Source: Octopus sinensis
Lineage: Eukaryota
Assembly (NCBI RefSeq): GCF_006345805.1
Contig: NC_043003.1
Location: forward strand, 68,882,001-68,946,000
DNA: 64,000 nt
Reading direction: 5' to 3'
Made by a program: the position numbers and the translations under genes
Notes under the pieces: model-generated
The model's input: the letters and a program-made list of their open reading frames with translations, nothing else
What the model was told of the DNA's origin: nothing
Databases searched by the model: none
Shown here: piece by piece, positions 1-64,000 of the stretch
How positions within the stretch are numbered: position 1 is the first letter of the stretch
How the letters are laid out: every line of letters starts with the position of its first letter

Positions 1-200
1 AAGGGTAGAAATTGATATTAATCAATTAAAACCAGTGGCCTAGCATATTTAAAAAATCCGAAGATTAAATTATTTTTTACATACAAAATTTAAAGGACTG
101 ACCACTAGAGGTGGACGGTCAATATGCTAGATATAGACGTCAAAATCGCTATGACTGTCCACTTTTAGTGGTCAGTCCTTTAAATTTTGTATGTAAAAAA
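1..200. repeat. Asymmetric fold-back palindrome (Penelope-like pLTR end?), truncated by window start
   Basis: Arm 73-121 (ttttttacatacaaaatttaaaggactgaccacta...) is the reverse complement of 152-200 with ~3 mismatches. One-sided extension 1-72. Diverged homologue at ~17200-17857. Confidence 0.75.
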
Positions 201-230
201 TATACATACATACATACATACATACATATA

Positions 231-1426
231 CACAGGCATAGCAGAAGTAGATACCAATAAAACATTGATAGCACATTGTTTTATGTTTATTCTAACGAGA
301 AAAGATTTGTAGTTTTTATTAATTGACATTTTTTATGTTTGAGGTTCTGTATGTGTCTGTTTAATCAAACCATTTACAAAACAAGCCTTGGAACTGCCTG
401 AATTTCAAAGAGGTAGTATTGCGGGTCATTTCCAAGGCAGACAAAACGTAAAAACGCAGAAAATCTCGGGATCCCGCTTTCTACAGTTAATAGGGTGAGT
501 ACGCAATTCACCAGAGAGGGAAAGAAGTCCACATCACCTCACCCTGATCAACGAAGGACCTCTGACAGAACCCTACTATTTGTTAAGTGAAGTGTGGAGG
601 ATAATCCTCCTTGCGAGGCCTCTGACATATCAGAGCAGCTGTCAGGTATCTCCACAAACCTGATTGTTGTGGAGGAGCAGCAAGTAGGAAGCCACTTCTT
701 CGACCAGCCAACATCAAGCGGAGAGAAGGTCGGGCCAGTGTGATGGTGGAGAGTCCACTAGCATTTTGAGGCACTCTCATATTTCCTGCCAGTGGTTAAG
801 TGTGGGTCGGGAGACTCTGTGATCAGGAATTTGATGTGAAAAGATTGCAGCCAACAATGAAACACGGCAGCTATTCTGTGATGGTCTGGGGAGCAATTTA
901 GAGCAATGGTTGATCAGAGCTGGTGGAATGTGAAGGAAACATAAACTAAGGTAAATATGTGTCCATATTGCAGAAAGGATTACTTCCAATCTTCTCCGAG
1001 GGTAAAAGACGACTCTTTATTTATGAGAGATGAGACTCCTTGTCACGGCTAAAGTGACCACAAATTTGGTGGATGAGAATGCCATTAAAAAGCTTCCATG
1101 ATCAAGTCACCAGATATGAATCCTATTGAACACCTCGGGGACATAATGGACAGGAAACTTCATAAAAAGAACAAGAAAGCATCTTCAAAGCCAGATCTTT
1201 TGAGATTACTGCAAGAAACTCGGCAAGAAATTCCCCGAGAGAATATTTGTCAACTGATCAGTAAGATGCGTAAGAGGATCCTTGCATTCAAAAATGCAAA
1301 GGGAATGTCTACTAAATATTAAATATTCACATTATAACAATTAATAAATTATTTGAATGTATAATTTGAGATTTAAATAAGTTCTAATAATTATAAGGGT
1401 GTTTATTTACTTCTGTCACGTCTGTG
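231..1426 (+). mobile_element. Decayed Tc1-family DNA transposon
   Basis: TA-flanked imperfect TIRs (cacaggcatagcagaagtagata / tatttacttctgtcacgtctgtg), ~1.2 kb, with internal transposase remnants. Confidence 0.85.
391..1322 (+). pseudogene. Tc1 transposase remnant (DD34E type)
   Basis: Frame-hopping motifs [54 protein letters not shown]...AKGMSTKY (ORF 1098-1322). Confidence 0.85.
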
Positions 1427-1431
1427 TATAT

Positions 1432-1488
<57 letters not shown>

Positions 1489-1674
1489 GATACGTAAATG
1501 TCGAACGATGATAATGAGTGTTCAACACCGCATTGGTGGATATAATTTCTTTGTGAATTAAGGCTACCAATGGTTTCATAAGAAGAAAACTAGGAAAGTA
1601 TCCCAGTGTCTTAATTTCTCAAGGCGATCACATGGAGATAGGTGTTCGTGTCCAATTTGTAAAACACAGCCTGT

Positions 1675-1722
<48 letters not shown>

Positions 1723-1923
1723 ATGTATATATATATATATATATATGTGTGTGTATATACATATATATATATGTATTTATTTATTTATTTATTTATTCAT
1801 ATATATATATATATATATATAAGCAATATCCAACAGACATTTTATGCATGTATGTTCTTTTGTTCTCAGGTCGACTCCGATTCGAATCATTTGAGAGGAG
1901 CGACGAGACAACTCACGAAAGGA

Positions 1924-1970
1924 ACGATAGGCATCGATGTTCCGTCATTTTTGTGACTTATCAATATCAC
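1924..1970 (-). ncRNA. Type I hammerhead ribozyme motif, U3-A8 core intact, GAAA and GUC mutated
   Basis: Reverse complement reads gtgata|TTGATAA|gtca-caaaaa-tgac|GGAA|catcgatg|CC|tatcgt. Confidence 0.65.
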
Positions 1971-2140
1971 ACACTCGAACTGAGCCCAAGGGAAAGTCAT
2001 GTCCTTCGCTCATAAACGGGACGCAAGGTGAGTTGTCTCACCCGTCCATGATTGACCTTCATGTGTTTTAACAGCTGATGCTTTGTGAGTCATCTCCAAT
2101 GCGTCCGTCGAAAAGCAGCTATGGGTTCGGTTCGGGTACA

Positions 2141-2185
2141 TGATGTTAATAAGTCACACAAATGACGAAACATCGATGTCCATCA
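2141..2185 (+). ncRNA. Type I hammerhead ribozyme motif, U3-A8 variant, G5 mutated
   Basis: tgatg|TTAATAA|gtca-cacaaa-tgac|GAAA|catcgatg|TC|catca: stems I and II and palindromic stem III pair perfectly. Confidence 0.7.
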
Positions 2186-2270
2186 CTCCTGAATGAGGCG
2201 TAAGGAGAGTTGTCTCACCTGTTCACGACTGGTGTTTAACTGGTGTTTAACAGCCAGCGTTTTGAGGAAG

Positions 2271-2752
2271 TCAAATTAGCTGCCCAGCAGATGTTAACAT
2301 AAAGCTGAAAAGGAGAACACCTATGATGAACTATTGCAAAATCTACAGTTAATCTACCCAGATTACAAGTCCAGGTTTATACCTGCAACTATTGGGGCCC
2401 TGGGATATGTAACACACTGCCTAAATACCAATTTTGTGAAACTGGGCCTCTCAGGACCAGAAAAGAGAAAGAAGACTACAGATCCAATCCATCACTGAAC
2501 TGTAAAAGTCTGTAAAACTTTCCAGAAGTTTATCATTTAAATATATATGAGCCTGTCTAGATATGTAGCTATATGCATGAGAATACATACATATAGCATA
2601 CAAATCTTCACATACATACGTACACACAAACAAAAGTACCCAATTGCTGATGTTGAAATTTCAATGGAGGAGCCTTGGATCTAGATTAGAAACCAGTTCT
2701 TTCTCTATTGGCAAGAAATCTTGAAATAAAACTGAACAATGACATACATACA
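2271..2752 (+). mobile_element. Dong/R4-clade LINE 3' end (restriction-like endonuclease C-terminus and 3' UTR)
   Basis: Translates CPADVNIK...YDELLQNLQLIYPDYK..FIPATIGALGYV...VKVCKTFQKFII*. The 3' UTR ends aataaaactgaacaatga-(CATA)n. Confidence 0.75.
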
Positions 2753-2753
2753 T

Positions 2754-3180
2754 AATGAGCTATTCACAGTAACATCGATCATGAAAGCAGTTTATCATGG
2801 CCGAATAGCCGGATTACTACCTCCCACTTTGAAGGGTATGCGTTTGAAATCCAGGAACAGGAAATATTAACCAAGTACCTGATTCACACAAGGGATAGAG
2901 ATGCAGGAAAAGCAGTAGAAAATGACAACCGATGCAGGCTTTGTGGAGTTCACACTGAAGATATCACCCACATCACAAGCAGTTGTCAGAAAATATATGT
3001 GAGCAGGTCAGGATATATAACTATATGCATGAGAATACATATATAAAACATACAAATCTGCACACATACGTACATACATACAAAAATACCCTGTCGTTAA
3101 AGTTGAAATTCCAATGAAAGAGCCTTGGACCTAGGTTAGAAACCAGTTCTTGAAATTACCTAAATAACGACATACATACA
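2754..3180 (+). mobile_element. Dong/R4-clade LINE fragment, internally deleted
   Basis: TSHFEGYAFEIQEQEI...CRLCGVHTEDITHITSSC (CCHC knuckle) joined directly to the same 3' UTR and (CATA)n. Confidence 0.8.
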
Positions 3181-3264
3181 TGCAAGAATGCCTATATTTG
3201 CGTGGACACATAATCACATATTACACAAACATGGATGCACACCTATATCGTTTTCTGTGCGTTT

Positions 3265-3341
<77 letters not shown>

Positions 3342-3941
3342 AGTAAACCCAAAATTGAAATCTATCAAACCGTAAACAGATGCACTGTGATCCAGTAAGG
3401 AATAGAATTGGACAACTAATCACGTAACACATGACTTGTAACCCCACTTGGCTAAGTACATTCACAACTTGGCAAACACCATGATTCTTCTAAAATTTAT
3501 ACGTTATTTTAGTCCTACGAAATGTATTCTTGAGATAAGAAGTTTTAAGACAGATATTAATGATATTTTCCTAATATAGAAATGAAGTGGAATTTGTTTG
3601 CAGTCAGAGTGAATACACTTTGTGACTTTCAGCTCTATTTTATAATGTTTTTGACCTAACCGTTGACACAAGACAAATAAATTTGAAAATAGTCGTACTT
3701 GTCTGTGCGCGCGTGTGAGTTTGTGTGTATGTCTGTGACTGTCTGTCCGTCTGTCTGCCTGTGCGGTTGTGGTGGGGGGAATGAAGACAGAAAGTTAGAA
3801 TGGACTAATACGGATGGGAGACTTGCGCCTCTGCATACTTCATTAAATTTTTGTTTATTGCAACTTATTTCAAGAAAACACGTAAACCTATGTTTTCGCA
3901 CACATAACCCTATGCAGACACAAACACAGGCATTCATCAAT

Positions 3942-3972
<31 letters not shown>

Positions 3973-3990
3973 CACTCATATATATATATA

Positions 3991-4155
3991 GGTATAGACG
4001 TGGCTGTGTGGTAAGGAATTTGCTTCCGAACCACATGATTCCGGGTCCTTCCTAATGTTTAGTAACTTGAAAAAGTGTCTTCTACTATATAGCCACGAGT
4101 CGACCAAAGACTAGAGAGTGAATTCGGTAGACAGAAACTGAAAGAAGCCTGCCCT
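3991..4155 (+). mobile_element. tRNA-derived SINE, family A (head)
   Basis: gtggctgtgtggtaag A-box ... gtagacagaaactgaaagaagcc; many copies in this window. Confidence 0.8.
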
Positions 4156-4264
4156 ATGTTTGTGTGTGTGTGTGTGTCAGTGTGTGTATGTGTCTGTAAA
4201 TGTGTATCGATGTGTATCTGTGTTTGTGTAGGTCTGTGCAAGTGTCTGTATACACGCAAACACA

Positions 4265-4310
<46 letters not shown>

Positions 4311-4311
<1 letters not shown>

Positions 4312-4678
4312 TAGCAGTATCGCCCGGCGTTGCTCGGGTTTGTAAGGGAAATAACTATAAAGCATTTTTAGAGAGTTATAGCCAAAAAATGGAAAAAACA
4401 TTATGGTAATTTTTTTTTTAGTTAAAAAGGTCGAGTTGCGTCCCCTAGACAATCTGTTGTTTGTGTTTCTAATTCTCGACCCCATGTCGAAATTATCGAT
4501 TTTTTTTCAGAACTGGGGGAACTTTTCAAAATTTTCGCTGCGTTAGTTTTGAATTATGACATTGGGCTATGTGTGTGTCAAGTTTCATCAGAATCGGTTG
4601 AAAGCCGTGGTCAGGGTGAGGGTACAACCTAACAGACACACAGAAACACACACACACAAACTGCCGTTTATATATAGA
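4311..4678 (-). mobile_element. Non-autonomous Helitron
   Basis: On the minus strand: 5' TC start, internal (TG)n/(TCTG)-rich tract, 3' GC hairpin cccgagcaacgccggg followed by CTAG. Sits in an A|T site in (TA)n with no TSD. Confidence 0.85.
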
Positions 4679-4892
4679 TATATATATATATATGCCTTTA
4701 TCTATAAGTGTATATGTAGAAATGTATAGATATATATATATATACATGCATGATCTTATATTATTTTATGCATTTCATCCTAGAGACTGTGGACATGCTG
4801 GAGCACTGCCAGTATCACTATGTTTTCAATGGTCACTCCTATGTACTTGGTTTTTGGATACAGGTGTTTAATATTTATTTCATTATTGCCCA

Positions 4893-5107
4893 GAGGGGGA
4901 TAAAAAGGGAGGGGACAAACAAGGATAGACAAAAGGATTAAGTCGATTACATCGACCCCAGTGCGTAACTTGTACTTATTTAATCAACCCCGAAAGGATG
5001 AAAGGCAAAGTCGACCTCAAATGAATTTGCCCTCAGAACGTAACGGCAGACGAAATACCGCTAAGTATTTTGCCCGGCGTGCTAACGATTCAGCCAGCTC
5101 GACGCCG
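4893..5107 (-). mobile_element. tRNA-derived SINE, family B (Nin/Deu-like core)
   Basis: Reverse complement gagctggctgaatcgttagc...gtcgactttgcctttcatcctttcgggg...aagtac. Confidence 0.8.
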
Positions 5108-5149
5108 TAAGAGTTTAATATTACTGCCGTCGTTTGAATTTCTTACCCT

Positions 5150-6720
5150 GAGATTGGCCCATCAGGGATCATGGGCACCCGAGGGTCATCTACTCTCCTC
5201 CTCCCATTCCATATAGATCTCTCAGTTTTTTTTTAGCAAGATATTAATTAGCCATGTGCCTTTGAATCTCAAGCTATTTCAGTACCTAGTCATTACTGTA
5301 GACAGAATGGACGAGTCCTTTGAAATAGCACAGTGGCCTCCTGTTAGAAGTCCATTATAACTCTCGATGATAAAATTTGTTTCCTGTCCTTCCATATGTA
5401 TATCATTGCATATCTCTGCCATCTTCGATCCAGTGAGTAGAGTGGTAATATTTTCAGTCTCTCCCAGTAAATCAACTGTTTCATTGATGCAACTGCCTTC
5501 CGGTGTTAAATTGAAACTATGGTGCGTCCATGTTGAAATCAACAATCCAGACGGTTAAGAGTGGATGGCTATATAACTGACGGCATGTCTGAGATGGCTC
5601 CAAGACTGTTCCCTGAGGCGATCCACTCACGGTTAATTAATGTCTCCTTAGATAGGGCTCCTAAGCTGACACAGTCTGACTTCAATTTTTCTTTTTCATT
5701 TTTTTTAAGAAGCCATGTAACTACTCGCCTTCTTTTCGAATTATGCCGAGTCTCTGGAACTTGTGACATGTCATCCGATGAACCACCTCATCAAAAACCT
5801 TTGCAATATCTAAATATATCATACCAACGTTTGAGTGATCCATAAGTTACTTCAACACCCAGTCATAATGCATCATAAGTGCGTAAGACAGCTTCCACCA
5901 GAGAAGCCATGTTTGTTGTCAGGAAGAAAATCATTTTTTGTCAGGGAACAAATTCCTTCTGGCAATGCGTTCCATGACTCTGCTGGTATGGGATGTTAAA
6001 GACCCAGGCCATTTGTTTTTATCACTTGTTCTGCTTCCTCCTATATGGACAGGACAAATCATGCTTTTCTTCTAATATATTTTTGGGACGCCTAGCTTTT
6101 AGGAAGTCTAGCGCTTGCAATGATACTTTGAAAAAGGATCTGCAGTGTTCTTGTTAAAGCCCCTTTGCATTTTGTAGGACGATTGCCGGGAACCTATCAG
6201 GGACTATGGCTGATATAACATCAGTTTCATGCATCTTGGAATAATCGATAATTACCATCTCTTTGTGTAGAGTTATTGTGTCAAAGAACTCGATCGGTAT
6301 ATGTATTTGAAAGTATCCCAATGAAGATGCGAAAATACTTTTGAAATGCATATTCCGTATTTCACTTGTCCTTTGAGGATTCTACAGTCAGTGAACCATT
6401 TTCTGCGAACAATGGTTCTACCTTGCACCATGTTGAAGCAGACTTTTTTGCAAATCTATAGAATACTTTAGTAGTCTTCACCTTACTACAGCTCGGGCTT
6501 CTTTTTCTGCTCTCTTCTTTAAATGAGAGTACTTGAATTCACTTTTAATATCAAAATGTTCTTTTGAGATAAGGATATTTCAATGGCTCATTTAGGCTCA
6601 TTAGATCAGAGAATTTTTGTTAGTCATCTCATTATAATTTTATCTCCAGAAATATGGTTTTCTGTCGATTTCACATTGTCTCTGGAGCTGACCTACTGCA
6701 TATATTTTGCTTGATTATTA
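5150..6720 (-). mobile_element. CR1-group LINE ORF2 debris
   Basis: KVFYRFAKK..KVEPL..NGSLT..HFKSIF linker, and C-terminal NFIIESYN..GGHCAISK..TRY*NSLRFKG, homologous to 31265-31900. Confidence 0.65.
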
Positions 6721-6879
6721 TATCCATTGTAACTTTATGTGCTTCAGTGTGGCCACGGTCAAATAACTGAAACAAGTAAAAGAATAAAAAATAAGGGCCA
6801 ATCTATTCCAGTACTATTCTACTATGTTATGACCCGCAAAAATCGTTGGTATCACTTTAATACTATGGATACGAGAGTG

Positions 6880-7135
6880 AACGACCGTGGAATTGCACAA
6901 GGCCAGCAGTCGCTGATACATACCAGTCTCCCCTCACCACACCACTGATGTTATCCAAGGGCCGATACAGCTTGGAACCAGTGATGTCGCAACTCATTTC
7001 TACAGCTGAGTTAACCGGAACAACGTGAAATAAAGTGTCTTGATCAAGAACACAACACGCAGCCCAGTCTAGGAATCGAACACCCGACCTCACGATCGTA
7101 AGCTCGACGATCTAACCAATGAGCCATGCGCCTTC
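6880..7135 (-). mobile_element. tRNA-derived SINE, family C
   Basis: Reverse complement of ggcgcatggctc..gttagatcgtcgagcttacgatcgtgagg..gtgttgtgttcttgatcaagacacttt; matches 30631-30968. Confidence 0.8.
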
Positions 7136-7298
7136 ACACTATCGATAAAGCGCCTTGTTATTTGTGAATCAGAGTCGCAGGAGATTTGCTTTATGTAAAG
7201 CATAGTTGTGGGATCGATCTAATCGACTGACTGGTCTCCTCCCCCAAAATTTCGAGCCTTGTGCCTATAGTAGAAAAGATTATTATTATTATTATTAA

Positions 7299-7732
7299 AG
7301 CGGCGAGCTGGCAGAATCGTTAGCATGCTGGGCGAAATGCTTACCGGTATTTCGTCTGCCGCTACGTTCTGAGTTCAAATTCCGCCGAGGTCGACTTTGC
7401 CTTTCATCCTTTCGGGGTCGATTAAATAAGTACCAGTTACGCACTGGGGTCGATATAATCGACTTAATCCGTTTGTCTGTCCTTGTTTTTCCTCTCTGTG
7501 TTTAGCCCCTTGTGGGTTGTAAAAAAATAGGTATTTAAAGGCGGCGAGCTGGCAGAATCGTTACCGGTATTTTGTCTGCCGCTACGTTCTGAGTTCAAAT
7601 TCTGCCGAGGTCAACTTTGCCTTTCATCCTATCGGGTTTGATAACGTAAGTACCAGTTGCATACTGGGATCGATCTAATCGACTTGTCCCCTCCCCCAAA
7701 ATTTCGGGCCCTGTGCCAAGAGTAGAAAAGAA
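7299..7732 (+). mobile_element. Two tandem family-B SINEs with different tails
   Basis: Heads gcggcgagctggcagaatcgtta at ~7299 and ~7540. Confidence 0.85.
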
Positions 7733-7749
7733 TATGTAATATCAGTGTG

Positions 7750-8512
7750 TCACAGACTGTGTTAAAGTGGTAGCAACAACACAACAGGCATGTTGTCTTC
7801 TTTGATGTACATCGTAACTACAAAATAAGTTCTTTCATTCCTCTCAGTTCCAAATGCAACGTTCGGCGATATGTGTATTTCTGTATTTGCTATGTCAATA
7901 ATCAGATACGTTTCTGTTAGTGCCCTTCATACTAGCTTCCTTACGCTTCTTGGCACAATTTCCAAAGATGCCTGCTGGTTAGCTGCTACTGCCCGCACTG
8001 TGTCTCTATTACTTTGTTTTGGAAACAATAATTGGAACATCCACATATTTCCAAGATGGAGACGGTATGTGTTATGACTTTATATTGTACGCCTGTCGAT
8101 CCTGTTCCTTCGGGAGCAATTCTGTCGGGGACTGAAGTGAGAAAAAAAGAGCACCGTCCGTACATGTCTTGGGAGGAGCAACCCGCAGCCTGCACCCTGG
8201 TCTCTCTCCCAGCAGATTCTGTATATAAAGAACATTCAGACTATTTGGGTTTTCTTTTCCCCGGGACATTTATTTTCGTGAGTTCTACTTTCTTTTATCT
8301 TTGCACTAACTTTTGAGCAACGGTCACCTTCAGCTCGTTCCGATTGCTTTTGTCCTCATCTTTGTGTTCTTTGGCTCTTCCTGGAGGCTTTTAGATTTTG
8401 CTGCAGGTGTTTTCCTTCGGTTTAAAGTTGACCAGAGTGGTGGTTATACTGTCTGTTTTGTTCCCTTCCCTCACATCATCACTTTGACCTTCTCAGATTT
8501 CTTTCTCAAATT

Positions 8513-8514
<2 letters not shown>
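7750..8514 (-). mobile_element. Possible very decayed Tx1/L1-type ORF1 remnant starting at a (TC)n tract
   Basis: Basic low-complexity N-terminus and weak similarity (MYGRCSFFLTSVPDRI; terminal TCLLC) to the ORF1s at 23374 and 34960; many stops. Confidence 0.3.
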
Positions 8515-8568
<54 letters not shown>

Positions 8569-8714
8569 CCCCTCTCTCTCTCTCTCCCTCTCTCTCTCCC
8601 TCTCTCTCTCTCTTTCTCTCTGTATGTGTGTGTGCGTGCATATACGTACATTCATGGTATGTCCGTCTGTGTATGAGTATGTGCGCGCGTACCTTTGAAT
8701 ATGCATAAATGCTA

Positions 8715-8814
<100 letters not shown>

Positions 8815-9927
8815 ATATAAAATATATTTCTGTGTGTATACGTGCGTTTCTATATGAATGTAGATCTTTATTACGGTTATAGTTATGTGTTTCAGTTACA
8901 CAGTAGCCCACCTGAATCTTTTCTCGTCTAATTACTTCGAATTCAAGATTATATCAGCAGTTACATCCATGTCTCGTTTTGTTATTTTCATTTTCTCTTT
9001 CTTTTGGCCATTTTTTCGGTGGGGTGTTTCTCTCTTGTTTTTGTTTTCTTAAAAAACGTTTTTCTAATTTCGGTTTCAATATTTATTCCATTTTAAAATT
9101 CTTTAATCTATTTTCGGTTATTTCCCAATGTTTTAAGTAAGACATTTTTCACTTCTTTACGCTGTTTCTTCGAATATCTTCCCAGCTATTCGAAGAGGAG
9201 AGGAAGTTGTTTACAATGTATAAGGCTTGACGCAGTAAAAAGAAACGGAACAAAAAGTCAAAACCATACCTATTCTTTTTTTTCTTTATTTTTTCACTTT
9301 CTTGAAGTCGGAGACAAAATTTTTGTTTTTACCATTTTATTTTGTATATTTTGGCTTTGTATTTGGTATGTTTTCTTCGGCTTTTCTCTTATTGATGTTA
9401 CAACATTCGTCGTACGACTAAGGTTGTTGTTGCTGCGATTGCTTTTCATTTTTGTTCCTTCATGCTGTCTCCAGTTTGTCGCGTTTTTCATTCTTATTCT
9501 TTTGATATACTGAATCCTTTTGAATATTACACTTCAACTATTTTTTTCCGGCAACATTTTATACCATAGACACACTCCCAAATACAAACAAACACAAGCA
9601 CACACAAACACACACTCACATTTTGTCCGATTAAATGAATACCAAAACCACGTATTTATTCACTAGTATACATAGAAAACACACCCGCTGACACAAACAG
9701 GAAAACAGATTCCTGCATACACACATATCATATGTACGTTCGTGCCTGTGTATGTATGTAAATACATATATGCGGGTGTATGTGTGCGACTATTAATATA
9801 GAAATTTATACCATATACACATGTATATATACGTGTATACGTGTGTCTACGTGTATGCTGGTATACATGCACATACATATAAATGTAAAAACACACACAT
9901 TGACACGTACACAATTATATATGCTTG

Positions 9928-9969
<42 letters not shown>

Positions 9970-9991
9970 CAAGCATACATAATTGTGTACG

Positions 9992-10725
9992 TGTTTGTGT
10001 CTGCCTTCCAATTGCTGTTTTTACTGAGATCTCCCTTTTTAGTAGAAGAAATAGCTATAACCCTTTGACTGCTATTTCTAAATTCGGTATGTGGTAAGGC
10101 AATTCGTTGCTAAACCCTTTATTGCTTAGTATTACTTAAATTTTCCTCGAATGAGGCTTTTACATGCCGAAGACTACTTGGTGTAATTGATAATTATTCC
10201 AAATTAATTAATTTCACCCTTCATTATTACGGATAACCATATTTTATCTCAGTAGATGACCACAGCATCTTGTTTTGGCTACACGCGGGTGGGAAGGGGC
10301 TGGTGACACAATCTTTTCATTCACACTTTGAATTTGGTGATACTAGTTGCGGATTCTAGCTCGCTCTGATACTGAGTTGAGTTGGTGCCTTCTAGTATCT
10401 CAAAATTCAATATATAATCATTTATGATTATAGTATTCTACGCTGAAGAGAAAAGAAGTTTGGGTAAGGTAGAATTATTTAATATTTAATTCTTATGCTT
10501 TCCTAAAAACTTGATTTCGAAACGTGCGTCCGTAGATAACTTAAAATTGTATGATAGATTGCCGTCTATTCATTCTCTCTTACCTGTTTGTGTCTGCCTT
10601 CCAATTGCTGTTTTTACTGAGATCTCCCTTTTTAGTAGAAGAAATAGCTATAACCCTTTGACTGCTATTTCTAAATTCGGTATGTGGTAAGGCAATTCGT
10701 TGCTAAACCCTTTATTGCTTAGTAT
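9992..10725 (+). mobile_element. Retrozyme-like/Penelope pLTR-like element: 593-nt period, 141-bp direct terminal repeat, one HHR
   Basis: 9992-10132 and 10585-10725 read identical. No ORF, multiple internal hairpins, ends in (TA)n. Confidence 0.8.
10437..10536 (+). ncRNA. Type I hammerhead ribozyme with extended stem II
   Basis: tctacg|CTGAAGA|gaaa...(~69-nt hairpin)...tttc|GAAA|cgtgcg|TC|cgtaga. All core nucleotides intact; predicted cleavage after C10530. Confidence 0.85.
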
Positions 10726-10793
10726 ATATATATATATATATATAATATATATATATTACATTGTATATACATGTATACTTATATAAATATATA

Positions 10794-10832
<39 letters not shown>

Positions 10833-10856
10833 TTGTATATACATGTATACTTATAT

Positions 10857-10908
<52 letters not shown>

Positions 10909-11489
10909 TGTAAAACCATATATGCATACATACATACATACATATTGACGTTCTTGCCTGGCCGAGTTCATTTTCAAAATGATATCTTTATTGACAAGAG
11001 GAATCCGGTATTATTTATATATGTTGCACCATAGATTTTACCAGATATATTCGCATTCAATATAATGTATAATATATAAATGCATAAATACAAAAATACA
11101 GAAATAGTTTTTAACTGAATATTAAATTGAATACTTTTTTGTCATTTGAGATGTAATCTTGGATTGAATACAAAATATTATACGTGTTGTATTGTCATTC
11201 TGTTCTTATTTTCATTCATATAGTACAAAAATATTTATAGTAAGACGTAATTAAATACACTTCTGTAGAAAATATATTAAGATAAGTATATATTATGTTG
11301 TAACGATATCTTTCATTATTCATTTGGATTTCACTCTTTCAATTATTGATCTGCGGCCATTTTCGGGCTGCTCCTTGTGGGTTTTTGTTGCACACATCCA
11401 TCCCAGCACTTTTATGTTTGGTATTTATTCTATCGAACCACTATGCCTCAAGGACTTATATACATATATATTCTTTGATTCTTTTCTTT

Positions 11490-12078
11490 TATCGGTTTCA
11501 CACATTTGACTGCGGCCATGCTGGAGCACCGCCTTTAGTCGAACAATTCGACCCCCAGGAATTATTCTTTGCAAGCCTAGTAATTATCCTATCGGACACT
11601 TTTGCCGAACCGCTAAGTTACGGGGACGGAAACACACCAACATTGGTAGTCAATCGATGGGGTGGGGACAAACACAGACACACAAACATGTATACATCTA
11701 TCTATATATATATATATAGTTGGAATTCACAAATAAAAACAAAAGATGAAGACGGGTATGCAAACAACAAACAGGTGTATATATTTTAACGCTCGGGAAG
11801 GTGAGAAAGTCTTTTACGTTTCGATCCGACGCTCTTCAACAGAAAGGAACATGAGAAACTAAACAGAGAGAGAATTAAAAAAAAAACTTTAGTGTCTAGC
11901 GATCGATCATAGCGATGGCTGGACAGTGATGGTCATGTACCAGATCCACTCACAAGGCTTTGGTCGGCCCGAGACTATAGTAGAAGAAACTCGCCAAAGT
12001 TAACACGCAATGGGACTGAACCCGGAATCATGTGGTTGGGATGCAAGTTTCTTACCACACGCCAACACCTGCGCCTGT
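11490..12078 (-). mobile_element. Family-A SINE split at its central (TA)n by a Penelope-like fragment (~11718-11935)
   Basis: SINE tail 11490-11700 and head 11935-12078. The insert carries the HHR-like ttGAAGAgcgtcggatcGAAAcgTA on the minus strand (11809-11847). Confidence 0.7.
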
Positions 12079-12155
12079 AATATATATAATATATAAATAT
12101 GTTAAATATATATATATGAGTATATTTTTTTATATATTTGTGTGTGTGTGTATCC

Positions 12156-12340
12156 GAACTTCAGGTTAGTTACAATTATATTCGTGACATATTTCAACTT
12201 CTAGAGGCAAATTCACTGCAGGTGCTTTTAAAACTTTTTTTTTACCATATGTGAGAACTTTTCCTCCCCGATAACTGCAGTGAATTTCCTTCTGGAAGTT
12301 GAAATGTTTTCGCAAGCATATATTAACTGACTTAAAATTC
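12156..12340. repeat. Fold-back palindrome between (TG)n and (TA)n
   Basis: atttcaacttctagaggcaaattcactgcag / ctgcagtgaatttccttctggaagttgaaat, with imperfect pairing extending outward. Confidence 0.7.
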
Positions 12341-12381
12341 CCTCATTCCTAAACACTGCTAGGCACTGATTCTGCTGTAAC

Positions 12382-12442
<61 letters not shown>

Positions 12443-12591
12443 TATATATATATATATATATATATCTATATATATACATATATATACATATACATATATA
12501 TATATATATATAATATATATATATATATATACAGATACATATATATATACATATACATATATATATACATATATATATATATATACATATA

Positions 12592-12646
<55 letters not shown>

Positions 12647-12737
12647 CATATATATATACATATATTATATATACATATTATATATATATAATATATATAC
12701 ATATATATATATATTATATATATAATATATAATATAT

Positions 12738-12767
<30 letters not shown>

Positions 12768-12768
<1 letters not shown>

Positions 12769-12932
12769 GGCGCGGAAGCGGTCGTGTGGTAAGTAGCTTG
12801 CTTAGCAGCCGCATTGTTCCGGGTTCAGTCCCATTGCGTGGCACTTTCGGCAAGTATCTTCAACTATAGCCCCGGGCCGACCAACGCCTTGTGAGTGGGT
12901 TTGCTAGACGGAAACTGAAAGAAGCCTGTCTT
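12768..12932 (+). mobile_element. Family-A SINE head
   Basis: ggcgcggaagcggtcgtgtggtaagtagcttgc...gggttcagtccc (B-box)...gaaactgaaagaagcc. Confidence 0.85.
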
Positions 12933-13669
12933 ATATATGTATGTGTGTGCGTGTGTGTGTATGTATGTATGTATGTATATATGTATGTATGCATATATGT
13001 ATGTATGTATTCCACACAATTTCCAACTGCCAAATATAATCAGAAGGCATTGGATGGCCGGGATCTATATTAAAAGACACCTCACCTTTTGCAGACCGGC
13101 GTGCAGTTGCATATATTGAATCCGAATCCGCTTGAGTTCAAAGCGAGATTTTTAACCATACACCAATGTGTGATAATACAGTTTTGTTATTAAACAGCGC
13201 AATCATCTATCATCTCACTGAACCAAGGCAATATAGAATCGTTGAGTGTTCTACACAGACAAAGGGGGACCAGCTTGCTTTGGCATTAGAACTCGCCGTC
13301 TTCTGACTTCTATCCGCTATCTTAACATCTGTTATTCAGTTAGACGCTTCACCACAACAGTTCAAACTTAACATAAACTTTTATTGATTTCGCTTTCCAG
13401 TTCGTTTTATTACCCAGCTTTGTCAACATCTGTTAGGTTACATGTAAAACTTCATGTTAGGAATGCGTAGGTTTGTCGCTGTTCATGTTGTTCCTGCAGC
13501 TTGTCGTTTGAATAATGCAAACCCTCCAGGAGATATGCTGTCTCAATTATACCAGAGTACAAGAAAAAACTTCCACGGGGAATTTATATGCTCTAAATTA
13601 ATTAACAAATAGCATTTCTAGTTGAGCTTAAGAAATGAATGTTTGTCTTCATTTGTTATTCGTCTTTTT

Positions 13670-13729
<60 letters not shown>

Positions 13730-14344
13730 CCTATCTCCCTGCCTCTCTCACAACCCACTTCCCCTTTCTTTCTCGGCTGCTCTCTCCATTTCAATCTGGC
13801 TTTTCTGTTCACTCTTCGATATATAGATTACATTCAGTATTAGATTTGTTTAAAGCTAAATTTTCTATTACTCTACCTCGACAGTTCTGATAGCACTGGT
13901 AAATCTAATCTGTTACTGGTAATAACTAAGTGAAATTACAGCTACGGGTTTGTGTTAAGTTAATAACATTCGGTGATTAGGAAAATTCAAGAAAACTCTC
14001 GTATTGGTTCAGAGTTGTATTCCGGAGATGCGCTTCTAGAAAACAAAGTGTGAAATTATTATAAATTGCAGATCTGAGAATACCAGAACTTAAAGCATAA
14101 TAAGTTCATAGATATGACTTGTTTCTCTTGTAATGTTAATGAACAACGAAATTTTTACATAATGTTTCAGCATACAAGAAATAGTTGCCAAATCTCCCTC
14201 AATCCACATCCTACAGTTATGAGAAATACAAATCAGATAACGTAGTTCAGAGTACATAAGCAATGCTTGAACCGAATCTGGTGCCTTTATGTTTTTAATA
14301 TTGGTAAATACGAGTAGTCTTATGGTTAAACGATAACAGAAGCA

Positions 14345-14520
14345 GCACATTCATCCATCCGTCGATGCTCTCGGTGTCGTGGGGTTGACCTGCTTTCTCT
14401 TCTGCGGGTCTTACGAATAGCAAAGGACCACGTTTCGAACTTCACCCACTACAAGGGGCGCGATCTTGCAAGCTCTGGGACGAAGACCGCTTCGCTCAAC
14501 AGCAACAGCAGCAGCAACAA
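14345..14520 (+). repeat. GC-rich short interspersed element-like fragment with (CAA/CAG)n tail
   Basis: Compositionally distinct island ending in caacagcaacagcagcagcaac; family not identified. Confidence 0.35.
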
Positions 14521-15414
14521 AGTGCTGTTGGCTTACTTGATATAGTAAACTATTAATTCTATCCTTCTGCTAACATTGGAATGTATAGATATTTCTACAA
14601 TTCATATCATTTCTTTTTTCATGTGACTGAGAGTTTCTTTGCAGAACCATCAACGATGCTTGTACGCATGCGTGTATATACATACATTAGTGTGTGCGTG
14701 TGAACGTGTGTGTATGAGAGTGAAAGAGAGAGAGAGGGGGGAGTGTGTATCTCTGTGTATGAATGAGTGAGCGAGTATGTGTGTGTGTGTGTTTCTGTAT
14801 GTGTGTGTGTGAGTGTGTGTGTCATTCTGTCTAACTCTTCTGATAGATTTGTTAGGTTGCCGAATAGAATGCCCAACAGTAGTTTGTTCCGGATCTCTCC
14901 TTTCTACAATAAAATCCTTTTGGTATAAGTTTCATCACTCCTCTTTTCGGGATCGATAAATAAAGTATAATTCCTGGTCACAGATATCTTGACATTTTAT
15001 ATGAATTTGTAGTAATCGTTGTCATAGCGATCCATCAATCGAGAGCATATTTCCAGTGAAATGATTATATCATAATATCAAGAAAAACAATTTAATAGTC
15101 TACTTCGTCTCTTGTCTATCCCCACATTCTCAAATCTGCAGACAACTTCCACTATTTTATTGTGTTTTCATGAATAAGTAAAATGGGGAAATTATATCTG
15201 TATATAAATGTATTATATTCCTTCATTCGGTTATGAATACATCACTGTCAGGGTATTATTATGTAATATGTATTAGGCAAATGATACGACTATATCATTG
15301 TTCTCACCTATGTCTTGATGCATGATATTTGATTTGTCACACTCAGATTATTGAAATGATTGTAAGCCACGGAATAAATTCAATTCAAGCAACTCCCGTT
15401 CCTCACTTATTATA

Positions 15415-16695
15415 TTGGGTTGTCCATAAAGTACGTGCCGATTTATAATAGCTTACCTATCGACTTATTTTAGAATTTGGTTGAGTCCATAAAATAGAAT
15501 TTGACTACACCTCCATTTAGAGCACAGTTTAAGCTATTTTTTCGTGGAAGAAGGTTTATGTTCCTATAACCTGTGTTTATTCTGTATCCCTTTAAAATGG
15601 AAGATAAGAAAGTTCATTTTCGGCACTTGATGCTTTTCTTTTTCCGTAAAGGGAAAAATGCCTCACAAGCAACCAAAGAAATATTCGCAGTTTAAGGTGA
15701 TGTTTCTTTATCCGAAAGAACTGTACGGAAGTGGTTTGCAAGGTTCCGAGCTAGAGATTGTAGCCTTATTGATAAAGAACGATCAGGCAGTCCATCCGCT
15801 ACAGATGATGACCAAATCAAGTCATTAATTGAGAATAACCCATATTACACAACCCGAGAATTGGCAGAAAGCCTTAACCTATCAAAATCCGTCGTTCATG
15901 AGCACCTGGTAAAGCTTGGGTACACAAATCGCTACAATGTTTGGGTACCACATGAGTTGAGTGAGAAGAACGTTTTGGATCGCATTTCCATCTGTGATTC
16001 GCTTTATAAACGGAATGAAAACGCACCTTTTATAAAGCAAAGTGTGACAGGTGATGAGAAATGGATTATCTACCGAAATGTTCAGTGAAAGCGATCCTGG
16101 AGTAAGCAACATGAGCCACACTTAGCCACCCCAAAAGCGGGTCTGAACCCTAAAAAGTCTTGCTTTGTGTCTGGTGGGATAAGAAAGGAATTATGTACTA
16201 TGAGCTTCTTCCTAGTAACCAGACAATTAATTCTGAGAAATACTGCACACAACTGGACGAGTTAAAAGCAGCAATTCAAGAGAAACGTCCAGAATTGGCC
16301 AACAGGAAGGGTGTTGTTTTCTAACATGATAGTGCAAGACCGCACGTTTCTTTGGGAACCAGACAAAAATTGTTGCAGCTCGGCTGGGATGTGTTGCCTC
16401 CCTCCAAATTCACCAGATATTGCTCCTTCGGATTTCCACTTGTTCAGGTCTCTGCAAAATAGTCTTAATGGTAAAAGTTTCAATTCCTTGGATGACGTAA
16501 AAAATTACCTTGATGAATTCTTTGACATGACACTACCTCAATTCTGCGAAGAGGGTATTTTCAAGTTAAAGGAAAGATGGAGATGCATTGTGCAACAAAA
16601 TGGTTCTTATTTGGTTGATTGAAAATGTAATGGCAAGTATTTATTGACCTTTTTCTTTCCTTTAAAAATCGGCATGAACTTTCCGGACAACCCAA
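15415..16695 (+). mobile_element. Full-length mariner transposon (mellifera-subfamily-like), inactive
   Basis: TA|ttgggttgtccataaagtacgtgccgattt ... aaatcggcatgaactttccggacaacccaa|TA; 1281 bp. Confidence 0.95.
15597..16622 (+). pseudogene. Mariner DD34D transposase with stops and frameshifts
   Basis: MEDKKVHFRHLMLFFFRKGKNASQA; WVPHEL; VTGDEKW; HDSARPH; [22 protein letters not shown]. Confidence 0.95.
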
Positions 16696-16697
16696 TA

Positions 16698-17170
16698 CAT
16701 ACTTCGCGAGGGAATAAAGCCTTCTCCATTTTACATCTGGTGGATTACGCTTGATTTCTATGTCCTTCAACTCTCAGCATCATCACCGTTCGTACCAACC
16801 CTAATTTATAAATTACGAATACTAACGCCAGTGGTAACTGCAACAAGCCTCTTTTACGATAAAGACCTGATGTGTTCAATATCCGACGTAGTCCTAGCCT
16901 CTTTCTAATGAACATATTAAACTTTTGTTCAATGATTTGAACTCGTGACAATGCCACCTCGTATATTAAAAATGACCACGAAAGGCGCAGATACAAGCCA
17001 AACTGTAGGTGCCATATTTTATATTTACCTAGTAGCATTGAGTTATCAATTGCCGTTAATCCAATCTCGGCTTGCTTCATAATTTGCATCCCGCGACACC
17101 TTTCTGATAATGTTCTAGCGTATACATGCCACAAGCTCTTGACGGGTTCTTCCTTGAGTGTTGGAGTGTT
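16698..17170 (-). mobile_element. Hero/R2-group non-LTR RT thumb-region fragment
   Basis: PTLKEEPVKSL; LLGKYKIWHLQFGLYLRLSWSFLIYEV...RKRLGLRR.LNTSGLY...LQLP (ORF 16745-17134). Confidence 0.75.
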
Positions 17171-17199
17171 AATTTAAATTTAAATTTAAAATGACAGTG

Positions 17200-17853
17200 A
17201 TAAATTTGATATCGATTTAATTAACATCAATTTAACACCAGTGGTCTAGAATATTGAAGTCTGAAGATTCAGTAAGTTGTATTATATACATATGAGAGGG
17301 ATTACCATTATATGGACAATCATTATGCTGGAAGTAGATCCGCTATTGTTTTACCACTAAGAAATGTTCTCAAGAAAAATTTAGCAAACAACAGAACGTA
17401 AGTGAGCAAGATAAATGAAAAGTAACACTAAAATTCGTTCTGTAACCGGCAAAGGCCACTGCAGTAAATTATTTTCTGCAGTATTATTTTCCGGTAATTT
17501 AGCGCGCCAAAACGAGGACTTTGGAAAAATAACGGCAAGTGTTACAGGTAGAACTATGTACAAGTCTGACCTCGTGCAGACGTCATCGTATATAGTTCTG
17601 CAAATTATATTTGTATGGACGGTCACACTGAAGATCTACGGACAAATTGCGTAAGTAAAATTACGTAATTCTGTTAGTAGTGAAACATGTATGTGAATAA
17701 TCTATATTTTTGCTACTTTTCATTTGGCTTGCTCCCTTACGTTCTGGTGTTTGCTAAATTTTTCTTGAGAACATTTCTCTTAGTGAGAACATTTCTTAGT
17801 GGATATAATTCTAGCATAAGGGTTGTCCACATAGTGGTCATCCCTCTCATTTG

Positions 17854-17857
<4 letters not shown>
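17200..17857. repeat. Fold-back palindrome of the 1-200 family with a MITE in its loop
   Basis: Arm 17285-17340 (atgagagggattaccattatatggacaatcattatgctgg) pairs with 17801-17857. The extension resembles 1-72. Confidence 0.7.
17355..17801. mobile_element. MITE with ~75-bp TIRs starting CACTA (CMC/EnSpm-like)
   Basis: cactaagaaatgttctcaagaaaaatttagcaaacaacagaacgtaagtgagcaag / cttgctcccttacgttctggtgtttgctaaattttcttgagaacatttc..ttagtg; no clear TSD. Confidence 0.7.
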
Positions 17858-17890
<33 letters not shown>

Positions 17891-17891
17891 A

Positions 17892-18100
17892 AGGCAAGCT
17901 GGCAGAATCTTTGGCACACCAGGTGAAATGCTCACCGGTATATCGTCTGCAATTACGTTTTGAGTTCAAATTCCGCCGAGGTCGACTTTGCATTTCATTC
18001 TTCCGGGGTCGATCACGCAGTGGGGTCGATGTAATTGATTTAATCCCTTTGTTTGTCCCGTCTGTGTTTACCCCCACTCCCCCCGTGTGGAATAAAGAAA
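17892..18100 (+). mobile_element. Family-B SINE
   Basis: ggcaagctggcagaatc...gagttcaaattccgccgaggtcgactttg. Confidence 0.8.
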
Positions 18101-18135
18101 TACACACTCCCCCCACCCCCACACACCCACACACC

Positions 18136-18224
<89 letters not shown>

Positions 18225-18225
<1 letters not shown>

Positions 18226-18454
18226 GTTTCTTCTCGAGCCATAAGGGCCGGTTTCCCGTTTCAGTGTCGTAGAAATTCCCCACCTGGACGAGACGCCGGT
18301 CCGTCGCAGGATTACTCATTTTTGCCAGCTGAGTGGACTGGAGCAACGTGAAATGAAGTGTTTTTCTCAAGAACACAACGCATCGCCCGGTCCAGGAATC
18401 GAAGCCACCTTACGATCATAAGTTCAACACCCTAACCACTAAGCCACGCGCCTC

Positions 18455-18455
<1 letters not shown>
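18225..18455 (-). mobile_element. Family-C SINE head with V-domain-like tail
   Basis: Reverse complement ggcgcgtggcttagtggttaggg...gttgtgttcttgagaaaaacacttc...cctgcgacggaccggcgtctcgtccagg...gaaaccggccc. Confidence 0.8.
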
Positions 18456-18524
<69 letters not shown>

Positions 18525-19916
18525 CATATGTGTGCGTGTGTGCATGTGGGTGCTTGCTCGCGTGTGTGTTAGTGTGCGTGTATGTGTCAGTATTATTTGT
18601 GAAAAATACTTTTTCCGTGTAGCGTGCTAACTTAGAAAATTCTTACTTGAAATAAGCAGTAAGCTCTAAAATCTATTATGGATGTGTTCTTAAATATAAT
18701 GAAAAAAGACGCTTGTTAAATTATTTATGAAAGGAATGGTTTCTGTACAAATTTGAATTTTCCCTGTCACAAACATTTTTCTTCTCGAGGAGCTTCGAAT
18801 TGAAAATATGGCTGTTGATTTAATCATATAGTTTTCTTCCATGTTTTAGCCTTCAATATTTATTTCTGTTCGAAATATTGCATCAACATTTGATTTTTTT
18901 AAAGTAAGAAGTAATTGAGAATATGAAATTCTTCCAACCGGAATATGTCTCTCGTGAAATATTTTTGTCAAAACAATATTTTATTCAAGATATGTATTAT
19001 TCGTTCATTCTACATGACAGTTAAAACTGATGAGATGGTCTCAAAACGATTTGGACCGAGTTATGCAGTTCTGGATATCCCAAAAAAAAAACGGAATCTG
19101 GTGTATTTTACCATCTTTTTAATATCAGTATGTTGAATCCCGTATAATACATCAAGCAATGGAATATTGTGGAATTCTCAGCAAATACCGAATCAATAAC
19201 TACTTTTTCATTCCCACTAATGAAACTACAAAAGGTAAAAAAAGATGGACCTGCAAAAGGTCGGCAAATCACACGAAAGTATACAATACAAACGGATATT
19301 TGGCTTATACAGATTTGAATAGATTTAGCGTAGTTTTGTTTATTGTTCACATGCTTTGAACGTTATTGTTCTGCTCCTCACATATGCACATTTTCCTCCT
19401 TATCCAATAATTTCCCTCATATTATTTGTGCGTGTTGTTCTCCTTACACCTACTCAGAAGAAATTGGCACGACTTCGCCGATGTAATAACCGCACAAACA
19501 CGCGTGCGCGCGCACAACTGTGTGGCGGAGGAAGGGGGAGTATGTTAGTGAGCGTGTTTATGTTTGTGAGTGTGTATGCGTGTGCTAGTGTGTATTTGTG
19601 TTTGTGCGTAATAACAGTGTTTATCAGCGTACACTAAAACATTTTTTTTTATGAATTCGCACTGCTGATATTAGCGCATATATCCGTAGGATTTATAAGG
19701 CGTCAAACACGGTAAATACAACTGATTTGTTTGCAAGTGCCTTGAGAAGGTTCAAAGCAATGAGGGCCTTGAGGTTATAATTGGTTTTAATATTAGTTTA
19801 ATAAAAGGTTGCCCGACTAAAACTAGTCACAGACAGATCCTATTTCTAACAGCTAGCATTGAAGACGTCAATACGTCACAGCATAAGCTGAAAATCAGAT
19901 TCCATCTCAAGTCTAT

Positions 19917-19948
<32 letters not shown>

Positions 19949-19972
19949 CATACATACATACATACATACATC

Positions 19973-20470
19973 ATCAAAGCAGTGTATCATGGAGCAATAA
20001 CCAGATTACTACTTGCCACTTTGAAGAGCATACGTTTGCAATCCAGGAAATATCAACCAAATACCCGATGCACAAAAGAGATAGAAATGCAGGAAAAGCA
20101 GTAAAATGTGATAACCGATGCAGACTTTGTGGAGTTAACACCGAAGATATCACCCACATCATAAACAGTTGTCCAAAAATGTCATCACGGTATCATCTAC
20201 CGATGAGACATGATGTTGTAGCTAGGGCATTTTTTGATGAAGTCTGTCGGAAGAATAACCCCGAGGACAAAGAAATAAGAAATCAGTATGGTTGAAGTTA
20301 TAGCCACACATAAAACAAAACATACAAATATGCGCATATACATACATACACACAAACAAAAATACCCTGTTGTTGATGTTGAATTTCCAAGGAAGGAGCC
20401 ATAGATCTATGTTAGGAACCGGCTCTTTCCCTATTGGCAAGAAGTCTTGAAATAAAGCTGAATAATGACA
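19973..20470 (+). mobile_element. Dong/R4-clade LINE fragment flanked by (TACA)n on both sides
   Basis: ORF 20068-20295 CRLCGVNTEDITHIINSCPKMSSRYHLPMRHDVVAR (CCHC plus RH motif); same 3' UTR as the 2271-2752 copy. Confidence 0.85.
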
Positions 20471-20481
20471 TACATACATAC

Positions 20482-20529
<48 letters not shown>

Positions 20530-20800
20530 GTACGTACATACGTACATACATACATACATTATTGTGACAGGCCCAATTGAATTCGTCCCAAAACGTTCAT
20601 TTGTCCCACAGTGCCTTTAAAATCATGACATCTGAACAAGCAAATGGTCAATAGAATTATTACATATTTCCATATATTATGACATGTATTACGTAACATT
20701 GTATGAGATATAGAACAAAAATATCGTCCATTAATGGAAACAATTTTAATGTTGATTTTACTTCTCCTTTCCTCATCTAAATTTGTACTTTATATATATA

Positions 20801-20878
<78 letters not shown>

Positions 20879-20885
20879 CAGGCAT

Positions 20886-20916
<31 letters not shown>

Positions 20917-21339
20917 AAGAATAGAAATATAGAAATATAGAAAGATAGAAAAAAAGAAAGAAAGAAATATAAAAAGGAATGGGGTGGCAACAATCGTCGG
21001 GATATATCATTGAATACGGTATGTTTCCACTTCTTTTCCAGATTTTCCTTATTATCTGTTGGTTGTGACTCCATTAAGAAGCGTTACAGTTGCTTTGCGT
21101 CGGAGCAATATTTGAGCACATTTTATAGACAACCGGAACAGATATGTTATACCTCACTCGACACTCTAACAATTACCACACTTCACTGTCATGGACTGGT
21201 ACCAATAAGTATTATTATTTTCAGCGAAAGGAACGAAGAAGTTAATTTCGGAGAGATTTGAAGGCAAAGCGTAGAGATTCAGAGAAATCCTGCGTGGCAT
21301 TCATATAAACACTACAACAACTCTACCAGTTCATAACAA

Positions 21340-21397
<58 letters not shown>

Positions 21398-21399
21398 AT

Positions 21400-22246
21400 T
21401 CTGTTATTCTTTTAATTGTTTCATGGTGGAGCACCGCCTTCAGTCGACCGCAGTACTTATTCTTTGTAAGCATAGAACTTATTCTATCGGCCTGCTTTGC
21501 CGAAACGCCAAGTTACGGAGACGTAAACATACCACCATCAGTTGTCAAGCGATGTTGTGGGGACAAACACAGACACAAACATATACACATACATAGATAC
21601 ATATATATATATATAAATGGATGAATGAATTATTCTTTGTTTACCGTTAACAGGGAAAATTCAATAAACAGTTACAAGGGTAGCAAAATGCACGCAAGTA
21701 ACACATACATAGATACATATATATGTATATATAAATGGATGAATGAATTATCCTTTGTTTACCGTTAACAGGGAAAATTCAATAAACGGTTACTAGGGTA
21801 GCAAAATACACGCAAGTAACACAAATGAAGCGACCTATTCAAAGATTGAAACTCCAGGTTAATGTGCAGTAATTTGTGTAGTATAAGTAAATAAATGGAG
21901 TCATCGTAATTGCTATAATGTCTTGTTGAGATGGGTTCTCTTTCTTTCCTGATGAGAAGATTGCATTTTACACCGTTTATTCCTTTGGAATAAAACCAAT
22001 GTTATCTTCGAAACATATTTCGAAAGTAAAAGAATTTTAATAACATCTTCGTTCAGCTCCATTTATTTACTTATATGTATATATATACGACGGGCTTCTC
22101 TCAGTTTCCGTCTACCAAATCCACTCGCAAAGCTTTGGTCAACCCAGGGCTTTAGTGGAAGACACCTACCCAAGGTGCCACGCAGTGGGATTAAACCCGG
22201 AACCATATGGTTGGTAAGCAAGCTACTTACCACACAGTCACTCCTG
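21400..22246 (-). mobile_element. Family-A SINE split at its central microsatellite by an HHR element (~21615-22075)
   Basis: Tail 21400-21590, head 22087-22246. Confidence 0.75.
21944..22026 (+). ncRNA. Type I hammerhead ribozyme with extended stem II
   Basis: ctttc|CTGATGA|gaagat..tttattcc-ttt-ggaataaa..atcttc|GAAA|catatt|TC|gaaag. Stem III has one mismatch; enclosed by a perfect 19-bp stem 21882-21900/22057-22075. Confidence 0.8.
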
Positions 22247-22305
22247 AGTCCACAGTAATAATAATGATACTAATAATAATAATAATGATAATAATAATAA
22301 TAATA

Positions 22306-22341
<36 letters not shown>

Positions 22342-22966
22342 GTTGTTGTTGTTTGTAGTTCTTAGGTGCACTACAGGATGTATTCACATATATATTAGAA
22401 ATTATATGTGTGTGCGTATGTGTGTGTATATGTGTGGGATAAGGGCGTGAGTGTGTGACTCTCTGTGTTTGTTTGTTTATATATATAATGTGTGTATGTG
22501 TGTATGTGAATATATATATATTTTTTTATGATATGATATGTCATGTATAATATATGATATATGATGTATATTCGGCCTTTACATGTCATGAAAAATATAT
22601 CCGAAACATTTTGAAAAATGACGGTGTTTCGGTGCCTGTGCGTGTGGGTGAGTGTGTGGAAGCATATTTCTGTGTCCGCGTGCATGCGTGAGCGCGTATG
22701 CACATGCACATATGTGCGTGCATGTGTGTGTACGTATGCATGTCTGTGTGTGTGTGTGTGTGTTTACGTGTGTGCGGAGGGGGGGGCGCACTTGTGTAGT
22801 ATAGAAGCCATAACGTTTTGATTTTTTTCTAAATAAAAATTCCGTTTCCTATCGTGTTTCTGTTCTTTTTGATCGAAAGAGAACAAAAATAAACGTTGCA
22901 CGTTTGATGTTGAAATCCTATTGTTACGGCCGCACGTTTATTTGAAGGAAATACATATCCACAATG

Positions 22967-23022
<56 letters not shown>

Positions 23023-23373
23023 TTTCATGCTACATGAAAAGGATTCAATACAAACATCCCAACCGTGATGCTGGTACAACAGATGAAAGAAAAATGTAGC
23101 AAAGTTCATTATTATAAAGCATTTCATATTATCAAACAAATAAGAAATTAATTCGTCCCAAAAAACATTGAGGAATGATCAGACAGTTTTGATTGGCCGA
23201 CTGGAAGCCTTTGATTGTGGGCCTCGAAATAGTAAAAGCGCGATAGAAATGTAATTTCATTTAAAATACATTTGTAATAGATCGAATTATTACAAGTGCA
23301 TTCTTCGAATTTGAACTTTTCAAAGATGATAGGCACTGGTGTGGCTGTGTGGTAAGAAGCTGGCAGATTATAT

Positions 23374-24697
23374 GCCAACCATTAGGTTTATCTCTCGGGG
23401 GATCAAATATGCAACGGTGTGGTTGCTATTTGATACCCCCGAAGAGGCTCGCAGATTCCTGGGCCAGCTACTGGGGGGCAGGAAAATATTGTTCCTTCCC
23501 ATTTATTGTGGAAAGAAGTTGACGAGGGCTTGGGTCTGCGGTTTGTCACCCAGAATTGAGCCCACGTGGATAGGGGATTCTATCCGCCGGGGTCTTGATG
23601 GCAACAGTATGTGAACATTTTGCCTGCGGCTGATTGGGAGGGGTCAAAAGCTGTTTTGAACCTATAGACCCAATCAGCTGTAAATCGGGTATTTCCAGAT
23701 TTTTTTAAGAATGGCCGGGTCTAGGTATCCGTTGATGCTTGAGGGATGCCCCCCACCCAAGTGTCACCTGTGCCTGGAACCGGGCCATATCAAAAAGAAC
23801 TGTCCTAAGGACCAAAATAAGGTCCTGGAGCAGTTGATAAAGATACCGCTCCCTGCTCCCTCTTTGGGGGGAGAGAAGGCGGAAGTCGAGGATGTGGAAA
23901 CCTCCTCAAAAAAAGGAAGAAAACGAAAAGTGGGCAACAATGGTTCCCCATCGAAGGATCCGAGGGTTGCAGGAGGGAGGGAGGATCTGCTGGACAAAGC
24001 AGAGAAACTCCACCCTCCCGTGGCTCAAAGGAAAAAAAAACAAAAAAGAAAATTGGGATATCGACGGCGGTTTGTGACACACTGCCGGCGTGTCCCGAAG
24101 CATCTTTGTTGGGAGTTGTGCCACCAAAGATGGAACTGTACACCCGCCCCTCCATGATGCAGAGGAGGAATTTGTTGTCCTCTTCTATAAGGGAGGAACA
24201 GTGGAATGCTTTGTCAAGAAGCTTAAAGTGAAGGGCCGAAGGGAGGGGATTCTGTCCTGCACAGAGGACCCTGACTAGCTTTCGATCTGTTCAGGATAAT
24301 GGAGTCCTTCCCCGAGGCTATCTTCAGATTTATGCTACATTGGCTCGGCTTGGCGCCGGCCAGGTGTTTAGCTGAGTGAGAAGTCTGGTTGGGCAGGAAG
24401 ACTATTTCATTGATTCATAAATGGACTTGTGTAAGAGGTTTATTGCCTCAAAATGGCTTTGTATGTCGTAAATGTAAGATATCTGTTGCCTCCTTAATGT
24501 GTTTTTGTAAGAGGTTTGTTGCCTCAAATATGTATTTATAAAGAACAATGTGCTCTGGTAAACAGTAATCTGTGGGCGTTTCTGTTGCCCTCATTATTAT
24601 CATATCATCTATCAACTCATCTCAATTTCTCCTTGTCCAGCCCACAGCCTCCTTTCTTTGTAAGGCACTTGTGGTCAATTTAATGAATAGAAGACGG
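23374..24697 (+). mobile_element. Tx1/L1-type ORF1 (gag-like) element without ORF2, inserted in a family-A SINE head
   Basis: FISRGIKYATVWLLFDTPEEA...LPIYCGKK...LEGCPPPKCHLCLEPGHIKKNCP (CX2CX4HX4C). The SINE starts at 23331-23373 and resumes at ~24698. Confidence 0.75.
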
Positions 24698-25040
24698 TTG
24701 CTTCCTAACCACAGGGTTCCGAGTTCAGTCCCACTGCGTGGAACATTGGGTGTTTTCTTCTATAGCCTCGGACCGAATACAGCTTTTTGAGTGGATTTTC
24801 TTGACGGAATCTGAAAGATTCCGTCGTGTGTGTGTGTGCGTGATTGTGCCCCACCACCGTATTCCAACCGGTGTTTGTTTGCATCCCTGTTACGTAGCAG
24901 TTCGGCAAAAAGTAACCGCTATAATAAATACGGGGCTCTAAAAGCAAGTAAGTACAGAGGTCGGTTCATTCGACTGAATATGTTCATCCATGTGCTGCCC
25001 CAACATGGCCGCACTCTACTGACTGCAACAAGTAAAGTAT
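24698..25040 (+). mobile_element. Remainder of the split family-A SINE
   Basis: ttgcttcctaaccacagggttccgagttcagtcccactgcgtgg...gactgcaacaagtaaag. Confidence 0.8.
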
Positions 25041-25099
25041 GATTCCAGATCCGGTCATCGCAGCGACACCACTTGAAGTGTAACGATTCTACTGACTCT

Positions 25100-25255
25100 T
25101 TCGCCACAACTTTCTCTCACTCTTTCCTCCTGTATCTAGCAACTCACCTGTGACGGACCGGCGTCCCATCCAGGTGGGGAACCTATACGCCATTGAAACC
25201 GGGAAACCGGCTCTTATGAGCTACGTATGGCTCGAGAAGGAACAAACAACAAACA
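25100..25255 (+). mobile_element. SINE V-like tail fragment
   Basis: cctgtgacggaccggcgtcccatccagg...gaaaccgggaaaccgg, shared with the 18225 and 46830 copies. Confidence 0.65.
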
Positions 25256-25257
25256 AC

Positions 25258-25395
25258 ATATATATTTAAATGATAAACATCTGGAAAGTTTTACAGACTT
25301 TTACAGGGAGGGATTGGATTTGTAGTCCTCGAATTGCTTTCTCCTTTCTGGTTTTGAGAAGCCTAGTTTCTCAAGATTGTTATTTAGGCAGTGTG
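25258..25395 (-). mobile_element. Dong/R4 ORF C-terminal fragment
   Basis: Reverse complement of sequence homologous to 2410-2545. Confidence 0.7.
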
Positions 25396-26271
25396 TATGC
25401 ATGTATGCATGTACGACCTTATTTACATATTAAGTTTTATATGAACCATTGGGTTGGAATGAAATCGACACCTTATTCAATTTCCGTTGTAATTTTCTTT
25501 TCATTTTGTTTTTTGGTTTCTGAATCTTTGAATCTAGAAGATGTCTTATCCTAAAGGCCTTCTGATTAGGAATACTAACATGAACATAAACTGTAAACAT
25601 AACGTAGTCAAACGAAAATAACGTAGCCAAACGAAAATATCCTTTTTTTTGCGTTGTTTTATATGTTACCGAAAATACACTGTTATTTTTTTCTGATACA
25701 CATCGTTATCTCTATAAATTCAAGTAACTTCTCCATTTCTATATTTGACATTTTACAATGTCAAGTATACAAGTATACTTGGCATTTTACAAGTCGAAAA
25801 CAACAGCCATATTCGGTGCAGATAACACGTGACCAAACATAATTTATTTACCTCCCCTTTCAGATGTCTATATGTACAGCTTATGATACCGGATCACTAA
25901 ACTGCATTACCCACTAACCGGCTACTACCGACATTTATGTTCCGGCCAAATGAGAGGAGTTTATAATAAAAGTACTCTTTTGCTTGAGTTTTCAATCAAA
26001 ACTTATCTTCTAGCAGTTTAAGCAAACAAACAAGTTATATGGAAATTACAGGTATGACACCGACTTTCCGGACACTCTGGATCCAGAAACCTATGTAATC
26101 TGTACAAATTTAAGAATGGGAACGTGAATTCCCGTGGCCTTCCAGACTAGTTTACTGGTACCTTGCACAAACTAGAACCCTTCATAGTACAGTATTAATA
26201 AAATTGTATCATTTATACTAAAGTACAAGTACCTTTATTTCATTTAACTATTTTGGTAAATTTAATATTTG

Positions 26272-26658
26272 GGATCTTTTCGGTTTGAACGGCATTTTTA
26301 AAAATAATTTCTAAGTAACTAAAAAATTTTAAACTTCGTATACTGGTAGAATGTGTTTATAAAACATCTTTTTCTCTTGGCTTTATTGAGAAAATTCTAT
26401 AGTTTGTAAGATATTTGTTGTTTTTCTTTTCTTCAATTTCTGCAATTTCAACCAATCAATGACCGTCTATTGAGGGGAAAACATTCTGTGCCGTATGAAT
26501 ATGTCCCTCATTTAAGAAACAGATTGGATTTATTTACATTTCTGAAGAAAAAAGATACCCTCCCCCCACTCCTAACCCTAACCCTAACCCTAAAACACAT
26601 TGAAATGCAATAGATCGATACTAGGGTCATAATTATGCCGTTCAAACCGAAAAGATCC
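26272..26658. mobile_element. MITE with 22-bp perfect TIR, 8-bp TSD and internal (CCCTAA)n
   Basis: ggatcttttcggtttgaacggca / tgccgttcaaaccgaaaagatcc; flanks aatatttg / aatttttg. Confidence 0.85.
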
Positions 26659-27490
26659 AATTTTTGTTTATTTAGTGCGTTTTGTTCAACATGAACACCG
26701 CTGGTTCGGTTAAAAAACAAGAGAAAGGCTTTGGAACCAAAGTTTCCAAAAAATTGATGTGCCTCTATTACCGCTGTTAAATTGTACCGTAAATGGACAT
26801 CCAGTCGTTCGTTGTATAAGAATTTTACATCAACTCCAAGTACTACTTTATAGAGCAGGATTCATGACAGACGAACTGTAGACAGGAACTTTGCTGCGGG
26901 CTAGCTAGGGAGTTGGTCTGCAGCGAAGTGGACTTCCGGACAGACACTGGAAACAAAACAATGTTAGCAGTGAACGGTAAATGAATCTGAATTAATTAAA
27001 CAGAAATAACTGGCGACTTAAGCCCTGATGTAAGTAAAGCAATAAACCTTTAATAGTTATAGTCTCGTCTCCACTGATTTGTTTGTGTATAGCTTAACAA
27101 AGCTATAGCTTGCCATATCATTTTATTCATTTTTCGTTTAAATAAGATATCACTCAAATCACGCCTCATCAGTTTTACTATCGGATTAGAATGTTTCAAA
27201 CAGCAAGAACATATAAATAGATGAGTTTCGGGCGACACCATTTTACATGTTTCAGTCACAGTATTGAAAGATTGGTTCGAACAATTCGGCCCTAGTACGT
27301 GTCCTTTTGAAAGTTTGATACTTATTTTCTTCGTTACATTTGTCGAAACGCTAGGTTACGGGCAAGTAAAAAACAAACCAACACCTATTGCCAAGTATTG
27401 GTAGAAGATAAAGAAACATACGCACGCATACACACACACACACATACACACACACACACACACCACACACACACACACACACACCACACA

Positions 27491-27581
<91 letters not shown>

Positions 27582-27584
<3 letters not shown>

Positions 27585-27892
27585 GTACCGAATCTTATCC
27601 ATCAATCTTGAGACCGAAGGTGTCCGGATTTCTGAGCACAGGCTACATAATACAGAAAATGTAAAATAAACAACGAAAAGTAAAGAACATAATTATATAA
27701 CATATACAAATTAATACATTTCTAAAGCAGTCACACAGGAATTGGCGTCGTGTGGCGCATGCGCCATGGAAACCAAAACAAACTGGTTGCGCTGCGAACT
27801 ACTACAGCCTGTGAAATTCAAAGCTAGCCAGTTTCAAAAGTAGCCGGATTTCTGGTAATTCTGGATTCCGGATGAGTGGTTCGGTGCCTCTG
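27582..27892. mobile_element. Pogo/Tigger-like MITE in (TA)n
   Basis: Imperfect TIR caggtaccgaatc / ggttcggtgcctctg, with subterminal tccgga repeats. Confidence 0.5.
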
Positions 27893-27894
27893 TG

Positions 27895-27942
<48 letters not shown>

Positions 27943-27944
27943 AC

Positions 27945-28112
27945 TACCTCCCTCACAGTTTCCCTATACAAAATTGACTCACGAGGCATTAGTCGGCTGC
28001 TCACTCTGGTATAAGACACTTGGCACTTGCCCAGTGTGCTGTGCAGTGGGAGTGAGCTTAAAACCATATGGTTACAAAGCGCATTTCTTAACCACACAGC
28101 CGTCTATGCGCC
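27945..28112 (-). mobile_element. Family-A SINE head (diverged)
   Basis: tttcttaaccacacagccgtctatgcgcc at the 5' end on the minus strand. Confidence 0.7.
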
Positions 28113-29919
28113 CATATAAAACATTGTTCTAAGTCTATTAAAGTCTGGCGGAAACAATACTGATTTAGTCATCAATTTCAAAGTTAAAATCAAATTTATA
28201 TTCATTTCTAAATAATCCACTATTGAAAGAATTATCGTCGCTGTGAAGAGATTTAGCGTAGTTTTAGTTATTGATTTTATTTCAATTATATTTTTTTCTT
28301 CCAAATCTTAATTATTAATATGATATAAATTACATTTCAGCAAAAGCTAGTGTTATTAAAGAAATCTTATATTTATAGGGTATTTGTAATTTGCATGCCT
28401 GAATAAATGGCACTGTGTATCTTATTAAACACTCACAGCACACCAGAGAAACTGAAATATCAAAATAATTCGACTTTACCGAGTTTCTTTGAAAGTTGAA
28501 AATTCTCGATCCAAATCGTAGAGAATGGTTCAACAAAGATAAAGCAAGTAGGAAATTCTATTAAATTCAATAGGTTTATTTTACTGTAAAGTTACGATGG
28601 TTTGGAATCTAGGAAATATTAAATTAAACCAATTTTGTTAACATTGCAGATGATGCGATTCGTTTAAGTAAACAAAAGCTGAGAGATATCAAACCAATGC
28701 CAATAGAAATAATTGAGGACCTTTGGGAAAACTTATGACATTTTCATTCTTTATTGACAATAACCGAATTATAGGTTTCTGAAGAATTTGCTAGAGCAGA
28801 TTCTAGAGGTTTAACAAATTAAGTCCCATGGGCTGCGATTCACAAATTCGTTAGAAAAAGATTATACAACAATTTTGCTTTGGCTTTTAGGGGAGGGAGG
28901 AGTTCGTCTTTTTTTGCTTTTTATTCTCTTCAAAAACTGCGATAGTATTGCGTTCGAATCTCTTGCCTGCATGAAAGCTGTGAATATCTATTTATAAAAG
29001 CGGAAATAGTTTACTAACAAATGAGATATGTTACGTAGACAGATGGAAAATTCCATAATGTTTAAAATAGATATCTATGTATCATACTTAATGTATATAC
29101 ACTGTTTATAGGCCAGTTACTGCAGTATTTATGATGAGATAGACTCTACAATGAATTTACTATAGTTGAAAACACAATATATATCAGCGAGAGACGAACA
29201 TTCATTACAGTAGCGGAGAGCAAAAGTGCCAGATGCATTTCAGTATTTTCGGGGCATTCAATGGTGGGTACTCACAGCCAGCGAGATGCATGGTTGAGAA
29301 CTCATCTCCTCTAATATAAGAAGAGTCAACAAAAGATTTACTGATGTTGCAGACAGTCAGCCAGCTGTTTAAAAATCAGGTATACGTAATGGCAGTAGTA
29401 TTTAATAAAGTATCATACTTACTATATGCAAACTGTCAATAGGCGACTTACTGCGGTTTTTATTCTCAGATAACATTCGGAGTGTTTGTTTGGTTATATT
29501 ATTACGAAAGGCGTGGAACGTTTACAGTATATTATAATCACTTCAACATAGCATGTTGTTCTGAAAGCACCACAAGAATAGAAGATAGCATCATTCTCAA
29601 ACTTTGAAGGTTGGAATTATATTGTTTTTTTTTTAATAACTTCAAACGGAGGAAGGAGGCTTCTATATGGTCGATCGACTTTCTAAAAATTATAGCTAAA
29701 TATCAATTACGTGTTACGCACAACAGTCATATGAAATTAACAGTCACATAGGACACTGTGGACCTTCAAACAATTGTAGAAAGGAAAGATGGGACGATCA
29801 CGTCTAGCATCGGGGTCCAGTTGGAGCTAAATAGTAATGTGTGTGGGTGTATGTGAGTGTGTGGGTGTATGTGAGTGTGTGCGGCTTGTGTGCGTGTATG
29901 TGTAGGTATATATATATAT

Positions 29920-30235
29920 TCTTTTATTCTTTTACTTGTTTCAGTCATTCGACTGCGGTCATACTGGAGCACCGCCTTTAGTCGAACAAATCGACCACAA
30001 GACTTTGTAAGCGTGGTACTTATTCTATCGGACTCTTTTGCAGAGCCGCTCAATTACGGGGATATAAACACACCAACATCGGTTGTCAAGCGATGGTGGG
30101 GCGACAAACACAGATACACAAGCACAGACACACAAACACACACACACACATACATACGACGGGCTTCTTTCAATTTCCGCCTACCAAATCTACTCACAAG
30201 GCTCTGTTCGGCCTGAGGCTATAGTAGGAGACGCT
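29920..30235 (-). mobile_element. Family-A SINE (5'-truncated)
   Basis: ttttacttgtttcagtcattcgactgcggtcatactggagcaccgcc...cgacgggcttctttc. Confidence 0.8.
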
Positions 30236-30630
30236 CTCTTAAACACACACATAATCAGACACATATATAAATGTCTACAAACGTACATACAAAAAACACG
30301 TGTGTGTGTATGTGTGTGTGTGCGTGTGAGAGTGAGAGAGAGAAGGAAGGGAAGAGAGAACATTGCTAACAATGAACGAAATAAACATGAACCGAAAAAA
30401 TCGTATAAATAAAAGCTTCTACCGAATATTTAAATTTGTGAACTTAGTAAATATTTTTTTCAGTAATTTATGGTAGTTATTTTCAAATAGCAAATTAAAA
30501 CTTGGAATGAAAACATTAAAATAGAGAGTGAGAGTTTTGCAAATGAAAACGAAAATTTTCGCCGTTACTACGTCGGTACTTGAGGTTGACATTGAGAAAC
30601 CTTTGTCAAGAAACGAATCATAAATATAAA

Positions 30631-30968
30631 GGCGCATGGCTCAGTGGTTAGAGCGTCGAGCTTACGATCGTGAGGTTGTGAGCTCGAATCCCGGACCGGG
30701 CTGCGTGTTGTGTTCTTGAGCAAGGCACTTTATTTCACGTTGCTCCAGTTCACTCAACTGTAGAAATGAGTTGCGACGTCACAGGTGCCAAGCTGTATCG
30801 GCCTTTGTCTTTCCCTTGGATAACACTGGTGGCGTGGAGAGGGGAGGCTGGTATGCATGGGCGACTGCTGGTCTTCCATAAACAACCTTGCCCGGACTTG
30901 TGTCTAGGAGGGTAACTTTCTAGGTGCAATCCCATGGTCATTCATGACCGAAGGGGGTCTTTACCCTT
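30631..30968 (+). mobile_element. Family-C SINE, full length
   Basis: A-box ggctcagtggttagagc, B-box gctcgaatccc, gtgttgtgttcttgagcaaggcacttt core, tail ending tttaccctt. Confidence 0.85.
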
Positions 30969-31014
30969 TATATATATGTATATATATATATATGTATGTA
31001 TGTATATACATATG

Positions 31015-31175
31015 AGGGGATTCTTTCAGACTCCGTCTACCAAATCTACTCAGAAGCCTTTGGTCAGCCCGAGGGTATATTAGAATACACCTGCCCAAGG
31101 TGTCACGCAGTGGGATTGAATCCCAAGCCATGTGGTTGGGAAGTAAGCTTCTTACCACGCTGCCACGCCTGCGCC
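31015..31175 (-). mobile_element. Family-A SINE head
   Basis: Matches the family-A consensus on the minus strand. Confidence 0.8.
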
Positions 31176-31264
31176 GAACACATATCTGTTTCCTTTTACT
31201 GGTTTCAACCAGAGGCTGAGACCATGCTCGAGTACTGCCTTTCAGTGTAACTAGGTTTGTTTCC

Positions 31265-31900
31265 TGTACATTTTCTGGTGAAGTAGTGAGTTGGACGGAG
31301 CTGCTGTTTTCCGTACCTCCTGCCGTGAAGTGGGTTCATCTGATATCTAAGAAGAAAATTTGTCTAGATGCTCCCTGAAAACCTCCACATCTACAACTCG
31401 CAAATATCTGAGGCTATTTAGGAGAATGTTGAAAAGTTGTGTGGATCCTTGAAACCCAAGCTTTTACAGTATTGTGTCCTTATCCTAGATGAAGAAGACG
31501 GGATCTTTGGTATAATGCAGTGCTATCCCGTCCCGTGGTTGTTATAGCTTTCAATTTCAAAATTTGGAGCGAGACCTTCCAGGATCTTCCATATGTATAT
31601 CACTACATATCTTTTACCCCGCTTCTCTTTAGGAAGCAGAGCTTCAGTTCATTTAACCTCTCCTAATAGCTCACCAGCTTCATCGAGTTAATCTTCTTTG
31701 TGTAATGGCGCTAGATTGCCTCAAGTCCCGCCAGCAGCTTGGCAGTCTATGGTTACCACAGTTGGGAGCAGTAATCCAGACGGCTTAGAACGAAAGTTCT
31801 CCATATGAGTGGTATGGTATCTTTTGTTCAGGTTCTGAATCATCTCAGAATCCATTCAGCTACTCGTCTGAAGAGTATTGCTATCTTGGTAATAGGCACA
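31265..31900 (-). mobile_element. CR1-group LINE RT C-terminus
   Basis: WILR.FRT..LIWRTFVLSRLDYCSQLW..LEAI.RHYTKKI..Y.ERL..IYIWKILEGLAPNF. Confidence 0.8.
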
Positions 31901-32143
31901 GCGATTACTGCATGATTTGTTTTACACTAGTTGAACGCGTTACAAAAGGCGGCGAGCTTGCAGAAACGTTAGTAAGCCGCTGTTGACAGTGACTTCTAAG
32001 TTTCGGCCAGGTAAGCCATATACATATAGGTAATATATTTGTATACAACCACAAGGACAAGAGCTATGTGTAATGAATATGTATTTATTTAAACGCGTGA
32101 CTTCCATAAGATTGCGGCCGTTTCGTAACCTTCTTATTCATTC

Positions 32144-32244
<101 letters not shown>

Positions 32245-32368
32245 TGTTTCTTTATTAGCCACACAGGGCTGCACACAGACAGGACAAATTACAAGGTAGA
32301 GCTTTTCTTTTGGGGGTAAAAAAGGGAGTTTGGTTTTCGATCAAAAGGGATCGTAAAAGGAAAGAAAG

Positions 32369-32369
<1 letters not shown>
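32245..32369 (-). mobile_element. 5'-truncated 3' end of the (GATA)n-embedded Tx1-like element
   Basis: Homologous to 34261-34390, same gata|tgtttctttatta junction, (GATA)n on both sides. Confidence 0.85.
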
Positions 32370-32409
<40 letters not shown>

Positions 32410-33558
32410 TGTCCATATATATATATATGTGTGTGCGTGTGTGTGTGTGTGAGTGTGTGTGTGTGTGTACGTGTATGTGTGTAAGTATCGTACGTATAAA
32501 TATGTATTTTGGTAGAAACATACATAGGTAGATATAGACATGTAGACATGTAGACATATACAAAACATAAGAATACACACAAAACGACTAATACATAAGT
32601 GTGAGTGCGTATGTGTGTGTATGTGTATATGTGTGTGAGCGTGTGTTTGTAAGGATACGCAAACATATATATATACATATATATATATTTATGTAAGTAT
32701 ATATGTATGCATGCATGCATGTATGAATGTATACACACCTATTTCTGAATGCGTCTATTTTCAATCAAAGCCCAAAAAAAGGTAGGTGCAGAGATAATGT
32801 CAACTTCGAGATGGAAAAACGATCGTTTTGATTGTTGAGGAGATGCCGTTGAGGAGGTAAATAAAGAAGCTGGAGTGGATATCGAACGATAGGGAATTAT
32901 ATGCCGTGTGAAGAAAGTAAAAAGGGGAGGGACTTAAATAATGGATTGATTGGTTGATTGATTAATTGATTTATTGATTAATTAATTGATTGGCTGGTTG
33001 GTTGGTTGGTTGTTTCATTCGTTCGTTGTTAATTTTGTGAGAGAAAAATTGAAATCATAAGAAAGAAAAAAAGTAAAGATATATAAAATGCATAAGTAAA
33101 AGAAAGAGAGGAAAAGGAATTGAGAAACGATGAATTTTAGTGGTTCGATATGAGGTTGGGACCAATATATTGATTGGCTAATGAAATATCAAATCACTCG
33201 AATACAAGAATGGTAGTGATCTGAAGCGGAAATACTGAGTTCTGTAAAAATATTAAAAATCTTAAAAGTGACGTTCGTGTACCATGAAGAGAAGTATATT
33301 CAGCGGCTGAGGCTGGGTTCTTCATGAGATATATTGAAATGTTTTGATAGAATGGTAGCAAATATAATATCGTTAGTGAAACTCTGCTACAGAAATAAAC
33401 ATAATAAAATATCAACAGCTCACGCCATGTAGAATATATTTATAGAAATATATTGTTTTTCTCAACACAATTCTTTTCATTCTTCTGAGAAGTAAACAAC
33501 TTTACACAACCAAACAATAATATATATACAAACACACATATATATATATATATATTAT

Positions 33559-33616
<58 letters not shown>

Positions 33617-34091
33617 ATATACATATATACATACACACACACACACAAGCCTACACGCACAATGAGATAGCAATGCTAATTTCTCTGGCGAGGGAATAAA
33701 AATGAAACATAAGATCGTATGATACAATACACTGTGTAATGGTGGGATTTTTAATTTTATTTTTTTCAATTATATGTTTATTCAAGAAACTTTTAATACG
33801 GATCTCTGAAATGTGTAATGTGTATGCATGTGTGTTTGTGCGAATATTTATTATGAATGTATACAAAACTACGCATGTTTATATGTACTTTATATATACA
33901 TTATACATATATATTATATTATATTATATATCATGTATGCATTCAAACACATACATACAATATATGGTCATATATAACCTATGTATGGATATATAACGTA
34001 TGTATGTATGTATCTATGTATATATGTATGTATGTTTGTATGTATGTATACAGATATCTAGCAAGCCAGATAGATAGACAGATAGATAGAC

Positions 34092-34260
<169 letters not shown>

Positions 34261-35946
34261 TGTTTCTTTATTAACCACACATGGCTGCACACAGACGGGG
34301 CAGATTACAAAGTAGAGCTTTTCTTTATGGGGAGAAAAGAGGAAGAAAAAAAAGAGTGGGGTAGGTTTTCGATCAAAAGGGATCGTAAATGTGAGAGAAT
34401 AAAAAGAAAGAAAAGAAAGAAGCGACCAATAGGGATCGTGTATTAGAGAAATTCCATGATGTAAAGTGTAAAGGGGGAAGCAGATAGGGTTTATCCGTGG
34501 AGAGAAAAACCTACAGAAAAGACCACGATAACCTCGTTCAATAATGTCACCTATTAACACATTTGTTTGCAAGTAGGTAACCCTCTGTTTAAAATTTTTC
34601 CGGGTTCATAGGATTATGCTCAAGGTAGCTTCGTCATTCATACGTGCCATCCTTGCTACATTCACCCATCTTTTTTTTTAAAACATTCGCAAAGACAAAA
34701 CTTGCCTCTACTCTCACTTTCCTTTTCAAGTGATACTTGAAGAAGTTGATGAGAGATTGACCAGAGAGGAAAGTGTTTGTCTCCGTTCCTTTCAGACGCG
34801 TCTACAAGATACATTCTTTCGCCATGGCCACAAGAATAATGAAAATAGTTCTTCCTTCCCGTTTGAAGGAAGCAGGCGTGACATTATTGACGATAGACTC
34901 GGCTGATAAACCGACTCGTCCCACGCGTGACAGCAGTCATTCGACTGCTCTTGTGGCTTTTGTTGTGCAGTAGTTGGACACTTCTTTTTCAAATGTGTCT
35001 TGCTTCCGCACAGATAGCAACGTGGTCGCCTGCCCTCTACCACTACATAGAGTTTGTAGCCTTCTGGCAGTTCTATAGTGGTGGGTATATTTTCTCTTGT
35101 TGTTTCATCCAATTGAAGGAGTAATTGGAGTGATTTTCCCACCCGGTTTTGCTGTTCTAGAACGGCGATTTCAAGAATGTTTGTCTCTACCATTTCAAAG
35201 CAGATGGCAGAGACTAACCATTGTATTTCTACTTTAGGTGGTACATTTTTTATTGTGATTTTCGTCACCCTCTGGCCTAGATAAGTTGGTATCATCACCA
35301 AGTCATATGTATGCAGATCCAATGTGGAAAATCGTTTCGCTAGATTTTCATTGTAGCAACGTACTTGGACTGTGCCAAACTTATGCCACCGACTAACGTA
35401 TTCCTTCGAATCCCATACAGGGCGATGGCATTTTTCGATTTTTTTCTGCGGTGCACTTTCTGGTCGTCTTGTATTCTTATTGATAACCCTGCATATTATT
35501 GTTTTTTGTTGTGTGTGTATTTTCCACGAGGAGTTGTGGAATGTGGAGATGCAAATTATATCCTTCTTTGGTGAGAAGTGCCTTTGTGTTGTTTATTTCT
35601 TGTGCGGTGAATTTGATAATTGTTCTCTTTTGTTTTATCGCTTCCGCAAAGTTTGTTTTCTTTTTGGTGGTGTTAGGGGCAGAGGAGTTAGTTGTAGCAG
35701 TTGAAGTCGTGGTACTAGTCTTGATGTTGACGGTGCTGTCTTCGGTGGGCGGCTTTGTGCTGATTTCGTTGTTGTTGTTGTTGGTAGTGATGGTAGTGGT
35801 GGTACTGGCATTCATGTTTGCGTCTGTATTCGTTTGTTTTGAAATCCCTTTCTCCGTCCTTCTTTCATCGACAAGTGGTGTAGGGAGTGGGGTAAAATCT
35901 AAGTTAATGTCTTTGGTGGCGGCGATGGTGAATGGCCTTGCGATGT
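34261..35946 (-). mobile_element. Tx1-like non-LTR element, ORF1 plus ORF2 C-terminal stub, within (GATA)n
   Basis: ORF1 with IPTYLGQRVTKITIKNVPP...VEGRRPRCYLCGSKTHLKKKC; stub FIILVAMAKECIL*TRLKG...KRWVNVARM; AATAAA then (TATC)n. Confidence 0.8.
34960..35940 (-). pseudogene. Gag-like ORF1 with CCHC zinc knuckle, frameshifted
   Basis: ORFs 35477-36202 (T/N-rich N-terminus, NFAEAIK) and 34792-35322. Confidence 0.75.
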
Positions 35947-35961
35947 GATAGATATATATAT

Positions 35962-36108
<147 letters not shown>

Positions 36109-36659
36109 CATACATACATACATACATACATATAATGTCTATGTTTGTATGTATAACACGCAGGGGGCTGATAGCTAGGGACACACACACACGTATACAC
36201 ATACATACGACGTATATATGTGTGTGTGTGATCTCGTCCGTATGTGTGTATCTGTATATATATATATATATATAGATAGATAGATGTGGTGGGGGTGAGT
36301 GTCTGTAGACAGTCTATCTCTAACATTATCCGATCAACCTCACTTTTTTAATATTTTTATATAGCCTCTTATATTTTCCTTCTTTCGTCACTAGTGTATC
36401 TGGTCAATTCTTGCTGGCTTTTTTCTCTTTACTTTTTGTATAACCTATACAGTTTTTTTGGCTGTCTATGCCAAACGTACAGAGGCATAGAGACACGATG
36501 TACAGTCGCAGATAAACACAATACGTGTAGGACAGCGCAAAAAGCAGACAATGACGCCAACAACAGGACTGGAAAGAAAAGAAGAAAACACACACACGTA
36601 TGAGTTTGTATGCTTATTTGAATATTCGAGAGATAAGTGTATAATACAATATATTTCTA

Positions 36660-37698
36660 TGTGTATATTGCTACAACACACACACATTCACACTCACACA
36701 CATACACACACACATTCACACTCACACACATACACACACACACTCACACTCACGCACATACACACGCACGCACATGTCGCGCTAGTGTAAATATAAATAT
36801 ATATATATATATATGCATATATGTCTATACATATATGTATATACATACATACACAAGGAGAAAGATGAGAGGCGATAGCGATAGGCACAGAATCCATATA
36901 AAATGCATATAGAAACATAGATAACTACCTAAGTGTGCATGTGTGTGTGTATGTATGTATGTGTAAATATATATATATATAGATGAGTGCATGCGTATAT
37001 ATATTTACACAGGCGCGACATGTGTGTGTGTATATATATATAATATATATATATATATTTCTACGTACAGGAGTGGCTGTGTGGTGAGAAACTTGCTTCC
37101 CAACCACATGGTTCCGGGTTCAGTCCAACTGCGTGGCACCTTGGGCTAGTGTCTCCTACTATAGCCTCGGACTGGCCAAAGATTTGTGAGTGGATATGGT
37201 AGGCGGAAACTGAAAAAAGCCCGTGTGTGTGTGTTTAAGTTTGTGTGTCTGTGTTTCTTTCCCCCTCCCTAACATCGCTTGACAGCCGATGGTGGTGTGT
37301 TTACGGCCCCGTAACCCAGTGGTTCGGCAAAAGAGATCCGATAGAATAAGTAACAGGCTTGCCAGGAATAAGTCCTGGGGTCGATTTGCTCGATTAAAGG
37401 AGCTACTCCAGCATGGCCGCAGCCAAATGACTGCAACAAAAGAATATCTATATGTATATATATTTACATGTGCATATGTAATGTGTGTGTGCGTGTGTGT
37501 GTGTGCGTGCGTGTGTGTGTGTGCGCGCGTGTGTGCGTGTGTGTGTGTATTAAGAGAACTAAAATTAGATATAATCTTAGGTTTATATGGGGATATGTAT
37601 TCGATATATGTATATATGAAAATATTATATACAAACAATATAAGACCAGTATGCTATATACTAATACATATGTATATATATATAAATATTTACGTGTG

Positions 37699-37731
<33 letters not shown>

Positions 37732-38268
37732 ATATATATATATATATATATGTATGTATATACATATATATATATATATATATATAGATATGGATATAGA
37801 TATATAACGTGTATATATATATATACTTGTATATGTATAGATATATAGATATAAAATACACAATCATATATATGCATATTTATATAAAGTATATTTATGC
37901 ATGCATATATACTCAGAGATATGTAGGCATGCATGTGTGTGTGTTTGTGTGTGTGTGTGGTGTGTGTGTGTGTGTGTCTCATGTTAATATGTGTCTGCCT
38001 TTCTTTCATTCTGTCTCATGCCTTTCAACCAATATCTATTTCAGACGATCGATTCACCGATCTATCTTTACACCCAACTCTGATGTTCATATCATCTAAT
38101 GTGCGTCTCTGCCAGTTTTCGTCGTCTCCAATTTGCTTTGTTCAGCCGAACAAAGAATATCCTGCAGCAATACACGCATAGAATTTTCTCTTCTTTTTGC
38201 CTTCTCACACACACGCGCACACGAATTTATATATGAGTATGTATATATGTTCGCGTGTAAGTGTACTG

Positions 38269-38344
<76 letters not shown>

Positions 38345-38427
38345 TATACATACATACATGATATATATATACATAAGTATATATATATATGTGTATATAT
38401 ATATATATCTATATATATATATCTATA

Positions 38428-38509
<82 letters not shown>

Positions 38510-38551
38510 AAACAAATATAGTAAGGTAGGTACATACATAGATTACTATAG

Positions 38552-38586
<35 letters not shown>

Positions 38587-38849
38587 GAAATGTTATAAAT
38601 ATAGATAGTATTATGTGTTTAGGCATGCGTATACATATACGAATATAAATAGATATTTATATACATATATGCCTATATATATATATGAGTGTGTAAGTGC
38701 GTGTGTCTGTGTGCGTCTGTATGTATAAATATATAATTATATTCGTATATATATACGCATGCCTAAACACAATAGTCTCCATATTTATAAACATTTTATA
38801 TTATACACAGATATCTGTGCATATATATGTACATATACAAATATATGCA

Positions 38850-38895
<46 letters not shown>

Positions 38896-38972
38896 TACAT
38901 ATATATATATTATATATATACATATATATATACACACACACACACATATATATATGTAGGTCGTTACATTAC

Positions 38973-39005
<33 letters not shown>

Positions 39006-39076
39006 ATATATGTAGGTCGTTACATTACATAAATATATATATATATACGTACATACATACATACATACATACATAC

Positions 39077-39107
<31 letters not shown>

Positions 39108-39175
39108 CATACATACATACATACATACATACATACATACATACATACATACATACATGTGTGTGTATGTATGCA
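36660..39175. repeat. Compound microsatellite field (TA/CA/TACA), representative of many arrays across the window
   Basis: Direct reading. Other large arrays at 12380-12767, 34068-34260 and 35947-36107 (GATA), 51963-52095, 52461-52585 and 56785-57005. Confidence 0.9.
37062..37445 (+). mobile_element. Family-A SINE, full length
   Basis: caggagtggctgtgtggtgagaaacttgcttcccaaccacatggttccgggttcagtcc...(TG)n...ctccagcatggccgcagccaaatgactg. Confidence 0.9.
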
Positions 39176-39619
39176 TGTTTATATCTTGTACTTATATAAA
39201 TATTGCTGCAAAGTCATAATGAAGATATAGAGACAAAGTGCGCAGAAATATTTATGTTTATATATAAGCTTTATTTGTGAACATTTTACTTTCTGGTTGT
39301 ATGTGTGGGTGGAATTTTAAGCGAGCGGGAGATCTTGTGCGTGCAAGAAGACGTGGGCTGGTCATCATTATCTCATCGATTGTTCTTATCGTTTGAAATA
39401 ATATACATAGATTTTGCATATGTTAATATAAAAGCGTTATACACATAATATTCTCATACGGATATACAATCATAGGCACACATGTGTACGAACACGCACG
39501 TAAGAACGATATCCAAACGTGTACGTGATAGCGTGCATGTATACGTGTGTGTGCATGTGTGTGTGTGTTTTTGTACGCGCGTGCGTGTCTGTGTGCGTGT
39601 TGTAAGAAGCTTGCAAGTG

Positions 39620-39985
39620 GGTGTGTTGTAAGAAGCTTGCTTTCACAGCGCATGGTCGCGGGTTCGGTCCAACTGCATGGTCCCTTTGGCAAATGTCTTC
39701 TGCAATAGACCAGCCCGACCAAAGCCCTGTGAGTAGATTTAGGAAACGGATACTGAAAGAAGCCCGTAGCAAATGTGTGTGTGTGCGTGCCGGCGTTTGC
39801 TCCGCACCAAAGCTTGATAACCGGTGTTGATATGTTTATGTCCTTTTATCATATCGCTTCGACAAAAAAGAGAACGAGAGAATAATTACTAGGCTTTGAA
39901 AACTTAATCACTAGGGTCGAGTCGTTCCACTAATTTAATTCAAGATGGCCGCAATCCAATGACTGAAACAAGTAAAAGGTAAAGG
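39620..39985 (+). mobile_element. Family-A SINE (diverged)
   Basis: Head and tail match 37062-37445. Confidence 0.75.
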
Positions 39986-40108
39986 ATATTTATTGGCGGT
40001 GCTCCGGCATGTCTACAGGCTTAGGGCTGAAGCATGAAGAAGAATAAAAGAATAAAAGAATGTGTGTGTGTCTGTGTGTTTTTGTGTATGTATGCGTACG
40101 TGTCTATA

Positions 40109-40894
40109 CTGGGTCATCCCATAAATAATTACTTCAAATTTTTGCCACAAGGGCAACTTGGGAGAGGTGGGATGAGTCGATTACATCAACCCCAGTGTTC
40201 AACTGGTACTTATTTTATCGAACCCGAAAGGATGAAAGGCAAAGTCGACCTCGGTGGAATTTGAACTCAGAACAAAGCGACGGTGAAATACCGCTAAGCA
40301 TTTCGTGCAGGGTGCTAACGATTCTGCCAGCTCCCCCCTTTGGTCATCCGATAAATAATGCCGGTTTTTCAAAAGTCGGAGGTGGACAAGCTAAACTATC
40401 TGCATCAACTTGCTATAGAAGCAGGTAGTATTTTTACCTCATACTTATTCTTAGTGCAAGTTTTGAAGAGTGCAGTTGGATTTAACAGTTATGTTTTCAA
40501 AGCTGTAACGGAGGTGACAAAGGAGCATATTCGGCATATTTTGTTTTATGAGTTCAATAAAGGCAACAAAGCAACGGAAAGTGCGAGGAATATTAATGTA
40601 GTATATGGGGATCGGGCAATAAGCGTAAGCCAATGTCAACAATGGTTCCAGAAATTCGGAGCTGGAAACTACAACCTGAAAGAAAAACCTCGTCCTGGAA
40701 GATCTGTAGAGCTCGACGAGACCCAGGTGGAACAAAATCCTGTTGTGACTGTTGAGGAACCAGCATAGAGGCTTCGATTTGGTCATTCAACCACTCATCG
40801 ACATCTGCGTACCATTGGAAAAGTCAACAAATTGGGTCAATGGCTTCCTCACAAACTCTCTATGCTCGGCCACATTACATATGGGATGACCCCA
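40109..40894 (+). mobile_element. Internally deleted mariner
   Basis: TIRs ctgggtcatcccataaataatg / cattacatatgggatgacccca; transposase N-terminus EVTKEHIRHILFYEFNKG...QWFQKF..RPGR..QWLPHKL, then the 3' TIR. Confidence 0.85.
40130..40339 (-). mobile_element. Family-B SINE inserted in the mariner 5' TIR
   Basis: TSD-like duplication ggtcatcccataaataat / ggtcatccgataaataat. Confidence 0.85.
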
Positions 40895-41360
40895 TATGTA
40901 TACGAAAAAGTATTAACTGAACATCAATGGATTAGAATGTAAACAAACGATTGAGTATTCCGTGGTGTGGCAGAGTTACTGTGTATTCATAACGCTGAGA
41001 ATGATTGCCTAATTAAGTACAGGAACGCTCCAGCCTTTGTTCTCCTGACCAATGTCACTCAAATTTGCATGTTTCCGCAAAGTTATATTAAAGATACCGT
41101 TGCCAAAGTTTTCCATTTGATGTGGATGGAGACTTGCTTTTGCGTCTGATGAGCAAGCTTCTTAATAATTCAGCCATGCCGCATCTACACTCAACCATAT
41201 TCACAGACATATGCACACAAGGGGAAACGGACAAATATGATGTATATTTACAGAAAAGTATGTTATGTAGATAGGTTCATATCTATAAATGCTCTAATAT
41301 CTATACAGTGTTGGGTTTTTTTATCTCATTACACAAAAAGTTCATATACATATATATATG

Positions 41361-41443
<83 letters not shown>

Positions 41444-41819
41444 GCATAACACACATACACAGATGTTTGGATATCTGTGTGTGTGTGTGTGTGTGCCACG
41501 ACTTTGAACTTTCTGAACTTTCTGTACTTTTAAAATCAGTCCGTTAATACATTGCCATTCTCACTACTTTTTTACTTTGTGGTGCTTGCGTTCGAACATT
41601 TGATAGTTGTACAATATTGACTACAGGACCGTCTCAACCAGTGGAAACCAAGCATATGTTTTTTAGTAATGAACAGGGAACATACTTCGCCATGCCGACC
41701 GGTTAGATCTCATGACTTTGGATTGGGTGGGCAGGTTTCTGTTTATTTCCAGCCTTATTTATATTTATTTCTCTTATTCTCTCTCTCCCTCTCTCACTCT
41801 ACTACCCTCCTTTCACCAC

Positions 41820-41852
<33 letters not shown>

Positions 41853-43324
41853 GTACTTCACTCTCACCCTCTCTACTATCCTCTCCCTTGGTCCTCTCTC
41901 TACTACTCACTCCTTCTTTCAATCTCTCCCTCTGTCGCTCTATCGTCCTCTCACTCTCTCTTACTCTGTCATTTTCTCTATTAGTCTCACCCGTTTTTAA
42001 ATTTCTTCGTGTATCGCACTATCACGGTCCCACTCTCTACCTTTTGTCACTCCCTCTTTCTTCCAATGCTGTAATGCAAATTTTTGTTCGTGCCATTTCC
42101 CTGTGTCCAATTATTTTCAGTATAAACGATCTTAAAATTTTGTAGAAATTTCTATTAAGGGATATAAATAAGGTTGTTTCATAATTTTTTATTCCTAATT
42201 ACACGCCTGCGCAATTTTCTACTCCAACATTTTCTGCTAAGTAACTGTTGTCGCTAATGGCTTGCTGTATCGATCTTTTCTAATTGAAACACGCATCGGC
42301 GTCAATTTGGAAACAAGATCGCATCGAATACTGACACAAAACATTGAAGCAATTTATTACAATCTTTATTTTTCTGCATTATACAAAGTTCACTGGAGAG
42401 GCCCATAGTTCGTATCCCTTCTCAATCACTTCATTACGTCCGTCGTCAAGAACCGTATATGTTCAAATAGGCCAATGAATCTATCTAGCAGAATAGGAAT
42501 TGTTTCATAAATTAGTCAGCCTAAGAGAGCCAGTGACTATGATCTTCTCAAGCTCCAGAGAATAATTCGCCGAGAATTTGCCCAGCCGAGTTGATTGGCT
42601 AATTATTGCCAATGAAATGTGTCGTGCCCAATTTGCTAGATCGATTCATCTTTTTGGCACAAATTATATTTGAAATGGGTTTTGCCAATGAAATGAAATT
42701 ATTTGCAGAAACTATGGAAAGGTAGTAAGGGCAAAACACTACAGATTTAGTCTGGAAGTCAAATTCAGTAATGGTAACGGGAGAGAAAACAAAAAGACCA
42801 GATGAAGACGCTCTAGATGAAGACAGGGGACGACCAGCAAGTTAAGTAAAGAAGGTAACGTAATAAGTGGTTTGTAGTAACTAAAGTAACTAAAGCTTAT
42901 TGATGAGTATAATCGAATGTCTATATTTGCATACGAACTAAAATATTTGTGCGCAACAAAGTAATGTATAGATAGTAGCAAAACTCTAATGCCGGTTTTA
43001 CCTTAGGGTTAACAAATGCTCAGGGCATGAGAGATTTGTTTTAGGTCTGAATAAGAATTATAATAAAGTTTGTGGTCGCTATATAGGAGTAAGGATTTTG
43101 TGGTCTGGCAATTGTAAAATAAATAGACATCTTCAGTTATTGTTATGTTATTGTTCATGACTAGAGAGATATCTTTATGTTATTGTTCATGACTAGAGAG
43201 AGGGTGAGACATGATTTTCCTTGATATTTGTAATGTTTGAGTATTGTAGTACTAAAGTAGAAGTTGGTTGTAATGTCTAATTCACGACTGTATTCGAGAT
43301 TATTGTTTACAGGTGCGGTGTTGA

Positions 43325-43705
43325 TGCGCAATGGCCCAGTGGTTAGGGCAGCGGACTCGCGGTCATAGGATCGTGGTTTCGATTCCCAGACCGGGCGTTG
43401 TGAGTGTTTATTGAGCGAAAACACCTAAAGCTCCACGAGGCTCCGGCAGGGGATGGTGGTGATCCCTGCTGTACTCTTTCACCACAACTTTTTCTCACTC
43501 TTACTTCCTGTTTCTGTTGTACCTGTATTTCAAAGGGCCGGCCTTGTCACTCTCTGTGTCACGCTGAATATCCCCGAGAACTACGTTAAGGGTACACGTG
43601 TCTGTGGAGTGCTCAGCCACTTACACGTTAATTTCACGAGCAAGCTGTTCCGTTGATCGGATCAACCGGAACCCTCGTCGTCGTAACCGACGGAGTGCTT
43701 CCTCC
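43325..43705 (+). mobile_element. tRNA-Arg-like SINE, family D (octopus OR-type), tail 1
   Basis: gcgcaatggcccagtggttagggcagcggactcgcggtc...ggtttcgattccc...gagtgtttattgagcgaaaacacctaaagctcc. Confidence 0.8.
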
Positions 43706-43739
43706 TCCTTCCTTACAACTGCGGTGTATGTAAGGTGTG

Positions 43740-44560
43740 AGGTGTTTAGGCCCTGCGCGGAGGATATTACTTAATGAAAGCATAACGACAACTGGATGTA
43801 ATATCATCTGTATCGGAGCATGTAACAGTCGGAGTGAACGAGATATAATTTATGCACAGGAAGGAGAATGTATGGAATCACTATCCAACACTAGAGTTTA
43901 CCGGATTTCATAGAATGCTTTAGACAAAGATCCAGGGATGATATGTGCTACTATGATAACATCTGACATGAATTTCTGATTCAAATCAGAGAGACAGATT
44001 ATAAGAGATAGGTCTGCACAAAAGTTAACGGTTTCTGGTGTTAATCATATCAAATGGCCTGTTGGTAACTCATCTCTCAATTATTGTCTCTCCGTGAGAA
44101 AGTGCTGTGGAGCGTCATAAGGGAATTCTGTAGATTCCAGTTCGAATCAATATTCCTAAATGAAAATCCACTTTTTTCTTTCCAAGTAAAACATTTTCGT
44201 AACAACATATATATTCATAAGTACATGTATTTATACTTGATTAGTATTGAAATCGAGTTATTCGATTACTATCCCTTAAAGGCGGCCACCCAGCATGGCT
44301 GAAACAAATAAAATATATTTCTTTCACCAAATATTTCAAAGTAGCGAAGATAATTGCTTACAATTGTCAGCAGTTGCTTTGAGATACCAGAAGTCAGAGT
44401 AATAACCAGGAAGCTGTTATAATCAAAGTAGTTCTTCTTCGGAAAGGCTACATTGAAAGGGGCGGAGGGAATAACACCGCCGAGACCAGTTACATTTAGG
44501 AGGATGTAGGCGTTAACAAAAAGAAGCACTCTAGTGGCGAATTAAAGTCTCCTATCTAAT
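43740..44560 (-). mobile_element. Possible very decayed Penelope-like RT fragment
   Basis: Only weak motifs: FSRRDNN-RDEL and PKKNYFDYN. Confidence 0.3.
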
Positions 44561-45293
44561 AGAGGTCATTTACTACCCTCGAGTGTTGCAGACGATGCTT
44601 ATAAACAGTTTCAAAAAATTATATTAACATATGCAAAAGACTTGTATAGGAATCTTCTGGCGATATCTCAATCACTTCAGATATTTAAGTGCTCTTCTTT
44701 ATATATTCATTATTATATAATACTTAGTTTCGCTATCATCTGCGACAGTTACTTTTTTGCAGTATTGTAGATGGTGATTTAATAACCAATTCCGAAAAAC
44801 TGTATTAACATTCACAAATATTATATCAATATTTTCTTCCGTCAATTCTCTCAGCCATTCCATAACTGTAAGTGCGCTTCTTTAATCATTCATTATATAA
44901 TACCAAGTTTTTTTCGTATCTAAGTAATGAAGTCGTTGTAGCTGTTAATGTGAATATTATGCACAAGCATAATGTTCATCCAAGTCTGAAATATTGTCGA
45001 AAGCTAAATCGAACTAATAACGCTTAATGGACATCAGAAAACAATATTAGTACCCTTTTCTTGTCATTTCTCCGTATGTTAAAATTGCAAATCGATGTAC
45101 AGCTTCATATAAAACTAAATAATGAGTCTTCAAAGTGTGACTAGAAATTGTTATATATAAGTTCCAGTCATGTCGACAGAGAAAATACTTTGGGGCATTG
45201 ATTTTACTTCAAATTCTGCTGAGGTAAATTTAGCCCTCCATCATTCCGCATTTAATAAGATAAAATCCAGTCAAACACTAAAATCTCATTTGG

Positions 45294-45470
45294 AGGCGCA
45301 TGGCTCAGCGGTTAGGGTGTTATACTGATGATTGTATAATTGTGGTTTCGAATCCTTGACTGGGTGACGTTGTGTTCTTGAGCAAAACATTTCATTTTGA
45401 GTGGGGACGGACCGGTTTCCCGGCCCTTATGAGTCGGAACGACTCGATAATGTAACTTTACTTTACCTTT
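45294..45470 (+). mobile_element. Family-C SINE, deleted
   Basis: ggcgcatggctcagcggttaggg...gttgtgttcttgagcaaaacatttc. Confidence 0.7.
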
Positions 45471-46287
45471 TGTAATCCCCTTCATTTTGGTAAGATAGAA
45501 TTGTGCGTCTGGTTTCTTTTTTATTGCCACAAGCATAAGGCACAGCGATAGATATTTCAAAGGCAGATTACAAAACGCAGGGTCCAATTATTTTAACTGG
45601 CAACATGTCTACGCCTATGAGTTTATCGTTTGTACCTTTATGAATCCATTTTTGCAAGCGTATTTTAACGTATTAGTGTGTGAGTGTGTGAGCATTAGTC
45701 TGTGTGTATTTGTGTATTTGTGTGTCTGTGTGCCTGTGCCTGTGTTCGCGTATATTTGATATTAGACCATGTCTTCATACTAGTTTTCAATGTTACTTGC
45801 CTACTAATTAGCTGATACGTCTTTTTTTGTAATATTTCTAGATAAATCAAACCTAAAATTATCAAAGTCATGTTCCAAGAAAGTTTCAAGAGTTTTTAAT
45901 GTCATTATCAAAGAATTGTTACGTCAAAAATATAAATTAAAATTAACACATCACCTAAGAAATATGAAGATTAATTGAAAGACAAGAAAAATGATTACCT
46001 CCTCTTAATTACTATCTGGATAGATTTTGTGTTTCGATGACAGACTCTAAAACGATGATTAACTGTTAAAAAAGTAAATAAAACGATTAGTAATGCATAT
46101 AATTAGATATATAATCTCTTTATAATACAATGTATTAATATATAAAGTATAGGCTTGTCTGTGCGTGAGTGTATGTATAAGTGTGTGTATACGCGTGTGC
46201 ATATGAGTGTGTACACGCATCGTGTGTATACGCATGTATATGAAAATATATATATACATGTGTGTGTGTGTGTGTGTGTGGTGTGTG

Positions 46288-46329
<42 letters not shown>

Positions 46330-46547
46330 CTGAAGCCGAAAAGAGCTTCTCAAACTGTTACTCAGAGCTTCACATTACTGTTCGTCGGACAGTTGCGATC
46401 ATATTAAAATAAAGATATGATGAATATGTGTGCGCGTGCGTGTGTGCGCGTGCGTGTGTGCGCGTGCGTGTGTGCGCGTGTATGTGTGCGTGCGCAGGTA
46501 TGTGTGTGTGTATGTGTGTGTGTGTGCGAGCGCGTGTGTGTTGTGTG

Positions 46548-47250
46548 TACACAGAAGTGGCTCTGTGGTAAGAAGCTTGCCTCCAAGCCACATTGTTTCC
46601 GATTCTGTCCCACTAGGTGCAGACCCACTAATGGCTTGTGATTGAACTTGGTAGACAGAAACTGTGTTGAAGCCCATCGTACATATATATATATATCTGT
46701 GTGCGCGTGTGTGTGTGAGTGAGTGAGTGCGTAAGATTTTGTGTTTGTCCTCTGCATCACAACCGTAACTAGTACTTTTAGTGTTACCGTGACCAAGATA
46801 TTTAGTAATAAGCGATGCAATAAATGTGGAGGCGCAATGCCCCGGGGTTAGGACAGCGGACTCGCGGTTTCGATTCCCAGACCGGGTGTCGTGTGTGTTT
46901 ATTGAGCGAAAACACCTAAAGCTCCACGAGCCTCCGGCATGGGGGGGGTGGCGACCCCTGTTGTACTCTTTCATCCCAAATTTCTCTCACTCTTTCTTCC
47001 TGTTTCTTGAGTAACACTGCGATGGACTGGCGTCCCGTCCAGCTGGGGGGAACACATACGCCATAGAAACCGGGAAACCGGGCCCATGGTCCTGACTAGG
47101 CTTCAAAAGGGCGCATAAATGAAATAAAATAAATACCACACATTAAAAAAGAAACTCATAAGTACTGCTACTGATATATTCGATTAAAGCCTTGAAGGTG
47201 GAGTTCGAGCAAAGCCGCAGTCTAATGACTGAAAAATTAAAATATAAAGA
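46548..47250 (+). mobile_element. Family-A SINE interrupted by a family-D SINE
   Basis: A head and body 46548-46825, tail resumes ~47160. Confidence 0.65.
46830..47125 (+). mobile_element. Family-D SINE head with V-domain-like tail 2
   Basis: Head as at 43325; tail ctgcgatggactggcgtcccgtccagc...gaaaccgggaaaccggg. Confidence 0.8.
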
Positions 47251-47397
47251 GTAATATGGTTTTTAATTGGTTCGATTCATATTTTATTGACTCCGAGCCT
47301 CGGAGGAGTTTGAACTCAGATCGTAAAGATTGATGCAATGTCGCAAAGCATCTTGCCCGACGCGCTAGCGTATCTGCCAGATCCCACTCTATGATAG

Positions 47398-47484
47398 AGA
47401 AGAAGAAGAAGAAGAAGAAGAAGAAGAAGAAGAAGAAGAAGAAGAAGAAGAAGAAGAAGAAGAAGAAGAAGAAGAAGAAGAAGA
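47398..47484. repeat. (GAA)n microsatellite
   Basis: Pure trinucleotide array. Confidence 0.95.
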
Positions 47485-47840
47485 AATGCCATGATGCAGT
47501 ACCAGGCAGTGGCTCTCCTGGCTTCTGATCTTAACTGATTGGAAGTGTTATCATGTACATTATTTTGTCTTGGTATAAAAGATGGGCTACAGCAAATATT
47601 CTGCTCAATACCTCAGATTTCCTTGTCAGTTGTTTGACCATAACCAGTTGAGCATGTACTTTAGTGGCTGAAGATATGTGCATCTCTGATCACAAGCAGA
47701 AGTAATGGGAGAGCATCATAGCCATGTGTTGAGGAGAAGTCTTTGGGATTTGAATAAATCACCTAGGGAAACATTGGCATTTCTTTTCAACATCCTTAAA
47801 CAACCCTTATTCAGGGACCTTTTTGGGCGGGATGGGTTAA
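47485..47840 (-). repeat. Probable LINE 3' UTR abutting (GAA)n
   Basis: Sharp boundary with the trinucleotide array and distinct composition; family not assigned. Confidence 0.35.
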
Positions 47841-49883
47841 AAATCAATGATAAGTGTTTGCAGGTTTTATAGAGCAGGCTACATATTTTTTTACCACAGA
47901 TCTTGAGTTCTAATCACGCCAAAAATGATTTTTTTCCATGTCGTTATCAATTTAATCAGTGATTCACATATGTCATTCTATAGAAGGCAAATGAGTTTGT
48001 ACCGATTCGAAAATATCATTATCATTCTTACTAATTAAGGCGACACAATGCAGAACAGATAGAGTGTGAGGGGAAAATTCATTGTAGCATCTGTTCTCAT
48101 CACATTTTGAGCTCAAATCCTGCCCGGGATAACTATATCTTTCATTGTTTCGGTGTAGATAAAAAAGAAAGTTCTACCCACGTACTGCTGTCGATAGTTC
48201 CGTTAAATTCCTTCTCAAAATCGTTGGCCTCGTATCCAACTCAGAAACTATTACTTATCTGCTATACTATATCAGCTATTTAAATCATTTTTAATTTCAT
48301 TCTTTGAATTCTTGAGTACGCTTTAGTGGGTGCGATTTCATTTGTATGTAACGCTGGAAAACATGATTTTATACATACCGCTGAAAAAAAACGATGTTTT
48401 TGTCAGTTAACGAGCTTTAAAAATCAATGCATGCCGCCCCAGTTTGCACCTTGCAGAGGCATAATCATATAAAATGGCGCCCGCTAAAGCAAACTCGCTG
48501 GCTCAACGTCTTATTTCATGACTATAATTTGGAAATGCAGCATGGCTTGGCTGCCTAACCGACATCGATATGAAATTAGCTAGTAATTTCTTATGTACTA
48601 CAAATCAGCTTTACTCGATGAATCATACGATTTTCAAGTATTCAGTCAAACAACTGCGAGCGACCCACATCTCTGTTTTTCTCTGCCTGCCTCCACCTAG
48701 ATGTGAAGCGTATTGCTTAACAAGGAGCATTCATCAGATCACCCGTGCCTCTTTAATTGGTGCACCACTACGATCGCTCTTCTAAATCTCCTTCACATAC
48801 ACCTAAATCTCTTAAAATTAGATGAATATACACGACTACGTATTTTTAATACAAAACATCCGTAAAAAAATTGGGAGGTCATGTTCTAAATATCGAGCGA
48901 AGAACGTAGGTTCGAAACACAAAAGTACTTGTAATATACTGGGGTTGACTATATTGTTTGTGCTTTAAAATTCGATTCACCATGCCATGTCGGTAAAATG
49001 CTAATACTGAATGGCTTTCATGTTTTCGTCAGTACATTATTTTGGGTGAGTTAGAAATGAGAATTTGTGATGTTCACACATTTCCTAAGGGCAGCTATCT
49101 TTTACAGGAAATGAACTTGCAAGCCTACTTTATATATTGTCCCCTATCATATGAACTGAAATTGCTTTTTTCTCTTTCCAGAGTTAATAAAATAAGTAAC
49201 AGATGAGTATTGAAGTCAACCTATGTATATAAACTCGATATGACGACTGGAGCCTATGAAAGCTATCAGTGAATGTTGTAAAAACACAAAGAAATATATA
49301 TTGGTATTCTTCTTATATAACATGTGTACAGGAACGAGAACATGGTTATGTTTTATAGTAAAGTTATATTGATTACAAAATGATTCAATAATTGATAAAG
49401 AATAATACCTATTGATTTTCGATTGATTTCAAACAGTTTACATACATTAGTGTCTAAAGATAAAAGATGTGAGGAAATTAAATGCTGTTTTTATATTTTG
49501 GTGCATGATAATCATCAATGATAATTTTTATTAAAATTGAATCGAATAAAGTGAAATGTTTATACAGATGTGTACACAATAATAAATGTTCATGTATGTA
49601 CCTATGTAAAAGTAACATTTATGTTTCCCTATAAACCAATGTTTGTGATAGTTCTTTTTTCCGGTGTGCACGTATGTGTGTGATCTGATGTAGTGCATGA
49701 GAGAAAGAATGCTTGCTTAACTGGAATTTCAAAGCAAATAGACGCCATTGCTTTCTGTTACATTGATTTAATTTTTGTATATTTAAAAGCTTTGCACCTA
49801 CAATGTTTGTATTTACGTGTGTATGTGTGCGAATGTGTGTACTTAAGCGTATATGTAAATATGATACAAAATACACAAGTATA

Positions 49884-49914
<31 letters not shown>

Positions 49915-49933
49915 TAATCTATATATATGTATG

Positions 49934-49965
<32 letters not shown>

Positions 49966-50739
49966 TGTATGCATGTATGTACGTATGTATGTACGTACCT
50001 ACATACATACATACGAACGTACGTACGTTCGTATGTATTTATGTATGTATGTATGTATGTATGTATAGGAGTTTGAGTATGTATAAACGCATTTATTATG
50101 GATGTATGTATACGTGAATATATATGATAGAAATATATCATTCATACATGGGTGTGCTTGTGTGTAAAGACACACGCCCACACATATATGCGAACATTTA
50201 AGTAATTTTGATATTTGTACGCATTCATTACATATGTTGTTTGTACGCATGTGTATGCGCATGCCCTTGCGTAGAATGGAGGTTTGACTATAAATAAGTG
50301 TACGAGCGAATACATACATACCTACATACATTCGTACTTACATATATACATACATATATGTGTGTGTGTGTGTGTGTATAAGTATATATATATATGCGCA
50401 TGTACATACGTATGTATATATGTATGTATATATTTGTGTGGGTGGGGGTGCGTGTGTATGTTTTATTATGTTTAATGGCTGTCACTCTATTTCGAGTAAT
50501 GCCGACGCTGATTGTTTCCTGAAATATGAGCAATACAGATGCGGTTCTTCCGCTTTGCAAGAAAATTATATGCATATATAATAAATGGTGCAAAGATGGA
50601 CGCCTCTTTAGTATATTTCATGATAATGCTTTGCCGAACCTTGATTTTAGAACCTTCTTTTAGAATTGCCTCCTAACGCCTATTCTTTTCCGCACACGTG
50701 ATTTAGCCATATAATTCATAGATAACAACTACCTTGAAT

Positions 50740-51060
50740 GTGTGATTTGTCTAATGAATTCTAAGGGCTTCCTTATTTAGATACACACGCCCGTCCTCGT
50801 TTCATGAGAAACTGGGCTGTGTACCTACACACTCAGACAAGTTCACATCAAGACCGTTACGAATATCTTCTTTCAGTTGTCCATGCTTGAAGCGATTTTG
50901 GTTAAATCCCCACCTCCCATCATACATTGCCCTTTTCCACGATAAACGATCTGGAATTAGGTTTTCCCAAACATTTTCCAAGATTTTATTGCACTTCAGT
51001 ATATTTTTGATGCAATCTTTATACTGTAATTTCGGATTGCGCACTGGACTTCTATTCTAA
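50740..51060 (-). mobile_element. RTE/BovB-type LINE C-terminal fragment
   Basis: RNPKLQYKDCIKNILK...WENLIPDRLSWKRAMYDG...F (ORF 50802-51044). Confidence 0.75.
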
Positions 51061-51240
51061 GCTAAATCACTTCCCTTTGATGTAACACCTACGACTTTCA
51101 TGTTCATGTTCCAGTAGATTAGCAGTTCATTAAAAGAGACAGTTACCAGGCTTAAAAAAGAACAGAACAGTCGATTCATTCGACTAAAGTTCTTCAATCC
51201 AGTTCCTCAGCATGGTTGCAGACTAACGACTGAAACAGAT

Positions 51241-51326
<86 letters not shown>

Positions 51327-51335
51327 TATATATAT

Positions 51336-51577
51336 TTCGTTTTGGAATTTGGTTTGCAAGATTATTTATGTCAGTTCGTGTGTTGAAGCATATTCTGTTG
51401 TGTCTGGGGAGAGTTATTTTTTTTGTGCCTTATAATTTAACACAGTCACCGGTAAAATTTCTACTTATTCCTTAAAATTTTAGGAAAATAAAAATAAGGA
51501 ATAAGTGGAAATTTTACCGGTGAGAGTGTTAAATTATAGGCCGCAAAAAGAAAATAACTCTCCCTAGACACAACGGA

Positions 51578-51581
<4 letters not shown>
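51336..51581. repeat. Asymmetric fold-back palindrome in (TA)n
   Basis: Arms 51390-51474 / 51495-51581 plus one-sided extension 51336-51389. Confidence 0.8.
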
Positions 51582-51649
<68 letters not shown>

Positions 51650-51978
51650 CGCGCATGCGTATCCTGCAATTTCTTTCCATTCATGGAGCTAAGATCACTT
51701 TGGAAGGTTAATGAACAAATGGATTTAATAACACTAACATACCGAAATGCACATAACCCAAAATGTAAGCAAATTTTAATAAGAAGACATCAATCTATAT
51801 ACACGGGCTTCTTTCAATTTCTATGTATTATAGTAGAAAACACGAAAGCTGCTACGCTATGGGACTGAACCCGGAGGCATTTCGTTAGGAAGCAAACCTT
51901 TTAACACACGGCCACGCCTGTACATGTATATGATATGATATGATATATATATATATATGCGTATAGATAGATAGAAAC

Positions 51979-52019
<41 letters not shown>

Positions 52020-52020
52020 C

Positions 52021-52095
<75 letters not shown>

Positions 52096-52463
52096 CAGGA
52101 AACCTGTAACCAGTCGCTGTAAATTTCTATTTTCTTTTACAATTATCATTCCTTTTATTTCTCATTCAATAAAATCTAATGTTCTATGAAAGACCCTCAT
52201 CAGTACCCCTCATCAGCGTATATATTTTCATCGTACGCCTTTAATTTTAATGGGCCCAATCTTTGATTTCTTTGTTATTTCCTTTCATATCTCTTCGCTT
52301 TATTCACCATATTTTTTCACTTGTCTAACCTTATACAGTATTTATTTGTTGTCTCCTGCTATTACTCGTTTCACTACTTTAGTTTATGCTATATCCGCAA
52401 AGAGAGAAAGAAGATAGCGATTAGCAGACGATCAAATAGTTTGACAGGCAGACATGTGGAGAT

Positions 52464-52587
<124 letters not shown>

Positions 52588-52975
52588 ACGCTGCATTTAT
52601 ATGGGAGACTTGAGAAGATATATCTCATTCATTGCTACATACACAATGCAAATATATTTATTTAACAAAGCCATGGAATTGTAATTCTGCGTTGATATAT
52701 CTGGTATAAAGAGGAAATACGAAACAAAGACTCTATCTAAACTTATCAATATCTCGCAATCTATTTCCTTCGCCCTCGCATACATTTTTCTTCTTCTTCC
52801 CTCTTTGCTTATCTCTATATCTTCTCTTTATCTTTTTTGTCACTTTCGCTATCTCTCTCTGATCTCTGTACATACACACATACATACATACATACATGTA
52901 TGTATGTATGTATGTGTGTGTGTGCGTGTGTTTGCGTTTGTATGTGTGTATATATATATATATGTATATATATAA

Positions 52976-53006
<31 letters not shown>

Positions 53007-54094
53007 TGTATTGAATGTATATGAATATATTCCGAAAATACCTTTGTTCTGTTTTTTCTTGATATTGAACAGATTTAATTCAATTTGTAATATCTGTTCC
53101 TCTTATACTTTCCTTTCAGTAGCAAATACCAAAAGCAAAATAATAGTTTTACTACTTTCCTATACAGAAAGCTGGAATTGGATGCAAAACTTGAGCAATC
53201 TCAAAGTACGTGTGCGTGCGTGTGTGTGTGTGTGTGTGTGCGCGTGTATTATTAACGCATACAATGATTGTTTCTCCATCTCTCTTTCTATACACTATAT
53301 ATACATATAAAGGGTATCTATGTAAGCTTGTATGTATGTATGTATTATCAATGGCTCGATGGATGGACTGATGGATGGCGAACGGATGGATAGATGGGTG
53401 ACTGTGTGTCTGTGTATGTGTGTTGTAGAACATCAAAATAACATTTCTGCTAAAACATCGAGATCCAACTTATATGTAAAGGAAACATAATGTGAAAATA
53501 AACATATATTTTTGTCAGTTATCTTCTACAAATGAATTCCCAAAACCTAGTTACATAACAGAAGTTAGATATAATTTGTACATTAGGTTGCTTTTTTCTG
53601 TTCTTTTTTTTCTTTTTCTTTCTTTTTTTTTTACTTTGGCTTACAATAATAACTACTACAAGCTGTTAGTATCCCAGCATACAGATTGACGCATTGTTCT
53701 TTCATATCCCGTTAGCAGCCATTTTAATTCTCCTCCCCACTTCCGGCTCTCTACTTTCTGAATTCAAATTCCACTGTGTTTGACCCTGGCTTTGCTCTTT
53801 TTATCTCCGAGTTCGATAAAAAAAAAATATCAGTTGAGCACTGAATTTTATGTAAAACATGAAGTCATTTTAATCCTCCTCTCTTTGATTTCCTCTACCA
53901 ACAGACATATTTGATGCTGTATTCATGAGTCTGAGATTATAGGTTCAAGCAGAGGATTCTTTGTGTGTTTTCTGAAAGTTTCTCTCTTTTAAAAGAAAGT
54001 GCAAGCCATGATTGTAGCAAACACAGCAAGGACAGCTGTATTTAACCACATATTTCTCTGGATTGATTTCAAGACATGATAACTTACATATATT

Positions 54095-54296
54095 GATTTC
54101 AAAGTTTGGGACAAGGCCAGCAATTTCGAGAGAGGAGCTAAATCGATTACATCGACCTCCAGTGCCCAATTTTATCGACTCCGAAAGGAGGAAAGGCAAA
54201 GTCCACCTCCACGGAACTTGAACTCAGAATCAATGATAGACGAAATGTGGCTAAGCATTTTGCCCGGCGCAGTAAAGATTGTACCACGTCGCCACT
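54095..54296 (-). mobile_element. Family-B SINE
   Basis: cgaaaggaggaaaggcaaagtccacctccacggaacttgaactcagaa. Confidence 0.75.
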
Positions 54297-54310
54297 TTCT
54301 ATCTTATATA

Positions 54311-55147
54311 CGTGGCCTGATCAATAAGTATCCGGACTGTTGCTATGAAAAAGACGCTAAAGCACGCAGTTCAAAGCCGTTTGGCAAAGATTGACCTTGA
54401 ACTCTGCTGAGTATGCGCACTAAGTTTTAATCTTCTATCTCACTTCCGCTTTTCACAGCAGTGCTTGGACGGAAGGTGTGTAGCGTGTGATCGTCGCATT
54501 GACCACGACAGAGAAAGTTAAGCAGAGAATCTGCATCAAATTTTGCCAAAAGCTTCGTGATACCTGCTCAGAGACCAAAGCAAAATTTTCAAAACGAAAA
54601 ACGTTTTCATCGTCCTCGCCTCAATCAAGGAGATCTTGTTCAACTGAAACCCGTGTGGCAGACATACGTTTCATACCCAAATATTCAGTGATAAGGAACT
54701 GAACTGAACCGTAACTAATATGCACATCCTCTGATAACTCACAAATGGTGATTCGACGATTTTCCCTCACAGCTGCATGCATATCTGCGATGTTTTTCTC
54801 AGTTCTGCAGATCGCGGGTCTCCTAGAACTTTCACCAACATCGACATTTTTTTCCGCCATCTTCTGTGCGACTCGTCCACTCCTCTCCATACACTTTCTG
54901 CAAATTTGCGTAGGCTTCTAAGTAGGTATCGCCGTGGCAACTTTCTCTGTCATGGTCAATTCGACGATCACACGCTGTACACATTCCTTCCAAACACTGC
55001 TGTAAACAGCGGGAGTGAGCTAGAATGTTAAAACTTAGTACGCATGCACAGGAGAGTTCATAGTCAATGTGTGCAAGGCGGCTTCATTCTGCGTGCTTTC
55101 ACTTCGTTACTATGCCAACAGCCCGGATATTTATTGATCAGACATCG
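54311..55147. mobile_element. Mariner derivative made of two inverted 5' ends
   Basis: 54311-54520 is the reverse complement of ~54940-55147. Transposase N-terminus appears on both strands (KQRICIKFCQKL on +; RENRRITICELSEDVHISYGSVQ..LGMKR on -). Confidence 0.85.
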
Positions 55148-55471
55148 TCTATTAACCTAATCATCATTGCATTTTGCATCTTACACGCCATAGATATGGC
55201 AAGCGATGTCGCTATGCTTTATACCATTATGTACAAAATTTCGTAAAGTACAAATCTTTTGTCTCTTACCTACTTCACTTATCAGACTGTGATTATGCTA
55301 GAGCAACGCCTCGAAAGATTTTTAGTCAAATAAATTAACCGTAGTGTTTACTATATATGTAGTTATCATTTCAAACCTACTACTTATCTCTTTTCGCCAA
55401 ACCACTAAGTTACGGCTGTCAACCAGATGTGGGTGGACAAACGCAGACACGAACACACACACATGTATGTA

Positions 55472-55506
<35 letters not shown>

Positions 55507-55532
55507 GATATATATATATATATATATATATA

Positions 55533-55798
55533 ATTAATTAGAGACAAAACCACTATTATGCAAATCAAACAAAGAAAGACTTAATCCAATACATAAAAAA
55601 TTTTATATAAATTAAATATAATCTTAATTATATTTAATTTATATAAAAAATTTTATGTGTTGGATTAAGTCTTTCTTTGTTTGATTTGCATAATAGTGGT
55701 TTTGTCTCTAATTAATATTATATTATATTTTACTATAAAATTGGATTCAATCCTAAATCTGATTTTTCCCTGTAAATTTGGATTTATTCCCTAATATT

Positions 55799-55803
<5 letters not shown>
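55533..55803. repeat. Asymmetric fold-back palindrome in (TA)n
   Basis: Arms ~55533-55622 / 55626-55716 plus extension to 55803; same family as 57006-57331. Confidence 0.85.
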
Positions 55804-55839
<36 letters not shown>

Positions 55840-55960
55840 TATATATATATATAATATATATATGATAAATGAAAAAACGAAGAACAGACACACAAAAAAC
55901 AACACGAGGACGTGGTACAAGTAAGGTACTAGCAGACGCTCGACGAAGTAAAGAAATCTG

Positions 55961-55996
55961 GTTTAATGCTTCGAGCAGAGCTCTTCTTCAGAAATT
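55961..55996 (-). ncRNA. Degenerate minimal HHR of Penelope pLTR type
   Basis: Reverse complement ttt|CTGAAGA|a-gagc-tct-gctc|GAAG|cat|TA|aac. Confidence 0.5.
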
Positions 55997-56334
55997 GAGG
56001 TAGGCCCAATAGAAAAGAAAGACGGAGGAAGAAAATCGCCATCGATTCATATGGACGGTCTTCCTTTAGTTTCCATTTTCCAAAATCACTCACAAGTCAG
56101 TCGTTGGTCAGCCCGAAGCTATTGTAGAATACAGTTATCCAAAGTGTCCCCCAGTGAGACAGAACCCCTAAGGAATCTATGTTGGAAAACAATCTTCCTC
56201 CGAGGCAACCACCCAAGAAAATGAAACGATCTTTATTTCCTTATCTATTTTAGGATAACCTTTTCAAAAAGCTCTAACAAATAGCTTAACACAAACATAT
56301 TAACCTTCAAAGTACACGCATGAAATAAATATTT

Positions 56335-56532
56335 ATTTCAAATTTCAGCATAAGACCAGCACAAGAGAAGGGGTAGGACGATTGCATCGACCCCAGTACT
56401 CAACTGGTACCTATTTTAGAATGACAGGTACAAAATCGACTATGGTGGAATTTGGGCTCAGAGCATGACGACGGATGAAACGTTTCTCAGCATTTCACTC
56501 GGTGCACTAACGATTCTGCCAGGTCGACGCCT
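56335..56532 (-). mobile_element. Family-B SINE (diverged)
   Basis: atcgaccccagtactcaactggtacc...ctaacgattctgcc. Confidence 0.7.
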
Positions 56533-56784
56533 ACATGGTTAAAATAAATACTCTTGTTAACATCAGAAAAACACTGGTACATATTTTATAGAATTACATA
56601 GAAACGCATAGAACATAACGGATAGATAAGTGTAAAGTTATCTGTGCCTCGAAGAGGAATTGAATGTGTGAATTGTATTTACTAAGAAATGGTGTCGGAT
56701 TCCATGGATGTTAGTTAAATGGTTTGTGTTATTGTTATTTATGCAAAAAGTTAACTTCTCCTTATCAATGGAACTTACTGTAGC

Positions 56785-56819
<35 letters not shown>

Positions 56820-56825
56820 GTATAT

Positions 56826-56892
<67 letters not shown>

Positions 56893-56895
56893 ATG

Positions 56896-56926
<31 letters not shown>

Positions 56927-56937
56927 GTATGTATATG

Positions 56938-57005
<68 letters not shown>

Positions 57006-57010
<5 letters not shown>

Positions 57011-57323
57011 AAATATTAGGGAATAAATCCAAACTTACAGGGAAAAATCAGATTAGGATTGAATCCAATTTTATAGTAAAATATTATATTATATTAAATT
57101 AGAGATAAAACCACTATTAGGCAAATCATACAATGAAAAACTTAAGCCAATACATAAGATTAATTAATTTATATTATTTAAATATATATAAAAATTATTA
57201 AAATGAATTATCTTTTTTAATAATTTTGATATATATTTAAATAATATAAATTAATTAATCTTATGTATTGGCTTAAGTTTTTCATTGTATGATTTGCCTA
57301 ATAGTGGTTTTATCTCTAATTTA

Positions 57324-57331
<8 letters not shown>
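57006..57331. repeat. Asymmetric fold-back palindrome in (TA)n, inverted relative to 55533-55803
   Basis: Extension 57006-57085, then ~115-bp arms. Confidence 0.85.
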
Positions 57332-57355
<24 letters not shown>

Positions 57356-57559
57356 GATATAGGCAAATCAAATAGGAACAGTAAACACAACGGTTAGTTG
57401 GGTTTACACGATGAATACGACTATATTGGGCTGATTCTCTGTGAAAGTGTTTAGATGAAAAAACAGCAGTGACGTTCCGAACATGGGTCTTCGTCGAAAA
57501 GCGCAAAAAAGTACAGAGAAAAAGAAAAGGAGAAAGGATCGAATAGTTCGAGAAAAGCA

Positions 57560-58560
57560 TGTACGTATATCATGACATGTCCTGGCATCACTCTTGGGAG
57601 TAGAGCCTCATCTCTTTTAGCCTCTCTCAATCTATTGCACCGATAGATATCGCACCAGTTTTATTTATGTGGTGACTTTAATAGCCTCGAGTTCGGTTGT
57701 TAGTTTCACTCTTTTTGTTGACCACAGTTAGGTTCAGTAATTTAGGTGATTGCAAAGAAATGTTCTTCATAGAAGTAGGACGATTCCTTATCCTTGATCC
57801 TGAATGATTTCAGAATCCAACCAACCACTTTCCAGTACAACGGGGACCACTCAGCAATAAGCTCATGGATGTTGTATCAATACTCACGTAGATTCCTCGG
57901 ACACGCATCGATTCTGCCTCTGGGACTGCACAACTCGCAGGCCATTTGTTTTCCGATTATGGACCGATAGTGGAGTATTTGAAACTTTTCAGCATTGAAC
58001 CACATAGTATTTTCTTCATCCCACTTGTATATGGCATTCAGATCTTTCTGAAATTGTAGGGTGTTGTCGAGGCAATTGGCCACTTGCGACACTTTAGTAT
58101 CATTATCATAGCTGGTGAGTATGGCTGGCTGTATGATTGAGAGCATGTCTTACAAGACCACCGCAAAAAGTAGTGGTTGCATTATAGTTCCCTGAGGCAC
58201 ACCGCTGAGAAATGGTGTCACTTAAGAGAGAGCGCCAATGGTTGCAACCGGTCACTGCTTTTGAAAAAATCATGCATCAACTCTCTTAGTTTTCCAGCGA
58301 TACAAATGTCACGCAGTTTGTGACATGTAATTCCATTGTCGACTTTGTCGAAGGTCTCGGCAAAGGCAAGGTAAATCACATCCACATTTGAGCGGTTGTG
58401 TTCTTGTTTCAGTACCCAGTCATTATGCTGCCGTAGCTGTGTGAGGCAGCTCCTCGCTGAACGGAAGCCATGTTGTGTGTTTGTGAGCAAGCTGTTTTCT
58501 TCGAGGAATGTGAACAGCGGGAAATCCATCTTGGCCTGGTGACGAGTTTAAGCTTATCTC
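57560..58560 (-). mobile_element. CR1-group LINE RT core, decayed
   Basis: QHGFRSARSCLTQL; DVIYLAFAETFDKV; PQGTIMQPLLF; SYDNDTKV; LQKDL-like; FNAEKFQILH (ORFs 58218-58529, 57877-58146). Confidence 0.9.
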
Positions 58561-58828
58561 ATCAAAGGCAGATATTACATCTCCCTTTATGGTGATGTCA
58601 TTAATGACTGTCTCTTTCTAGACGAAGACCAATATTCGAGACGTCATTTCCTCTCGTATTTTTTTGTCTAAAACTTTCACAGACCATCAAGTTAATGTAT
58701 TCACTGTGCACGTCGAATTGATGTTTATTTTTTATCTCTTTTTTTTGTTCCTTTTGTTTTATACTTGAATTTGCCTATATATGGATACATAAAGAGAGAG
58801 AAATACATACATGCACACACATATGCAT

Positions 58829-59712
58829 GATGGGGTACCCAAATGAAACCGGAATTTGCAATGTTATTCTATTCACTTAGCTTTACATGTTTACACTTTT
58901 ATCGCCTTCAAAGTATTCTCCATTTGAAGCAATGCATCGGTCCAGACGCGTTTTACGCTATTCGAAACAGTACTGAATTCTTGCAAAGTGATGCCTTTTA
59001 ACGCCTCCGTCATTTTTTTCTTCACCTCTTCCACATCTTTAAATTCCGTAGCACCAGCGTTCGGCACTAGTGATGACCTTCGAAAAAAGGTCCAGATCAA
59101 ATTCCAACTGTTCTTTCCGTTAACGACACGCATTCTGTCATGACTGCTTCTGATCTTCTGTGAGTGAGCGAGGCACAAATTTTGCTGCAACTCTTTTCAT
59201 TCGCAATAACTTGCTCAAAATTTGTTGGCAGGAACCTCGGGGCATACCACTTATTTAAAACAAAGTTAATCAGTTGTTCGGTGATGGTCATCCAAGATCA
59301 CTTCATGAATTTTCATGTTTCTATTCGTTCGGGAGGTCGACGGTTGCCCTGTCCGAGGTTGGTCTTCAAGCGACAAAACACCTTTTCTAAAGAGTGAAAA
59401 CCACTCGTAAACTTATGTTTTGCTCATGGCGGGGTCCTTGTAAGCTGTTTGAAGCATGGCAACTGTTTCGGTCGCCATTTTCCCCCGGAGAAAACAGCAT
59501 TTCACGGAAACATCCTGTTCCTTCGATTCAGCCATCGCAAAAATCGACGAAGAGAAGAGAAGCACCACATGACAGTACGATCCTAATGGACGTCACCGGT
59601 TGGCAGACTGATGCCTGAGGGTCGCATAAAGTGGCTTCAAGCGGTGGAAGTCCGAAATGCAACGGGCTTGTCCCACTGAGAACGTTACCGGTTACTTTTC
59701 GGTACCGCTTCA
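58829..59712 (-). mobile_element. Internally deleted mariner (irritans-like)
   Basis: Imperfect TIRs (ggtacccaaatgaaaccgg / ccggttacttttcggtacc). ATG at 59535: MAESKEQ..VYEWF..LRMKRVAAKFVPRSLTEDQK..KVITSAE, joined to FKDVEEVKKK..RCIASNGEYFEGD. Confidence 0.85.
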
Positions 59713-62700
59713 TATAAACTAATATATGTTTATATACATAGATATACGCATGCATATACTGATAAATATCTACTTACATATATATATACATATAGAGATA
59801 TGTATACATGAGTGTATATATACAGATATATATAAACATATATATTATGTATATGTGAACATATATGGGTATATATATTTACATATATATGGATATATAT
59901 ATGTACGTATGTAAGTCGGAGACTATACGCATATGTTTATCTACGTATAATATAAAACAGTAACATATATATTGGGTCATATAACCTTTCATTGTTTAAT
60001 ATAATTACAAAATAACATAACCATTCGATAAGACGAAGTAGATACGAGATATTTATACTTTTACATTGTATTACATTTCGTAAAGAACAACAAAAACAAA
60101 CTACAGCATTATCTTTCTTGAACAGTAATAACAATTTCCTCGTCATTTTCTATAATTTCTGTTGTTATAGAAGTATGTAGTTATTTTCTTTCACAGCAGC
60201 TTCATGTGAAAATGATAGCTTATATATTATCTAAGATGGTTTCTTTTAAGAATTGTCTATTCTTAGGATGCATAACAGCACGGTGTAACTATATGTGTTA
60301 AGTAAGATAACTGTAATTTTTCTCTTAAGAAAATATTTTTCATATTATACGGCACCGTTTTCTCTACATGCAGTCTGAGAGTTTTTATTGGCAAAAAAAA
60401 ACATTTTGATTCATAGTTAAAATGATTTTCTGTGTAGTTATGTATTATATACTAGTATTTCTTTACTACATATACAGACAATAAAAACAATGAAATGAAT
60501 ATGACTAAAATTCCTGACGTTTATATTTAAGTGAATCAATACAGAACAGGACAGAAAGCCGTTCATTTTTTTTTTAGCGTTTCACAGCATGAAACTACAA
60601 CTAAAGTTCACAGCAAGAAGCGGCGACACTTTCGTGATCTCTTATGACATGTTCGCTTGTAAATATGATAAAGACTTAATCTTATTTTGTTTTAATTTGT
60701 ATTTTGTATTTAAAATTCATATTTCTGATCCCGTTATGGTTAATGTAAAAAGTCACTATCTCTCTTTCAATCACTGCCACTAGGACAATTGTTTTGTATG
60801 ACATTTGTTCTATACGACAATTTGCACACACGATCGTCCTTTATTTCACGTTTCCAACAAATTCATCACTATTTCCTTTTATTTCTGTACGAAAGATTCC
60901 CAACGGAGTGACTAACTCAATGCAAAACAAATATCTCAAGGGTCATCTGCATTTGGTTCTCATCCTCTGAAAATATTATCGTGGTACACCTGGGAGGGAA
61001 GAGATCTTGTTACCACTCACTTCAGGTGTGAAGAGGGGCACATGACCTGCATTTATATGCACGGCTTCAAAGAGGGCCGCCTGCATTTATTTCTTCTTTT
61101 GATTGCACTTTCTCTCTGTTCGTTCCCGCTTCTTGTCGCTGATTGTAGCTGTAAGTGCAAGCTTCGCATCATTCTGTTAAGTCCTGGAAATAAGGGCTAA
61201 GCAATATTCTCAGATTTCTCCAGAGATGCATCAGATGCCATCTTAGGAACAGTAGACTCTGTTGGTCGTTGCTGATCTTGGTCGTAATTTCCTCTTGTGA
61301 AACCTTCTGGACTGGAAACGTGACTTTTACTCCACATATTTAACAGCTGATGTTTCTGACAAGGATGGTTAGTCTGCTTTCTCCTCGGTATCTTCTACAG
61401 AGAACAACTAAGGGATCATTTTGTCGTCTTACTGAATGAATCATCAACGGTGACGTCGGTGTTTTGAACGGTGACTCATGCTTTGCTCTTCCATACATTA
61501 TGGGATCATTATGAGCAAGTGGGTTTCCTGTTGTGCTTTTTCCACATCCACTATTTTGAATAGGATGCATATTGTTCCATATATTCTTATTAACGAGCAC
61601 AAGCACAAGAACAACATTTCTCAGCAGTAACGAGAAGGCATCTTTCATTCAAAATACTGTGCAATACAAACAGACGGCAACACAACTCTCTCATGAATAG
61701 CATAATGTATCTTAAAACAATATATTGCACAACATAGACAAGCATAATAACAACTTTCTGGAAAATGGTGAGAACATATTTCGGCTCAAAAATTCTGTAA
61801 AGTAAAGAACGGTGCTACAACTTGCTCAAGATCAACGTGAACAGATCTTAGAACTCGGTCCTGGGTAGCAACGATAAGTACACGAGCAACCTTTGTGACA
61901 ACATTTTTAGGTATTGCCGCTCGTTCAGCACTAAACAGTCTCAGTGCCAATCATTTCGAGTTCAATTGTGCCTTTCATCCTTTGAGAGATCGATAAAAGA
62001 AAGAGAAGTGTATATTTTTTTAAACTACAATAACTGAACGCAAGCAGTATCTAACGCTCAGTACATGCTTCCGTATACTACTACTATATAAGATACGTTG
62101 CCGCTTTCTTTCAACTTAATACTATGTACTTTTCGGTTTATCAAGCGATACAGCCGAATACCTTCGCTCTCTTATTATTTAATATTGCCTCAGTTGTCAA
62201 GAATATAACCAGTTCATTAGAAAATGTTATCAAATATATATTGGGATATATCTTGAGAGATGGTTATATATTATCCTCTTTGTGACATTTAAGCACCGGA
62301 TACTGGTTTACTTAAATGCAAAATAGATGCAAGCATTTATATGAGGAAAATTTTTATATGAAATATTCAATCTTTGTCTTTTCTTAGAACTGGAAAATTT
62401 GATTTTAATCACCGAGGTTGTGTCCAAAGGTTCAATAAATAAATTAAACTTTAAGTTAAGGCAATCCTATTAGAACAACGACAGCGTCGAAGACACAAAA
62501 GAGCCATTCAAAAACACGAAACGCAGTGGAACTATGTCAGTGACCAGGACACAATTGGTGCGACAAAAATTTTGACACTAAATAGTAAATATAAAATGTT
62601 TAAGTTAACAGTGTTTCCGACTGGCCAATGTATGTCTTCTACGCTATAATTGATTTAGTTTCAACACAGTCTCAGATCAAATCACTTGGCAGACACTTAC

Positions 62701-63645
62701 ACCTCTGAAATTCTATTATAGATTCAGTAATATTATCGAATTCCATTTCTACCATCATTTTGCATTATCATTTTTTTATGACTTTAGCAGACATGAAAAC
62801 GCAACTTTTATTCGGTATCTACACATTATCTGCTGTATTTTCTCCTTCCTGTGCCATCAGCTTCACAAACGAACGACATCATTTACAGTATTATAAGCTA
62901 GTCATGCAATAAAATGTGTGGTGAGAATTATTTATGATGTTTTATACATTTACTTACTCTAAGTAACCGACATCTAGCAATAACCAACGTACTTATTTCA
63001 AAATTCAAATATATATATATATTTATACATCGGTTGATAATATCAATAATTCTGTAACCGCAGACACATAGAGAGAAACATTGCGTTATAAAATCTGAAA
63101 CCTAAAATTTCCAATGAAACACCAATAGATATTGTATAACATTTTTTCAGGCATAAAATATAATTGTGATCTGCATTCTGAACATATATTTTGTTCTCAA
63201 GTCGAAATCAGATACGCAAATCCGTGTTTCATTACAGCTCCTAAATATACAATTTGTTGGGTACAATATATCCTATATAAAAATCAGTATATTACTTTAT
63301 ATATATATATATGTGTGTGTGTATGTATGTATATAAATTTTATCCCATAATGTAAGTATATATATATACTTTGAATATTCTTTTCGAAAATCTCATCAAG
63401 TGGCCAGCATATTATAATACCTTTTACGGTAAAAATTATAAACAATTATAAGTAACATCCGTTGGATTAATCCCGAAATCATTCGCTTCAGAGATAATGA
63501 ATTCTAAAAAAAATTGTTAGCTTGCTTTCCTCGTTTTCAACACCACCTGTATTTATAGTGATGTATATTGAATGTGATTGACGATTTAAAGTGTATTTCT
63601 CAGCATATTGGCATTGAAATTTTTCTTTTGCCCCTATTATAATTT

Positions 63646-63709
<64 letters not shown>

Positions 63710-63712
<3 letters not shown>

Positions 63713-63872
63713 GACAGGCTTCTTTCAGTTTGCGTCTACCAAATCCACTCACAGAAAGAGTTGGTCGGCCGGAGGCTATGGTAGAAAGCACTTACCCAAG
63801 GTGCCACGCAGTGGGAATGAACTCGGAACCATGTGGTTGGCAAGCAAGCTACTTACCACACAGCCACTCCTC
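63710..63872 (-). mobile_element. Family-A SINE head in (TA)n
   Basis: cccaaggtgccacgcagtggg...cttaccacacagccactcct. Confidence 0.85.
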
Positions 63873-63881
63873 TATATATAT

Positions 63882-63979
<98 letters not shown>

Positions 63980-64000
63980 GCACATCATCAAATTAAGCAA

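What the first reader, a model, noticed from the sequence alone, without database searches (positions are those of the whole stretch)
1905..2270. 177-nt tandem and inverted unit carrying a hammerhead with the rare U3-A8 core covariant
Seen: the + copy (2141-2185) and - copy (1924-1970) share stem II gtca/tgac and palindromic stem III catcgatg. Both have T at core position 3 and A at position 8 (TTGATAA, TTAATAA). Stem I shows a compensatory swap (tgatg/catca versus tgata/tatcg). Each copy has different inactivating changes, so the reconstructed consensus is UUGAUAA..GAAA..GUC. The unit repeats with period 177. Known: C3-G8 is a tertiary pair and U3-A8 is a tolerated covariant that CUGANGA pattern searches miss. 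Inference: a small retrozyme family invisible to standard screens.
Basis: partly seen in the sequence, partly recalled or inferred. Interest (0 to 1): 0.8.

Follow-up and report, generated by a model that had tools for sequence, protein, structure and literature searches.

The report
Decayed variant-hammerhead repeat, probable octopus
Two broken copies of a hammerhead-shaped RNA motif with an already published core variant (U3-A8) sit head to head in what is probably an octopus genome and belong to a multi-copy repeat that was likely inserted by Penelope-like retrotransposon enzymes, so this is a new example of a known kind and self-cleavage is untested.

Summary
The two hammerhead-shaped copies are real (+2141-2185, -1925-1969; 80% alike, E 4e-12). 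Both have U3 and A8, and each is broken at a different core base. Public contigs show a repeat family of roughly hundreds of copies that keeps GAAA, the 10-nt helix III palindrome and UC. It mostly swaps one helix II pair for another valid pair, and by one run's tally carries no common C3. The 177-nt period is only a 1.5-copy local duplication whose first copy lacks the core; the contigs do not show it as the family unit. The layout (inverted copy head to head with a partial tandem) is the published signature of Penelope-like element (PLE) insertions, but the ribozyme's helix layout is the canonical one of animal retrozymes. Best reading: a dead stump of a PLE-mobilised hammerhead repeat, either a PLE terminal repeat or a non-autonomous passenger. 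U3-A8 is known: natural examples were reported in 2011, and about 1,300 Schistosoma PLE motifs in 2014, with the same UUGAUAA core. New are only the probable cephalopod host and the pairing with canonical architecture. No PLE protein gene, target duplication, RNA or cleavage was shown.

The parts
1898..1988 (-). Copy A: inverted copy of the repeat, equivalent to about 2122-2220, with an 11-nt deletion; its 3' end is lost or unrecognisable
   Evidence: 1822-1897 does not align to the tails of B or C (397 and 473 of 500 shuffles reach the score)
1925..1969 (-). Type I hammerhead, minus copy: U3, G5, A8 kept; A13->G and U16.1->C (predicted dead)
   Evidence: inactivation follows from established hammerhead core rules, not assayed
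1990..2092 (+). Copy B: 5'-truncated direct copy, head to head with A; firm from 1999 (3' half of helix III, UC, helix I 3' strand), with a probably decayed GAAA from about 1990; no U3-A9 core
   Evidence: gapped extension (11 of 18 columns, weak)
2019..2047 (+). Hairpin capped by TTGT whose 5' arm also reads as a splice donor (2028); best-conserved block between B and C; decayed in C (2205) and A (1916, minus)
   Evidence: fold z -3.1, 1 of 200 shuffles, for B; not significant for C or A; 13-nt identical block; same block in the family's loose-end consensus
2093..2121 (+). 29-nt spacer between B and C; origin unknown (tail, deleted body or captured DNA)
   Evidence: depth 72 in bin 2086-2109 vs 39 for the locus alone and 292 just upstream, run X1
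2122..2273 (+). Copy C: longest copy (152 nt); begins where A begins and where family alignments begin; ends at the same AGTCA as B
   Evidence: from_end values of 32 at 2154 and 37 at 2159 point to 2122 (my reading)
2131..2193 (+). Type I hammerhead, plus copy: helix I 2141-2145/2181-2185 with possible distal extension 2131-2136/2188-2193; core 2146-2152 (U3, A8, G5->A); helix II 2153-2166; GAAA 2167-2170; 10-nt palindrome 2170-2179; predicted cut after 2180
   Evidence: self-duplex of 2167-2181 through the palindrome -14.3 kcal/mol; the lone copy's lowest-energy fold is not the hammerhead fold
2273..2754 (+). Not part of the finding: 5'-truncated 3' end of a far more abundant non-LTR retrotransposon (Dong/R4-like is my recalled label), followed by a second piece to about 3150
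   Evidence: its family continues upstream of 2273 with different sequence in 132-177 contigs per run; zf-RVT at 2861-3010; 53% identity to P0002; other copies at 19936-20480 and 25257-25396
1679..1821 (.). (TA)n microsatellite 77 nt left of the last recognisable base of copy A; context only

Best explanation
This is a decayed insertion of a multi-copy hammerhead-bearing repeat, laid out as one inverted copy head to head with one and a half direct copies, that was likely written into the genome by the enzymes of a Penelope-like retrotransposon. SHOWN: the anatomy, the family and its fold-preserving variants. INFERRED: the source RNA carried a type I hammerhead with a U3-A8 core pair that would cut after C17 only when two copies pair through the 10-nt helix III palindrome. 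That would trim multi-unit transcripts. PLE reverse transcriptase and endonuclease would then copy the RNA into AT-rich DNA, giving 5'-truncated direct copies with a shared 3' end plus a fold-back inverted copy. All three local copies have since lost core bases. Whether the source is the terminal repeat (pLTR) of an autonomous PLE or a short non-coding passenger (retrozyme-like) is open, at about even odds.
For: (1) Family: depth over 2158-2181 is 375, 375 and 458 times that of the locus's own contig in X1, X2 and X5, and 91-103 contigs per run carry one shared variant (the tool warns depth is no copy number). (2) All 5 displayed variant rows inside the hammerhead keep the fold in 4 of 4 runs: 2154C (68-76%) with 2165G (66-80%) swap a helix II pair, 2159A lies in the loop, 2166T and 2185G give G-U wobbles. 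No row is displayed for 2167-2184. (3) In X1 all 3 T>C places are displayed and none is 2146 (U3, plus copy) or 1959 (A8, minus copy), so C3 and G8 are under 5% among contigs laid on those places (my tally). (4) Layout matches 'inverted 5'-truncated copy adjacent to a partial tandem' (PMC8557442 section 6) and the 181-218-bp head-to-head pLTRs of Adineta (PMC3846280). B and C end at the same base. Two of 15 displayed joints show an inverted piece next to a direct piece in other contigs, in 3 and 2 of 4 runs. (5) U3-A8 is documented in PLE hammerheads (PMC4209133). PLEs are reported in octopus genomes (PMC13282606), and the neighbouring LINE family's best and only named protein hit is from Octopus bimaculoides, 68% identical.
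Against: No PLE reverse transcriptase or GIY-YIG hit among 210 ORFs of the window, and no genome was available to link the repeat to one. No target-site duplication of 7 nt or more between the flanks tested. The hammerhead lacks the extra base after A9 and the long helix II typical of PLE minimal hammerheads; it has the canonical layout that PMC7229834 assigns mostly to tandem retrozymes. The cut-to-cut 177-nt stretch folds as a circle better than 148 of 150 shuffles (z -2.2). The two inversion joints rest on one contig per run with sides of 21-23 nt. The core tally is indirect: 39 of 79 variant rows were hidden, G5 (2148) and A8 on the plus copy (2151) could not be read, X2, X5 and X10 have 2, 1 and 1 hidden T>C places, and C3-G8 copies would align worse and be under-sampled. 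Linkage of 2154C with 2165G on one molecule is inferred from similar shares. Cleavage was not tested.
Confidence: 0.62

Rival explanations
1. One reading: a classical tandem non-LTR retrozyme with a 177-nt monomer, transcribed as multimers, cut by dimeric hammerheads and circularised; the inversion is a secondary rearrangement.
For: Canonical type I layout; 177 nt lies within the 170-400 nt published range (PMC7229834); circular fold z -2.2; a conserved downstream hairpin.
Against: Only 1.5 units, the first without core. The spacer is not shared by other contigs. 0 of 15 displayed joints (38 in all) lead from the ribozyme's 3' side back to its 5' side. Loose ends after 2195 have a median of 155-166 nt, long enough to re-enter a ribozyme 177 nt on. 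A longer period (over about 200 nt) is not excluded.
Confidence: 0.15
2. The family's main core is ordinary C3-G8; U3-A8 belongs only to the subfamily that made this insertion.
For: These copies do belong to a minority helix II subfamily (20-34% of depth). Core rows were hidden and C3-G8 copies would be under-sampled.
Against: No T>C at 2146 in X1 although the bin's depth is about 120 times single copy. No large group of loose ends before 2146-2153 among the 24 displayed rows, which clipped C3-G8 copies should give (995 rows not shown).
Confidence: 0.12
3. The motif is a chance look-alike inside an ordinary SINE-like or unclassified repeat and never cleaved.
For: No Rfam hit; neither local copy has an intact core; 4 of 30 shuffled windows give at least one descriptor hit.
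Against: Family-level variants keep the helices and spare GAAA, the palindrome and UC. All hammerhead elements occur in the right order, with a palindromic helix III as described for animal type I hammerheads.
Confidence: 0.06
4. The ribozyme is the 5' processing ribozyme of the abutting non-LTR retrotransposon.
For: The LINE fragment starts at 2273, exactly where copy C ends.
Against: The fragment starts inside the C-terminal domain; 132-177 contigs per run continue upstream of 2273 with unrelated coding sequence; peak depth is about 70 times that of the ribozyme; other copies in the window have no hammerhead.
Confidence: 0.03

Closest known systems
U3-A8 minimal hammerheads in the pLTRs of Cercyon Penelope-like elements, Schistosoma mansoni (Cervera and De la Pena 2014, PMC4209133)
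   Same: Same core covariation (about 1,300 hits, mostly single motifs). The UUGAUAA core is printed for S. mansoni(3) in supplementary file 2. Dual motifs 100-700 bp apart on opposite strands are described there. Dimer-dependent design.
   Different: Here there is no extra base between A9 and G10.1, helix II is 4 bp, helix III has a 10-nt palindrome, and helix I has a possible distal extension. No PLE ORF was linked. The host is probably a cephalopod.
Animal non-LTR retrozymes (Cervera and De la Pena 2020, PMC7229834; Li, Clavereau and Pollet 2026, 10.64898/2026.07.22.740005)
   Same: Canonical type I layout, short non-coding unit, many copies; proposed to be mobilised by or derived from PLEs.
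   Different: No array with two complete hammerheads, no fixed unit length at family level, no RNA evidence; head-to-head inversion; U3-A8 core, which the sections I read do not mention for retrozymes.
PLE insertions with inverted pLTR and tail (Arkhipova et al. 2013, PMC3846280; Craig et al. 2021, PMC8557442); Poseidon PAc of Anolis (PMC11167929)
   Same: Inverted copy head to head with a partial tandem, and similar repeat size. In PAc the ORF starts in helix II with the cut 26 nt downstream; here an ATG lies in helix II 19 nt before the predicted cut.
   Different: No ORF body between the direct copies (29 nt only), no target duplication, and the inverted copy is the longer one at the 5' side. 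PAc has C3-G8.
Natural U3-A8 hammerheads (Perreault et al. 2011, PMC3088659)
   Same: C3-G8 to U3-A8 covariation seen in several natural examples; such ribozymes are stated to be active in vitro.
   Different: The passage I read does not place them in an animal repeat family.

Membership tests
Type I hammerhead ribozyme | Three helices around a core 3-9, G12-A13-A14, A15.1-U16.1, H17 in type I order | tested here: met
   Order and helices present in both copies. Each local copy has 1-2 broken core bases. No variant row is displayed for 2167-2184 in four runs.
Type I hammerhead ribozyme | Intact core in the family consensus, including G5 and a 3-8 pair | tested here: inconclusive
   U3 (plus) and A8 (minus) supported by the X1 tally; rows for 2148 and 2151 hidden. 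G5 is seen directly only in the minus copy.
Type I hammerhead ribozyme | Self-cleavage after H17 | not testable with these tools
   Needs an assay.
PLE minimal hammerhead (min-HHR) | Extra base between A9 and G10.1, long helix II, short helix I, minimal helix III | tested here: not met
   A9 is followed directly by G10.1; helix II 4 bp; 10-nt palindrome. Less atypical PLE hammerheads with a palindromic helix III are also described.
Penelope-like element | RT plus GIY-YIG ORF next to the repeat | tested here: inconclusive
   None among 210 ORFs of at least 65 aa in the window; other loci not readable.
Penelope-like element | Partial tandem with an adjacent inverted copy, head to head | tested here: met
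   A, B, C layout; two short inversion joints in other contigs.
Penelope-like element | Target-site duplication or 30-40-nt tail (both optional) | tested here: inconclusive
   No shared word of 7 nt or more between 1830-1910 and 2255-2310; left boundary uncertain; the 29-nt spacer could be a tail but is unproven.
Penelope-like element | Retained spliceosomal intron near the pLTR or ORF start | tested here: inconclusive
   Donor-like site at 2028 and acceptor-like site at 2074/2253 are the best-conserved blocks, but the interval is only 47-49 nt and the donor block is also a hairpin.
Non-LTR retrozyme | [quoted passage not shown] | tested here: not met
   At this locus the first direct unit has no core; no tandem joint among 15 displayed of 38. 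Not met for a 177-nt unit; other loci not seen whole.
Non-LTR retrozyme | Canonical type I architecture in a short non-coding unit | tested here: met
   The loop 1-loop 2 contact itself was not tested; the likeness of the loops to canonical ones is recalled.
Non-LTR retrozyme | Linear and circular monomer RNA of 170-400 nt | not testable with these tools
   No RNA run could be examined (see Tried and rejected).

The most novel reading that the evidence does not exclude
A cephalopod family of non-coding retrozyme-like elements whose canonical type I hammerhead has fixed the U3-A8 core across hundreds of copies, and whose insertions carry the PLE head-to-head inversion signature. That would be direct structural evidence that animal retrozymes are integrated by Penelope-like enzymes, in a family that C3-G8 descriptor screens skip.
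Probability: 0.3. Interest if true: 0.5.

Novelty: new member of a known kind. Interest (0 to 1): 0.3.

Why it matters
If the core is confirmed, counts of hammerheads in molluscs made with a C3-G8 descriptor miss a whole family. If the repeat proves to be a non-coding passenger with PLE-type inverted insertions, it would test the proposed PLE-retrozyme partnership outside vertebrates, where the 2026 preprint says it did not look. This locus itself is a dead fossil in a transposon-rich stretch, and the core variant has been in print since 2011.

Tried and rejected
Whole-genome consensus: impossible, no genome is held. Rfam: 0 hits at gathering score; 3 unrelated hits at E 5.5-8.5. Collection scans for relatives: 2 viral and 3 metagenome loci with the local helix II pattern, and 6 viral loci with the majority pattern; all 11 lack the core or helix I or III context and were rejected as chance. 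0 hits in genome contigs and viral contigs with the GAAA-palindrome motif. Sequencing-run search: no RNA holder listed, which is no evidence on expression. Other copies in the window: none. Helix I 'compensatory swap' rejected as stand-alone evidence. Intron reading (ATG 2162, donor 2205/2028, acceptor 2253/2074) kept only as a weak lead: a full donor match is rare (2 in 128 kb), but the interval is 47-49 nt, the block forms a hairpin, and 14 open codons are common by chance. 1557-2012 ORF: no Pfam hit. ESM Atlas on the LINE ORF gave only unnamed or zf-RVT clusters. Earlier findings: nothing by sequence or place. Literature: 'octopus'+'hammerhead ribozyme' gave 5 papers (4 listed) and 'retrozyme'+'octopus' 3 (2 listed); none describes this family by title or abstract start. 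One search was swamped by general cephalopod papers. Two of the repeat's motifs were absent from the PMC8557442 supplement; a third 8-mer had 14 matches, of which the 2 shown lie inside unrelated sequence. The supplement of PMC7229834 and file 1 of PMC4209133 could not be read, the O. vulgaris repeat library and supplement were not read, and subscription papers are not searched, so an earlier annotation is not excluded.

Full report
VERDICT. The hammerhead anatomy is real and belongs to a multi-copy repeat family. The core variant is already known, the 177-nt tandem unit is not shown beyond this locus, and the layout points to Penelope-like element (PLE) integration. Interest 0.3; new member of a known kind.

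THE OBSERVATION. A relaxed type I descriptor run over both strands of the window returns two hits. One is at +2141-2185: core TTAATAA, helix II GTCA/TGAC, GAAA, CATCGATG, TC. The other is at -1969-1925: core TTGATAA, the same helix II, GGAA, CATCGATG, CC. They are homologous over 69 nt at 80% (E 4e-12), and 13 of 14 differences are transitions. The descriptor alone is only modestly selective: 0.17 hits per shuffled window, with 1 of 30 shuffles reaching 2. U3 and A8 are shared. The plus copy has lost G5; the minus copy has lost A13 and U16.1. By established core rules (own knowledge) both are dead. The helix I swap is a single both-sided change, which neutral decay would give with P=0.19 (256 of 500 shuffles). 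Rfam finds no hammerhead.

LAYOUT. There are three copies: A (minus, 1988 to about 1898), B (plus, 1999-2092, perhaps from 1990) and C (plus, 2122-2273). A and B are head to head. B and C are 177 nt apart, 68 of 98 columns alike, and end at the same base; B has no core. A 29-nt spacer separates B from C. The stretch 1822-1897 matches neither tail, and no target duplication was found. From 2273 lies a separate, much more abundant non-LTR retrotransposon fragment. No PLE protein domain was found among 210 ORFs; the hits were zf-RVT, Tc1/mariner-type HTH, a zinc knuckle and two weak membrane-protein hits. The best and only named hit of that LINE family is an Octopus bimaculoides protein, 68% identical, 1 of 4 hits. 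With 30-43% GC and dense microsatellites, the host is probably an octopus; this is inference.

THE FAMILY. No genome was available, so I laid contigs of 4 of the 21 listed runs on 1822-2520 at 80% likeness. The locus itself is in X1 and X2 with 0 differences and in X5 with 9 differences and 4 gaps, and 1822-1917 has no cover in X10; the best holder may be the window's own source. Depth over 2158-2181 is 375-458 times that of the locus contig in three runs. This is a rough measure, and the tool warns it is no copy number; 91-103 contigs per run share one variant. X10, under another organism code, also holds the family. Five variant rows are displayed inside the hammerhead, and all keep the fold: 2154C (68-76%) and 2165G (66-80%) turn a U-A pair of helix II into C-G; 2159A (91-94%) is in loop 2; 2166T (18-31%) and 2185G (24-25%) make G-U pairs. 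All 40 displayed rows lie at least 31 letters from an end in some run, and 39 rows are hidden. I read this as: variants at 2153-2184 would have shown, so GAAA, the palindrome and UC are fixed among laid contigs, while 2141-2152 could not show. The per-run tally partly fills the gap. X1 has 3 T>C places and all 3 are displayed elsewhere, so C3 (2146) and, on the minus copy, G8 (1959) are below 5% there. X2, X5 and X10 have 2, 1 and 1 hidden T>C places. G5 and plus-copy position 8 cannot be read, and C3-G8 copies would be under-sampled. A family-wide U3-A8 core is therefore likely but not proven.

UNIT LENGTH. The spacer is covered at 72 against 39 for the locus alone and 292 just upstream (X1). 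After 2195, 66-72 contigs per run carry loose ends of median 155-166 nt that fit nothing in the stretch. With a 177-nt period the next core would begin about 128 nt on. None of 15 displayed joints (38 in all) returns from the ribozyme's 3' side to its 5' side; the 'goes back' joints only show a single unit fitting copy B better downstream. Two displayed joints (1968 to 2124 in X1, X2 and X5; 1964 to 2163 in X1 and X2) put an inverted piece before a direct piece. Each rests on one contig per run with sides of 21-23 nt, so this is weak support for recurring head-to-head insertions. Against my reading, the 177-nt cut-to-cut stretch folds as a circle better than 148 of 150 shuffles, partly through a strong hairpin at 2019-2047.

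MECHANISM. Shown: anatomy, family and fold-preserving variants. Inferred: the lone copy prefers a non-hammerhead fold, while two copies can pair through the 10-nt palindrome (-14.3 kcal/mol). This is the dimer design described for animal type I hammerheads (PMC4209133). Dimer cleavage after C17 would trim multi-unit transcripts. PLE enzymes would copy the RNA into DNA, giving 5'-truncated direct copies with a common 3' end and an adjacent inverted copy, as described in PMC8557442 and PMC3846280. In the one PLE reconstituted in vitro, the hammerhead needed the protein to cut and was not required for insertion (PMC11167929), so the ribozyme's role remains uncertain. An ATG in helix II 19 nt before the cut, as in that element, and a donor/acceptor-like pair 47-49 nt apart are weak leads toward a pLTR. 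The canonical helix layout leans toward a retrozyme-like passenger. A 2026 preprint argues the two are one lineage.

WHAT IS KNOWN. U3-A8 was reported in nature in 2011 and stated to be active in vitro (PMC3088659). In 2014 a U3-A8 descriptor retrieved about 1,300 motifs in S. mansoni, linked to Cercyon PLEs, and the supplement prints the same UUGAUAA core (PMC4209133). Earlier notes of this scan list 25 findings with this variant in at least 19 genomes (AI notes, not evidence). I found no paper describing a cephalopod hammerhead family (limits in Tried and rejected).

WHAT I SAW OF EACH PAPER. PMC4209133: parts 1-2 of 4 of the text, passages and part 2 of 3 of supplementary file 2. 10.64898/2026.07.22.740005: parts 1-3 of 5. 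PMC7229834: abstract and sections 13, 14, 17; supplement unreadable. PMC8557442: passages, sections 6 and 11, one supplement search. PMC11167929: passages and part 1 of 2 of the main text. PMC3846280, PMC3088659, PMC7151607, PMC6155905, PMC13282606 and PMC8967140: passages only. Recalled and from no call: the label Dong/R4-like for the neighbouring LINE, the effect of G5, A13 and U16.1 changes, the likeness of loops 1 and 2 to canonical tertiary-contact loops, and the view that 47-49 nt is short for a mollusc intron.

Noticed in passing
window 2273-3150, 19726-20480, 25257-25396: Pieces of a very abundant non-LTR retrotransposon (zf-RVT followed by a C-terminal domain; Dong/R4-like by recall) ending in (ACAT)n. 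Both 2991 and about 20300 appear to join the zinc-finger region to the 3' UTR with the C-terminal domain skipped, which suggests internally deleted derivatives.
   Followed up: partly
window 1855-2033: A pyrimidine tract and CAG at 1867-1869 plus the donor-like site at 2028 would frame a 158-nt plus-strand pseudo-exon built largely from the inverted copy; no coding signal.
   Followed up: no
window 1822-1897: Single-copy stretch with a 10-nt palindrome near 1879-1888, without cover in run X10 and unrelated to the tails of copies B and C.
   Followed up: partly
window 1985-1992: A 3-bp micro-hairpin sits at the head-to-head junction; too small to exceed chance, though palindromes at such junctions are reported for PLEs.
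   Followed up: no
window 1924, 1992, 1998, 2040, 2078, 2113: Run X5 holds an allele of this locus with 9 differences and 4 gaps. At 1924, 2040 and 2078 the other letter is also common in the family, and 1998 extends copy B to the centre of the palindrome.
   Followed up: partly
window about 380-1320, 15696-16085, 40355-40765: Decayed Tc1/mariner-type transposase remnants (HTH hits for the last two; the first recognised by eye only).
   Followed up: no
window 23684-24154: ORF with a zinc knuckle (zf-CCHC, E 7e-4), probably a retroelement remnant.
   Followed up: no

Follow-up and report, generated by a model that had tools for sequence, protein, structure and literature searches.

A 593-nt non-coding unit with a long-armed type I hammerhead motif in an octopus (TA)n tract suggests a young, Penelope-dependent retrozyme family

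The element described here lies in a window of 64,000 nucleotides of Octopus sinensis DNA and consists of 1.24 copies of a 593-nt unit, 734 nt in total. The best explanation for its structure, with a probability of roughly three in four, is non-autonomous, Penelope-dependent retrotransposition of a non-LTR retrozyme that was inserted into (TA)n. As judged from contigs of public sequencing runs, the element is a member of a young multi-copy non-autonomous family and not a single-locus accident. The coordinates of its features are collected in Table 1.

Table 1 Features of the element and of its insertion site, with positions counted from the first nucleotide of the window.
Feature	Position	Strand	Basis
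Fold-back (inverted duplication) of host flank with pivot (TA)n 9932–9965; likely insertion scar	9903–9994	.	Self-complementarity; TA-tract control
Left-hand 141-nt repeat: additional 0.24 unit with truncated 5' end	9992–10132	+	Exact match to 10585–10725
Predicted multi-hairpin domain across the unit junction: two hairpins, helix 10083–10094/10160–10171 (12 bp), hairpin 10180–10218	10020–10218	+	Folds, summed depth
One full 593-nt period, 35% GC, non-coding	10133–10725	+	Self-match, ORF check; multi-copy in runs
Two internal hairpins (10328–10410 and 10413–10432)	10328–10432	+	Predicted fold
Canonical type I hammerhead motif with long helix II arm 10450–10518	10437–10536	+	Motif scan, Rfam; architecture as described in the available text of PMC4209133
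Right-hand 141-nt repeat, which closes the insertion at 3'; last 3 bases common with the TA target	10585–10725	+	Exact match
(TA)n-rich right flank with 40-nt direct duplication	10723–10905	.	Repeat analysis

The exact 141-nt terminal repeat, the 593-nt period and the copy number of about 1.24 given in the original prediction were all confirmed by self-comparison of the window. The two end segments match with 0 mismatches at an offset of 593, and mismatches are found immediately outside both ends of the redundancy. BLAST of the element against the 64-kb window returned no further copy. The GC content of the unit is below the 45–50% ceiling of retrozymes. The prediction that the element has no ORF also held: the longest stop-free frame on the circularised unit is 66 codons, and no look-alike was found for the 36-codon ATG frame (recognition 1251). 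The repeats are separated by 452 nt without any ORF, and thus without one for reverse transcriptase (RT) and GIY-YIG. The window contains 0 tRNA genes, and the unit has no B box and one loose A-box match, so it does not qualify as a tRNA-derived SINE. A strong splice-donor-like word on the − strand (10576–10586) lies beside the position of this copy's 5' end, probably by coincidence.

The wider family was searched for in assembled contigs of public sequencing runs using 62 words sampled from the element. Twenty of the 24 runs listed (12 studies, 8 organism labels) contained 65–92% of these words; the top-scoring run may be the source of the window itself. Contigs of four of the 20 positive runs were aligned to one period (10133–10725), namely X2 and X6, guessed to be DNA, and X12 and X16, guessed to be RNA. 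Variant contigs on the 593-nt period numbered 1482 in X2, 1192 in X6, 43 in X12 and 35 in X16. Those of X2 were distributed over identities of 99% and above (444), 95–99% (445), 90–95% (462) and below 90% (131), and those of X6 likewise range from 99% and above to below 90%. A single-copy locus, which would have spoken against the original prediction, is excluded by this abundance of variant contigs in several runs. The junction from one unit to the next (10725 to 10133) was present in 11 contigs of X2, 1 of X12 and 2 of X16; in X6 it is absent from the junction listing, yet one record runs across it. One of the two X16 contigs is likely a 282-nt contig with 20 differences, a variant about 90% alike. 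Since this junction recurs in three of the four runs compared, the 593-nt period is a trait of the family. None of the contigs listed spans a whole unit, and the junction contigs taken by themselves would fit a circle or the structure of this locus alike.

The ends of family members vary. Among the 23 of 131 loose ends listed, one X12 contig passes from the unit to (TA)n at 10228, two X2 contigs join it from (TA)n near 10595–10612, and further ends enter at 10634, 10647, 10657 and 10676 or exit at 10697 and 10711, several of them (at 10634–10676 and 10711) joined to other sequence. Sister families or an autonomous partner may share the domain formed by 10613–10725 and 10133–10212. Copies with fixed ends always joined to an ORF, an outcome named beforehand as contrary to the retrozyme reading, are unlikely, but the short contigs leave some room for them. 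Summed depth, which does not equal copy number, was 1.1 × 10^5 in X2 at 10213–10512, 2.9 × 10^5 at 10513–10612, 7.2 × 10^5 at 10613–10712 and 4.9 × 10^5 at 10153–10212, with a coverage hole at 10226–10236. The rise towards 10613–10712 and the high level up to 10212 fit either an RT start in that region with 5' truncation, or a domain common to other families. At position 10567 this copy carries a nearly private letter (92–100% other in all four runs), which makes it young but not identical to the family. At 10655/10062 both redundant ends carry a minority letter (12% in X2), and therefore both stem from one source. Contigs and sequence together support the original description of the element as multi-copy, variably ended, young, non-coding, retrozyme-like and probably cephalopod.

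A single hammerhead was found by the scan of both strands of the window. It contains a 6-bp stem I (10437–10442/10531–10536), the core segments CUGAAGA (10443–10449) and GAAA (10519–10522), a 4-bp stem II (10450–10453/10515–10518) that includes the G10.1–C11.1 pair and closes a 69-nt arm, and a helix III of 1–2 bp with a 4-nt loop. GUC is present at the cut site, and cleavage is predicted after C10530. In their sizes of 6, 4 and 1–2 bp, and in the 4-nt loop, the helices agree with the canonical type I motif of metazoans, which is that of retrozymes, and most animal autonomous pLTRs carry the minimal motif, according to the accessible text of PMC4209133 and PMC7229834. The core pattern, which was written from this very locus, gave one match in the window and none in 100 shuffles. 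The Rfam check that had been proposed gave a mixed result: RF00163 (Hammerhead_1) matches exactly 10437–10536, but with 21.2 bits (E 0.027) against a gathering score of 34, and the Rfam scan of the window at gathering level returned nothing. The sub-threshold score is probably due to the long helix II arm. Short-spacer hammerhead descriptors use 7–17 nt for core motifs (PMC8557442, in the parts available). It is suggested that long helix II arms evade both Rfam cut-offs and such descriptors, and that families of this kind may be undercounted. A metagenome scan with an 18-nt hammerhead motif returned two loci only, L001 3329–3346 and L002 2999–3016, which were rejected as chance matches with likeness limited to 19–21 nt and no upstream hammerhead core. 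The L001 contig is GC-rich and prokaryote-like, and the L002 contig is intron-rich and eukaryote-like.

The type I hammerhead had been called perfect, which is correct for the full canonical motif but not for the lowest-energy fold of this copy, where the core is mispaired. In that predicted fold core C10443 pairs with G10526 at a probability of 0.8, and the active hammerhead fold is predicted to cost +2.1 kcal/mol. Position 10526 is A in the family majority in three of the four runs compared (63% in X2, 96% in X6 and 84% in X12; 33% in X16), and with A at this position the pair with C10443 is lost and loop III becomes a perfect palindrome. Dimeric hammerheads require a palindromic loop III, and the G10526 of this copy keeps loop III self-pairing via G–U (cofold −8.8 kcal/mol). 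Having one hammerhead only, the locus cannot itself release a monomer. When nine predicted Xenopus retrozyme dimers were tested in vitro, eight did not cleave and one did, as reported in the available text of bioRxiv 10.64898/2026.07.22.740005.

The three strong hairpins noted originally are all present in the predicted fold (10640–10648/10664–10672, 10328–10346/10392–10410 and 10413–10420/10425–10432). The domain across the unit junction is the deepest-covered part of the family by summed depth and may represent a candidate RT-recognition or start region. Circular folding gave −156.6 kcal/mol for the + strand and −120.7 kcal/mol for the − strand, corresponding to z scores of −6.9 and −2.7 (60 shuffles each); the linear z score was −4.6. 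The predicted circle is branched and 66% paired. The tile containing the element ranks fifth among 36 window tiles of similar GC (−163 versus a mean of −139.5, s.d. 20), the top three of which contain long inverted repeats. Sparing of the predicted helices by family variants was not significant (12 breaks versus 14.6 expected, P 0.18, for 40 of 67 variants).

Both junctions of the insertion were legible to a certain extent. On the left, the fold-back of the host flank is 92 nt long, and its arms reach 29 nt past the TA tract into unique host sequence, where a single mismatch (9919/9978) interrupts their complementarity. The end of the right arm coincides with the first 3 bases of the element, a microhomology that matches at 6 of 7 positions if extended. 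This fold-back contains 9 G/C pairs, compared with at most 2 in the other 66 TA tracts, and is unique among the 67 TA tracts of the window. It is likely a scar of the insertion. Snap-back junctions on cDNA or nearby target DNA have been described for R2 insertions (PMC11371274, in the portion available), and the 5' inversions of Penelope-like elements described in the accessible part of PMC8557442 are copies of the element; a literature search for host-derived 5' inversions of Penelope-like elements returned no relevant report. Rfam microRNA-family matches at 9900–9997 were rejected, as they arise from the TA fold-back. On the right, the element merges with (TA)n over three shared bases, in line with the predicted run into (TA)n, which was seen at 10723–10744. 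The true 3' end is therefore ambiguous over 10722–10725, and a target duplication is illegible because the target consists of TA repeats. The direct duplication in the TA-rich right flank (10758–10797 and 10830–10869) has a period of 72, and a 12-nt word of it recurs at 9891 in the left flank.

Several other repeats were identified in the window, which is rich in microsatellites. A LINE fragment at 19726–20292 is 68% identical to an Octopus bimaculoides protein, the best of 4 matches, which with the microsatellite load points to a likely octopod host on the strength of a transposon fragment; this fragment and one at 2759–3043 gave weak zf-RVT matches. LINE fragments at 23684–24154 and 34795–35592 are zinc-knuckle ORF1-like pieces, and a homologue search with the latter gave 2 matches. 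Transposase fragments of Tc1 type and of mariner type (Mos1 HTH) are located at 15696–16085 and 40355–40765, respectively. Long MITE-like inverted repeats (75 nt at 89% and 63 nt at 84%) are present at 17283–17859, a 51-bp hairpin (94% complementary, 30-nt loop) at 71–202, a 118-nt tandem duplication (95%) at 21585–21823 and a (TAA)n/(ATT)n palindrome at 22252–22359. Two further segments, at 11508–11690 and at about 37283–37450, the second judged from ORF translations, we take to be probable copies of an abundant octopus SINE-like repeat.

Under Penelope-dependent retrotransposition, tandem or over-unit copies would be transcribed, and self-cleavage of their + strand RNA is predicted after C10530, probably with the aid of dimers that pair through the palindromic helix III. 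The resulting monomers would be circularised by a host ligase. A TA-targeting Penelope-like RT/endonuclease would then nick the microsatellite, and reverse transcription would start inside the unit at about 10722–10725. Synthesis proceeding backwards through the intact cleavage site, past its own start, and stopping after 734 nt would generate the exact 141-nt redundancy. At the left junction, a free TA end may have folded back, been extended by about 29 nt on the host flank and been joined to the cDNA via microhomology. The cleaved linear monomer was not the template, because the copy spans the cleavage site and exceeds one unit. Within this reading, a ligated circle and an uncleaved multimer are about evenly matched as templates; the single source of the two redundant ends fits circle or multimer alike.

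Published work is cited here as far as its text was available. Circles are described in coral, mussel and axolotl, and over-unit cDNA made by a Penelope-like RT has been proposed for them (PMC7229834); the same retrozyme/Penelope model is given in PMC7761336. In vitro data exist for a single Penelope-like protein, which nicks AT-rich DNA, initiates inside its own RNA downstream of the hammerhead and acts mostly on uncleaved RNA (PMC11167929). TA-targeting Penelope-like families in Octopus include Naiad_Obim, Naiad_Ovul, Naiad_Omin and Hydra-1_Obim (PMC8557442 supplement). Cephalopod Naiads are described as long inactive (PMC8557442), and Penelope families are expanded in coleoids (PMC8967140). 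No likeness was evident when the unit was compared by eye with three octopus Naiads at their 3' ends (for Naiad_Obim, the end was assigned from the order of the file) and with the hammerhead row of Hydra-1_Obim, as given in the available material.

The alternative that survives best, although improbable, is that the locus is debris of an autonomous Penelope-like element, in which two 5'-truncated 3'-end/pLTR copies of 141 and 593 nt stand in partial tandem and no independent 593-nt unit exists. Penelope-like elements typically show partial tandems, 5' truncation and TA targeting (PMC8557442, in the parts available), the gradient of summed depth fits, and the loose ends at 10634–10676 and 10711 that continue into other sequence imply that other families share the 3' domain. 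A junction formed in this manner would be expected to be private, whereas that from 10725 to 10133 is shared by many contigs from two organism labels, probably also by a diverged variant, and the depth over it remains high. Aligned sequence that runs on into unlike sequence made up a share of 0 in both DNA-guessed runs, a weak argument, since contigs end where the assembly branches. The hammerhead is of the canonical and not the minimal form, no ORF remnant is present in the unit, and a Pfam scan of 40 of the 181 window ORFs gave no match to RT or GIY-YIG.

Spread at the DNA level is less probable still. An excised DNA circle of a hammerhead satellite could have undergone rolling-circle copying, or served as a patch, where the fragile TA tract was broken, and the over-unit copy, the microhomology at both ends and the fold-back of the flank fit this explanation too, being compatible with polymerase-theta-type repair. 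Retrozyme multimers are also stated to behave as satellites in the accessible text of bioRxiv 10.64898/2026.07.22.740005. Against this, other family ends also abut (TA)n, depth is polar along the unit, as in target-primed reverse transcription, and R2 insertions, too, have documented snap-back junctions (PMC11371274, in the portion available).

It is very unlikely that the element represents a circular RNA of viroid-like or HDV-like type that replicates and also has integrated DNA copies. Its size, its branched self-pairing and the hammerhead would suit such an agent, and RNA-to-RNA copying has been suggested for retrozymes in the literature available, but the − strand of the unit contains no hammerhead core, Rfam detected no other ribozyme family in the unit at E values up to 10, an ORF is absent, very many DNA variants occur in the DNA-guessed runs, and the 18-nt motif gave 0 matches in viral contigs. 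The least credible explanation, a miniature element of the TRIM or plant-type LTR retrozyme kind whose 141-nt LTRs would be the two identical short direct repeats starting with TG around the non-coding middle, is already largely refuted by repeats without a CA end, by the lack of any primer-binding site, + strand polypurine tract or 4–5 bp duplication in the sequence of the element, by a type I hammerhead outside the repeats where plant LTR retrozymes have type III within their LTRs, and by family ends that disregard the repeat borders.

Octopus is a host with heavy RNA editing, and ADAR prefers A after U or A and disfavours A after G. One X12 loose end before 10476, in the helix II arm, carries 6 A>G changes and 1 A>T change within 30 nt relative to the majority type of its own run (binomial P 4 × 10^-4 for the A>G changes versus the DNA-run spectrum, in a post hoc test). 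The changed A's follow U or A, and two A's after G are unchanged. Position 10454 shows A>G in 82% of depth in X16 and 0.07% in X2. The run-wide A>G excess of RNA-guessed over DNA-guessed runs was not significant (25 of 75 versus 7 of 35 places, Fisher P 0.11). The X12 contig may thus be read as a hint of + strand expression and ADAR editing, and as a hint only, since it stands alone, lacks matched DNA and comes with a run-wide P value of 0.11. An extended form of the Penelope-dependent retrozyme reading is accordingly put forward as speculative, with the odds clearly against it: the element would belong to an active octopus-wide retrozyme, missed by standard hammerhead searches for its 69-nt arm, that moves as an ADAR-hyper-edited 593-nt circle reverse-transcribed round into TA microsatellites. 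If this were true, single insertions with the same private A>G changes in their two redundant ends would prove directly, from the genome, that animal retrozymes move via circular RNA.

The closest known systems are the metazoan non-LTR retrozymes (Cervera and de la Pena 2020), with which, as far as they are described in the available text of PMC7229834, the octopus unit shares a non-coding low-GC sequence, a canonical type I hammerhead, many copies, the lack of LTR, PBS and PPT, and a predicted circle that pairs with itself; the model published for them has over-unit cDNA made from a circle. Their validated circles are 170–400 nt, compared with the 593-nt unit here, which in addition has a 69-nt helix II arm. 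They form dimer-to-multimer arrays, whereas the octopus locus is a dispersed 1.24-mer in (TA)n. Vertebrate non-LTR retrozymes (Li, Clavereau and Pollet 2026, bioRxiv 10.64898/2026.07.22.740005) have consensus units of 51–972 bp, a range that includes 593. The claim that the octopus unit is longer than known animal retrozymes consequently stands for the validated circles but not for these consensus units. Dispersed monomer-type copies and a proposed dependence on Penelope-like elements, or descent from Penelope pLTRs, are reported there too, and both the size and the Penelope link thus have precedents. The 'active' class of vertebrate retrozymes needs two hammerhead-bearing units, and the octopus locus has one; in the part of that preprint available, no mollusc is named among its 35 species.

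The pLTRs of EN+ Penelope elements (Poseidon PAc of Anolis, PMC11167929; the Naiad and Hydra clades including Hydra-1_Obim, PMC8557442) likewise show, in the material available, partial tandems, a 3' end downstream of the hammerhead, an internal RT start, AT or (TA)n targets and 5' truncation. The octopus unit differs from them in having no ORF and a canonical instead of a minimal hammerhead, and its 5' inversion is made of host DNA while theirs is an inverted copy of the element. Chlamys elements such as MRC1 are also short non-autonomous Penelope-dependent pLTR-like partial tandems and were once mistaken for LTR elements; unlike the octopus unit, they are green algal and most are without a hammerhead (PMC8557442, in the parts available). 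The literature search found no cephalopod retrozyme or octopus hammerhead repeat, and the family is probably undescribed in octopus; Repbase, Dfam and some supplements, which were outside the scope of the search, may contain it. Retrozymes and their Penelope dependence have already been described, while the step that turns an RNA circle into a new insertion exists as a model so far. Taken alone, the locus is one more transposon copy, but a young abundant family with dispersed over-unit copies and clear junction scars in a heavily RNA-editing host would be a good test system for that step. By its sequence-level features, the element is an added example of the known animal retrozymes and not a new kind of element.

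Follow-up and report, generated by a model that had tools for sequence, protein, structure and literature searches.

The locus raises the question of whether a hammerhead-like motif with a short palindromic stem III and a very long stem II is a self-cleaving ribozyme and, if so, what kind of element carries it and in what form of transcript it would cut. The motif lies on the plus strand at 10437-10536 of the window, by which we mean the whole 64-kb stretch of DNA that was analysed. This window is AT-rich eukaryotic DNA (GC 30-43%) with dense TA, CA and ATAG microsatellites and decayed transposon ORFs, a repeat landscape suggestive of an octopus. We consider it rather probable that the locus is one dispersed copy of a non-LTR retrozyme that a Penelope-like element mobilised. 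Its ribozyme would, by prediction, be most active as a double hammerhead, in transcripts that contain tandem copies.

All parts of the type I hammerhead named in the original prediction are found on the plus strand where it had placed them. The 5' strand of stem I (10437-10442) can form six Watson-Crick pairs with 10531-10536, and is followed by the catalytic core CUGAAGA, which matches CUGANGA (10443-10449), by the 69-nt stem II domain (10450-10518), by the core GAAA (10519-10522) and by stem III, ACGUGCGU (10522-10529). By the established chemistry of hammerheads the predicted cut falls 3' of GUC, after C17 at 10530. The 3' strand of stem I then runs on into U10537 (10531-10537), which is position 1.7 and the first base of loop 1. 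Stem II begins with a 4-bp helix II (10450-10453 with 10515-10518, including G10.1-C11.1; pair probability 0.94-0.98), opens into a 2x2 internal loop and continues through 21 further predicted pairs to a 9-nt apical loop. The core criteria of PMC3088659 are C3 U4 G5 A6 N7 G8 A9, G12 A13 A14 A15 and U16 H17; all core bases and closing pairs demanded there (1.1-2.1, 10.1-11.1 and 15.1-16.1) are present at 10437-10536, as are three helices, with helix I open.

With a strict descriptor, whose thresholds were the values observed at the motif itself, and with a relaxed one, this is the sole such motif in the window. Across 2159 block-shuffled 64-kb windows, the strict descriptor gave a single match and the relaxed descriptor eight. 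A looser scan of the window gave one extra weak candidate at 18800, with an altered core, and degenerate core-like stretches near 10167 and 10300 contain no complete motif. The Rfam model Hammerhead_1 (RF00163) aligns exactly to 10437-10536 with 21.2 bits (E 0.021) and a 65-nt insert; this is short of the 34-bit gathering score, and nothing else in the Rfam scan of the window attains a gathering score. No other ribozyme family was found at the locus to E 10, and the minus strand has no hammerhead core with zero or one mismatch. Taken together, the 111-nt region shows only modest folding (z -1.69; 14/200 shuffles as stable). At the level of sequence, 10437-10536 is confirmed as a complete type I hammerhead motif, for which self-cleavage is predicted.

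Stem III had been described as self-complementary over its whole length between two molecules, and the computation bears this out, with pairing at 8/8 positions at -8.8 kcal/mol, two of the pairs being G-U. The short hairpin proposed for the monomer is better drawn as 2 bp with a tetraloop than as 3 bp with a 2-nt loop. A dimer-type stem III is ordinary in itself. The one found here has 7/8 letters of the Rfam Hammerhead_1 consensus, and palindromic stems III are general among repeat-type hammerheads according to the legend of Fig S8 in PMC3088659. The description of the motif as an unusual hybrid is therefore not upheld, since animal type I hammerheads normally have a short palindromic stem III.

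A ribozyme on its own preferentially folds with 10440-10443 paired to 10526-10529, which ties core C3 to stem III and blocks the core. Stem III then has a predicted probability of 0.01, ensemble folding gives the misfold a probability of 0.37-0.80 at the locus, and the active single fold lies 2.7 kcal/mol above it. For two ribozyme strands the unconstrained lowest-energy fold is the double hammerhead (-52.4 vs 2 x -22.1 kcal/mol), and the same structure has the lowest energy when the whole unit described below is folded in silico as a tandem dimer, 5.6 kcal/mol below two single active folds. In the ensemble of the tandem dimer the double hammerhead (~0.44) is level with the misfold (~0.43). 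The folding supports a predicted preference for the dimer, not a requirement. Of the suggestion that the motif cleaves only in multimers, the preference survives, as the double hammerhead is the best fold, while the requirement does not, as comparable monomers cleave and the nucleotides for tertiary docking are present. Even the preference is not secure, because the gap of 2.7 kcal/mol could be offset by tertiary docking and Mg2+. The locus has one ribozyme only and therefore offers no dimer in cis.

The same element could instead carry a ribozyme that is efficient as a monomer, with loop 1 docking on the internal loop of stem II in the style of the CChMVd minus hammerhead and with the palindrome of stem III as an inherited family consensus. 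We regard this as possible, if on balance somewhat doubtful. The docking motif of natural hammerheads consists of a U at 1.7, a pyrimidine at the end of loop 1 and a purine:A opposition at the base of loop 2 (PMC2632901, PMC9217987). The locus has U10537 at position 1.7, U10436, which ends loop 1 on the opposite strand, and the opposition A10454:A10514 at the canonical loop 2 position, four pairs up stem II. The predicted docking site is the internal loop 2 (10454-10514, plus strand), in which A10454 and G10455 lie opposite G10513 and A10514 in accordance with the motif of PMC2632901. Against this, the four docking bases would be expected by composition in about 1 in 35-40 cases, a hand estimate for bases chosen after the fact. 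The helix lengths of 6 and 4 bp are canonical (PMC4209133). Type I hammerheads of invertebrates with a stem III of 2 bp and a tetraloop cleave as monomers (PMC7229834, PMC7761336), the retrozyme monomers of a coral and a mussel at ~0.8 and ~0.1 per min (PMC7229834). The energy gap that separates the active single fold from the misfold also speaks for the monomer in being so small, while the near-zero probability of stem III and the prominence of the misfold in single copies speak against it.

The motif belongs to a 593-bp non-coding unit on the plus strand (10133-10725; 35% GC). The 3' end of this unit (10581-10725) is repeated on the same strand at 9988-10132, where a second copy of its last 145 bp, without the ribozyme, is identical at 144 of 145 positions. 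The locus hence consists of 1.24 units with one ribozyme, and the unit ends 195 nt past the predicted cut site. At the 3' junction the unit end overlaps by TAT with a (TA)n microsatellite (10723-10905), the likely insertion target, and no target-site duplication is readable within the (TA)n. The 5' junction has a short overlap with a (TA)n-centred fold-back in the flanking DNA (9903-9994; 29-bp arms at 9903-9931 and 9966-9994). Among the 19 fold-backs listed in the window this alone has arms that are not microsatellite, and it may be the trace of snap-back priming at insertion, on a nicked (TA)n target. Matches to Rfam microRNA families at 9901-9997 were rejected, being below cut-off and produced by the TA fold-back.

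No coding remnant was detected. Pfam gave no match for the unit in 6/6 frames, and the longest frame near the ribozyme, 66 aa over its 3' half, has no homologue. The one upstream frame given a full phmmer search was discarded, with one borderline hit (E 8.6e-4) without a reverse transcriptase (RT) or endonuclease domain and with sub-threshold Pfam matches only. An ORF with RT and GIY-YIG domains was not found at the locus by Pfam or by phmmer of that frame, nor was a helper Penelope ORF among the 24 other ORFs of the window that were scanned. Neither a tRNA gene nor a Pol III box was found. There is no second copy of the unit in the window by nhmmer or by blastn, which gave microsatellite matches only, and blastn found no relatives in the phage and plasmid collections. 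A pattern search of GTDB for the core and stem III with a gap of 45-75 nt returned 55 hits, all of which we treat as chance because none has at least four stem I pairs and none matches the unit. The motif, the unit, the terminal repeat and the (TA)n junctions, without a detected coding remnant, are present in the sequence itself.

The same features could mark the 3' end, or pseudo-LTR (pLTR), of an autonomous Penelope-like element, present as two 5'-truncated copies in partial tandem. A hammerhead ~195 nt from the 3' end, a partial tandem and a (TA)n target are Penelope features (PMC8557442, PMC4209133), and pLTRs and retrozymes are related (bioRxiv 2026.07.22.740005). We nevertheless consider this origin unlikely. 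The 300 bp upstream of the ribozyme hold no ORF remnant by Pfam in six frames and phmmer of one frame, and sequence up to 270 nt upstream is predicted to pair with sequence downstream of the cut, so that the entire unit resembles a single RNA fold. By eye the locus resembles neither the Hydra-1_oBim ribozyme nor the 3' ends of two Naiad consensuses from octopus. Two short motifs of the window are absent from the PLE consensus supplement of PMC8557442, in which line breaks could hide a match. The repeated 145 bp exclude the ribozyme, although the partial tandem and the position of the ribozyme do fit a pLTR.

The predicted fold of the unit bears on its nature as an RNA. As a plus-strand circle it reaches -156.6 kcal/mol with 66% of its bases paired (z -5.2, none of 60 shuffles as stable), and the circle with the ribozyme removed has z -6.1 (0/60 shuffles). 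The minus-strand circle is weaker (z -2.5, again 0/60). The plus fold contains 25 G-U pairs, and together with the strand asymmetry this is as expected for selection on RNA. As controls, 104 other 593-bp windows were considered, of which 80 were dropped and the 24 with less than 3% microsatellite were kept and compared with five shuffles each; their z values range from -3.4 to +1.5 and none is as strong as the unit. The next strongest circular fold is that of the control window 31430-32022 (z about -3.4). A long-range interrupted helix on the plus strand (10262-10611), in which 10262-10320 pairs with 10551-10611 with helix probabilities of 0.86-1.0, carries the ribozyme at its tip. This duplex has -53.5 kcal/mol, a value equalled by 0/1000 shuffles and 0/981 window segments, for regions picked after seeing the fold. 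If formed, the helix would bring together the ends of a monomer running from cut to cut. A 3'-terminal hairpin on the plus strand just before the 3' junction (10690-10720) is weakly predicted (probability 0.35) and also appears in linear folds. A 12-bp helix across the unit junction has a probability of 0.88, but 131 of 2000 shuffles are as good and it is not significant.

Taken as a Penelope-mobilised retrozyme, the locus can be explained by a series of steps, in which the highly paired plus circle, the misfolded single copy and the double hammerhead of two copies are predicted by folding. Tandem source loci elsewhere would be transcribed. Their ribozymes would act best as double hammerheads, cutting 3' of GUC, and the 593-nt monomers so released would be made circular by a host ligase. 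The competing helix 10440-10443/10526-10529 would keep the circle mostly uncut and is a possible built-in off switch for it. Priming by a Penelope-type enzyme that targets (TA)n would follow inside the RNA, at the TAT overlap with the target and 195 nt beyond the cut, and the enzyme would copy a circular or tandem template through the intact cut site, once round plus ~145 nt. The far end of the cDNA would be joined to the folded-back flank. In the ribozyme, the long stem II would hold together the weak, A-U-rich helix II of 4 bp, and its internal loop would replace an apical loop 2 in docking with loop 1. If stem II has this structural role and its internal loop docks, slow cleavage of the monomer is therefore also expected. 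The present copy, with one ribozyme, is likely a dead end. Against this reading, predicted Xenopus retrozyme dimers gave no cleavage in vitro in 8 of 9 cases (bioRxiv 2026.07.22.740005). Several of these steps have published counterparts: more-than-unit cDNA from circular templates with Penelope elements as helpers (PMC7761336, PMC7229834), retrozyme units of 51-972 bp that occur as dispersed monomers and are kin to pLTRs (bioRxiv 2026.07.22.740005), internal initiation at AT-rich targets (PMC11167929) and Penelope clades that target (TA)n (PMC8557442).

The three segments of stem II originally proposed to pair do so in the minimum-energy fold (10450-10453/10515-10518, 10456-10460/10508-10512 and 10471-10477/10487-10493), and the predicted fold adds two more (10461-10464/10502-10505 and 10466-10470/10497-10501) for a total of 25 pairs. 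Folded alone, stem II has -15.7 kcal/mol (z -3.1), and 6 of 1000 shuffles are as stable. Among 401 GC-matched natural 69-mers of the window, ten are as stable and three are closed at both ends by four pairs. When 10456-10512 is deleted in silico, the pairing of helix II, 0.98 in the intact form, drops to 0.59 for the monomer and 0.37 for the dimer, so the long arm likely props up the A-U-rich helix II. We conclude from the folding that the extension likely has a structural role. A 6-nt AU palindrome in the apical loop was considered as a kissing site and would be too weak.

Stem II had instead been proposed as an insert free to bind protein, and it could be a separate binding site, for example for a helper reverse transcriptase. 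The extension is a stable interrupted hairpin, and cleavage by the Poseidon hammerhead requires the element's own protein (PMC11167929). For the locus itself we found no evidence of such a role: no known protein-binding RNA family matches the arm in Rfam to E 10, its removal in silico destabilises helix II, pointing to a structural role, and the arm is not special because the remainder of the unit is no less structured. We therefore think protein binding by a separate insert quite unlikely.

It is very unlikely that stem II is a splicing-linked switch. According to this explanation the arm buries a donor-like GGTAAG (10463-10468), and an intron from there to an acceptor-like pyrimidine tract at 10623-10635 would remove the cleavage site, so that spliced RNA would escape cutting. 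Donor-like and acceptor-like signals are both present, and Penelope pLTRs carry retained introns, one of which, in D. virilis, ends in helix I (PMC4209133). Both kinds of signal, however, are short and frequent where DNA is AT-rich, with ten occurrences of GGTAAG on the plus strand and 23 acceptor-like tracts in the window, and there is no downstream ORF to profit. Two further donor-like sites lie near the 3' end of the unit (10679-10691), and a retained intron of the Penelope type overlapping the ribozyme is possible.

That the locus is a local tandem duplication of ordinary DNA with a chance or long-dead ribozyme-like pattern, as its single copy in the window and an Rfam score below cut-off might suggest, is most improbable given the single match in 2159 shuffled windows, the intact core, a unit fold of z -5.2 with strand asymmetry and the 0/55 prokaryotic pattern hits with at least four stem I pairs.

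Remains of other mobile elements surround the unit. Mariner transposase remnants with a Mos1-type HTH lie at 15696-16619 and 40355-40765, the former with its best protein matches in ants and bees (62-73% identity). Related LINE fragments with weak zf-RVT matches are found at 2759-3043 and 19726-20292, and zinc-knuckle ORF remnants with weak matches, possibly from a retrotransposon ORF1 or gag, at 23684-24154 and 34795-35592. Long self-inverted elements, probably MITEs or transposon ends, occur at 57081-57338 (arms up to 119 nt at 99%), 55520-55728, 54306-55152 and 71-202, and the regions 55495-55863 and 56943-57361 are related to each other. An abundant SINE-like family is dispersed in both orientations (11886-12071, 22061-22246, 30986-31171 and 63687-63872, among others). 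About 430 bp upstream of the element, 8880-9560 is repeat-free and T-rich with several CpG, and might belong to the 5' part of a minus-strand host gene.

If further copies confirm the Penelope-mobilised retrozyme, the known range of non-LTR retrozymes would grow to include a larger unit whose ribozyme has a long arm. The number of ribozymes counted in such genomes would then be too low, because the long-armed type scores below the Rfam cut-off and does not fit published descriptors with a short spacer of 7-17 nt (PMC8557442). The locus would also be a clean footprint of a proposed and little-tested step, in which reverse transcription into a TA repeat starts internally and covers more than one unit. 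It would likewise be a natural construct for asking why animal retrozyme circles stay uncut, a question left by PMC7229834. We further speculate, while thinking it unlikely, that there is a hidden class of animal retroelement hammerheads with core halves 50-70 nt apart and a long stem II that docks via an internal loop, off in single circles and on only in tandem RNA. The (TA)n-targeting Penelope clades reported without ribozymes and their retrozyme passengers may then carry working ones; hammerhead 'half cores' 35-50 nt apart have been described in Naiads. Were such a class real, working ribozymes in Naiads and retrozyme passengers would be plausible because the standard descriptors and the Rfam cut-off miss long stems II.

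In open-licence full text we found no report of an octopus retrozyme, nor of an animal type I hammerhead with a 69-nt, 25-pair stem II; an octopus repeat library is cited in PMC13282606. Long domains II have precedents in ASBVd (PMC6155905), in CChMVd minus (PMC2632901) and in Selaginella PLE-X1_sMoe, which at 52 nt has the longest stem II domain among the Penelope tables compared (supplement of PMC8557442). In the animal Penelope examples compared this domain has ~10-25 nt, against 69 nt at the locus. The 7-8 bp of Schistosoma (PMC4209133) contradict the earlier premise that stem II is usually very short in Penelope hammerheads.

The closest likeness is to the metazoan non-LTR retrozymes (PMC7229834, bioRxiv 2026.07.22.740005). 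Like the available examples of these, the locus has a 6-bp helix I, a 4-bp helix II and a short palindromic helix III, in a non-coding unit of less than 45% GC with a highly self-paired predicted circle and a dispersed copy of more than one unit. At 593 bp the unit is inside the vertebrate range of 51-972 bp (bioRxiv 2026.07.22.740005) and longer than the 150-450 bp of PMC7229834. Unlike in these retrozymes, helix II runs past the internal loop into a 55-nt extension instead of a short apical loop 2, and the locus has 1.24 units with one ribozyme. Most of the animal circles described in the portions available leave the ribozyme free to fold, whereas the single ribozyme here is predicted to misfold. 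Retrozymes are recognised by a type I hammerhead in a short non-coding unit of less than 50% GC, which describes the locus. Active ones have at least two ribozyme-bearing tandem units, and without these the locus is not classed as an active member. It fits the dispersed 'monomer derivative' class of bioRxiv 2026.07.22.740005.

The Penelope pLTR hammerheads (PMC4209133, PMC8557442) share with the locus the type I topology, a palindromic stem III suited to dimers, a partial tandem and a position ~100-200 nt from the 3' end, and a (TA)n target is known in the Hydra, Naiad and Neptune clades (PMC8557442). They differ in the portions compared in that at the locus no ORF was found, A9 is followed directly by G10.1 and helix I has a full 6 bp. 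The Penelope minimal hammerhead has a missing or minimal helix III, an extra base after A9, a short helix I and no tertiary contacts (PMC4209133), and is ruled out for the locus by the 8-nt stem III, the lack of the extra base and the 6-bp helix I.

The double hammerheads of ASBVd and newt also have an unstable helix III that is completed by a second copy, and ASBVd too is without a clearly delimited helix II (PMC6155905), while the locus is a genomic DNA copy in an animal-type genome. There is no sign of symmetric rolling-circle replication, because the minus strand is without a ribozyme core, and a viroid-like circular RNA with a ribozyme on both strands was rejected on this ground and for want of any other family to E 10. 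The CChMVd minus hammerhead (PMC2632901) is similar in its long domain II, where an internal loop takes the place of loop 2 and has a purine:A opposition at its base; this ribozyme has an apical loop 1 and comes from a plant viroid, whereas the locus has type I topology with loop 1 internal or open. In this company the 69-nt second arm is the unusual feature of the locus, and the rest of the system is of a known kind.

Follow-up and report, generated by a model that had tools for sequence, protein, structure and literature searches.

Two broken copies of an L1/Tx1-type retrotransposon that probably inserted into existing GATA arrays

The locus described here raises two questions: whether the (GATA)n microsatellite arrays that flank a retroelement remnant represent its target or its tail, and whether the loss of most of its second open reading frame reflects a non-autonomous family or a single deletion. 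The window, by which we mean the whole 64-kb stretch of DNA that was analysed, contains a long copy of this element on the minus strand (34261-35946), with (GATA)n arrays on either side. A preliminary description of this DNA had reported repeats on both sides, and this is indeed the case: (GATA)n stops at 34260 and restarts at 35947, and these positions define the boundaries of the long copy. On the sense strand, the order is (TATC)n, a Thr/Asn-rich frame (P0002), an ORF1 core frame (P0001) with a zinc knuckle, a junction, an ORF2 tail, a 3′ UTR and again (TATC)n. The target is named (TATC)n here, on the assumption that papers on Tx1 elements use the sense strand of the element for naming. The features of the long copy and its flanks are as follows.

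34068 to 34260, unstranded: (GATA)n array that adjoins the long copy at its 3′ end and reads (TATC)n on the sense strand; 42 perfect units plus distal GACA variants.
34261 to 34605, minus strand: 3′ UTR (345 bp); its AATAAA, at 34272-34267, lies six bases from the array junction.
34606 to 34945, minus strand: C-terminal ~113 codons of an L1/Tx1-type ORF2, corresponding to residues ~1001-1111 of protein P0075, just past zf-RVT; three stops and one frameshift near 34707.
34945 to 34951, minus strand: approximate ORF1/ORF2 deletion junction; the ORF1 C-terminal tail has been lost here, together with EN, RT and zf-RVT.
34951 to 35592, minus strand: ORF1 core frame P0001, of which 35400-34945 is 52% identical to P0003; it includes a CCHC knuckle.
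35480 to 35946, minus strand: open low-complexity Thr/Asn-rich frame P0002, probably the N-terminal part of ORF1, open as far as the 5′ junction.
35947 to 36108, unstranded: compound array of (GATA), (TA) and (GACA) bordering the long copy on its 5′ side, with (CATA)n continuing to ~36132.

The 5′ array comprises, in order, one unit, a (TA)n break, seven units, six GACA units and 23 units. The internal deletion, which had been described as a jump at ~34940 to the last ~100 codons of ORF2, is real, but its junction is now placed at ~34945-34951 and the remaining tail at ~113 codons. Three candidate stems in the 3′ UTR are compatible with both copies of the element, but none of their 21 pairs changes on both sides and their z-scores range from -0.9 to +1.0; hairpins are therefore not claimed for this region. 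An Rfam search yielded no match.

The identity of the element is most evident from its ORF2 tail. When translated with X at its stops, this tail recovers 67 relatives among 1.84 billion representatives (best E 4e-23), and the best of these clusters with P0075, a protein of 1111 amino acids that carries Exo_endo_phos, RVT_1 and zf-RVT domains, all above the Pfam cut-off. The tail is 60-65% identical to P0075, with homology starting at 34945 (P0075 residue 1001) and a stop codon at 34606. We use P0075 as a proxy for the autonomous partner of the element rather than as its proven partner. A tblastn search of the whole window with P0075 gives a sole match at 34969-34636 (residues 993-1103, the first few of which are unmatched), and an HMM made from all 67 tail relatives finds the same single place. 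Neither search yields a match to EN, RT or zf-RVT anywhere in the 64-kb window. The reported absence of an endonuclease and a reverse transcriptase is thus confirmed, as both queries match the ORF2 tail only. The Tx1 clade is recognised in part by an ORF2 with an APE endonuclease, an RT and a C-terminal zinc-binding domain, which are present in the proxy P0075 but deleted from the element itself.

Assignment to a clade is less direct. P0075 aligns to the fish protein P0097, in which ZCCHC3-type RNA-binding domains are fused to EN and RT, with 326 bits, and to human L1 ORF2p, which is more distant, with 175 bits. An RT tree, in which P0075 stands in for the RT-less element, includes 42 of 43 rows, with no named Tx1L, Kibi or Koshi among them. 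A tree of the tails (56 of 76 rows, 89 columns) places the element within a 50-row group that includes P0075, and no more finely than this. The L1/Tx1-like identity proposed in the preliminary description holds, as evident from the relatives of both the ORF2 tail and ORF1, whereas Tx1 itself is plausible only, given an RT tree that lacks a named Tx1. From the sequence, Tx1-like appears to be the best label for the element, because P0075 is nearer to the fish ZCCHC3/EN/RT protein than to human L1, because the neighbours of ORF1 are of the CCHC and ZCCHC3 types, and because of what has been published on RRM/CCHC ORF1 proteins. Specifically, Type I ORF1 proteins combine an RRM with a CCHC knuckle, and the RRM/CCHC ORF1 proteins of non-mammalian animals are described, in the relevant passages of that source, as consistent with the Tx1 clade (PMC5203782).

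The endonuclease of Tx1L is described as nicking its own target almost exclusively, and a hairpin loop, 11 residues long in Tx1L, has been implicated in this property (PMC1950540). The corresponding EN loop has 9 residues in P0075, as in human L1, and 11 residues in the sister proteins P0083-P0085. The loop length of P0075 neither supports nor excludes specificity of the endonuclease. Among the proteins that match this ORF2 is Octopus bimaculoides P0124, annotated as a neprilysin-1 model, which begins with 64 residues of it (67% identical to P0075). This stretch is either an exonised fragment or an annotation error, and the match links the retroelement family, not the window itself, to Octopus.

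ORF1 is in poorer condition than had been described. The gag-like frame does carry a CCHC knuckle, with the pattern C-x2-C-x4-H-x4-C at 35019-34978, but it is not a single open frame, as a frameshift within 35480-35592 divides the P0002 frame from the ORF1 core. The core frame has its first Met at residue 100, inside the conserved part, with no earlier in-frame start, and ~10 codons are left past the knuckle, compared with at least 102 and at least 135 in relatives. That P0002 is open to the 5′ junction suggests that the long copy is truncated at its 5′ end. Two relatives of ORF1 were recovered among 172 candidates (E 1e-41 and 2e-18), and the Pfam zf-CCHC model scores below its cut-off in P0001 and above it in the relative P0004. 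Atlas neighbours of ORF1 are CCHC and ZCCHC3-type RNA-binding clusters (0.88-0.93), and an RRM is hinted at by such neighbours only, at 0.88-0.89. The predicted fold of ORF1 is of low confidence (pLDDT 33.6). No longer or fused ORF1 relatives were found among 548 candidates, which constitutes weak evidence.

A second copy in the window bears on the question of target or tail, and its features are the following.

32144 to 32244, unstranded: array of (GATA)25 adjoining the short copy at its 3′ end.
32245 to 32369, minus strand: 5′-truncated copy of 125 bp, consisting of 3′ UTR only, with its 5′ end in a TCTT-rich tract of the UTR.
32370 to 32409, unstranded: array of (GATA)10 adjoining the short copy at its 5′ end.

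This GATA-embedded copy had been noted previously and is confirmed, with a 3′ junction identical to that of the long copy. Of 122 aligned positions in their 3′ ends, the two copies agree at 110, and the alignment has 17 gap columns (blastn E 2e-28). (TATC)n lies on both sides of both copies (2 of 2), in one orientation, and at every junction, 5′ and 3′, the flank meets the element with a complete TATC unit (one base is ambiguous in the short copy). The 5′ ends of the two copies are 1.56 kb apart within the element, and the copies themselves are 1.9 kb apart in the window. Their outer flanks are unrelated and have only simple repeats in common, which rules out a local duplication as the origin of the two copies. 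A tail alone is insufficient to explain this arrangement, because TATC is also present directly 5′ of both copies, in the same orientation, despite their different 5′ ends and unrelated outer flanks.

GATA-class arrays occupy 753 of the 62,189 bp (1.2%) of the element-free window. The chance of two fixed-orientation GATA insertions is 4e-5, or 0.009 if only microsatellites are considered, by abundance, and both figures are post hoc and apply to copies that lie 1.9 kb apart. With n = 2 copies, we regard a preference for GATA at the level of the family as likely. The GATA-specific family of the preliminary description is accordingly a likely one, with GATA on both flanks of 2/2 copies, but specificity is demonstrated for only two neighbouring copies. 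By a published criterion, a target-specific Tx1 family has more than 20% of its flanks of one sequence type (PMC4494074); here, flanks of one type (TATC) are found in 2 of 2 copies, a sample too small for that family-level measure. A target-site duplication is unreadable inside a microsatellite.

It is quite improbable, in our judgement, that true target specificity is lacking and that we are seeing a (TATC)n-tailed element in microsatellite-rich DNA, whose 5′ arrays are coincidental or expanded out of either a short duplication or the UTR's own TCTT tract. The window is AT-rich and dense in microsatellites (111 TRF rows), as would suit chance placement, yet AT runs (1678 bp) are 2.5 times as abundant as GATA runs (660 bp) and TATC is nevertheless found at both 5′ flanks in the same orientation. 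Growth from the UTR finds some encouragement in the short copy, whose 5′ end coincides with the TCTT tract that resembles the array, but the 5′ junction of the long copy lies in coding sequence that has no TCTT-like tract. Similarly, the arrays on the 3′ side (25 and 42 units) exceed the adjoining 5′ runs (10; 1+7) in length and purity, as a tail would, whereas the two arrays of the long copy both contain GACA variants, which would fit the splitting of a single old array.

The longer and purer 3′ runs are also the sole hint of array growth. Nothing directly supports the proposal that the element seeds GATA arrays: the presence of arrays 5′ of the copies points to pre-existing arrays as the sites of insertion, and two of the six GATA arrays in the window have no element junction. 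All six of these arrays (32144-52586) read GATA on the plus strand, an agreement that, for 3-4 independent loci, is not significant. The 23-nt conserved motif of the UTR has no match in GTDB genomes, nor does P0075, and the outside flanks were not found in GenBank phages.

From these data, we consider it probable that both pieces are broken copies of a single L1/Tx1-type non-LTR retrotransposon, and that target-primed reverse transcription likely placed them in GATA arrays that were already there. This explanation draws on the anatomy of the copies, their common 3′ junction and single orientation, the whole-unit 5′ flanks, the two different 5′ ends, the unrelated outer flanks and the loss of EN and RT. 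Counting against it are the small number of copies (two only), their separation of 1.9 kb and the post hoc choice of the locus. By analogy with Tx1L, Kibi and Koshi, the APE domain of an intact partner is predicted to nick the GATA strand, after which the reverse transcriptase would prime on the RNA 3′ end beside the poly(A) signal. An early stop of synthesis would generate 5′ truncation, as was presumably the case for the long copy, and the cDNA of the short copy may have been joined to the target via TCTT/TATC microhomology.

The long copy is likely dead rather than a working one-gene element. Its deletion was probably already present in the RNA template, either because an internally deleted master was moved in trans or because the reverse transcriptase jumped, since a full-length RNA template would have demanded two rare events, copying from its 3′ end all the way to ORF1 and a subsequent loss of more than 3 kb. 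The preliminary description had gone further and interpreted the element as a HAL1-like, ORF1-only derivative. HAL1 encodes ORF1p only and arose several times (PMC5753468), and ORF1-present non-autonomous LINEs (HAL1, HeT-A and Ag-Sponge) are assigned in the passages available from PMC5786205 to the Jockey, L1 and CR1 clades, and not to Tx1. Like the long copy, these elements have kept ORF1 and the 3′ end and have lost EN and RT (PMC5786205; PMC5753468). However, they are described as multi-copy elements with a coding ORF1, whereas here a single copy carries a broken, truncated ORF1 and a 113-codon remnant of ORF2. If a HAL1-type element is one that encodes ORF1p and lacks EN and RT, this copy has the second property but not the first, as its ORF1 is frameshifted and C-terminally cut, although a master might differ.

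A HAL1-like family, in which a master that had a functional ORF1 and a mere vestige of the ORF2 tail was mobilised in trans and maintained by selection on ORF1, with this copy decaying later, is tenable but doubtful; it and GATA targeting are mutually compatible. The distribution of lesions is in its favour, as four of the five fall in the ORF2 tail (three stops and one frameshift, in 113 of 445 codons) and one frameshift falls in 332 ORF1 codons (p 0.017). This skew persists if only the 150 alignable ORF1 codons are counted (p 0.034), and these contain no stops. However, it is weakened because two of the tail lesions are possibly at hypermutable sites: one stop is at an A-run, and another may be due to CpG decay. 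When neutral decay was simulated, 4-59% of runs, according to the rate, ended with no more than one lesion in ORF1.

The existence of ORF1-present non-autonomous LINEs in the L1, Jockey and CR1 clades lends this family reading some precedent, as does P0058, in which a 73-residue non-ORF2 leader gives way to ORF2 at residue 1000, no more than one or two codons from the junction at 34945-34951. If this leader is treated as a frameshifted ORF1, its score is reached by 0 of 40 shuffles with a Gln-rich reference, which shuffling disfavours, but by 61 of 300 with the knuckle alone. The Gln-rich reference passed two of ten leaders (P0058 and also P0052). As a second ORF1-to-tail derivative, P0058 is significant only with that reference, and it is kept only as a lead. 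Moreover, no ORF1 relative carrying the 34945-34951 junction was found, and the ORF1 of the long copy is frameshifted, has a core without an in-frame start and has lost its post-knuckle tail. For these reasons, and because other ORF2 breakpoints occur in 4 of 67 relatives, the HAL1-like derivative is not established.

Those four tail relatives contain in-frame jumps within ORF2 (258->1026, 814->1010, 875->1029 and 925->1031), part of which may be assembly artefacts. Four different breakpoints among 67 relatives indicate that varied ORF2 deletions are common, and thereby favour a one-off event in which a near-full-length Tx1-like copy was inserted and its middle was lost afterwards, or once during insertion, with no derivative family. 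The abrupt cut of ORF1 past the knuckle agrees with such an event, but a long insertion plus a large deletion would be required, and equal decay of both ORFs is a poor fit to the lesion counts. We hold this to be a real possibility, although somewhat short of probable. As a separate observation, six relatives (P0012, P0018, P0031, P0070, P0058 and P0051) keep the last ~80-110 ORF2 residues past an internal jump or a foreign leader, and their resumption points cluster at residues 1000-1031, partly as a consequence of how they were found.

Insertion into microsatellites has precedents. The reported targets of Tx1 families are (TC)n, (TTC)n, (TTCC)n and (TTTC)n, as well as U2 genes and transposons (PMC4494074), and the targets given for Kibi and Koshi in the preliminary description, (TC)n and (TTC)n, agree with the published accounts (PMC4494074; PMC3812793). 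Neither of these repeats flanks the present copies, which lie in (TATC)n. The crocodilian Tx1 elements of (TTCC)n and (TTTC)n, along with the fish elements Kibi and Koshi, nevertheless offer the closest likeness, as APE-type L1/Tx1 elements inside pyrimidine-rich microsatellites (PMC4494074; PMC3812793). The TATC unit is one base apart from the (TTTC)n of crocodilian Tx1, and the host here is a cephalopod. The microsatellite targets of non-LTR elements that have been reviewed are ACAY, AC, TC, TTC and TAA, with Waldo in (ACAY)n, Mino in (AC)n and Dong in (TAA)n (PMC3812793); Togen targets (TG)n (PMC4640811). These four elements likewise exploit a microsatellite as a safe landing site, but belong to other clades and use other repeat units.

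No (GATA)n- or (TATC)n-targeting Tx1 family is among the literature matches listed; Repbase and Dfam were outside that search, and an existing entry is quite possible. Primer-like motifs gave only unrelated matches among those listed, and the portions available of PMC8967140, PMC10294476, PMC8869645 and PMC9004415 add nothing on target sites. For Octopus vulgaris, 80 L1-Tx1 consensus families spanning 56 Mb are reported, 13 of them recently active (PMC13282606). These share the superfamily label and the likely host group of the element, the passages considered give no target sites for them, and the family of the element may already be among their consensus sequences. The element is of a known kind, and TATC is likely to be a new repeat unit among the targets of such elements.

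If this is true, TATC joins the few repeat units known to be recognised by Tx1-type endonucleases, such targeting extends to a mollusc host, and TATC and TTTC, one base apart, form a natural pair for studying shifts in APE specificity. GATA marker loci in the host would then share repetitive flanks. An ORF1-retaining non-autonomous Tx1 family, if true, would add a clade to the pattern of HAL1, HeT-A and Sponge. The known mechanism of retrotransposition is unchanged by these readings. A more extensive proposal, which we consider unlikely, starts from a cephalopod lineage of Tx1 elements whose endonuclease is specific for (TATC)n. From it would have arisen a parasite family that lacks RT but retains ORF1, a Tx1 counterpart to HAL1 and HeT-A, in which the final ~110 codons of ORF2 serve as a cis signal; lineage and parasite together would split and multiply the GATA arrays of a genome rich in microsatellites.

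Several other features of the window deserve mention. A divergent second ORF1 remnant with a CCHC knuckle is present at 23387-23833 on the plus strand (region ~23300-24560), 26% identical to P0001 (E 3e-7) and with a zf-CCHC match of E 7e-4; a 26-bp direct repeat at 24427/24503 lies in the same region. This remnant was rejected as a sister derivative, as it has no ORF2 tail (HMM, E up to 10) and no GATA flank. At 51963-52586, two GATA arrays surround a unique spacer of 368 bp, whose sequence matches neither the element nor any other part of the window. It was therefore rejected as a third copy, although it might be another insertion into a GATA array. By eye, the frames at 16745-17173 (minus strand) and 19726-20295 (plus strand) resemble C-terminal parts of other non-LTR elements, and those at 15696-16088 and 40355-40768 (both plus strand) resemble remnants of mariner transposases.
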